Assembly (NCBI GenBank): GCA_038063515.1
Contig: JBBTUY010000003.1
Span: 41,894 to 77,464, forward strand
Source: Patescibacteria group bacterium
GTDB lineage: Bacteria > Patescibacteriota > Minisyncoccia > Phycocordibacterales > UBA9973
DNA length: 35,571 bases
Direction: 5' to 3'
Positions 1 to 35,571 of the stretch are shown piece after piece. Position 1 is the first letter of the stretch, and the number at the start of each line of letters is the position of its first letter. Under the pieces are notes generated by a model, which saw only the letters and a program-made list of their open reading frames with translations, did not search any database and was not told where the DNA came from. The translations under genes and the position numbers were made by a program.

Positions 1-1
1 A

Positions 2-934
2 GTTTCTAAGTCAAACTCGGTGCTTAATTTCTGGGTGACTGAGCCTGCAGTTACTTCGAATGTTGTTAAATTTGAAGGTGTAGCTTTAGGGGGTTTTACT
101 GGTTACACTGGTACTGTCGTTACGATAAATTTGCGTGCAATAGCCGAGGGTACTGGAAGCATCTCATTTAATTCTGGGAAAATTCTTGCAAATGACGGAC
201 AAGGCACAGATATAACAAGCAACCTCGTGAATGCAACTTTTTCTGTTAAAGAGAAAGTAAGTAAACCAGAACAACCTGAACAAAAATCTACCACTCCAAA
301 AGAAACACCAAAACCAGTACAACCTACAACAGAACCATTACAGCCAGCTCCATCTTTAAAAGCCCCTGAAATTAGACTTTCTAAAAAGTACGGAGATCAA
401 GCCATAACTGGAATTTCAGATTATCCGCAAGCCGATACGCTTGTGACATTTACTTCTGAAAATGGAGGAAGAATATTTATTTTAGGTGAGTCGGATGAAC
501 AAGGAAAATTCACGCTTTTGGTTCCTCATTCTTTGAAACAGGGTGTGTACACAGTGTCTGCTGTTATGATAAAAGAAGATAAAACAAATAGTGAACCTTC
601 TAACTCGATTGTTGTAAAAGTGGGGAACATTTTCTCTGATCTTGATTGGAAAATATCTTTATTAATCTTACTTCTCATCCTAGTTATTACATATTTGATT
701 TTGCGTATTCATATGCATATCAATAAAAACGGTGATAAAAATATAAAAAATGAAGTAAACGAAGCTAAAGAAATAATACATAAATCCTTCGATATTTTAC
801 GAGAAGATATCGTTGACTATGATAACAAGAAGCTCCCCATAGCAGAGCATAGGAGAATGAAAGACATAAAAAAAGATATTTCAGATGCTGAGAAAGTAAT
901 TAGTAAGAAAATTAAAGATATTGGATCAGAATGA
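2..934 (+). CDS. Membrane-anchored cohesin/Ig-like surface protein, 5'-truncated by the window edge
   Basis: The frame is open from nt 2. It has the second half of a cohesin-like beta-sandwich (NFWVTEP...ISFNSGKILANDGQGT), a P/K/E/T-rich linker, an Ig-like segment, one TM helix (ISLLILLLILVITYLIL) and a charged cytoplasmic tail. Confidence 0.7.
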   Translation, partial: VSKSNSVLNFWVTEPAVTSNVVKFEGVALGGFTGYTGTVVTINLRAIAEGTGSISFNSGKILANDGQGTDITSNLVNATFSVKEKVSKPEQPEQKSTTPKETPKPVQPTTEPLQPAPSLKAPEIRLSKKYGDQAITGISDYPQADTLVTFTSENGGRIFILGESDEQGKFTLLVPHSLKQGVYTVSAVMIKEDKTNSEPSNSIVVKVGNIFSDLDWKISLLILLLILVITYLILRIHMHINKNGDKNIKNEVNEAKEIIHKSFDILREDIVDYDNKKLPIAEHRRMKDIKKDISDAEKVISKKIKDIGSE

Positions 935-2208
935 CTTTAATTTGTAAAAAATTAATTTATTTTGTAGTACTTTTATTTTTTTCTATTTCAACTTTAACAC
1001 CAATATATGCACAAAATATAAATATAAATGCTTCGAAGCTATTACATCATTCGAGCGTATTTTTCTCTCCTCGTTCTGGAAGTTTCGAAGAAGAGTCTAC
1101 ATTTCAAGTTCCCATACTTGTCAACACTATGGGTCGCAGTATAAATGGTATTGAGATTAGAGTTTTGTTTGACAAAGATAAGCTTTCTATTGTTAATCAG
1201 ACAGGTGGTGTATCTATAATTGGTGTTTGGGTAGAGCCCCCAAAATATGACAACACGCGTGGTACTGCGAGCTATGTAGGCGTGATCCCAAATGGAATTA
1301 TTACCGAAGCTGGACTCGTGGGTACTATAACTTTTAAAGCGAAATCCGCAGGTCAGGCAGTTGTAAGTATAGCCAACAATTCAAAAATTTTATTAAATGA
1401 TGGTTTAGGAACAGAGACTATACTTGATTTAGGTAGAGCAAGTTATAGTATTTTAAATAAAGCACCTGGTGGTGTGCAGGTTTTTTCTGAAACACATCCT
1501 ATTTCTTCAGAATGGTATAACAACAATACCCCAGTATTTTCTTGGATTCAAGATGCTGGAGTATCTGGATTTAGTTTTGAATTAGATAATAAACCAAATA
1601 CTATACCTGATAATACCATAGATATCCTAGATACAGTTAAGAGCTTCAATGAGTTAAATGATGGTTTGTGGTATTTTCATGTTAAGGCAATAAAGGATAA
1701 TGTTTGGGGTACAACAGGGCATCTACTTATCCGTATAGATACTACACCTCCAGCAGAATTTACCCCTGAAACAAATTTTTTATTAGCAGCGACTATTTTA
1801 GCTGAGAGAACTTTGATCTCATTCTTTACTACAGACAACCTTTCTGGTATAGATCATTATGAAGTTGGAGTAATAGATAAATTAGCACCACTTACTGAAT
1901 CGCCAGTATTCATAGAAGCAGAAAGCCCCTTCCAAGTACCAATAAATTCTGGTGGGAAGTTGGAGGTTATAGTTCGTGCCGTAGACCGTGCTGGTAATGT
2001 ACGTGATTCATCCGTTAATGTAGAAGTGCCTTTTATTATTACAAAATTTATTAAAGATTATATAGTCTATATATTATTAAGTATTATTCTATTAGGTTTC
2101 ACTATGTTAGTCATTCATTATTTGGTGGGTCACCATATAATTAGAGCTATTCGTCGTACAAGAGAAATTTTGAATAATAAAAACATAGAAAACACAGAAG
2201 ATTTCTAG
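931..2208 (+). CDS. Membrane-anchored cohesin-domain surface protein
   Basis: Signal peptide, cohesin-like domain (FSPRSGSF...VPILVNT...INGIEIRVLFDKDKL...ITFKAKSAGQAVVSI...ILLNDGLGT), Ig-like domains (DGLWYFHVKA, IDTTPP, DNLSGIDHYEV) and a C-terminal TM helix. ATGA overlap with the upstream gene. Confidence 0.75.
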   Translation: MTLICKKLIYFVVLLFFSISTLTPIYAQNININASKLLHHSSVFFSPRSGSFEEESTFQVPILVNTMGRSINGIEIRVLFDKDKLSIVNQTGGVSIIGVWVEPPKYDNTRGTASYVGVIPNGIITEAGLVGTITFKAKSAGQAVVSIANNSKILLNDGLGTETILDLGRASYSILNKAPGGVQVFSETHPISSEWYNNNTPVFSWIQDAGVSGFSFELDNKPNTIPDNTIDILDTVKSFNELNDGLWYFHVKAIKDNVWGTTGHLLIRIDTTPPAEFTPETNFLLAATILAERTLISFFTTDNLSGIDHYEVGVIDKLAPLTESPVFIEAESPFQVPINSGGKLEVIVRAVDRAGNVRDSSVNVEVPFIITKFIKDYIVYILLSIILLGFTMLVIHYLVGHHIIRAIRRTREILNNKNIENTEDF

Positions 2209-2321
2209 CAGAAATTAATTATTTATTATAATTTTCTATAAAGAAATTTTCTAGTTACCTAGCTAGTGTTTTTTAGGATTTCTAATGCTATTATTAATCC
2301 ATTAATATTAAAAACTAATAT

Positions 2322-5300
2322 ATGAAAATAACTTCATCTGGGCTGGTATCGAAGATGTCTAAATTAACAGTTTTCTTTATTATCACCTCATTTGTTGTAA
2401 CTCCTCTTGTGCCAGTTTTCGCCCAAGAAGCTGAAGTAATTGTTTCTCTTTCAGACCAAGTAGAAAGTGAACCAATCTTTCCAGGCCAGGTGCTTGGCGA
2501 GACAATTGAAGCTCCTGTCGATGAAGAAACTTCTCCTACTATAGAACCCCCAGCTGAAGAAGTGCTTCCTCCTGAAGAAGAAAAACCGATAGAAGAGAAG
2601 CCTATCGAGGAAGACCCAGAAATGATGGCTCTTATGGCTGGTGGTGTTGGCGGTCCAGGAAGCCTAACTCTTTCACCTGATACTAGAAATAATCTATCTT
2701 CTGAGGTTGATGATCTAGATGGTAGTTTGGTGTATAAATATGATATAAAAGTTCCTCCAGGAAGAAATGATATAACCACTCCAAAAGTTTCTTTAGTATA
2801 TAACAGTAAGTACGCCAATAATGATTCTGTGGTTGGATCTGGGTGGTCAGTAAATATTCCCTCTATTGAACGAATAAACAAAACAGGTATCACCACTTTA
2901 TATTCAGATAATTATTTCTATTCATCTATCGATGGAGAATTAGTTTCACTTGGTAGCGGTAATTATGCTGCTAAAGTAGAAAAAGGTAATTTTCTAAAAT
3001 ATAATCTGACAAGTAGTGTTTGGACGGTAACTGACAAGCAAGGAACTGTCTATAAATTTGGTACTAACGCTGCTGAAAGACAAGACAACCCCGGAGACAG
3101 TTCGAAAGTATATAAGTGGATGCTCCAAGAGGTCAGAGATACTAATGACAATTATATTGAATATACTTACTATAAAGATGCGGGACAAATATATCCATCG
3201 CAGATAACTTATTCAGGAAATGGTAGTACTGCTGGGGTTTTGGAGGTTAATTTCGATAGAACTAGCCGAACCGCGCTTCCCGCTTTTTACAATACAGGCT
3301 TTGCAGTAACGACCAGTTATCGCATCACCGAGATCAGAACTGAAGTAAATAATATTTGGGCTAGAAAATATACTCTTGGCTATGCTATTCCAGATAACGG
3401 CGTGGGATCTCTTTTAGATACTATTGTTGAATCAGGACAGGATGATAGCAGTACAATTGTAACATTACCAGCTGTTGATTTTGACTACCAAGCCTCTACT
3501 AGAAGCTGGACCCAAAATACATCTTGGGGTTTACCTTTATCACTTGTTGCTGGAGGTAGTGATACAGGTACAAGAATGGCTGACATTAATGGTGACGGGC
3601 TTCTGGATTTACTTTGTCACACCAACAATACCTCAGACACAATATGCGACAAGAATAAACCCAGGATCTTTCTCAACGATGGTGATGGAACTTGGACAGA
3701 TGTGAGTAGTACTTGGTTATTTCCTCTTATAGGGGGGTCTGGTAGTGATCGTGAATATTTTCTTTCAACAAGTACTAGTGGTGATCGTGGTCTAAGAGCT
3801 GTAGATATAAATGGTGATGGCCTAGCAGATTTAGTAACGGGGAATGGGTCAGATCGTTATGTGTATCTTAATACTGGTTCTGGCTGGACGTACAATTCTT
3901 CCTGGGGTCTACCTTTACCTTTTTCTATAGGTGGAGATCCTGGCACAAGAATGGCTGACGTTAATGGTGATGGATTACTCGACATGCTTTGTCACAACAA
4001 CGCTACATCTTCTGAACCATACTGTGGTAAAACCACTCCCAAAATCTATCTTAACAATGGTGATGGAACTTGGACAGATGTGAGCAGCACTTGGTTATTT
4101 CCTGTTGTTAATGGAACAGGAACAGATAGAGAATATTTTCTAGATGCAAGTGAAGGTGCTGATAGTGGTCTGAGAACTTTTGACATAAATGGTGATGGGT
4201 TAGTAGATTTAGTTGCTAGAAGAAATACAGATTCATATGCATACATAAACAACGGCTCTGGTTGGACTCACTATGCTTGGGGGTTATCCTTGCCGACATA
4301 TATCGGTGGTGACCCCGGGACAAGAGTAGCCGACATTAATGCGGATGGTTTAGCCGATCTACTTTGTCACAACAACGCTACATCAGGAGATGCTTATTGT
4401 GATAAAAATAATCCAAAAATTTATTTAAACAAAGGTGACGGAACGTGGATGGATTTAAGTAGCACTTGGTTATTTCCTCTTATAGGAGGGTCTGGTAGTG
4501 ATCGTGAATATTTTCTTTCGGCAAGTCAAGGTAGTGACAGTGGTTTAAGGATTGCTGATTTTAATGGTGATGGCATTAATGATCTTGTGGTGAGAAGAGA
4601 TTCAGATTCATATGTTTACTTAAATAACACAACTGTTCCGTCAAACTTGCTTAACGAAATAAACTATTCTCAAGGAGGCAATACAACAATAATATATAAA
4701 GCTACGCCACAATTTACAAGTGGTGCTAGTTTACTTAATCCATCTCTGCCTCTTGTGACTCATCTTGTGCAACAAATAGTTACTAACGATGGATCAGGAA
4801 CTACAGGAAGTTTAACTTATGAATATGAAGGTGGTTTGTATAAGTACACAGACTACCTAAATAGGAAATTTGTAGGATTTAATTCTATTAAAGCCACAGA
4901 TGCAGAAGGAAATGTAAGAAAAGTTTTTTACCATCAAGGTAACAGTACAAATACTGGTCTTGGTGAATACAGTGATCATATTTCCAAAATGGGCATGCCT
5001 TATCGTGTAGAAGAGTATGATGATAGTAGTAATCTTTATCGTCTAACAGTAGATAAGATAGATAAATACAATATTGGCACCGATCATGATTTCGTAAAAG
5101 TAACTCGTCGTACAGTTTTAGACTACGATGGTGATTCTGACCACAAGGATACTTCGACAGAGTACGGATACGATGACGCTAACGGGAATCTTTTAACAGT
5201 AACAGAGTGGGGTGAGGTTACAGGAAGCACAGATGGGTCATATACAGATATTGGTTCAGATAAGAAAGTTACTACGCTAACTTATGCTACAAATGGCACG

Positions 5301-8300
5301 ACACTTATAAGTGTTCCATATAACGAAACAGTAACGGATCAGTCTTCTTCTAAGGTAAAAGAAAACAAATATTACTACGATGCACAATCATATGGTTCGG
5401 TAACAGATGGGAATCAGACTAAAGTGGAACAATGGGTTGCAAGTAGTACATATATAAACAGTCAGAAAACATACAACTCAACATATGGTTATATAGCTAC
5501 TGAAACCGATCCAAGAGGCAAAGTAACTACTTATACTACTTATGACGGATATAACCTATATCCAGTAACAATTACCGATCCACTTAGCCAGACTATTCAA
5601 TATACTTACGACTATTCTCTGGGAAAACCAAAACAAACTACTGATCAAAATGGATTTGTATATCAAACTGTTTATGATGGACTCGACCGTGTTGCTGCAG
5701 TAAAAATTCCTGACTTTGGTAGTCCCTATTCTGCAGTCACAAAAACTACATATGCTTACACTGATACTTCAGGCTCTGTGAAAGTTCAGAAAACTGAAAA
5801 CCTAGATGGATCAACTGCTGTAGACACTTACCAATATTTTGATGGGCTTGGTCGCTTAATTCAAGAAAGAAAAGAGGCAGAAAGTAACTACAACGTAAAA
5901 GATACTATATACAACGATGTTGGTTTAATTGAAAAACAGTCACTCCCATATAACTCCAGCGGTTCTTCAAAAACTTCTGCAACAGGAACTACTGCGCTTT
6001 ACGTTACTAATACTTACGATCCACTGAAACGTATTTCGACTATAGTTGATGCAACGGGTACTACTAGCTATGCGTACGATCAATGGAAGACTACTGTGAC
6101 TGATAAAGAAAGCAATATGAAAGGTTACTATAAAGATGCTTTCGGCAATCTCATAAAAGTGGATGAAGTAAATGGTGGTTCTACTTACACGACAAATTAC
6201 GAATACAATCTCAATAATAAGCTCACTAAGATCACAGATGCATTAAGTAATCTACGTAACTTCACGTACGATGGTCTCGGTAGGAGATTAACAGCAGAAG
6301 ATTTGCATGCATCTGGTGATGGTACGTATGGTACATGGACTTATGCATACGACAATGCAGGGAATCTAACTCAAACTGTAAGCCCACGATCACTTACGAC
6401 GAATTACACATATAACGACATCAATCAGCAGTTAACAGAAGATTATACTGGCGTAGGTGGAACTGAAATTACTTATACCTACGGTGGATGTACTAATGGT
6501 GTAGAAAAACTTTGCTCAGTCATAATGGCTTCTGGTGCTAATACTGCATATACCTACGATTCAAATGGTAATGTTGCTAGTGAAGCAAAAACGATAAACA
6601 GTGTTGCTTATACCACTTCTTACACCTATGACAGACAAGGAAACAAATTAGTTATCACTTACCCAGACAGTGCTGAAGTTAAATATACATTTAACTCTGC
6701 GGGACTTCTAGAAAAAGTTGAGCGAAAAGAAAGTGGTGGAGTATTTATTGATATCGTATCTAATTTTGATTATAGTCCAACGGACAAGGTCACAATACAA
6801 GAAGATGCGAATGGATTCGTTACTACTAATACATACGATGACACAAAATTATATAGACTCACTCGTCGTCTCACAGCTATAGGAGGAGAGGAAATGATGC
6901 TTGGTGGAGGAGGTGAAGGAGAGAGTCAAAGTAGGATGAGTCTGATGGAAGGTGAAGAAGAAACAGAACTCCAAGACAAAAAAGGGATACCAAGAGTAGG
7001 GAGTGAGCTTGAGAAAGAAAGGACTCTACGAAGTAAGACATATGTAACTGGATTCAGTGGAGGCAGAGAGATAAAACAAACTCAATTTTCTCAAAATGAT
7101 ATTCATTACCTAGATCCTGCTACTGGAACACTGAAAGACATCAATACTTCGTTAGTAGAAAACTTGCATGGTTTTACTATGAATGACGCCGCATACCAAG
7201 CAAGGTTTAAAAAAGATACTAAAGGAGAATTTTTTACTTTCCAAAATAAACGAGATCATCTCGGCTTATCTCTTCCTCAAAATGTAAAACCTGTAAATGG
7301 ACACATACAAAAATCTAAAGAAGGTGAAGAGAGTCTGATGTACAAAGATGCACTAGGGGCAGGTATTGATGTAGAATTTCTACTTGACCAGACAGAAGTG
7401 AGAAAAGATGTTGTCATAAATAGTTTAGAAGCTCTTGGGGATATTTCTGGTAAAGAAAATTACGAAATTCCATTTGTATTTCGAAGTAATGCTCCAGTAA
7501 CTCTTTCTATTGATGGTAAAATTTTCCCGAGCGGACAATCTTTCATAACTGAAAAAGCTGTGACCCTGACTGATTCTATAGGTATACAGACCCACATCTG
7601 GGGCGCTGTTTTACGAGAAGAGAATGGTACGCGTGTCACTCGTATTCCTATTAGATACGAACAAAAGGGTGGTGTCATATACATGACCAAGCTTCTGCCA
7701 GTCTCATGGCTCGCACAAGCAGAGTTCCCAGCACGTACAGATGCAGTGCTTAGCTACTATTCAAATTCCTCTGGTGACGGAGAGATATATCATACTCACA
7801 GTGTCTGGAACGCTATCCATGACGCTACGTCTGGTTCCGCAGAAAGTACCCCAGGTACTGCATACATGTACAGTGAAGACGCAGGTGCGAGCTACTGGAT
7901 GGCACGTGTCGCATTACCATTTGATACTTCTTCTTTGCCTGATACCGCTACTATTACCAATACTGATTTGAAACTCTACATTGATACGAAAGTAGATGAA
8001 GATAATGATGGTAATGACTTCATACGAGTCGTTCAAAACACTACTGCATCTGCTACAGCACTTGCTGATGGAGATTTTGATCAAATAGGAGCCATAGATA
8101 ACCCTACAGCTGGAGCGAGTGATATAGACATTTCTGGTATTTCTACAGGTGCCTATCGTACTTTCACCTTAAATTCTACTGGTAGAGGTTGGATAAATAA
8201 AACCGGCTATACCAAGCTCGGTCTTCGCGAAGGACATGATGCTAAAGATGCTGCCCCCGATGACGGTACATTTACTGGTGTACGTATCAAGACTGCAAAT

Positions 8301-10838
8301 GCCGCAGGTACTTCACAGGATCCGATTTTAGAAGTTACCTACACTACTAACAGTGCTCCAAGTACACCGACATCGCTTCTCGCAGAAGGTATAAATAATC
8401 CAGTGAGTGTAGCCGACACTGCTCCAGAATTTAGTGCAATATATAACGACACGGATACAGGAGATACTGCCACTCATTATCAAATTCAAGTATCTACGAG
8501 TTCGAGCTTCTCTTCTATTCTCTGGGATTCTACAAAGACGGCTTTAGGTGCATCTCTCGCACAGGGAAGTCGCAGCCCAGATATTACCTACGGAGGCACA
8601 GCATTTGTACTAGACGGTGCTACATATTACTGGCGTATAAAATTCTGGGATAATAGCGACAGTGAAGGAGTGTGGAGTACTTCTACAAGTTCATTTACTA
8701 TGAATAGCTCCTCACCAATTACAGTGAATTTTTATTCTACAGCAGGTGGAGACGGAGAGATTTACCACGAGGATGCAAGTTCTTGGAATACCGTACATGA
8801 TGCATCTACTGGTAGCGCTGATGCTGCTTCAGGAACCTCATATACGTATGTAGAGCACTACACAGCAGACTACTGGATGGCTCGAACTGTCTTACCTTTT
8901 GATACCTCGAGCTTGCCCGACGGCGCAGTGGTCTCCAGTGCGACTTTGTATGTGTATGTAGATTACAAAGAAGATGGTGATAATGATGGAAGTGATTTTA
9001 TCCGAGTAGTTCAAAATACTACAGCTTCATCAACAGGACTTATCAATGGCGACTATGATCAAGTAGGAAGTATCGATAATCCTACAGCAGGAGCGACGGA
9101 TACTGACATCACAGGTATTTCGACGGGTGCATATCTAGTAATTCCTCTAAATACGACAGGGAAGTCTTGGATCAGTAAAACAGGTGCTACAAAGCTTGGT
9201 TTACGAGAAGGGCATGATGCTACTGATAATGCTTCAAGTATAAATACGAGCCTCACAGGTGTACGTATTAAGACTGCAAATGCCACAGGTACTTCGCAGG
9301 ATCCATATTTAGCTATTACGTACACATCTCTTCCAACTTCACTAAGTGTGGTGCAAGACTTAAACTACACATATGATGCGAATGGCAACATCCTTACCAT
9401 CATCAATGACTCTGAGACAGATTCTGCGAAGACTGTCACGTATAGTTATGACGACCTTAATAGATTGCTCTCGGCTACCGCTACTTCTGTCGCCGGAGGA
9501 CAGTCCACATATACCCATACTTACGTCTACGATGCCCTGGGAAACATTACTTCCGGCCCAATAGGCTCTTACACCTATGCAGGTACAAACTACGCTAATC
9601 CACACGCTGCAACGTCTATAAACGGTGTTACATATACCTACGACAATAGTGGTAATGTTACAGGTAACGGCTCCTTGGCTAATACATGGAACTACAAAGA
9701 TCAACTCACTCAAGCAGTTCTAGGAGGAGTAACTTCAACTTATACTTACGATCATATGGGCGAGCGTGCAACACTTGCTAACGGTACGACCACCACGGCA
9801 TATCCAAATGATCTCTACAATACCGATGGCACCAAGAAAACTAAATCTGTTTACGCAGGGGATAATTTAGTAGCAACTATTGAAACCGTAAGCAGTGTTG
9901 TAACTCCTTACTACACTCACACAGATCATTTGGGATCGACAACTGCAACTTCAGATGGTTCAGGTGCTCTTGTTGAGACATTAGACTACTTCCCATTCGG
10001 AAATCAGAGAATTTCTTCAGGTGCTCACACAGAACAGAGACAATATATAGGACAGGAGTATGACGAAGAAACAAATTTAAACTATCTTAACGCCCGTTAC
10101 TACAATAGCCAGACAGGTAAGTTTATATCCCAAGACCCAGTTTTCTTAGGGCTTGGAGTTGATCCTCGTACTCAAGAAGCACTTAGAGATCCTCAATCTT
10201 TAAACTCCTACAGTTATGCAAGAAATAACCCGATTACTTTGAGTGATCCGAATGGTGAATGGGTACACATCGCTATCGGAGCAGGTGCTGGCATTGTAGG
10301 ACAGTATGGTTATGACGTATATAACAACATCAATAATGACGGATTCAGTGCTGGTGCATTCGTATCTAATCTATCAAGCGGTAAGACGTATTTGACAAGA
10401 GGTGCACAGGGGGCTGCGATCGCAGCAACGGGAGGTGCTGTAGCGGCTGCTGGAACATCAGTAGGTATTGGAGTAGTGGGACAGTCAGTTGTTATGGGTG
10501 GTGTAACTGGAGCAGTAGGAGCTGGAGGCAACGCTTTTCTCGGAGAGTCAGTAACACCTGGATCTGTCGCAGTTGACTCTGTGGTCGGCGCATTAACATT
10601 CGGAGCCTCAAGTGTCATTCCTAAGGTTCCTGGAAGACTACCTAACTTCGGTACACAAGCTTTTGTTTCAGGTAAGCATACCCAGCAAAGCGCAATGAAT
10701 CTCGGTGTTGATGCAGGTGGAAATTATATTTCAGCTATAATGAATGATATATCCAAACAAATTAAGGATCTGCAAAAACAAGTTAGTAACCTAAAACAAA
10801 GTAATAATAATTCAAGCAATAAAAAGAAGAACAAATAA
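2322..10838 (+). CDS. Giant RHS/YD-repeat polymorphic toxin (SpvB + FG-GAP/VCBS + YD shell + RHS core + C-terminal domain)
   Basis: Sec signal (..PVFA/QE) and acidic linker. SpvB-like N-terminus (IKVPPGRN, VSLVYNS, GSGWS, YKWMLQEVRDTNDN), repeated DINGDG motifs and many YD repeats. RHS core signature YIGQEYDEETNLNYLNARYYNSQTGKFISQDP...NSYSYARNNPITLSDPNG. Confidence 0.95.
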   Translation: MKITSSGLVSKMSKLTVFFIITSFVVTPLVPVFAQEAEVIVSLSDQVESEPIFPGQVLGETIEAPVDEETSPTIEPPAEEVLPPEEEKPIEEKPIEEDPEMMALMAGGVGGPGSLTLSPDTRNNLSSEVDDLDGSLVYKYDIKVPPGRNDITTPKVSLVYNSKYANNDSVVGSGWSVNIPSIERINKTGITTLYSDNYFYSSIDGELVSLGSGNYAAKVEKGNFLKYNLTSSVWTVTDKQGTVYKFGTNAAERQDNPGDSSKVYKWMLQEVRDTNDNYIEYTYYKDAGQIYPSQITYSGNGSTAGVLEVNFDRTSRTALPAFYNTGFAVTTSYRITEIRTEVNNIWARKYTLGYAIPDNGVGSLLDTIVESGQDDSSTIVTLPAVDFDYQASTRSWTQNTSWGLPLSLVAGGSDTGTRMADINGDGLLDLLCHTNNTSDTICDKNKPRIFLNDGDGTWTDVSSTWLFPLIGGSGSDREYFLSTSTSGDRGLRAVDINGDGLADLVTGNGSDRYVYLNTGSGWTYNSSWGLPLPFSIGGDPGTRMADVNGDGLLDMLCHNNATSSEPYCGKTTPKIYLNNGDGTWTDVSSTWLFPVVNGTGTDREYFLDASEGADSGLRTFDINGDGLVDLVARRNTDSYAYINNGSGWTHYAWGLSLPTYIGGDPGTRVADINADGLADLLCHNNATSGDAYCDKNNPKIYLNKGDGTWMDLSSTWLFPLIGGSGSDREYFLSASQGSDSGLRIADFNGDGINDLVVRRDSDSYVYLNNTTVPSNLLNEINYSQGGNTTIIYKATPQFTSGASLLNPSLPLVTHLVQQIVTNDGSGTTGSLTYEYEGGLYKYTDYLNRKFVGFNSIKATDAEGNVRKVFYHQGNSTNTGLGEYSDHISKMGMPYRVEEYDDSSNLYRLTVDKIDKYNIGTDHDFVKVTRRTVLDYDGDSDHKDTSTEYGYDDANGNLLTVTEWGEVTGSTDGSYTDIGSDKKVTTLTYATNGTTLISVPYNETVTDQSSSKVKENKYYYDAQSYGSVTDGNQTKVEQWVASSTYINSQKTYNSTYGYIATETDPRGKVTTYTTYDGYNLYPVTITDPLSQTIQYTYDYSLGKPKQTTDQNGFVYQTVYDGLDRVAAVKIPDFGSPYSAVTKTTYAYTDTSGSVKVQKTENLDGSTAVDTYQYFDGLGRLIQERKEAESNYNVKDTIYNDVGLIEKQSLPYNSSGSSKTSATGTTALYVTNTYDPLKRISTIVDATGTTSYAYDQWKTTVTDKESNMKGYYKDAFGNLIKVDEVNGGSTYTTNYEYNLNNKLTKITDALSNLRNFTYDGLGRRLTAEDLHASGDGTYGTWTYAYDNAGNLTQTVSPRSLTTNYTYNDINQQLTEDYTGVGGTEITYTYGGCTNGVEKLCSVIMASGANTAYTYDSNGNVASEAKTINSVAYTTSYTYDRQGNKLVITYPDSAEVKYTFNSAGLLEKVERKESGGVFIDIVSNFDYSPTDKVTIQEDANGFVTTNTYDDTKLYRLTRRLTAIGGEEMMLGGGGEGESQSRMSLMEGEEETELQDKKGIPRVGSELEKERTLRSKTYVTGFSGGREIKQTQFSQNDIHYLDPATGTLKDINTSLVENLHGFTMNDAAYQARFKKDTKGEFFTFQNKRDHLGLSLPQNVKPVNGHIQKSKEGEESLMYKDALGAGIDVEFLLDQTEVRKDVVINSLEALGDISGKENYEIPFVFRSNAPVTLSIDGKIFPSGQSFITEKAVTLTDSIGIQTHIWGAVLREENGTRVTRIPIRYEQKGGVIYMTKLLPVSWLAQAEFPARTDAVLSYYSNSSGDGEIYHTHSVWNAIHDATSGSAESTPGTAYMYSEDAGASYWMARVALPFDTSSLPDTATITNTDLKLYIDTKVDEDNDGNDFIRVVQNTTASATALADGDFDQIGAIDNPTAGASDIDISGISTGAYRTFTLNSTGRGWINKTGYTKLGLREGHDAKDAAPDDGTFTGVRIKTANAAGTSQDPILEVTYTTNSAPSTPTSLLAEGINNPVSVADTAPEFSAIYNDTDTGDTATHYQIQVSTSSSFSSILWDSTKTALGASLAQGSRSPDITYGGTAFVLDGATYYWRIKFWDNSDSEGVWSTSTSSFTMNSSSPITVNFYSTAGGDGEIYHEDASSWNTVHDASTGSADAASGTSYTYVEHYTADYWMARTVLPFDTSSLPDGAVVSSATLYVYVDYKEDGDNDGSDFIRVVQNTTASSTGLINGDYDQVGSIDNPTAGATDTDITGISTGAYLVIPLNTTGKSWISKTGATKLGLREGHDATDNASSINTSLTGVRIKTANATGTSQDPYLAITYTSLPTSLSVVQDLNYTYDANGNILTIINDSETDSAKTVTYSYDDLNRLLSATATSVAGGQSTYTHTYVYDALGNITSGPIGSYTYAGTNYANPHAATSINGVTYTYDNSGNVTGNGSLANTWNYKDQLTQAVLGGVTSTYTYDHMGERATLANGTTTTAYPNDLYNTDGTKKTKSVYAGDNLVATIETVSSVVTPYYTHTDHLGSTTATSDGSGALVETLDYFPFGNQRISSGAHTEQRQYIGQEYDEETNLNYLNARYYNSQTGKFISQDPVFLGLGVDPRTQEALRDPQSLNSYSYARNNPITLSDPNGEWVHIAIGAGAGIVGQYGYDVYNNINNDGFSAGAFVSNLSSGKTYLTRGAQGAAIAATGGAVAAAGTSVGIGVVGQSVVMGGVTGAVGAGGNAFLGESVTPGSVAVDSVVGALTFGASSVIPKVPGRLPNFGTQAFVSGKHTQQSAMNLGVDAGGNYISAIMNDISKQIKDLQKQVSNLKQSNNNSSNKKKNK
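3500..4630 (+). repeat. Three ~125-aa intragenic FG-GAP/VCBS repeat units
   Basis: Recurrent WGL.LP...GGD.GTR.AD.NGDG..D.LCH.N.....C.K..P.I.LN.GDGTW.D.SSTWLFP. Segments 3711-3766 and 4464-4519 match at 55/56 nt. Confidence 0.9.
7755..9326 (+). repeat. Duplicated ~195-aa DNRLRE/CBM96-like domain (about 7755-8345 and 8730-9326) separated by an FN3-like domain
   Basis: Both copies share GDGEIYH, YWMAR..LPFDTSSLPD, DNDG.DFIRVVQNTTAS, IDNPTAGA, TKLGLREGHDA and TGVRIKTANA.GTSQDP.L..TYT. The family name is inferred from the FD.S.LP....I..A.L.LY and P.L.VTY pattern. Confidence 0.75.
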
Positions 10839-10843
10839 ACAAT

Positions 10844-11275
10844 ATGAAAACTTATAAAATCAAAAAATCACATATTCTTGGTAACTCTATATTTTTAATC
10901 TTTCCATTAGTAATGACCCTTATCATTCTAACTGAAGAGGGAGGGGCACAACAAAATGAATGGATAGGAGTAGGAATCTTCTGGCTTATCGGTGTACTTG
11001 TGCTTGTGTTACTATCTGGTTCAAAGATGGAAGTGGGAACAGATTATATCCGTCCATATTTCTTTGGTTTTCCTAGAAGAAAGATTGAGGCTTCAAATAT
11101 TGAAGTTCTTGAGTACGGTAATCTTTTTCGCGGAGGGCTTGGAGTAGGAAAGGGACTTAAAATGTGGGTTAAGACTTCTAAAGGACGTAAGGCACTTACT
11201 GTAGGAGAAAAGGCATACGGTAAAGAAGCCATTGATCACATGAAGAGCGTTCTTGAATCGAAATCATTAAGATAG
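10844..11275 (+). CDS. Candidate immunity protein (2 TM helices plus a small PH-like soluble domain)
   Basis: Starts 5 nt after the RHS stop. Two hydrophobic helices are followed by a basic beta-rich domain. The immunity role is inferred from position. Confidence 0.6.
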   Translation: MKTYKIKKSHILGNSIFLIFPLVMTLIILTEEGGAQQNEWIGVGIFWLIGVLVLVLLSGSKMEVGTDYIRPYFFGFPRRKIEASNIEVLEYGNLFRGGLGVGKGLKMWVKTSKGRKALTVGEKAYGKEAIDHMKSVLESKSLR

Positions 11276-11294
11276 GAATACATACTATATTCAA

Positions 11295-11504
11295 ATGACC
11301 TTTTTGCAATTCGTATTATTATTGTTTGTTGAAGTAATTTTGGTTTATGTAGTTTTTGATGGTCTAAAAACTGGAGTATTGCTCCACCGTCTCGGAGGCA
11401 AGTCAATCAGGGCAAAACAACCGATATCTTTCTGGATGAGCATAGTAGTTACATCTTGCGTAATTCTATTAATTGCATTTGTTTTAATGACTGGTCTTTT
11501 CTAA
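11295..11504 (+). CDS. Small 2-TM membrane protein, possibly a second or orphan immunity protein
   Basis: 69 aa with two hydrophobic stretches, co-oriented 19 nt downstream of the previous gene. Confidence 0.55.
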   Translation: MTFLQFVLLLFVEVILVYVVFDGLKTGVLLHRLGGKSIRAKQPISFWMSIVVTSCVILLIAFVLMTGLF

Positions 11505-11728
11505 ATTTCTAGTTTGATTAGCCGACGTTCTGCTTCACTAATTTCTTTCTCTATTGAAAAGCCGATTTTCTCTTGTTCTTGAGAGTCAGAATTTTCAGTT
11601 GTTTTCAACTGTAGCGGTACTGAGCTTTTTAAAGTAACCTTTCCGTGGTTATAGAGAATTTCCTCAACGAAGTCTAAGACAAATCTTCGTTTGCTCTCAA
11701 ACGTCTTACACTTATCAAATCGAATCTG
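11501..11728 (-). pseudogene. 3' remnant of a large serine recombinase (not in the ORF track)
   Basis: Start-less minus-strand frame: QIRFDKCKTFESKRRFVLDFVEEILYNHGKVTLKSSVPLQLKTTENSDSQEQEKIGFSIEKEISEAERRLIKLEI*. It resembles the F..KR.......V..I......V.L...VP C-terminus of large serine recombinases. Upstream it runs into an in-frame TGA inside the RAYT end repeat. Confidence 0.6.
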
Positions 11729-11769
11729 GATAATGGGATAATGGGGTCAGCCACCATTTATCCTAAATA

Positions 11770-11778
11770 TGATATAAT
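11770..11778 (+). promoter_or_regulatory. Extended -10 promoter of the RAYT gene (leaderless layout)
   Basis: TG-A-TATAAT with the hexamer at 11773-11778, 6 nt before the ATG at 11785. Confidence 0.7.
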
Positions 11779-11784
11779 AAATTT

Positions 11785-12456
11785 ATGCCAAGAATTGAAA
11801 GAGTCGATGTGGGCGGAGAAATATACCATGTGATAAACAGAGCTAATTCCAGAGTTAAAATTTTTGATAATGATGGCGATTACAAAAATCTTGAAGCAAT
11901 TTTAGAAGAAGCAGTAACGAAGTTTGACATGAGATTGTTGGCATACTGTATTATGCCTAATCATTGGCATTTAGTTTTACATCCTAAACAAGATGGAGAT
12001 TTATCCAAGTTTATGGGTTGGCTAACCAATACTCATACAAGACGTTGGCATACCTTAAAAGGAACGATAGGTCAGGGTCATTTGTATCAAGGTAGATACA
12101 AATCTTTTATTTGCCAGAATGATTATCATTTTCTTGCTCTTGTAAGATATGTAGAGAGAAATGCCAAAAGAGCAAATATGGTCAAAAAAGTAGAAGATTG
12201 GAAATGGAGTAGTGCATGGAGAAGGGTGTATGGAATACAGAATCAAAAGAAGATTTTAAGTTCGTGGCCCATCTCTATACCAAAAAATTATTTAGAATAC
12301 CTAAATGAGTCGCAGAACGAGGAAGAAGTTGATATGATTAGGAGGTCGATTATTAAAAATATTCCTTTTGGAGGTGATTCTTGGTGTGATAGAGTTGTGA
12401 AGAAGTTTAATTTAGAGCAAACACTTCGTGGGGTAGGCAGGCCTAAAGGAAAATAA
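11785..12456 (+). CDS. REP-associated tyrosine transposase (RAYT/TnpA-REP, Y1 HUH family)
   Basis: YHVINRAN, HUH motif AYCIMPNHWHLVL, GHLYQGRYKS, catalytic-Tyr region RYVERN, DWKWSS and C-terminal RGVGRPK. The frame is intact. Confidence 0.93.
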   Translation: MPRIERVDVGGEIYHVINRANSRVKIFDNDGDYKNLEAILEEAVTKFDMRLLAYCIMPNHWHLVLHPKQDGDLSKFMGWLTNTHTRRWHTLKGTIGQGHLYQGRYKSFICQNDYHFLALVRYVERNAKRANMVKKVEDWKWSSAWRRVYGIQNQKKILSSWPISIPKNYLEYLNESQNEEEVDMIRRSIIKNIPFGGDSWCDRVVKKFNLEQTLRGVGRPKGK

Positions 12457-12499
12457 TGGTGGCTGACCCAATTAACCCAATTAACCTAACCCAATTAAC

Positions 12500-12551
12500 C
12501 CACTATTTGTCCCAAAATATGATATAATGAATTTATCCTAAGAATTGAAAG
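12500..12551 (+). repeat. Degenerate direct copy (L2) of the RAYT left end, promoter and first codons
   Basis: Aligns to 11751-11801 at about 45/52 positions. TGATATAAT is retained, but the ATG is changed to ATC. Confidence 0.85.
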
Positions 12552-12580
12552 GATAGATAAGGAATAAATAATCAAAAGAG

Positions 12581-14449
12581 GTGATGGGTTCTACTCAAAA
12601 AATATCAAACAGAATAAAAAGAAACCATTTTGATCTCTTTTTGGCACAGATACTGCTTTTCTTTTTACCCTTAGCATATCTTCCTGGCTTCGGATCGTAC
12701 AATGCCCCTCGGTATTTTTTCTTTAGCGCTACCACTCTCTGGCTTTTTGGTCTTTGTGTTTTTAACTTTCTCAAAGAAGATAAAATTAGACGCACGGAGT
12801 ATGTTGATACATTTAAAAATTGGCGAGTTTATGGACTTCTTTTTTATCTATTAGCCTTTTTGGTTGTTTCGATTACGAGCATAGATCCGGCCGTTTCCTT
12901 TTTCTCAACTTTCTATCGCACTGATGGGTTTCTATCTATCCTATTTCTATCCATGTTTTCTTTTTCAGTATATTTTTTGATTAAGAAATACAAAAATAAA
13001 GGTCTAGAAAGTTTGCTTTCCGCCTCCGTTCTCGGCTCACTAGTTCTGTCTTTTTTAATATGGCTGAAAATACCTAACATAGGAGGCACCTTCGGTAATT
13101 CTTCAATAGCTGCTTCTTTTCTGATATGGAACGTGTTTTTTGCATTATTTCTTTTTATAAAATACAGAATGGAGTGGAAGGCATGGATTTGGGGTATTTC
13201 ATTTTTTGTTTTGGTATTTTCACCTTTATTTTTTAACTGGGAGATTATCTTTCGTGGAGAATATGCTCAAATAACTTCCTTGCTGGGAGAAGCTCGTGGT
13301 GCAGCTATGGGAATAATTGCTGGTCTTCTTCTTGCCATCTTCACCTGGCTTGCTTTCCAGTCCGATAAAATCCGCAGATATTTAGGAATAGGGCTGACCA
13401 TTTTACTTTTAGTGTCTACTCTCTTTGGTGGAATTCTACTGATTAAAAATTCTTCGCCTGTGCATCAGGCTTTCGCTGAAATGGGTGGAAAAGCGCGTTT
13501 TTCTTTTTGGAATAGTGCATGGCTAGGCTTCAAAGAGCAGCCTGTTCTTGGTACAGGGCCAGGCACTTTCAGTTATTCTTTTCATAAATTTTTCGATACA
13601 GAAATACTCACAAAAGAAAACAATTTTGAGGCAATTGTGGATCGTTCACATAATATTTTTTTTGAGACGATTATCAGTGGTGGCTTACTACTCTTATTTG
13701 GTTTACTTTTTTTTCTCATTTCCATAGCTACGTCCATTTACCAGATGCGTCTGCGATCGGAAGTATCGAATATTGGCTCCGCCATCTTTTTGGGCGCGCT
13801 TTTTTGCTGGTTGCTCCAAGCACAGCTTGTTTTTGATTCAATCTCATCACTGACTATGCTTTTTTTAGTGTCAGGAATGGCATACGCCGGAAGCTATGAC
13901 AACAAAAATAACATTCATACAAATGAATTTTCTTCCACTAGAAAATCAGTTGTCATCTCGAAGTCAGACAAGTTTGTCTATGCCATAGTAATTATTCTTC
14001 TTTCAATAATTTTTATCCTAGGAATATTTTTGCCTTTTCGTAAGAACCGAATAATGTATCGAACTAACGACATGTTCCTACCAGAACGAGCTTATAGCTG
14101 GGTAAAACTTGAAGGTACATCTAGTATGGGTGATTCTTATGATAGCGTGCTTCTTTTCAACCGTCTTGCTAAAAGTTATGCCAACAGGAATGATTTACGA
14201 AAATTAGATGAAGCAAAAAAGAAAGTTTTAGGACAAGAACTCGACAATGTCATACATCATTTGTATTATCTCTCTGTGCGCCATAATGATTTTGACTTGA
14301 TTCTTCTAAATATACAGTTTCATTATTTGAGGATGTATTTAGTAAATGATTTCTCCGGCCCTCTCTTAAGCGAAATCAAGGAACTTATTCTTCAAGCACA
14401 AGCCCTTTCACCTACAGATCCTCGACCTGAGATATACAATCCTCGGTAG
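12581..14449 (+). CDS. O-antigen ligase (WaaL/Wzy_C)-like polytopic membrane protein
   Basis: More than 10 TM helices. Motifs GTFGN, ARGA, R...W..AW.GFKEQPVLGTGPGTF and DRSHNIFFE. The start is GTG 12581 or ATG 12584. Confidence 0.85.
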   Translation: MMGSTQKISNRIKRNHFDLFLAQILLFFLPLAYLPGFGSYNAPRYFFFSATTLWLFGLCVFNFLKEDKIRRTEYVDTFKNWRVYGLLFYLLAFLVVSITSIDPAVSFFSTFYRTDGFLSILFLSMFSFSVYFLIKKYKNKGLESLLSASVLGSLVLSFLIWLKIPNIGGTFGNSSIAASFLIWNVFFALFLFIKYRMEWKAWIWGISFFVLVFSPLFFNWEIIFRGEYAQITSLLGEARGAAMGIIAGLLLAIFTWLAFQSDKIRRYLGIGLTILLLVSTLFGGILLIKNSSPVHQAFAEMGGKARFSFWNSAWLGFKEQPVLGTGPGTFSYSFHKFFDTEILTKENNFEAIVDRSHNIFFETIISGGLLLLFGLLFFLISIATSIYQMRLRSEVSNIGSAIFLGALFCWLLQAQLVFDSISSLTMLFLVSGMAYAGSYDNKNNIHTNEFSSTRKSVVISKSDKFVYAIVIILLSIIFILGIFLPFRKNRIMYRTNDMFLPERAYSWVKLEGTSSMGDSYDSVLLFNRLAKSYANRNDLRKLDEAKKKVLGQELDNVIHHLYYLSVRHNDFDLILLNIQFHYLRMYLVNDFSGPLLSEIKELILQAQALSPTDPRPEIYNPR

Positions 14450-14488
14450 TTATCTTTATTCGGTTTAGTAATTGATGTTAAAGAGTTG

Positions 14489-14515
14489 ATGTGGTCATCC
14501 ACTATTTATCTTAAA
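14489..14515 (+). repeat. Third degenerate copy (L3) of the RAYT left end
   Basis: ATGTGGTCATCCACTATTTATCTTAAA matches 11741-11767 (ATGGGGTCAGCCACCATTTATCCTAAA) at 23/27. Confidence 0.7.
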
Positions 14516-14563
14516 AATATCTAAGCCCTTGAAATTTAGCTCAAAAAAGGTGATAGTGTATAT

Positions 14564-15553
14564 ATGTCTTTAAAGATCGGAATTGTAGGTCTGCCAAACG
14601 TGGGGAAGTCCACGCTTTTTAATGCTCTTACAAAAAAGAGTGTACCTGCCGAAAACTATCCATTTTGTACTATAGATCCCTCTGTAGGCATTGTTCCTGT
14701 GCCTGACGAGAGAGTTGCAAAGTTAAGTGAGCTTTCTAAATCTAAGAAAACTATCCCTGCGGCGATAGAGTTTGTGGACATTGCTGGACTTGTGGCAGGG
14801 GCATCAAAGGGTGAAGGCTTGGGGAATAAATTCCTCACTAATATACGCGAGGTAGATGCCATAGCGCATGTGGTGCGTGTGTTCGAGGATCCGTCTGTGA
14901 TACACGTAGCAGATAAAGTAGACCCCATGCAAGACGTGGGTGTCATAAACCTCGAGCTCGTACTTGCAGACTTTGAAGTGGTGGCAAAGAGGCTCTCTAC
15001 TATAGTCCGTGATGTAAAGCGTGGGGACAAGGTTGCTATAGCAGAGGAGCTCGTCTTAAAAAAGATAGAGAAAGTTTTAGAAGAAGGTAAGATGGCGTCT
15101 ACGATCGACCTCTCTCCAGAAGAAAAGTTCCTCATAAAATCCCTCTCACTTCTCACTCTGAAGCCAATGTTGTATGTATTGAATACTTCGGAGGCAAATG
15201 AAAATGTGGAAGTTGAGGCGCCGGGATTATCAGTGAAGATTGACTCTGTTTTTGAAAAAGGTTTTGATGATTTAATTAAAAAAAGTTATGAATTGCTGGG
15301 ACTTGAGACATTCTTCACTACAGGAGAAGATGAGACTCGTGCATGGACTATAGCCATAGGTAGCACCGCACCAATAGCAGGCACTGCGATACATACAGAC
15401 TTTAAGGATAAGTTTATACGTGCAGAGGTCGTGTATTGGAAAGATCTTTTAGACTCTGGATCTTATGCTGTTGCTCGTTCTAAAGGGCTCGTGCGGACAG
15501 AAGGTAAAGAATATATAGTAAAAGATGGTGACGTCATTGAGTTTTTAATATGA
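14564..15553 (+). CDS. ychF: Redox-regulated ATPase YchF (Obg family)
   Basis: GIVGLPNVGKSTLFNALT, NYPFCTIDP, FVDIAGLV.GASKGEGLGNKFL and the TGS-domain end EGKEYIVKDGDVIEF. Confidence 0.97.
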   Translation: MSLKIGIVGLPNVGKSTLFNALTKKSVPAENYPFCTIDPSVGIVPVPDERVAKLSELSKSKKTIPAAIEFVDIAGLVAGASKGEGLGNKFLTNIREVDAIAHVVRVFEDPSVIHVADKVDPMQDVGVINLELVLADFEVVAKRLSTIVRDVKRGDKVAIAEELVLKKIEKVLEEGKMASTIDLSPEEKFLIKSLSLLTLKPMLYVLNTSEANENVEVEAPGLSVKIDSVFEKGFDDLIKKSYELLGLETFFTTGEDETRAWTIAIGSTAPIAGTAIHTDFKDKFIRAEVVYWKDLLDSGSYAVARSKGLVRTEGKEYIVKDGDVIEFLI

Positions 15554-16446
15554 TGAAAAAAGAAATTAAATTATTTTATACAAAAGATTGGCATGCATAT
15601 GAGATCCTAGATACAGGAGAGGGTGAAAAGCTCGAGCGTGTCGGACTGTATACTTTTATCCGTCCACAGGAAGATGCTGTCTGGAGAAAAGATGAGAGCA
15701 TAGATGCATGGAAGAAAAATGATGGGAAATTTTGGAGCTCTAAAGAGGGTGCTAAAAGTGGCTGGAAGTTATCAAATAAAACAGAGAAAAAGTGGGATAT
15801 ATCATATAAAGATATTAAATTTATAGTTACTCCGACTCCTTTTAGACATTATGGATTTTTCCCTGAGCAAGCAGCACACTGGGATTTTATAGAAAATAAA
15901 ATAAACGAAGTAACATCAAACAAAGGTGGACAGGTGAAGTTCTTAAACTTATTTGGTTACACTGGCGTGGCTAGTCTCTTTGCCCTTCGTGCGGGAGCTG
16001 ACGTTACTCACGTAGATGCATCAAAGACGAGCGTGGCAAGTGCAAAAGAAAATCAAGAGCTCTCAGGTATGGGCGGTCTCCCTATGCGTCTTATAGTAGA
16101 TGACGTGTTAAAATTCTTAGATAGGGAAATAAAAAGAGGGAACAAGTATGATGCCGTCATCATGGATCCGCCAAAGTTTGGCCGTGGTCCAAAAGGTGAG
16201 ACATGGAAACTCGAAAAAGACTTACCAAAGCTTTTAGAAAAAGTGACTAAAGTTCTGAGCCCTGATCCACTTTTTGTAATACTTACTTCTTATGCTACAG
16301 ACTCTTCATCACTATCTCTCGGTCTTGCATTAGAAGAATCTCTGAAAAATCTAGGGGGTCAAGTAGATCAAGGAGAACTTTGTGTTCTCGAGAAGTCTCA
16401 CGACCGCCTTATATCACTTGCTCACACTACAGTGTGGACTAAATAG
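15550..16446 (+). CDS. Class I SAM-dependent methyltransferase (RlmI/RlmK-like family)
   Basis: FLNLFGYTG, VTHVDAS, YDAVIMDPPKFGRGPKGE and GFFPEQAAHW. ATGA overlap with ychF. Confidence 0.88.
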   Translation: MMKKEIKLFYTKDWHAYEILDTGEGEKLERVGLYTFIRPQEDAVWRKDESIDAWKKNDGKFWSSKEGAKSGWKLSNKTEKKWDISYKDIKFIVTPTPFRHYGFFPEQAAHWDFIENKINEVTSNKGGQVKFLNLFGYTGVASLFALRAGADVTHVDASKTSVASAKENQELSGMGGLPMRLIVDDVLKFLDREIKRGNKYDAVIMDPPKFGRGPKGETWKLEKDLPKLLEKVTKVLSPDPLFVILTSYATDSSSLSLGLALEESLKNLGGQVDQGELCVLEKSHDRLISLAHTTVWTK

Positions 16447-16447
16447 T

Positions 16448-16840
16448 TTATTTCTTTTCTTCTTCTTGAATGTCTTCAGCAATTTCTTCGACGTCTTCTT
16501 GGATCTCGTCGACATTTTCTTGAATTTCATCCACGTCTTCAGCGATCTCTACCACGTCTTTTTGAATTTCATCCACGTCTTCTTGAATCTCCTCGATGTC
16601 TTCAGATACTTCCTCGAGCTCTTTTGTGTGTTGATTTACAGTCATTTGGATAAATATTGAAAGGTATATAGCTTCGAGTGAGACTACTGTAGTAAGTATT
16701 AGTAGGACGTCTTCAGAAGAAACTCCAAAAAATCGTAAACATAGCATACCAGCGAAGAAAATAGTATGAAAAAGTAGGGATTGGGGTGAGCCAATCCAAT
16801 CAGTTAATTTTTTTGAGAAATCTTTAAATTTTTTATCCAT
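16448..16840 (-). CDS. DUF1003-like 2-TM membrane protein with an acidic heptad-repeat tail
   Basis: WIGSP..LLFHTIFF and LTTVVSLEAIYLSIFIQM, followed by about 7 repeats of EDV(D/E)EI(Q/A). Confidence 0.75.
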   Translation of the reverse strand: MDKKFKDFSKKLTDWIGSPQSLLFHTIFFAGMLCLRFFGVSSEDVLLILTTVVSLEAIYLSIFIQMTVNQHTKELEEVSEDIEEIQEDVDEIQKDVVEIAEDVDEIQENVDEIQEDVEEIAEDIQEEEKK

Positions 16841-16887
16841 GGTATTGCAACTCTCAATTTATAATAAGATATGATATACTTTTATAT

Positions 16888-17838
16888 ATGGAAACACAAA
16901 TAAAAACAAGTGGTGTAAAAGATTTCTTTATTAATTTAGGAGCTACTATAGCTTTATATACTCTCGTAGTTAGTTTATTAAATTTACTTTTTGTTGTCAT
17001 AGACAGAGCATACCCAAGAGTTTTCACAGAATACAGTTATTTTGGTAGCACTTCTATCAGCTGGCCAGTTTCCGTACTTATTATTTTCTTTCCGATATTA
17101 ATGTTTTTAATGTGGTTAATGGAGCGTGGATACAAAAATGACCCAGAGAGTAAAAATAGAGGTATTCATAAATGGCTTGTATATATAACATTGTTCATCT
17201 CTGGTCTTACAGCAGCCATCGATCTTGTCACAGTTCTGTATTACTTCATTGACGGTCAAGAACTAACTACAGGATTTCTACTCAAAGTATTAGTCGTGCT
17301 TGTTATGTCTGTCAGCATATTTACGTATTACATTTCTGATCTTCGTAATACTTTAAAATCAAAATCAAGAATGGGATGGAGAATCTTCGCAGGAGTCATA
17401 GTAATTACTTCTATTATCTGGGGTTTTGCTGTACTTGGCTCACCTCGAACACAGAGACTTTATAAATACGATGAGCAAAAGGTGAGTGATCTACAAAACA
17501 TAAGTAGTCAGGTTGCAAATTACTTTTACGACAAGAAAAATTTACCTAAAAATTTAGAAGAATCATTTGGGGGCAACTACTATGTTCCTGTATTAGATCA
17601 ACAAAACAACAAACCGTATGAGTATAAGAAAACTAGCGAGAATACTTATGAATTGTGTGCAGAATTTAATAAAGAAATAAATGAGGAGTCTGCTAAGGAT
17701 AGCGCCTATCTTAATAATAGTTATTATGGTGGCAGTGCCTCATGGGCTCACTCCGCAGGTCGCTATTGTTTTACTAGGACATTAAATCTTAATAATTCCG
17801 ATGCTACTTTATATCCAAAATCTGTACCATTCCAATAA
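16888..17838 (+). CDS. DUF5671-like membrane protein with a C-terminal extracellular domain
   Basis: About 5 TM helices, then GSPRTQRLYKYDEQKVSDLQNI...YEYKK....YELCAEF...W.HSAGRYCF, a pattern typical of conserved CPR membrane proteins. Confidence 0.7.
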   Translation: METQIKTSGVKDFFINLGATIALYTLVVSLLNLLFVVIDRAYPRVFTEYSYFGSTSISWPVSVLIIFFPILMFLMWLMERGYKNDPESKNRGIHKWLVYITLFISGLTAAIDLVTVLYYFIDGQELTTGFLLKVLVVLVMSVSIFTYYISDLRNTLKSKSRMGWRIFAGVIVITSIIWGFAVLGSPRTQRLYKYDEQKVSDLQNISSQVANYFYDKKNLPKNLEESFGGNYYVPVLDQQNNKPYEYKKTSENTYELCAEFNKEINEESAKDSAYLNNSYYGGSASWAHSAGRYCFTRTLNLNNSDATLYPKSVPFQ

Positions 17839-17856
17839 TTATTAAAGATATTTCTT

Positions 17857-17891
17857 ACAAAAAACCACTTTGCAAAAAGGTGGTTTTTTGT
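17857..17891 (+). terminator. Intrinsic terminator-like hairpin overlapping the leuS promoter
   Basis: ACAAAAAACCAC...GTGGTTTTTTGT inverted repeat followed by a T-run. Confidence 0.7.
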
Positions 17892-17898
17892 TTATGAT
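17870..17898 (+). promoter_or_regulatory. Sigma70 promoter of leuS
   Basis: TTGCAA (17870-17875), 17-nt spacer, TATGAT (17893-17898), 8 nt before the ATG. Confidence 0.75.
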
Positions 17899-17906
17899 GT
17901 ATATAT

Positions 17907-20237
17907 ATGAAAGAATATGACCATAAAAAGATAGAAAAAAAGTGGCAGAATTTTTGGGACAAAAATGGTACATTTACTGCAAAGAATACTTCAAAAAAGC
18001 CTAAATACTTTAATTTAATTGAGTTTCCGTACCCGTCAGGGGCAGGTATGCATGTGGGGCATATCCGTAGTAATACTGCTATGGACATAATCTCTCGCAA
18101 GAGGCGGATGGAGGGTTACAATGTGCTTTACCCTATAGGCTGGGATGCATTCGGACTACCTACTGAAAATTATGCTATAAAGACCGGCATCCATCCCATA
18201 AAAGTTACTAAACAAAATACTGACACGTTTAGACGTCAGCTAAAAGCTCTCGGCTTTTCTTTTGATTGGTCACGAGAGATTAATACCACTGATCCAAAAT
18301 ATTATAAATGGACGCAGTGGATATTTTTACAACTATTTAAAAAAGGTTTAGCTTACAAAACTAAGACAGAGATAAACTGGTGTCCATCTTGTAAGATTGG
18401 TCTTGCAAATGAAGAAGTAGTCGCTGGGAAGTGTGAGCGTTGTGGAGGTCCTACAGAAAAAAGAGAAAAGGAACAATGGATGCTTGCTATTACAAAATAC
18501 GCAGAGCGATTAGATAAGGATCTAGACACAGTAGACTACTTAGAGAAAATTAAAATTCAGCAGAGAAATTGGATAGGAAAGAGCGAAGGCGCAGAGATAG
18601 ATTTTAAGATGTTCTCTGCTAGGCAAGACCTAGCGGAAGAAGTTAAAGTTTTTACCACACGTCCAGATACTATCTTCGGTGCAACTTATTTAGTTTTAGC
18701 TCCTGATCATAATTTAGTCCAAGAGCTTCGAAGTAAAATTTCAAATTGGGCCGAAGTAGAGAAATATATTTCCTTAGTTAAAACTAAAGACGACATAGAA
18801 CGAACAGGAGAAAATAAAGAAAAGACAGGGGTAGAGTTAAAAGGTGTACATGCAATTAATCCTGCAAATAAAAAAGAAATACCTGTGTGGATTGCAGATT
18901 ATGTATTAGCGAGTTATGGTACAGGTTCTATTATGGCAGTACCCGCAGATGATACACGAGACAGAGAATTTGCTGAGAAATTTAATTTACCGATAATAAG
19001 TGAATATAAAAAAGCTGGTTTTACAGATTTTGGTAAAAAAGTCACAAAGTTTAAACTCCGTGACTGGGTTTTCTCTCGTCAGAGATATTGGGGTGAGCCT
19101 ATACCGCTTATACATTGTGATACTTGTGGCTTTGTTCCTGTGCCAGAAAAAGATTTACCAGTTATACTTCCAAAAGTAGTGAAATACAAACCGACAGACA
19201 ATGGTGAGAGTCCACTTGCTGATATAAAATCTTGGGTAAATGTAAAATGTCCAAAGTGTAAAGGTAATGCAAAGAGAGAAACAGATACCATGCCAAACTG
19301 GGCTGGAAGCTCTTGGTATTTTCTACGCTACACTGATCCAAAAAATAACAAAGAGCTCGCTTCAAAAAAAGTTTTGAAATATTGGATGAGCAGTAAGTCA
19401 GGGGGCGTGGACTGGTACAACGGGGGAATGGAGCATACTACTCTTCACCTTTTGTACTCTCGTTTCTGGCATAAATTTCTATATGACATAGGTGTGGTGC
19501 CTACGAGTGAGCCCTATATGAAGCGTACCTCTCATGGGATGATCTTAGCCGCACAAGGAGAGAAGATGTCTAAATCAAAAGGTAACGTTGTAAATCCAGA
19601 TGATCTAGTAAAGACCTACGGTGCAGACACTCTTCGTCTTTATGAAATGTTTATGGGGCCGTTTGATCAATCGGTTTCTTGGAATAGTGATAGCATGATA
19701 GGTCCAAGGCGTTTTCTCGAGAAAGTCTGGCGAGTAGGTATGAAGGCATTAACTAGGGCAGATAAAAATTCCACAGCTTCTCTTCAGAAAATCTTACACA
19801 AGACAATAAAAAAGGTAACAGAAGACATAGAGGGAATGCATTTTAATACAGCTATTTCCAGCATGATGATCTTAGTTACAGAAATGGAAAATGAAGAAGC
19901 TATCTCTATAGATGATTTTAAGAAATTCTTAAAAATTCTCTCGCCATTTGCCCCTCATGTTATAGAGGAATTGTGGAGTATATGTAAAGAAAAGAAATCT
20001 ATTAGCTACTCCGTGTGGCCTCTATGGGACTCAAATTTAATAAAAGATGATGAAATAAAAATAGTAATTCAAGTCAATGGTAAAGTTCGATCTGAAATGA
20101 TGATCCTTCCTACTCTTAATGAAGAGTCCATAAAAGGTCAGGCTCTTAAAGATGAAAATGTGATCAAACATTTAGGAGGTCAAGATCCAAAGAGAGTTAT
20201 CTATGTCAAAGGTCGTCTAGTTAACATAGTTGTGTAA
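17907..20237 (+). CDS. leuS: Leucine--tRNA ligase
   Basis: EFPYPSGAGMHVGH (HIGH), GWDAFGLPTEN, FTTRPDT, LRDWVFSRQRYWGEPIP and KMSKSKGN. Confidence 0.98.
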   Translation: MKEYDHKKIEKKWQNFWDKNGTFTAKNTSKKPKYFNLIEFPYPSGAGMHVGHIRSNTAMDIISRKRRMEGYNVLYPIGWDAFGLPTENYAIKTGIHPIKVTKQNTDTFRRQLKALGFSFDWSREINTTDPKYYKWTQWIFLQLFKKGLAYKTKTEINWCPSCKIGLANEEVVAGKCERCGGPTEKREKEQWMLAITKYAERLDKDLDTVDYLEKIKIQQRNWIGKSEGAEIDFKMFSARQDLAEEVKVFTTRPDTIFGATYLVLAPDHNLVQELRSKISNWAEVEKYISLVKTKDDIERTGENKEKTGVELKGVHAINPANKKEIPVWIADYVLASYGTGSIMAVPADDTRDREFAEKFNLPIISEYKKAGFTDFGKKVTKFKLRDWVFSRQRYWGEPIPLIHCDTCGFVPVPEKDLPVILPKVVKYKPTDNGESPLADIKSWVNVKCPKCKGNAKRETDTMPNWAGSSWYFLRYTDPKNNKELASKKVLKYWMSSKSGGVDWYNGGMEHTTLHLLYSRFWHKFLYDIGVVPTSEPYMKRTSHGMILAAQGEKMSKSKGNVVNPDDLVKTYGADTLRLYEMFMGPFDQSVSWNSDSMIGPRRFLEKVWRVGMKALTRADKNSTASLQKILHKTIKKVTEDIEGMHFNTAISSMMILVTEMENEEAISIDDFKKFLKILSPFAPHVIEELWSICKEKKSISYSVWPLWDSNLIKDDEIKIVIQVNGKVRSEMMILPTLNEESIKGQALKDENVIKHLGGQDPKRVIYVKGRLVNIVV

Positions 20238-20243
20238 GTGTAA

Positions 20244-20252
20244 TTATCCACA
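20244..20252 (+). promoter_or_regulatory. Single consensus DnaA box
   Basis: TTATCCACA in the intergenic region, ~30 nt upstream of a TG-T-TATAAT -10 element (20283-20288). Confidence 0.45.
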
Positions 20253-20319
20253 CAGATTCTTATGTATTACTTTAATTGTTGTTATAATGAGTTTGCTAAT
20301 TAATTAATATATAAATTAT

Positions 20320-22413
20320 ATGAACCTAAATATTTTTGATAGAATCTCTTTTTTCATCCTATTCTTTTTTGTGGTTCTCTTACCAGTATTCTTTTTGCCT
20401 TTTACAAATTTCTCCGTTGATGCAGGTAAAAGCCTGTTTTTAGTTCTTGGTGTTGTTTTATCTTTGATAGCTTGGATAGTCGCTAGATTTTCTGATGGCA
20501 AGATAGTTTTCTCTAAATCATTAGTTTTAGTAGGTGGTGGTGGTGTGGTTTTAGTTTCTTTATTGTCTGCTTTATTCTCTAAATCTCTCGGTGTCACTTT
20601 GTTTGGCACTATGCTTGATGTAGGTACTTTCTGGTTTATTTTATGTGTTTTTGTTTTAATGGTTATTTCCTCTATTGTTTTTCGAGATGCTAAAAATACC
20701 CGAATACTTCTCTTTGGTATAATGTTATTCTCAACGGTTATGCTTGTTTTCCAAACTCTACGAATATTTTTCCCTAGTCTTCTTTCCTTTGGTGTATTTA
20801 CAGGTAAGACAGACAATGTCTTAGGCTCTTTTAATGCATTTGGAGTATTCCAAGGTTTGTATGTTTTGCTCACTCTTTTTATATATGAATTTTTTCCACT
20901 TACAAAATGGATCAGAGTTGTTTTGGGTGTTCTTCTAGCTTTATCACTTTTCTTTATTTTTCTAGTTAACTTTGTGTTAGTTTGGGTTGTTTTGGGTATC
21001 TTTGCTTTAATTATTTTTATATATAAGGCATCTATAAATGCAAGCAAGAGCAAAGATGGGGGTAAGATAGATTTCCCTATAATGTCCTTCATTGTAGTAC
21101 TGATAGCTTTGTTTTTTTTTATGGCACCTCTGTCTTGGAGTGTAAAATTACCTAATGAACTTGGAATTCAAAATGCTGAAGTTAACCCGTCTATTATTTC
21201 CACTCTGTCTGTTGCTAAGTCTGTAATTAAAGAGAATCCTGTTTTAGGTTTTGGTCCAAATAGGTTTGCAGAAGCTTGGGCTCTCTTTAAGCCTAGTGCT
21301 ATAAATAAAACTTTTTTCTGGGATGTTTTCTTTATTTCTGGTGCTGGTTTAATTCCTACATTTGTCGCAACTACTGGTATTGTGGGTATTCTTGCGTGGC
21401 TTATGTTCTTAGGATCTTTTATTTTTGTTGGTATTAAGTATCTTTTTTTTAATCAAAAAGAAAGTATCGATCATCATAAATTTTTATTCTTTCTACTTTC
21501 TTTATATTTGATTGTTATTTCATTTTTCTATTTTACTGGAATTGTTTTATGCACGCTCCTTTTCATATGTATGGGTGTATTTATAGGGCTTGTGTCATCT
21601 AGTCGTGAGGGAGGAGAGATAACTATTTCATTTTTTGATGATCACAGAAAAAGCTTCTTTTTAATGCTTTTCCTTGTATTTCTGATGATGGTTCTTGCAG
21701 CTGTTGGATTTAAATACATACAGAAATTTATTTCAGTATCTTATTTTACTAAGACACTAAGGTCTAAAAGTCTAGACAGTGCCGAAGCATTAATGCTTAA
21801 AGCCATCTCTCTAAATACAAATGATTTATATTTTAGAACATATGCACAAATAGAAATCAGTAAATTTAACTCACTTGTCACAAAGGATGCAGCTTCTTTG
21901 TCTGATGCTGATAGTGCTAATTTGCAAAACGTCTTAAACCAAGCAGTTAGTGGGGCAGAGCAAGCTATAAAATATAATCCTAAAAATTATTTAAATTATG
22001 AAATGTTAGGATCTGTTTTCCAGACAGCGGGCTCTCTTGGGGTAAAAGATGCAAATACAAAATCTGTTGAAGCATACAAAAATGCATCTTTGTTTAATCC
22101 TAAAAATCCTAGATTCTATCTTTTAATAGCAAATATTTATCTCGGTGAGGAAAAAATAAAAGAAGCTAAAGAATACGCTACAACAGCGATAACACTAAAG
22201 CCAGATTACATAGATGCCCTTGTAATTTTATCTAGGATTTCAACCAAAGAAGGGAATCGTGAAGAGGCAATTTCATATGGACAAAAAGCACTTTTGTTAC
22301 TTCCTAATAATCAAGATTTGATAAAATATGTAGACTCTTTAAAGAATGGAAGTTCTTCTAGTGTGAATACCGAACCTGTCATTAAAGATAATTCTAATAC
22401 CAAAAAACAGTAA
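20320..22413 (+). CDS. Polytopic membrane protein (O-antigen-ligase-like) with C-terminal TPRs
   Basis: About 12-13 TM helices, NPVLGFGPNRF motif and TPR-like helices (AIKYNPKNYLNYEMLG, AITLKPDYIDALVIL). Confidence 0.75.
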   Translation: MNLNIFDRISFFILFFFVVLLPVFFLPFTNFSVDAGKSLFLVLGVVLSLIAWIVARFSDGKIVFSKSLVLVGGGGVVLVSLLSALFSKSLGVTLFGTMLDVGTFWFILCVFVLMVISSIVFRDAKNTRILLFGIMLFSTVMLVFQTLRIFFPSLLSFGVFTGKTDNVLGSFNAFGVFQGLYVLLTLFIYEFFPLTKWIRVVLGVLLALSLFFIFLVNFVLVWVVLGIFALIIFIYKASINASKSKDGGKIDFPIMSFIVVLIALFFFMAPLSWSVKLPNELGIQNAEVNPSIISTLSVAKSVIKENPVLGFGPNRFAEAWALFKPSAINKTFFWDVFFISGAGLIPTFVATTGIVGILAWLMFLGSFIFVGIKYLFFNQKESIDHHKFLFFLLSLYLIVISFFYFTGIVLCTLLFICMGVFIGLVSSSREGGEITISFFDDHRKSFFLMLFLVFLMMVLAAVGFKYIQKFISVSYFTKTLRSKSLDSAEALMLKAISLNTNDLYFRTYAQIEISKFNSLVTKDAASLSDADSANLQNVLNQAVSGAEQAIKYNPKNYLNYEMLGSVFQTAGSLGVKDANTKSVEAYKNASLFNPKNPRFYLLIANIYLGEEKIKEAKEYATTAITLKPDYIDALVILSRISTKEGNREEAISYGQKALLLLPNNQDLIKYVDSLKNGSSSSVNTEPVIKDNSNTKKQ

Positions 22414-22415
22414 GG

Positions 22416-24095
22416 ATGAATAAGATTTTACGAATTCTGAGTAGAGAATACGGTAACGTAAATCAGGCTGCACTTCTGTTAGGTTTTTTTGCTTTTTTCT
22501 CTCAGGTTTTAGCTTTGTTTAGAGATCGTTCTATTGCTCACTTTATAGGACCTTCTTCGACTCTCGATGCATATTATGCAGCTTTTCGTGTTCCCGATCT
22601 TATATTCATTTGCATAGCCTCACTTGCATCGATAACTGTTATTATCCCATTTTTGGTGCCAAAGATGGACAATAATAAAGTCACACCGGAAGCACAGAAG
22701 TATTTAAATGATATTTTTACAACTTTCTTTTGTTTAATGATCGTAGTTGCCTCAATAGCATTTTTACTTATGCCATACTTAGTATTTTTTATTGCTCCAG
22801 GGTTTGATCCAGTTTTGCAGTCCAAGGTTATTTTAATGTCCCGCATAATGCTTTTTTCTCCAATACTTATGGGTTTGTCTAATTTGTTTGGTACTGTTAC
22901 TCAGCTTTTCCGTAAATTTTTTATTTATTCTTTGAGTCCTGTATTTTATAATGTAGGCATAATTATAGGTGTGATATTTTTATATCCAATTTTTGACATA
23001 TACGGTATGGCTATAGGTGTGGCACTTGGTGCTTTGTTTCATTTCATTATACAAGCACTAGCTTCTCATTATTCTGGTTTTACTCCGAAGTTTTCTTTCA
23101 ATATAAATTTAAATGATGTAAAGAAAGCCGCATTAACGTCACTCCCGCGTACCTTAGGTCTTGCTTTTAACAACATTTCTCTTATTTTTATAATTGCTTT
23201 TGCATCCTTTTTAGAAAGTGGTTCTATTTCTGTATTTAACTTATCTTTTAATCTTCAATCAGTTCCTCTCAATATCATCGGTATTTCTTATGCAGTAGCT
23301 GCATTTCCTACTCTTGCGAGAGCGTTTTCGAATGGTAAAAATGAAGAATTCAAACAGCATCTAAAATCTTCAGCACGCGCCATAGTTTTCTGGTCACTAC
23401 CTATAATATTTCTCTTTATCGTTGTGCGTGCGCAGATCGTGCGTGTGATACTCGGTTCTGGGGGTTTTTCTTGGGACAACACTCGTTTGGTCGCTGCATC
23501 ACTTGCTCTTTTTTCAATATCCATTTTGGCGCAGGGGATCATCACTCTTTTGTCGAGAGCGTACTATGCAACTGGAAATACAAAGCGCCCTTTGGTGGTA
23601 AATTTTCTGTGTTCAATTTTAATTATATTTTTGGCATATTTTTTCACACACATTTTTGAGAATTTTCCAATGTGGCGTTACTTTATAGAGTCTCTTTTGA
23701 AAGTTGATGATATATCTGGGACAGAGGTATTAATGCTTCCACTTGCGTATTCAGTAGGTACTATTCTAAATGCTGTTTTGCATTGGTTTTTTGTTCGTAA
23801 AGATTTTATGGACGGAGAGTCTTTCATCACTGTAACTTTCTTTCAAAGTCTCGGCGCCTCGTTCTTCTTAGGCTCTGTGGCATATGTAAGCTTAAATGTT
23901 CTTTCGCCTATATTCGGTACAATAACTTTAATAGGGGTTTTCCTGCAAGGTTTTATTTCAGGTATTTTAGGTATTATTTGTGCTATTTTAGTCTTGTATC
24001 TGCTCGGCAGCGAAGAGCTTAATAGTCTGATCAAAACTCTAAAAACTAAGTTCTGGAAAACAAAGACAATAGTGCCTTCTCAAGAGGAGTTATAA
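22416..24095 (+). CDS. murJ: Lipid II flippase MurJ (MviN)
   Basis: SQVLALFRDR, DAYYAAFRVPD, SYAVAAFPTLAR and RAYYATGNTKRP, with ~14 TM helices. Confidence 0.92.
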   Translation: MNKILRILSREYGNVNQAALLLGFFAFFSQVLALFRDRSIAHFIGPSSTLDAYYAAFRVPDLIFICIASLASITVIIPFLVPKMDNNKVTPEAQKYLNDIFTTFFCLMIVVASIAFLLMPYLVFFIAPGFDPVLQSKVILMSRIMLFSPILMGLSNLFGTVTQLFRKFFIYSLSPVFYNVGIIIGVIFLYPIFDIYGMAIGVALGALFHFIIQALASHYSGFTPKFSFNINLNDVKKAALTSLPRTLGLAFNNISLIFIIAFASFLESGSISVFNLSFNLQSVPLNIIGISYAVAAFPTLARAFSNGKNEEFKQHLKSSARAIVFWSLPIIFLFIVVRAQIVRVILGSGGFSWDNTRLVAASLALFSISILAQGIITLLSRAYYATGNTKRPLVVNFLCSILIIFLAYFFTHIFENFPMWRYFIESLLKVDDISGTEVLMLPLAYSVGTILNAVLHWFFVRKDFMDGESFITVTFFQSLGASFFLGSVAYVSLNVLSPIFGTITLIGVFLQGFISGILGIICAILVLYLLGSEELNSLIKTLKTKFWKTKTIVPSQEEL

Positions 24096-24160
24096 ATTCT
24101 TGATATCTACATATGAGCTTTGAAATATAAGCTTTTTCTGGTAATGTTATTATATTCATC

Positions 24161-25921
24161 ATGAAAGTGAATTTTCGAAGAATTTTATATTATTTGTGGC
24201 CCCACATAAAAAAGCACTGGGTAGCTTTCTTGTTGGTTTTTATAGGCTACACCATAGGTATAATTTTTGACTCCATATTAAAGCCTCTAATAGTACAACA
24301 TCTTATTGATTTATTCTCTTCAGGCTTAGATAAGGATTTAATATTAGATAAGGCTATGCAGTATGTTTTTCTAATAGCCAGTTGCTTAGTTCTTCTTAAT
24401 GTTGGTTTTCGAACAGGTGATTTCGCTATGGCGTATTTTGAAAGTAATGTAATGAAGAGACTGTACGATTTTACATTCGATCGTTTACTCGCACATTCTT
24501 ACAGGTTTTTTTCAAATAACTTTTCTGGTAGTCTTATTGCAAAATCAAGAAGATTTACAAAATCATTTGAAACTTTTTTTGATGTAATTGCTTTTAATAT
24601 TTGGTTTTCATTGGTAAATTTAGTGGCTGTATTTGTGGTTTTATTTTTTAAAATCCCATTCCTTGCATTTATGTTTCTTGGTTGGTCTGTATTGTATGTT
24701 CTTATAATAATGCTTTTCCTCAGGAAGAAGATAAAATATGATGCGATAGAAGCTTCAGCAGATTCTCTGGTAACCGGTCGTTTTGCCGATGCGATATCCA
24801 ATATATTAAATATCAAGATATTTTCTTCAGATGCTAAAGAGAAAGAGAATTTCAGATCTTTTACTAATGATGAAGAGAAAAAAAGACGGAAGGCCTGGTA
24901 TTTCGGTAATTTTCAAAACCTAACACAATCAATACTAATGGCTATCTTTCGGATTGTGGTTTTAATTATAAACATACGTTTTTGGTATGTCGGTAAAATA
25001 TCATTAGGTATGTTTGTTCTAATAGAGGCATATATGAACAACCTTTTTGATATTCTTTGGCGTTTCGGTGTTTCTTTTAATAAGATGATAAAAGCTCTTA
25101 CTGATATGCAGGAAGTTGTAGATATTTTTGATACACCCATAGATATTACGGATGTCAAAAATCCAGAATTTTTAAAATCTAAAGAAGGTACGGTTAATTT
25201 CAAAAACATTTCTTTTGCATACAGAGGAGGTGGCAAGGTTCTCAATAATTTTAATTTAGAAATTAAGTCCGGTGAGCGCATAGGTCTCGTAGGTTATTCA
25301 GGTGCAGGTAAATCCACAATCACTAAGCTTCTTCTTCGTTTTGTAGATACAAATGAGGGTGAGATCATGATTGATGATCAAAATATAAAAAACATAACAC
25401 AAAATGATTTAAGGTCTGTCGTCTCTTATGTACCGCAAGAGTCTGTATTGTTTCATAGAACTATAGGAGAAAATATAGCTTATAGTAAACCAAATGCAAC
25501 ACAAGAAGAAATCATAGAAGTGGCAAAGAAAGCACATGCCCACGAATTTATTTTAAATCTACAAAAAGGTTATGATACTTTAGTGGGTGAGCGTGGCATC
25601 AAGCTCTCAGGGGGCGAGAGACAGAGAGTGGCCATAGCACGAGCCATGCTGAAAGATTCTCCTGTTCTTGTTTTAGACGAAGCTACGAGTTCACTTGACA
25701 GTGTGAGTGAGTCATACATTCAAGATGCGTTTAATGAATTAATGAAAGGGAAGACGACCATAGTCATAGCGCACAGACTTTCTACAATACAGAAAATGGA
25801 TAGAATAATAGTCCTTGATGAGGGTAAAATAGCTGAAGAGGGTACCCATAAAGAATTATTAGAAAAAGGTGGTATATACGCTGACCTTTGGAGTCACCAG
25901 ACTGGTGGATTTATGGAATAA
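24161..25921 (+). CDS. ABC exporter, fused permease/ATP-binding subunit
   Basis: N-terminal TM domain, Walker A GYSGAGKST, signature LSGGERQR, Walker B VLVLDEATS and H-loop IAHRLST. Confidence 0.95.
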   Translation: MKVNFRRILYYLWPHIKKHWVAFLLVFIGYTIGIIFDSILKPLIVQHLIDLFSSGLDKDLILDKAMQYVFLIASCLVLLNVGFRTGDFAMAYFESNVMKRLYDFTFDRLLAHSYRFFSNNFSGSLIAKSRRFTKSFETFFDVIAFNIWFSLVNLVAVFVVLFFKIPFLAFMFLGWSVLYVLIIMLFLRKKIKYDAIEASADSLVTGRFADAISNILNIKIFSSDAKEKENFRSFTNDEEKKRRKAWYFGNFQNLTQSILMAIFRIVVLIINIRFWYVGKISLGMFVLIEAYMNNLFDILWRFGVSFNKMIKALTDMQEVVDIFDTPIDITDVKNPEFLKSKEGTVNFKNISFAYRGGGKVLNNFNLEIKSGERIGLVGYSGAGKSTITKLLLRFVDTNEGEIMIDDQNIKNITQNDLRSVVSYVPQESVLFHRTIGENIAYSKPNATQEEIIEVAKKAHAHEFILNLQKGYDTLVGERGIKLSGGERQRVAIARAMLKDSPVLVLDEATSSLDSVSESYIQDAFNELMKGKTTIVIAHRLSTIQKMDRIIVLDEGKIAEEGTHKELLEKGGIYADLWSHQTGGFME

Positions 25922-25957
25922 TTGTCAAGGGGCATCTTTGACATATAAGATAAAATT

Positions 25958-27760
25958 ATGAATTTAAAAAATATTAGAAACTTCTCAATCATCGCACACA
26001 TAGACCATGGTAAAAGTACCTTGGCAGACAGAATGCTTGAGCTCACACATACAATAGAGACTCGTAAGATGCGTGACCAAGTGCTCGATTCCATGGATCT
26101 TGAACGTGAGCGTGGTATTACGATCAAGATGCAACCTGTACATATGGAGTACACTTTGGGGGGCGAAAATTACGTTTTAAACCTAATAGATACCCCTGGT
26201 CACATAGACTTCTCATACGAGGTATCTCGGGCCCTGAAGGCCGTGGAAGGCTCTATTTTGCTCATAGACTCTACACAGGGTGTACAGGCTCAGACCCTCA
26301 CCACTCTTGCATTAGCTCGTGAGGGAGGGCTTAAGATCATACCCGTGCTTTCAAAGATAGATTCACCTCTTTCCCGAGTGGAAGATATAAAAGAAGAAGT
26401 TGTAAATCTTTTAGATTGCGACCCCGATGACATTCTCCTTGTTTCTGGGCGCACAGGAGAAGGTGTAGAAGATTTACTTAAAGAGATAATAAAGCGTGTA
26501 CCAGAACCAAAAGAGACGTACAAGGGTGACAACAATACTCGGGCATTGGTATTCGATTTTAAATATTCAAATCATAGAGGTGTGATTGTTTTTGTGAGAT
26601 TGCTTGATGGAAGAATTTCCAAAGGTGATACATTACTTTTTGCAGTTTCAGGAGAGAAATTTATTGCTCTTGAAGTGGGCACATTTTCTCCCGAAGAAAC
26701 TCCATGTGACTATCTTTCTTCTGGTGATACGGGATACATAGTTACAGGTATTAAAAAGCCGGGTATAGCCTCTGTCGGAGATACGATAACAATGTTTAAG
26801 AATCCTTTGCCTGCTTTCCCTGGATACATGCAGCCTCTTCCTGTCGTATGGGCTTCTGTTTTTCCAGAAGATGCAGATGATTTTGCAGAGCTTAAATTAT
26901 CTTTAGGTAAATTAAAACTTTCTGATTCAGCATTTTCTTATGAAGAGGAGGCATCAGGATCACTCGGTAAGGGTTTCAGGTGTGGCTTCTTGGGGATGCT
27001 TCATTTGGAAATAATTACAGAGAGATTGAAAAGAGAGTTTAACTTAGAGCTTGTGATCACTACTCCATCTATTACATACGAAGTTCTCATGAAAAATGGT
27101 AAAAGAGAGAAAATTTATTCCCCATATTTTTTTCCTGATGACGGCAACATAGAGACTGTTTTTGAACCATGGGTCAATATAAAAATAATAACTCCTTCTA
27201 ATTACCTAGGAGGTATAATGCAATTGCTTTTTGATCATGAAGCAGAGATAGGTGAAACAGAAAACTTCGGAGACAACAGATCATCAGTGAGTGTACAAAT
27301 GCCACTACGTGAGCTTATGCGTAACTTCTTTGATGAATTAAAGAGCACCTCTTCTGGTTATGGTTCTATATCTTACAAAGTGGGGGAAATGCGTGAGGCT
27401 AATGTCACCAGACTCGATATGCTTGTAGCGGATGAAATAGTACCCGCCTTCTCAAAGGTAATTTCAAAGAAAAGAGTTGAAGTAGAAGCAGAGAAATCAG
27501 TAGAGAAGCTGGCAAATTTATTACCTCGCCAGATGTTTTCTATGAAAATACAAGGTAAGGCATTCGGACGTATAATTTCTTCGAGGTCTCTTTCAGGTAT
27601 GAAGAAAGACGTGACTCAGCACATGTATGGAGGTGATATTACCCGCAAGATGAAGCTTCGTGAAAAGCAGAAAAAAGGTAAGAAGAAAATGAAAGAAAGA
27701 GGAAAAGTAAACATTCCTCAAGATGTCTTCCTAAAGATGATGCGTACCGGAGATAACTAA
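25958..27760 (+). CDS. lepA: Elongation factor 4 (LepA)
   Basis: IRNFSIIAHIDHGKSTLADR, LIDTPGH, GFRCGFLGMLHLEI and YGGDITRKMKL..KQKKGKKKMK. Confidence 0.98.
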   Translation: MNLKNIRNFSIIAHIDHGKSTLADRMLELTHTIETRKMRDQVLDSMDLERERGITIKMQPVHMEYTLGGENYVLNLIDTPGHIDFSYEVSRALKAVEGSILLIDSTQGVQAQTLTTLALAREGGLKIIPVLSKIDSPLSRVEDIKEEVVNLLDCDPDDILLVSGRTGEGVEDLLKEIIKRVPEPKETYKGDNNTRALVFDFKYSNHRGVIVFVRLLDGRISKGDTLLFAVSGEKFIALEVGTFSPEETPCDYLSSGDTGYIVTGIKKPGIASVGDTITMFKNPLPAFPGYMQPLPVVWASVFPEDADDFAELKLSLGKLKLSDSAFSYEEEASGSLGKGFRCGFLGMLHLEIITERLKREFNLELVITTPSITYEVLMKNGKREKIYSPYFFPDDGNIETVFEPWVNIKIITPSNYLGGIMQLLFDHEAEIGETENFGDNRSSVSVQMPLRELMRNFFDELKSTSSGYGSISYKVGEMREANVTRLDMLVADEIVPAFSKVISKKRVEVEAEKSVEKLANLLPRQMFSMKIQGKAFGRIISSRSLSGMKKDVTQHMYGGDITRKMKLREKQKKGKKKMKERGKVNIPQDVFLKMMRTGDN

Positions 27761-27890
27761 TTTCTATTGAAAAATAGGTGAGTACAAGAGAACCATACTT
27801 ATTATTATAAGTATGCTAACAAATGCCCAGACAAACTGTATTTTTTTCTGATGTTTTTTGTTGAATATCATGATATGATCATAGCATATT

Positions 27891-28265
27891 ATGAGAAGTT
27901 TTCAAGAAAAAAGAAGATGGAGAAAAATCATGGAATCTTGGCCAGTATTATTGCTTCTCACCATCCTGCTCGTTATTTTTTCTTGGAGCGTTATAGGATT
28001 TTTGCGAAAAATGAATTTAACTAAAGAAAACAGGGAGATAGCCGAGGAACAACTTGCTCAGTTGAAAAATAAAAAACAAAAACTATCGAATGATATAGAA
28101 AATTTAAATACAGAAGAAGGGAAAGAAACTATTTTTAGAGAAAATTTTGGTTTGGCTAAAGAAGGCGAAAATCTAATCATCGTTTTAGACGAAAAAAACA
28201 AAGAAGAGGAGAAGATTTCATCAAAGTCTGGCTTTTTCTCCAAGTTATTATTTTGGAGAGATTAA
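27891..28265 (+). CDS. Septum formation initiator (FtsB/DivIC family)
   Basis: One TM helix, a coiled coil, then the family-typical RENFGLAKEGE motif. Confidence 0.8.
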   Translation: MRSFQEKRRWRKIMESWPVLLLLTILLVIFSWSVIGFLRKMNLTKENREIAEEQLAQLKNKKQKLSNDIENLNTEEGKETIFRENFGLAKEGENLIIVLDEKNKEEEKISSKSGFFSKLLFWRD

Positions 28266-28276
28266 AATACTTTTAG

Positions 28277-28347
28277 TGCGGGATAGGAGAATCGAACTCC
28301 TGTCTAATCCTTGGGAAGGACTCATTCTGCCACTAAACTAATCCCGC
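28277..28347 (-). tRNA. tRNA-Gly(CCC)
   Basis: Cloverleaf GCGGGAT...ATCCCGC-A, anticodon arm AGTCC-TTCCCAA-GGATT, T-loop TTCGATT. CCA is not encoded. Confidence 0.95.
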
Positions 28348-28445
28348 AATAAGCTTTTCTGTACCTGTACTGAAATATATATCTATTTCACCTTTAGATC
28401 AAGTGTGATATAATGTGTATATTAGAAATAATTTATAATATTTTC

Positions 28446-28679
28446 ATGAAAAATGTAACAATTTACTCAACACCTACATGTCACTTCTGTCACATGGCGA
28501 AAGACTTTTTTAAAGAAAAAAATATAGCTTACACAGAGCATGACGTAGCCTCTGATTTAGAAAAAAGAAAAGAAATGATAGACAAGAGTGGCCAGATGGG
28601 CGTCCCTGTGATAATAATAGGTGAGGAGCTGACTGTCGGCTTCGACCAAGCTAAAATCTCTAGCATGCTCGGATTATAA
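28446..28679 (+). CDS. Glutaredoxin-like protein (NrdH/YruB type)
   Basis: VTIYSTPTCHFC, SGQMGVPVI and VGFD. The start is reassigned to ATG 28446, which lies 6 nt after TATAAT. Confidence 0.92.
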   Translation: MKNVTIYSTPTCHFCHMAKDFFKEKNIAYTEHDVASDLEKRKEMIDKSGQMGVPVIIIGEELTVGFDQAKISSMLGL

Positions 28680-28690
28680 TTCTGGGTTTT

Positions 28691-28762
28691 GTCCTCGTAG
28701 TTCAATGGATAGAATAGCTCACTCCTAACGAGCTGATCCAGGTTCGACTCCCGGCGAGGACA
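28691..28762 (+). tRNA. tRNA-Arg(CCT)
   Basis: GTCCTCG...CGAGGAC-A acceptor stem, anticodon loop CTCCTAA, T-loop TTCGACT. Confidence 0.92.
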
Positions 28763-28817
28763 CACATCTAGCCGTATTAATTTTGATTTTTCTATTTATT
28801 TTTGCTAATATTTAAAC

Positions 28818-29060
28818 ATGCTACCAGAAGAGAAAAAGCTACTAGAAGACACCTTAGAGCTATCAAAGGAGAACAATGAAATGCTCCATGCTATGAGGCG
28901 TTCTCAGCGTTTTTCTCAAATAATGACTGTAGTATACTGGGTATTTATACTTGGAGTAGGAGCAAGCGCATACTACTTTATACAACCTTATTTTGAGTCA
29001 TTATTTAGTGTATACGGAGGCAGTGACATAAATAGTGTTTTCAACCAATTGAATAAATAA
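28818..29060 (+). CDS. Small single-TM hypothetical protein
   Basis: 80-aa ORF with its own promoter (TTGATT-N17-TAATAT, 28783-28811), an N-terminal coiled coil and one TM helix. Confidence 0.75.
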   Translation: MLPEEKKLLEDTLELSKENNEMLHAMRRSQRFSQIMTVVYWVFILGVGASAYYFIQPYFESLFSVYGGSDINSVFNQLNK

Positions 29061-29090
29061 AAAATTTCGAATTTTTTGAAAGACAAATTT

Positions 29091-29162
29091 GCCTAGGTAG
29101 CTCAGTAGTAGAGCGCTCCCCTGAAGAGGGAGATGTCGGGTGTGCGATTCACCCCCTAGGCA
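29091..29162 (+). tRNA. tRNA-Phe(GAA)
   Basis: GCCTAGG...CCTAGGC-A acceptor stem, anticodon arm CTCCC-CTGAAGA-GGGAG. The D- and T-loops are atypical. Confidence 0.92.
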
Positions 29163-29165
29163 CAT

Positions 29166-29212
29166 AAAATAAAAACCTATCTGACTTTATATATCTGAGA
29201 GGTTTTTATTTT
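29166..29212. terminator. Bidirectional terminator between tRNA-Phe and hsp20
   Basis: AAAATAAAAACCT...AGGTTTTTATTTT 13-bp inverted repeat between convergent genes. Confidence 0.7.
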
Positions 29213-29214
29213 CC

Positions 29215-29694
29215 TTAGATAGACTTGATCTTAATAGTACTTTTCTTTTCTTTGTCTACCTTTTGCATCTTGATAGTGAGGAGGCCGTGCTTTTCTGTGG
29301 CTTCTATTTCTTCTGGCTCTACTTCAGCAGGGAGGTTAATGACACGAGAAAATTTACCCCAGTATAACTCTTTGACGAAATAGTTGTCATCATCTATGTT
29401 TCTTGTTTCTTCTCTTTTGCCTGTTATGGTGACTAGATCTCTACCTATAGTTATTTCTAAGTCTTCTGGTCGCACTCCTGCTACCATTGTTTGTACTATC
29501 ATGTTTGTTGGTGTTTGGTATACGTCCACTGATAGCTCAGCCTCCTCACTTTCTTCATCTGCCCAGATGCTCGCATTTCCAGACTTTTTATTTGATTCTT
29601 TTATAGAAGTTTTCTGTACAAATTCCTCCTCCTCATCTTTGATGATGACGCTTCCTGTTATCCTCTCAAAAAAACTTCTTTTTTTATTTTCCAT
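29215..29694 (-). CDS. Hsp20/alpha-crystallin small heat-shock protein
   Basis: VDVYQT, ITGKRE, ELYWGKFSRVINLP and EATEKHGLLTIKMQK. Confidence 0.93.
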   Translation of the reverse strand: MENKKRSFFERITGSVIIKDEEEEFVQKTSIKESNKKSGNASIWADEESEEAELSVDVYQTPTNMIVQTMVAGVRPEDLEITIGRDLVTITGKREETRNIDDDNYFVKELYWGKFSRVINLPAEVEPEEIEATEKHGLLTIKMQKVDKEKKSTIKIKSI

Positions 29695-29728
29695 AATTAT
29701 ATAGTGTATTTATTTAATAATATTGAGT

Positions 29729-30412
29729 TTAATTAATTCTCCTAACTTTTTCAAAAAGTAACATCATTACAACTGTAATAACCCACAGAAATCCAAACAC
29801 TTTTAAGAAATCGCTACCGTTATTCTTTATTATAAAAAAATTAAACGTAGTATGCAAGGTGATGGCTAGTACAAGTCCTATAAAAATGTGCCACAATCTT
29901 TTTAAACCTGTTAAATAAAATGACATTCCGAGAGAAATACCGAGAATACCACTTGAAACAGTGTGAAGGAGAGTAGCTCCGAGGAACCTAAGCTGGCCTG
30001 TTAAAAGGCTTACAGTAGCTCCTTCTGTGGCAAGTGGTTTTATTAAAAATAGAGTATTTTCAAGTGCTGCAAAACCGAGCGCTGCTGTTATGAGGTATAT
30101 AGGCCATTCGATTGGCTCGTCTACGTATTTTGTTTTATACACGATGATGAGAACAGCTAGGTATTTTATTATTTCTTCTGCTCCTGCCCAGTAAACTATT
30201 TGCCAGTCATTTGCTAAGGTGTGTGCTTGTATGAATCTTTGAATAGGTAAGACACATACGACAGCCAACATTCCTAAGATAAAAATGATTGTAAGTAATC
30301 CTTTCGGCTCAGATCTTTTTTTGTCCTCTTTAAGCCAAAACCAAAGCCATATGAGAGAGGGTAGTATACCTCCTAAAAAAGCTATAAGTAAAATTTTAGG
30401 ATTATAGATCAT
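29729..30412 (-). CDS. prsW: PrsW-family intramembrane metalloprotease
   Basis: EEIIK, LGFAALEN, LH....G and LHTTFN motifs. The start is reassigned to the ATG in the TAATG overlap with the valS stop. Confidence 0.88.
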   Translation of the reverse strand: MIYNPKILLIAFLGGILPSLIWLWFWLKEDKKRSEPKGLLTIIFILGMLAVVCVLPIQRFIQAHTLANDWQIVYWAGAEEIIKYLAVLIIVYKTKYVDEPIEWPIYLITAALGFAALENTLFLIKPLATEGATVSLLTGQLRFLGATLLHTVSSGILGISLGMSFYLTGLKRLWHIFIGLVLAITLHTTFNFFIIKNNGSDFLKVFGFLWVITVVMMLLFEKVRRIN

Positions 30413-32523
30413 TATTTGGGCCAAGATTGTATGATAAGAAGATTTTTCTGTTTATTTTCATGATGGGGTATCATAGACCATATTTCTTCAGTGATAAAAG
30501 GCATAAATGGGTGTAGTGCTACTACGAGTGTGTTTAATTGATTTAACAAAAGTGCCTTTGCAGAATCAGCATTTCTATTTTCTATTATTTTTTTCTTTGA
30601 TCTCTCTATTATTATATCAGCAAAACTGTGCCAGAAATAATGATAAAGTTTTTCTGCGACAAGATAAAACTTGTATTCATCCATTTCTGCAGTAATTTCT
30701 TTTACTAATTCTTTTAATTCCTCATCTGTTTTTTTATCTTCTTCGTCATATTCAGCATTTTCAGGCAAAGTAAAATCTTTTGTATTTTCAAGTACAAAAC
30801 GTGTAGCATTCCACATTTTATTTGCAAAGTTTTTGTATGCTTTAACTTTGTCTTCTTGAAGAGCGAGGTCTGTGCCGGGAGTGTTGCCGACGATGAGTGC
30901 CATACGAAGTGCATCTGTGCCGAACTTGTCTGTGAGGGTGAGGGGATTTACTACGTTGCCTTTAGACTTACTCATTTTTTTACCCTTGGCATCGTTTACA
31001 AGTCCGTGCAGGTAGACTGTGTGAAATGGAGCTTTCCCTCCGAGGTATAATCCAAAGATCACCATTCTCGGTACCCATTTAAATATTAGATCATGCCCTG
31101 TTTCCATTACGTCGGTAGGGTAGTATGTATTAAAATCTTTCCCCTCAGGGAAATCTGTAACCATAAGTGGCCATTGTCCTGAGGAGAACCACGTATCAAA
31201 TGTATCAGTGTCTTTTATCCAGCCTTCACCATCTGGTTTTTCGATGCTCGCCACTACTTCATCATCGTGGAACCATGCAGGAATATTTATACCCCAGACT
31301 ATCTGCCTTGAGATATTCCAGTCGATATTGTTTTCCATCCAGTATCTAAATATTTTTTCGTAATTGTCAGGTATGAATTTTATTTCACCACGATCCACAG
31401 AGTCGAGTGCCATCTTTGCAAGTGGTTCCATTTTTACAAACCACTGATCTTTAATCTGAGGCTCTATGACAGTCGCGCATTTGTAGCATTTCTTTATGAC
31501 GTTTTTATAATTCCCATCTACTTTTATGAGAAGTCCTTTTTCTTTTAATTTCTCTACTATTTTAGGTCGTGCTTCTTTTATTTTTATTCCTGCAAATTCT
31601 CCTGCGACAGGGAGGAGTTTTCCATCCCAACCTATGATCTGCTCCGTGTCTAAATTGTATTTTTTTGCTAATTCATAGTCTACTTGTGAGTGCCACGGAG
31701 TTATGGTCATGACTCCTGTACCAAATTCCATGTCTACGACTGCATCCTTTATCACAGTTGCCTCTATCGGGCCATTTATCCATTCTACGATTAATTTTTG
31801 ACCATGAGTGTATTCTGCATATCTTGTATCCTCCGGATGCATTACTACGTATTTATCGGCGAACTTTGTCTCAGGTCTCACTGTTCCTATTTCAAAAGGG
31901 CCATATTTGAAATAGTAAAAAGGAGATACTTCTTCTGTGGATTCTGTTTCTACTTCTGAGAGGGAAGTCTGATGTTTAAAGCACCAGTTGATAGTCCTCT
32001 TGCCTCTGTATGCGAGTCCGTCTTTCCACATTTTTATAAATGCTTTTTGGGTTTTTTCTACCACGTCAGGATCGAGGGTAAATTTCTCGCGAGACCAATC
32101 ACAAGACGCTCCCATAGAGCGAACTTGGTTCTCCATATTTTTTTTATTGAAAAGTGTGAAGTCTAGGATTTCTTTATATAAATCCTCTGGATCCATTCCA
32201 AATCTTGACCTTCCTTCTTTTTCTAATTTCTTTTCATACACGACTTGAGTTTCAAAACCTGCATGGTCTGCACCAGGGATCCAGAGCGCTTTGTATCCTT
32301 GCATTCTTTTGTATCGTGTCATTATGTCTTCGAGAGTGATGAAGAGCGTGTGTCCCGCATGAAGGTCACCGTTTGCATTTGGGGGAGGCATGACTATAGT
32401 GAATGCTTTATCTCTCTCACCAGGCAAATTATCAGGGTTAAAAAAACCACTATCTTCCCATAGTTTGTATATCCTTTCCTCAGTATTTTTTGGGTCGTAG
32501 GGCTTTAATAGCTTTTCATCCAT
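30412..32523 (-). CDS. valS: Valine--tRNA ligase lacking the C-terminal coiled-coil arm
   Basis: MPPPNANGDLHAGH, PGADHAG, DWNISRQIVWG, DTFDTWFSSGQWP and KMSKSKGN. The start is reassigned to ATG 32523, 6 nt after TG-G-TATTAT. Confidence 0.97.
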   Translation of the reverse strand: MDEKLLKPYDPKNTEERIYKLWEDSGFFNPDNLPGERDKAFTIVMPPPNANGDLHAGHTLFITLEDIMTRYKRMQGYKALWIPGADHAGFETQVVYEKKLEKEGRSRFGMDPEDLYKEILDFTLFNKKNMENQVRSMGASCDWSREKFTLDPDVVEKTQKAFIKMWKDGLAYRGKRTINWCFKHQTSLSEVETESTEEVSPFYYFKYGPFEIGTVRPETKFADKYVVMHPEDTRYAEYTHGQKLIVEWINGPIEATVIKDAVVDMEFGTGVMTITPWHSQVDYELAKKYNLDTEQIIGWDGKLLPVAGEFAGIKIKEARPKIVEKLKEKGLLIKVDGNYKNVIKKCYKCATVIEPQIKDQWFVKMEPLAKMALDSVDRGEIKFIPDNYEKIFRYWMENNIDWNISRQIVWGINIPAWFHDDEVVASIEKPDGEGWIKDTDTFDTWFSSGQWPLMVTDFPEGKDFNTYYPTDVMETGHDLIFKWVPRMVIFGLYLGGKAPFHTVYLHGLVNDAKGKKMSKSKGNVVNPLTLTDKFGTDALRMALIVGNTPGTDLALQEDKVKAYKNFANKMWNATRFVLENTKDFTLPENAEYDEEDKKTDEELKELVKEITAEMDEYKFYLVAEKLYHYFWHSFADIIIERSKKKIIENRNADSAKALLLNQLNTLVVALHPFMPFITEEIWSMIPHHENKQKNLLIIQSWPK

Positions 32524-32561
32524 TTCCAAATAATACCATATTTAATAGCTATTTGGCGAGA

Positions 32562-33740
32562 TTAAAGTCTTAGGTTTCCGTCTGCCTTAATACTCTCCAT
32601 TTTCGGCACTTTTTTCTTATTTTTTATGAAGTTTAGGTATCCAGCTATGCCTATCATGAGGGCATTGTCTCCAGTTAGATTTTTCTCTGGCACGAGGAGC
32701 TTTATTTTCTTGCTTGTGAGTTTCTGCATTTCATTACGCAAGTGAGTATTGCAAGAAACTCCACCTCCGATGATGAGTGTTTTTATTTTATATTTATCTA
32801 TAGCTTTTTTAGTTTTGTGCACGAGGGATTCTATTGCAGCTTTTTCAAATTCTAGAGCAATTTTACTTTTTGTTTCTTCGTCTATCTTTTCAAGCCCCCC
32901 TAATTTTTTTATGAGATATAGTACTGCAGTCTTGAGTCCAGAAAAAGAGAAATTAAAATTTTTACTGTGGAGCATTGGTCGCGGGAGAACAAAAGGAGAA
33001 CGAATTTTTTCTGGGTCGCTGTCTGGTTCTGCTGAACCAGCGCTGCCTCTCTGCTCGTCAGCCTGCGAGACACCCAGAAAATATTGTTCTTCCTTTGTTC
33101 TCAACCCCTCTGCCAATTTTGATATTTCTGGACCCCCAGGGTAGGGTAGTCCGAGCATTCGGGCCACCTTGTCATAAGCCTCGCCGACAGCGTCGTCTAG
33201 CGTCTGCCCTACAATGTCATATTCCATCCATTTCTTGCTTACTACGAGCTCTGTGTGGCCTCCAGAGACCAGTAGGGATAGGGTAGGAGTCTTTACTTTT
33301 TTCACCAGAAATTTCCCCTTACCCTTATTGTCCTTTTTTGCAAATGTAGAAAATATGTGTCCTTCCATGTGGTTTGTGGGTATGAGGGGCACGTTCCATT
33401 TTGTGGCCAAATTTTTTGCGAAAACGATACCTTCCCAGAGGCACATTTCGAGTCCGGGACCATAAGTGACGGCTATGGCATCTACGGGCTTTTTACCTTT
33501 TTTAATTTCTTTATCTAGCTGTGATTCTTTTAGTGCTTCTGCGAGAAGGATCGGGAGATTTGTCGCATGCTCTCTCTTTGCAAGAGCAGGATAGACACCT
33601 CCGTATGGTATGTGAAGCTTGATTTGAGAGTTTAGTTTGTCCGAAAGTATTTTAAAAGAGGCATTTGTGTATCCTCCTGTGGCTTCCATTATGGTTATGC
33701 CTGTGTCGTCACAGGATGTTTCTATCGAAAGTATTTTCAT
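32562..33740 (-). CDS. tsaD: tRNA N6-threonylcarbamoyladenosine transferase TsaD
   Basis: MKILSIETSCDDT, NHMEGH, VSGGHT, DDAVGEAYDKVAR, FSFSGLKTAV and DNALMI. The true start is ATG 33740; the longer ORF call overlaps tRNA-Val. Confidence 0.97.
   Translation of the reverse strand: MKILSIETSCDDTGITIMEATGGYTNASFKILSDKLNSQIKLHIPYGGVYPALAKREHATNLPILLAEALKESQLDKEIKKGKKPVDAIAVTYGPGLEMCLWEGIVFAKNLATKWNVPLIPTNHMEGHIFSTFAKKDNKGKGKFLVKKVKTPTLSLLVSGGHTELVVSKKWMEYDIVGQTLDDAVGEAYDKVARMLGLPYPGGPEISKLAEGLRTKEEQYFLGVSQADEQRGSAGSAEPDSDPEKIRSPFVLPRPMLHSKNFNFSFSGLKTAVLYLIKKLGGLEKIDEETKSKIALEFEKAAIESLVHKTKKAIDKYKIKTLIIGGGVSCNTHLRNEMQKLTSKKIKLLVPEKNLTGDNALMIGIAGYLNFIKNKKKVPKMESIKADGNLRL
32985..33102. repeat. In-frame palindromic element inside tsaD
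   Basis: Arms GAGAACAAAAGGAGAACGAATTTTTTCTGGGT and ACCCAGAAAATATTGTTCTTCCTTTGTTCTC are imperfect reverse complements, with an inner hairpin CTGGTTC-TGCT-GAACCAG. Confidence 0.8.
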
Positions 33741-33745
33741 ATTTG

Positions 33746-33818
33746 TGGGCGGTACAAGAATCGAACTTGTTACCTTGTCTACGTCAAAGACACGCTCTAC
33801 CAAGTGAGCTAACCGCCC
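33746..33818 (-). tRNA. tRNA-Val(GAC)
   Basis: GGGCGGT...ACCGCCC-A acceptor stem, anticodon arm TGTCT-TTGACGT-AGACA, T-loop TTCGATT. Confidence 0.95.
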
Positions 33819-33852
33819 AGACTTTCTTTATAGCATTTTTCCTTTTAGTTTT

Positions 33853-34617
33853 TCAAGTTAGTTTTTCTAACATTTCAAGCTCTTCTTTGGAATTTGGCTG
33901 AATACCTTCAATCAAATTTGTCACTACTATTGTCTCAATCTTCTCTTTTTGTATCTGTGCAATTTCTATCATATCGCTCAAATAATATTCATTCTTCATA
34001 TTATTTTTTTTTAATTCGTTGATATTTTTCCAGAGCCACTTTGCATCAAAAGCATAAATAGAGGGGTTGATTTCTTTCACCTTTTTTTCTTCCTCATCTG
34101 CATCTTTGTATTCCACTATTTTTTTTATTTCTCCATTTGCGTCACGAATGATCCGGCCGTAATGATTCATACCAAAGCGCCAATCTTTGTAGTCTGGTAC
34201 AGTTATTGTCGCCATAGTAATTACTCCTTTCATTTGACTATGTTTCGCAATTAATTCCTTTAGTGTTTCTTTTGAAACTGCTGGCTGGTCAGTAAATAAA
34301 ACTAAAATAATTTCATGATTTTTATCCATAGCAGGCTTAGCACACATAAGTGCATGTCCAGTACCAAGCTGTTCATTTTGCTCGGCGTATGTGTACTTTT
34401 CACCTAACATTTTTTTCACTTTCTCTTTTTCGTGACCAATTACAATCACTGGCTTTAAAGTTAGATTAAGTGGAGTAATGTTGTCTAAAATGTGTTGTAG
34501 AAAAGGTTTACCATGTAAAAGAGTTAAAGCTTTTGGGTCGTTCGATCTCATGCGAGTGCCCTTGCCCGCAGCTAGGATTACAAGTTGTACATTATTTATA
34601 TTACTATTTTTATCCAT
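33853..34617 (-). CDS. Nucleotidyltransferase resembling the GlmU N-terminal domain only
   Basis: ILAAGKGTRMRS..PK, EQLGTGHA, YGRIIRD, IVEYKDA and EYYLSD. There is no hexapeptide acetyltransferase domain. Confidence 0.88.
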   Translation of the reverse strand: MDKNSNINNVQLVILAAGKGTRMRSNDPKALTLLHGKPFLQHILDNITPLNLTLKPVIVIGHEKEKVKKMLGEKYTYAEQNEQLGTGHALMCAKPAMDKNHEIILVLFTDQPAVSKETLKELIAKHSQMKGVITMATITVPDYKDWRFGMNHYGRIIRDANGEIKKIVEYKDADEEEKKVKEINPSIYAFDAKWLWKNINELKKNNMKNEYYLSDMIEIAQIQKEKIETIVVTNLIEGIQPNSKEELEMLEKLT

Positions 34618-34756
34618 GAGCTTTTTATATTAAAACTAATTTTGATTTTTTGCAATCTATTTCTATACCTTCGGATCTTTAAAAAACCTCGATCCATATT
34701 ATTATATGGAATTAGTAATTATTATCAATTAGAGTAAATTATGCTAGTATATGAAC

Positions 34757-35257
34757 ATGATAACAAAACAAACTTTTATAAAAAGCGTTTTAAGAGAGGT
34801 AGACATCATTAAGCATTTAGCAGAAAAGATAACTCCAGAAGTTTTAGTATACAAGCCGACAGAAAGTCAGAGGACTACTTTAGAACTTCTAGGGTATTTG
34901 GCTGTGGGCCCTGGTATAGCTTTGCAAGTAGCAAAGGCAGGAGATCAGTCTCTCTTTGCTGTATCAGGTGAAAAGCAGAAAGAGGTTACTTTAGAGAATT
35001 TTAGAGAAATCATAGATAAAGAGGCTGCTGAAATAAAATCAACAATGGAAGCAATGACAGACGAAGAACTAAATGAAGAGATAGATCTCTGGGGGTCTGG
35101 AATGAAAGAGCCTCGCAGTCAGCACATCTTAACCCTCGTGCTTTTGTCTTTTGTGGCGTATAAGATGCAACTCTTCCTATATCTCAAGTCTTCCGGCCTA
35201 GTTCATCTAAATACTCAAAACGTCTGGCAGGGCAGGGATCCAGAACCAAAGAATTAA
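34757..35257 (+). CDS. DinB/YfiT-like four-helix-bundle protein
   Basis: YKPT..QRTTLELLGYL and AYKMQLFLYLK pattern. The start is probably ATG 34757, 6 nt after TG-C-TAGTAT. Confidence 0.7.
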   Translation: MITKQTFIKSVLREVDIIKHLAEKITPEVLVYKPTESQRTTLELLGYLAVGPGIALQVAKAGDQSLFAVSGEKQKEVTLENFREIIDKEAAEIKSTMEAMTDEELNEEIDLWGSGMKEPRSQHILTLVLLSFVAYKMQLFLYLKSSGLVHLNTQNVWQGRDPEPKN

Positions 35258-35272
35258 TTTTTAATATAAAAC

Positions 35273-35300
35273 AAAAACACCCCTCGTACGGGGTGTTTTT
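35273..35300. terminator. Bidirectional intrinsic terminator
   Basis: AAAAACACCCC-TCGTAC-GGGGTGTTTTT, a perfect 11-bp stem between convergent ORFs. Confidence 0.88.
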
Positions 35301-35311
35301 ACTCGATCTAT

Positions 35312-35434
35312 TTATTCAGCAGGAGCTGCTTCGGGTGCCGTTTCTCCTTCTGCTGTGTGGTCCTTTGGGCAAGTACACTCGCTCATTAAGTTACCACATG
35401 TTGCACATCTTTCTTCAGTATTTGTGTCGTCCAT
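35312..35434 (-). CDS. 40-aa acidic microprotein with a CxxC-x6-CxC motif (not in the ORF track)
   Basis: MDDTNTEERCATCGNLMSECTCPKDHTAEGETAPEAAPAE*. It ends just before the bidirectional terminator and has an AT-rich leader with an upstream TATAAT. Confidence 0.7.
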   Translation of the reverse strand: MDDTNTEERCATCGNLMSECTCPKDHTAEGETAPEAAPAE

Positions 35435-35571
35435 ATTTTTTAAAATTATATTTATAATTGTAGAAAGATATGGCGACTAGTCACATATCTACCTCTTTAT
35501 TATACACTATTTGGGCGGGGAAAGATATGCTTTAAGTAGTTTTGCATGCTTGCAAAACATCACTGCGGTGA

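Follow-up and report, generated by a model that had tools for sequence, protein, structure and literature searches.

The window analysed here, a stretch of 35,571 nt, harbors a small mobile element. Its kind is known but has received little study: the gene for a single-strand-cutting tyrosine transposase lies between inverted repeats. The open reading frame (11785–12456, plus strand; 223 aa) is flanked by perfect 15-bp inverted repeats. The left copy, GGGTCAGCCACCATT, occupies 11744–11758, and its exact reverse complement at 12455–12469 overlaps the TAA stop codon (12454–12456). When mismatches are allowed, the inverted repeat reaches 25 nt at 92% (11734–11758 and 12455–12479). The locus comprises the following features:

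11728–11735, plus strand: left extra unit GGATAATG, which abuts the left end on its outer side, repeats the 8 nt with which that end begins and is parsed as one unit
11736–11758, plus strand: intact left end, consisting of outer arm, GGGGTCAG and inner arm, with the perfect 15-bp arm at 11744–11758
11770–11778, plus strand: extended -10-like box TGATATAAT between the left end and the start codon, recognized by eye only
11785–12456, plus strand: TIRYT gene (223 aa), encoding a Y1/HUH nuclease domain and a C-terminal extension
12455–12477, minus strand: intact right end, composed (minus strand, inward) of GGTTAATT, GGGTCAG and inner arm, with the perfect arm at 12455–12469
12478–12500, minus strand: array on the right, made up of three additional units of 9, 5 and 9 nt (GGTTAATTG, GGTTA, GGTTAATTG), each beginning at the outer tip of the right end
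12501–12558, plus strand: older remnant similar to a TIRYT element from the inner left end through the -10 box to the first codons (47 nt, 85% identical to 11762–11808)

Two structural claims of the preliminary description, the perfect inverted repeats with the right copy over the stop codon and the iteration by each end of its own tip, are borne out by the sequence. The units, 8 nt on the left and 9, 5 and 9 nt on the right (12478–12486, 12487–12491 and 12492–12500), carry the variant of their own end, ATAAT on the left and TTAATT on the right, and GGTTAATTG is present three times in the right end region. Tandem Repeats Finder reports the left stutter at 11728–11745 (period 8, 2.2 copies, 100% matches) and the right one at 12466–12502 (period 9, 4.6 copies), with an alternative call for the latter at 12473–12500 (period 14, 2.0 copies, 100% matches). 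The core 11-mer GGTCAGCCACC, with at most one mismatch, matches the window only at the two element ends, whereas 0.15 matches are expected in shuffled windows and none of 100 shuffles yields two. The genome-wide scan for the end core proposed in the preliminary description likewise finds exact matches only at these two ends in 654,179 bases; the six genome-wide matches with one mismatch equal the control level (reversed pattern, 3+3) and thus reveal no dispersed copies of this kind. The -10-like box is absent from the list of a consensus promoter scan, which demands a -35 hexamer and performs at chance level (5 found vs. 4.4 expected). Similar boxes occupy the same place in homologous loci.

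The encoded protein matches Pfam Y1_Tnp (E 1.6e-20). Its Y1/HUH nuclease domain spans residues 13–126, with H60-W61-H62 as the HUH motif and Y122 as the candidate catalytic tyrosine. The catalytic residues are intact, and H60, H62 and Y122 are invariant in 161/161 full-length homologues; a serine past the Tyr helix, S143, is also conserved among homologues. The AF2 model (pLDDT 91.2) finds its best fold match in E. coli TnpA_REP (4er8_A, E 1.6e-8). A profile search of PDB sequences also retrieves 4er8 (E 5e-5), and a single-sequence search of the same sequences gives no match at E ≤ 0.01. The C-terminal extension of about 90 residues is helical (pLDDT 84.9 when modelled alone), matches no Pfam family even at E up to 10, and reaches a Z score of 2.3 at best against known structures.

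Judged by its sequence features, the locus fits the definition of a TIRtron, the gene of a TIR-associated tyrosine transposase (TIRYT) framed by inverted copies of its own putative recognition site with the motif GGGGWSAS. The class was described by Di Nocera, De Gregorio and Rocco (2013, BMC Genomics 14:522), who report this motif in TIRYT repeats, and was equated with TnpA_REP subclass 2.1 by Quentin et al. (2018, BMC Genomics 19:475). In the window, GGGGTCAG at the left end fits the motif, TGGGTCAG at the right end is one G short, and GTAG is absent from both ends. The element shares with TIRtrons a RAYT-like Y1/HUH gene with inverted repeats in place of GTAG REPs, a 3' repeat overlapping the end of the gene, a long protein with a C-terminal extension and the conserved serine after the Tyr helix, and a genome devoid of a REP family. 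The extension of subclass 2.1 is described as having helix-turn-helix similarity (Bac_DnaA_C, HTH_23 or HTH_28; Quentin et al., 2018). Because the element fits this already named class, a Y1 gene bounded by terminal inverted repeats (TIRs) is not new. It differs from published TIRtrons in its host, a Patescibacteria-type organism from groundwater whose 654-kb genome holds just this one copy, and in the nested partial tip copies, whereas TIRs are single, dimeric or grouped in the published text on the class.

Neither of two related systems accommodates the element. The best structural match (4ER8) is to the transposase of REPtrons, in which E. coli TnpA_REP accompanies REP/BIME sequences; the HUH and single-Tyr chemistry and a gene apparently bracketed by inverted copies of its site are also common to both. 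E. coli TnpA_REP is reported to cleave in vitro at C|T or C|A beside a hairpin and to transfer the strand to a supplied 3'-OH (Ton-Hoang et al., 2012, NAR 40:3596; Corneloup et al., 2021, NAR 49:6982). However, the window element lacks a GTAG tag, a strong hairpin and a dispersed repeat family, amplifies a ragged tip fragment rather than a whole REP/BIME, and belongs to elements that move between sites as whole units. The label 'RAYT' given in the preliminary description is too loose: the score for NCBIfam REP_Tyr_transpos (NF047646) is 68.2 bits, below the cut-off of 80, and the genome has no REP family. Identity with IS200/IS605 is rejected because the ends are inverted and transpos_IS200 scores 23.3 bits against a cut-off of 55. 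The Y1/HUH fold and single-strand DNA chemistry are shared with IS608 and ISDra2 TnpA, but IS200/IS605 ends are subterminal hairpins in direct orientation, with one active strand and no TIR. The inverted ends of the window element, in contrast, place one copy of the motif on each strand. Describing these ends as 'non-hairpin' is correct only in part. A bulged hairpin predicted for the left end (-6.0 kcal/mol) is no better than those of shuffles (z -1.1), but weak stems of 5–7 bp are common across the family: a perfect stem of at least 5 bp between outer and inner arm occurs at 60% of 246 ends, compared with 20% for shuffled arms and 41% for arms from other loci.

The stutter extends well beyond this locus. 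For this clade alone, one-genome-per-species contigs yielded 191 relatives and metagenome contigs 497, and two independent sets of homologous loci were scored, 83 from genomes (set 1) and 80 from metagenome contigs, 18 of them near-identical (set 2). Of these loci, 78/83 and 72/80, respectively, have an exact TIR seed of 9 nt or more. In set 1, at least one extra copy of a terminal 8-mer lies outward and in the same orientation at 71/146 ends (150 copies), compared with 7 inverted, 12 inward and 6.8 shuffled control copies; set 2 has such copies at 61/131 ends (114 copies; controls 10, 14 and 5.3). Control signals amount to 5–10% of the real-end signal. Homologues of the presumed RAYT, which might have lacked such repeats, possess them. 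About half of all scored ends are free of arrays. The tip-copy stutter is a trait typical of the whole family. The literature searched, which covered few subscription journals and, for Di Nocera et al. (2013), the running text, contains no description of a nested tip stutter.

Assemblers can go wrong on short tandem repeats at the boundaries of repeats, and the preliminary description had raised an assembly artefact as a concern. Logan contigs of runs X1 and X3, possibly from the source study, cover 11300–12900 with 0 differences, and a 260-nt contig of run X5, from a separate study, covers 11722–11981, again with 0 differences. Identical sequence in contigs of three runs and two studies, together with the same pattern in 160 loci from many independent assemblies, makes an artefact vanishingly improbable. 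The number of units at the window locus is constant in the contigs of four runs, in which minority variants are invisible.

Across the family, arrays are nested, anchored at the tip, and specific to orientation and end. They comprise 300 units at 122 ends, with matched lengths of 6–90 nt, and every unit starts at the same outer base; the filler between units is at most 3 nt in 222/300. Words private to the adjacent end recur outside 111/236 ends, whereas words private to the opposite end do so at 19, which marks the units as local copies of the end they adjoin. In three loci at least 99.7% identical (L158, L159 and L160), the left flanks diverge exactly at the outer base, and the base at which units start is thus the boundary of the mobile unit. 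The presence of arrays differs between copies of 96–99.4% identity at other sites (L116 vs. L118, L175 vs. L173, L129 vs. L125), and two loci with identical genes at the same site (L168 and L169) have their outer units in common but not the innermost one. Among end-adjacent units, 29% extend 8 nt or more beyond the anchor, compared with about 10% of outer units, and the share of breaks in the G-run rises outward from 48% to 64%. Arrays therefore originate after insertion and turn over at the innermost position; they form in place beside an intact end and erode outward.

The explanation we favor, with about an even chance of being correct, is that the stutters are scars left when the transposase nicks an end, a short stretch is synthesized in repair and the strand is rejoined, with slippage acting afterwards. 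The nick would fall at the outer boundary of the end, in DNA that is single-stranded or extruded, and the transposase would remain bound to the 5' phosphate of the element. A host polymerase would then extend the 3'-OH of the flank into the end, by anything from a few bases to some tens, and the protein-DNA link would be resolved by the new 3'-OH, leaving bases 1 to n of the tip as a partial copy inserted between flank and intact end. Repeated cycles would stack units, the newest adjoining the element, and older units could be shortened through slipped-strand deletion between G-runs. What we infer here is the nick (including where and on which strand it falls), the synthesis and the rejoining, and the stutter probably marks where the enzyme cuts. 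A published precedent is the model of Ton-Hoang et al. (2012) for E. coli TnpA_REP, in which BIME units are added by cleavage, extension from the 3'-OH and attack on the Tyr-5'P link. Corneloup et al. (2021) report a CST assay in which a separately added 'attacking' oligonucleotide was joined via its 3'-OH to a cleaved substrate. The literature searched contains no biochemistry or mechanism for a TIRYT. HUH nicking and rejoining, as put forward in the preliminary description, stands as the best available explanation for the family, whereas for the units in the window slippage alone could suffice.

Such enzyme-free slippage, or microhomology-mediated template switching at G-rich, weakly palindromic ends, is a possible if doubtful account of the arrays in general. 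It predicts exactly the excess of junction microhomology and of G at breaks that is observed: microhomology of at least 1 nt is found in 73/112 filler-free units (65%), compared with 28% expected, G follows the break in 176/265 units, and G starts 77/112. Break points are not randomly placed, and half of them (143 of 286 units) fall at or in the G-run. The window units (8, 9, 5 and 9 nt) are near-perfect tandem repeats that all break in the G-run with microhomology of 1–3 nt, and slippage alone would therefore suffice there. Fillers of 1–3 nt, present in 93/300 units, are unexpected from exact HUH chemistry, and the many array-free ends also count against enzyme scars. However, other GGGG runs in the same loci carry such copies in only 66/1117 cases (5.9%), compared with about 48% of real ends, and microhomology is absent from 39/112 filler-free junctions. 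Within a single array, independent units of different length share a start base that coincides with the mobile-unit boundary, and their length reaches 90 nt. Moreover, a second, sharp hot spot follows TCA or TCAG (68 units, with 7 between it and the G-run), preceded by a gap at two positions. One idea is that this TCA|G hot spot mirrors, on the other strand, a C|T cleavage site of the type used by E. coli TnpA_REP. The idea fits the GGGGTCAG, GGTGTCAG and GGGGACAG cores; in the GGTGTCAG subtype, however, a further hot spot after GGTG is a misfit, and in the GGGGATAAG subtype 0/18 units break at the predicted place, so that the idea is only a lead.

Two further explanations were weighed. A new copy could insert in the same orientation into the tip of a resident one, and recombination or deletion between the tandem copies could then remove all of the old copy except its first n bases, which would lie outside the new one. 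One locus does lie within about codon 6 of another TIRYT gene (L170), three lie mid-gene (L136, L137 and L028), and beyond the right array of the window lies a remnant of left-end type, which begins immediately past TCAG. A search for tandem intermediates, by BLAST of the 5' and 3' parts of each locus against its own flanks, nevertheless found a left-end-type fragment in direct orientation downstream of the right end in 1/143 loci, that of the window, and a right-end-type fragment upstream of the left end in 0/146. A free copy and a precise collapse would be needed for every 5–15-nt unit, and the left flank in the window lacks the matching outer half of an old end; this route is unlikely. Selection for the repeats themselves, as iterated transposase binding sites or as G-quadruplex-forming 'caps', is very unlikely. 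The units do repeat the G-run part of the conserved motif, arrays at some loci would supply many G4 tracts, and in other HUH systems iterated Rep-binding repeats (iterons) lie beside nick sites. Against selection stand the array-free half of the ends, the variation of arrays among 96–100% identical copies, the ragged unit lengths and the outward erosion. The right flank, telomere-like and a possible G-quadruplex in the preliminary description, offers four minus-strand GGG tracts with loops of 6, 11 and 6 nt, of which the 11-nt loop exceeds the usual limit of 7.

A bolder extension of the nick-and-rejoin reading, advanced only tentatively, treats the ends as a physical log to which a tip fragment is added whenever the enzyme fires at a resident element. 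Arrays would then reveal in vivo cuts, at the outer boundary and at TCA|G in GGGGWSAS. Because the two ends are inverted, the element might move by symmetric nick-primed copy-out, with one nick per strand followed by strand-displacement synthesis, unlike the peel-and-paste mode of IS200/IS605. TIRYTs form a large class of HUH enzymes across many phyla. If stutters are enzyme scars, they would yield testable predictions of cleavage sites and of the order of events at the donor site, as well as a possible read-out of past activity. They would also provide natural evidence for the 'cleave, extend, rejoin' amplification that is still, in vivo, a proposal for how REP/BIME sequences grow in number. 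To genome annotators the arrays offer a simple marker for TIRtron ends, and they explain short G-rich tandem repeats in small genomes.

The remnant downstream of the right array begins just past the TCAG position and extends into what was ancestrally the start region of the Wzy_C gene downstream, as defined by alignment with the orthologous upstream region of a relative, G022. The latter carries the nearest orthologue of the downstream gene among 40 other genomes of the genus, with no match to a TIRYT; at 48% identity it is too distant to serve as an empty site at base level. Among near-identical metagenome copies of the element, the same left flank occurs with different right flanks, and the reverse. 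These mixed combinations, which were left out of account, could reflect end-mediated rearrangement or, equally, recombination between copies or chimeric contigs.

The element in the window is a Y1 transposase gene between inverted repeats, and partial copies of the tip of each repeat, or units, are stacked directly outside that end.

Features of the element (window positions)
11785-12456, plus strand: transposase reading frame, 223 aa, product matching Pfam Y1_Tnp
11744-11758 and 12455-12469, either side of the reading frame: perfect 15-bp inverted repeat, read from the sequence
11728-11735: left extra unit, 8 nt, a copy of the left end's first 8 nt
11736-11758: intact left end, adjoining the left extra unit
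12500 down to 12478, minus strand (read inward): three right extra units of 9, 5 and 9 nt
12477 down to 12455, minus strand (read inward): intact right end, inside the three right units

The right repeat arm overlaps the TAA stop codon, and the inverted repeat reaches 25 nt at 92% when mismatches are allowed. Its 11-nt core, with at most one mismatch, occurs in only two places in the window, the two ends (0.15 expected in shuffles), and the exact core is likewise confined to these ends in the 654,179-base, 7-contig genome. Tandem Repeats Finder reports the left stutter at 11728-11745 (period 8, 2.2 copies, 100% matches) and the right one at 12466-12502 (period 9, 4.6 copies, or period 14, 2.0 copies at 100%). 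The tip variant repeated on each side is that side's own. This 1.6-kb stretch shows 0 differences in contigs of two sequencing runs, possibly from the source study, and a 260-nt contig from a separate study matches across the left stutter. The stutter is not an artefact of one assembly; the preliminary description of stutters outside both ends, each iterating its own tip, is borne out by the sequence, by Tandem Repeats Finder and by contigs of other runs.

The Pfam Y1_Tnp match spans residues 13-126 of the product (E 1.6e-20). A profile of 44 homologues matches the PDB sequences of E. coli TnpA_REP (4er8, E 5e-5) and ISDra2 TnpA, and the structure nearest to the AlphaFold model (pLDDT 91.2) is 4er8_A (E 1.6e-8, TM 0.74 on target), followed by the IS608 and ISDra2 transposases. 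The 163 loci yielded 161 full-length homologues, and all 161 keep H60 and H62 of the HUH motif (here HWH) as well as Y122. The profile match, the fold match to the model and the invariant residues together identify a Y1/HUH nuclease. The designation RAYT does not apply in the strict sense: the protein scores 68.2 bits against a cut-off of 80 for NCBIfam REP_Tyr_transpos, GTAG is absent from the element's ends, and the core scan of the whole genome found no dispersed family of the repeat. The element fits a class already published. In the consulted parts of Di Nocera et al. (2013), RAYT-like genes between long inverted repeats are named TIRYTs, and the units TIRtrons, with a common repeat motif GGGGWSAS, against which the left end in the window reads GGGGTCAG. 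A Y1 gene bounded by TIRs is therefore known. Most TIRYTs, according to the consulted text of Quentin et al. (2018), belong to TnpA_REP subclass 2.1, whose long proteins carry an HTH-like domain at the C-terminus. An HTH was not confirmed in the last 94 aa of the window protein, which have no Pfam match and, modelled alone (pLDDT 84.9), give structural matches no higher than Z 2.3.

Homologous loci were taken from genome contigs (set 1, best 80 of 191 matches kept) and metagenome contigs (set 2, best 80 of 497). Intact ends, located by the innermost inverted-repeat seed, had a seed of at least 9 nt at 78/83 loci in set 1 and 72/80 in set 2. A recurrence was any 8-mer starting at most 12 nt from the conserved motif and found again in the 150 nt outside. 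In set 1, at least one recurrence occurs at 71/146 ends (150 copies; 48/75 loci with an array), against 7 for the reverse complement, 12 inward and 6.8 copies in shuffled flanks. Set 2, whose counts include 18 near-identical loci, gives 61/131 ends (114 copies; 44/69 loci), against 10, 14 and 5.3 copies, respectively. Homologues thus carry such repeats far above controls, and the stutter is, on sequence comparison, a property of the family. To control for G-richness, GGGG runs elsewhere in the same loci were examined, and 66 of 1117 (5.9%) had an upstream copy. Words private to the adjacent end recur at 111 of 236 ends, those private to the opposite end at 19; the copies are those of the adjacent end. 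In run X6, a loose end at window position 11740 belongs to another organism's contig from a similar sample, with a different TIRYT left end that also has tip-fragment units.

The TIRYT gene is patchily distributed and, judging from its flanks, mobile. Matches at E up to 1e-20 occur in 4 of 60 relatives' genomes, just 1 of these 4 being among the 36 of the same genus, and relatives 47-77% identical occur in MAGs labelled Patescibacteria, Omnitrophota, Planctomycetes, Nitrospira, Methylomirabilis, Proteobacteria and Bacteroidota. Genes at least 99.4% identical lie within differing flanks. At three loci (L158, L159, L160), the left flanks part exactly at the tip's first base, so the boundary of the mobile unit is the base where all stutter units start. 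Two loci (L016, L017) are internally deleted copies that retain both ends. The repeat shared by L158 (713-1645) and L160 (1142-2074), of one near-identical group, extends about 135 nt past the right-end array before the flanks part; there, either the mobile unit carried its array along or its right boundary was bypassed. TIRYT elements of relatives are nested within other TIRYT genes at L170 (1040-1200) and, upstream of the gene, at L136, L137 and L028; the insertion points are around codon 6 and the conserved THTQRW stretch. Between L122 and L123, a 57-nt left-flank difference stops exactly at the element's first base, which looks like an end-adjacent deletion, chimeric contigs being the alternative.

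Parsing outward from the intact end, with the 18 near-identical loci dropped, yielded 300 units at 122 ends. All start at one same outer base, and their inward match is 6 to 90 nt long (set 1 median, 10); filler is absent in 129, 1-3 nt in 93 and longer in 78. Relative to the conserved GGGTCA, the break points of 286 units are bimodal: the G-run, including its edge, accounts for 143 and the position directly following TCA or TCAG for 68, whereas the two positions between have only 7. Whether an array is present differs between copies that are 96-99.4% identical but lie at other sites (L116/L118, L175/L173, L129/L125), and L168 and L169, with identical genes, the same right flank and two outer units in common, have an innermost unit of 31 and 16 nt, respectively. 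Arrays accordingly form after insertion. Units reaching at least 8 nt past the anchor make up 29% next to the intact end, 12% at second rank and 9% at third rank and beyond, and the G-run share climbs outward from 48% to 64% (Fisher p ~0.01, descriptive only, as units are not independent). From the near-identical copies, L168/L169 and this depth gradient, array history reads as addition next to the element plus erosion with age.

Replication slippage certainly contributes: junction microhomology is present in 73/112 filler-free units, against 28% expected, and the base after the break is G in 176/265. The G-run class can be read as largely secondary shortening, and slippage alone may have made the window's own four units, all of that class. 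Three facts favour site-specific breakage at the outer boundary over generic repeat instability: units start at a fixed outer base, they are strictly oriented copies of the adjacent end, and their start coincides with the mobile unit's boundary. It is also possible that new copies insert into the tip of a resident element and the tandem then collapses, since TIRYT elements are indeed found inside other TIRYT genes (L170, L136, L137, L028), but the expected intermediates appeared in 1/143 and 0/146 flank searches. Arrays that are ragged, missing from half of the ends and different between nearly identical copies are hard to reconcile with selected iterons or G-quadruplex caps. The proposed G-quadruplex in the window would use four GGG tracts, with loops of 6, 11 and 6 nt.

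For site-specific breakage, the simplest and most likely chemistry, by analogy, is the one put forward for E. coli TnpA_REP in BIME growth, namely cleavage, 3'-OH extension and attack on Tyr-5'P (Ton-Hoang et al., 2012, consulted in part). The enzyme would cleave the end and keep hold of the 5' phosphate, a polymerase would lengthen the free 3'-OH, and the new 3'-OH would attack the Tyr-5'P link, adding one unit. In the assay of Corneloup et al. (2021), a separately added "attacking" oligonucleotide was joined via its 3'-OH to cleaved substrate. By this precedent, a supplied or newly made end could plausibly be rejoined, although the consulted text is silent on any role of the oligonucleotide's sequence. 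Break-point hot spots could mark the place where a polymerase runs into the bound enzyme, or else a second site of cleavage. The complement of TCA/G reads C/TGA, and its likeness to the C/T sites mapped for E. coli TnpA_REP (TGCC/TGAT, in the published text consulted) is a lead only. The parallel breaks down in the GGGGATAAG subtype and leaves the GGTG/T hot spot unexplained.

The ends had been called non-hairpin. In the window, the left end forms a bulged hairpin (-6.0 kcal/mol), equalled by 25/200 shuffles, and the right end folds no better than shuffles. Across 246 ends, outer and inner arms can pair in a perfect stem of at least 5 bp in 60% (20% with a shuffled arm, 41% with an arm of another locus) and of at least 6 bp in 36% (5% and 19%); the GGGGATAAG subtype has no such stems in this survey. 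Around the conserved motif, many ends thus form short, imperfect palindromes that show some co-variation, although they are far below the grade of REP hairpins. The label is half right, in agreement with the consulted descriptions of the TIRYT class. Three distant Y1 paralogues in the genome (28-37% identity; L013, C4:89281-90021; L011, C3:24130-24804; L012, C6:19154-19870) are bracketed by much stronger palindromes, one copy of which overlaps a stop codon. Directly outside its hairpin, L013 has an 11-nt partial copy of the outer arm, so another Y1 subfamily may show the stutter as well.

No description of nested tip fragments was found in the consulted text of the TIRYT papers and Bertels (2017) or in a wider, incomplete literature search. 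This analysis adds the controlled replication of arrays in both sets, the bimodality of their break points, the age gradient and innermost-unit polymorphism, and the G-run control and hairpin statistics.

The element's 5' region recurs as a direct repeat (11762-11808 and 12512-12558, 47 nt, 85%), and the region at 12501-12580 looks like the remnant of an older TIRYT left end. Compared with L179 (1440-1520), it begins just past the TCAG position and continues into GGATAGATA, a string that, in an alignment with G022, a relative of the same genus, falls on the start codon region (MKRID) of its Wzy_C orthologue. Both ACTATTTGT and a TGATAT box are also shared by the G022 upstream region. The downstream gene may now use an old transposon end as its promoter and start region. 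On the minus strand, a 74-codon frame (11504-11725) with no start codon and no Pfam family reaches the left stutter; it is possibly the 3' portion of a gene that the insertion interrupted. The upstream gene (2322-10838) encodes a predicted polymorphic-toxin-type giant protein of 2838 aa with SpvB, TcdB_toxin_midN, FG-GAP and RHS-repeat domains, and is followed by small family-less ORFs.
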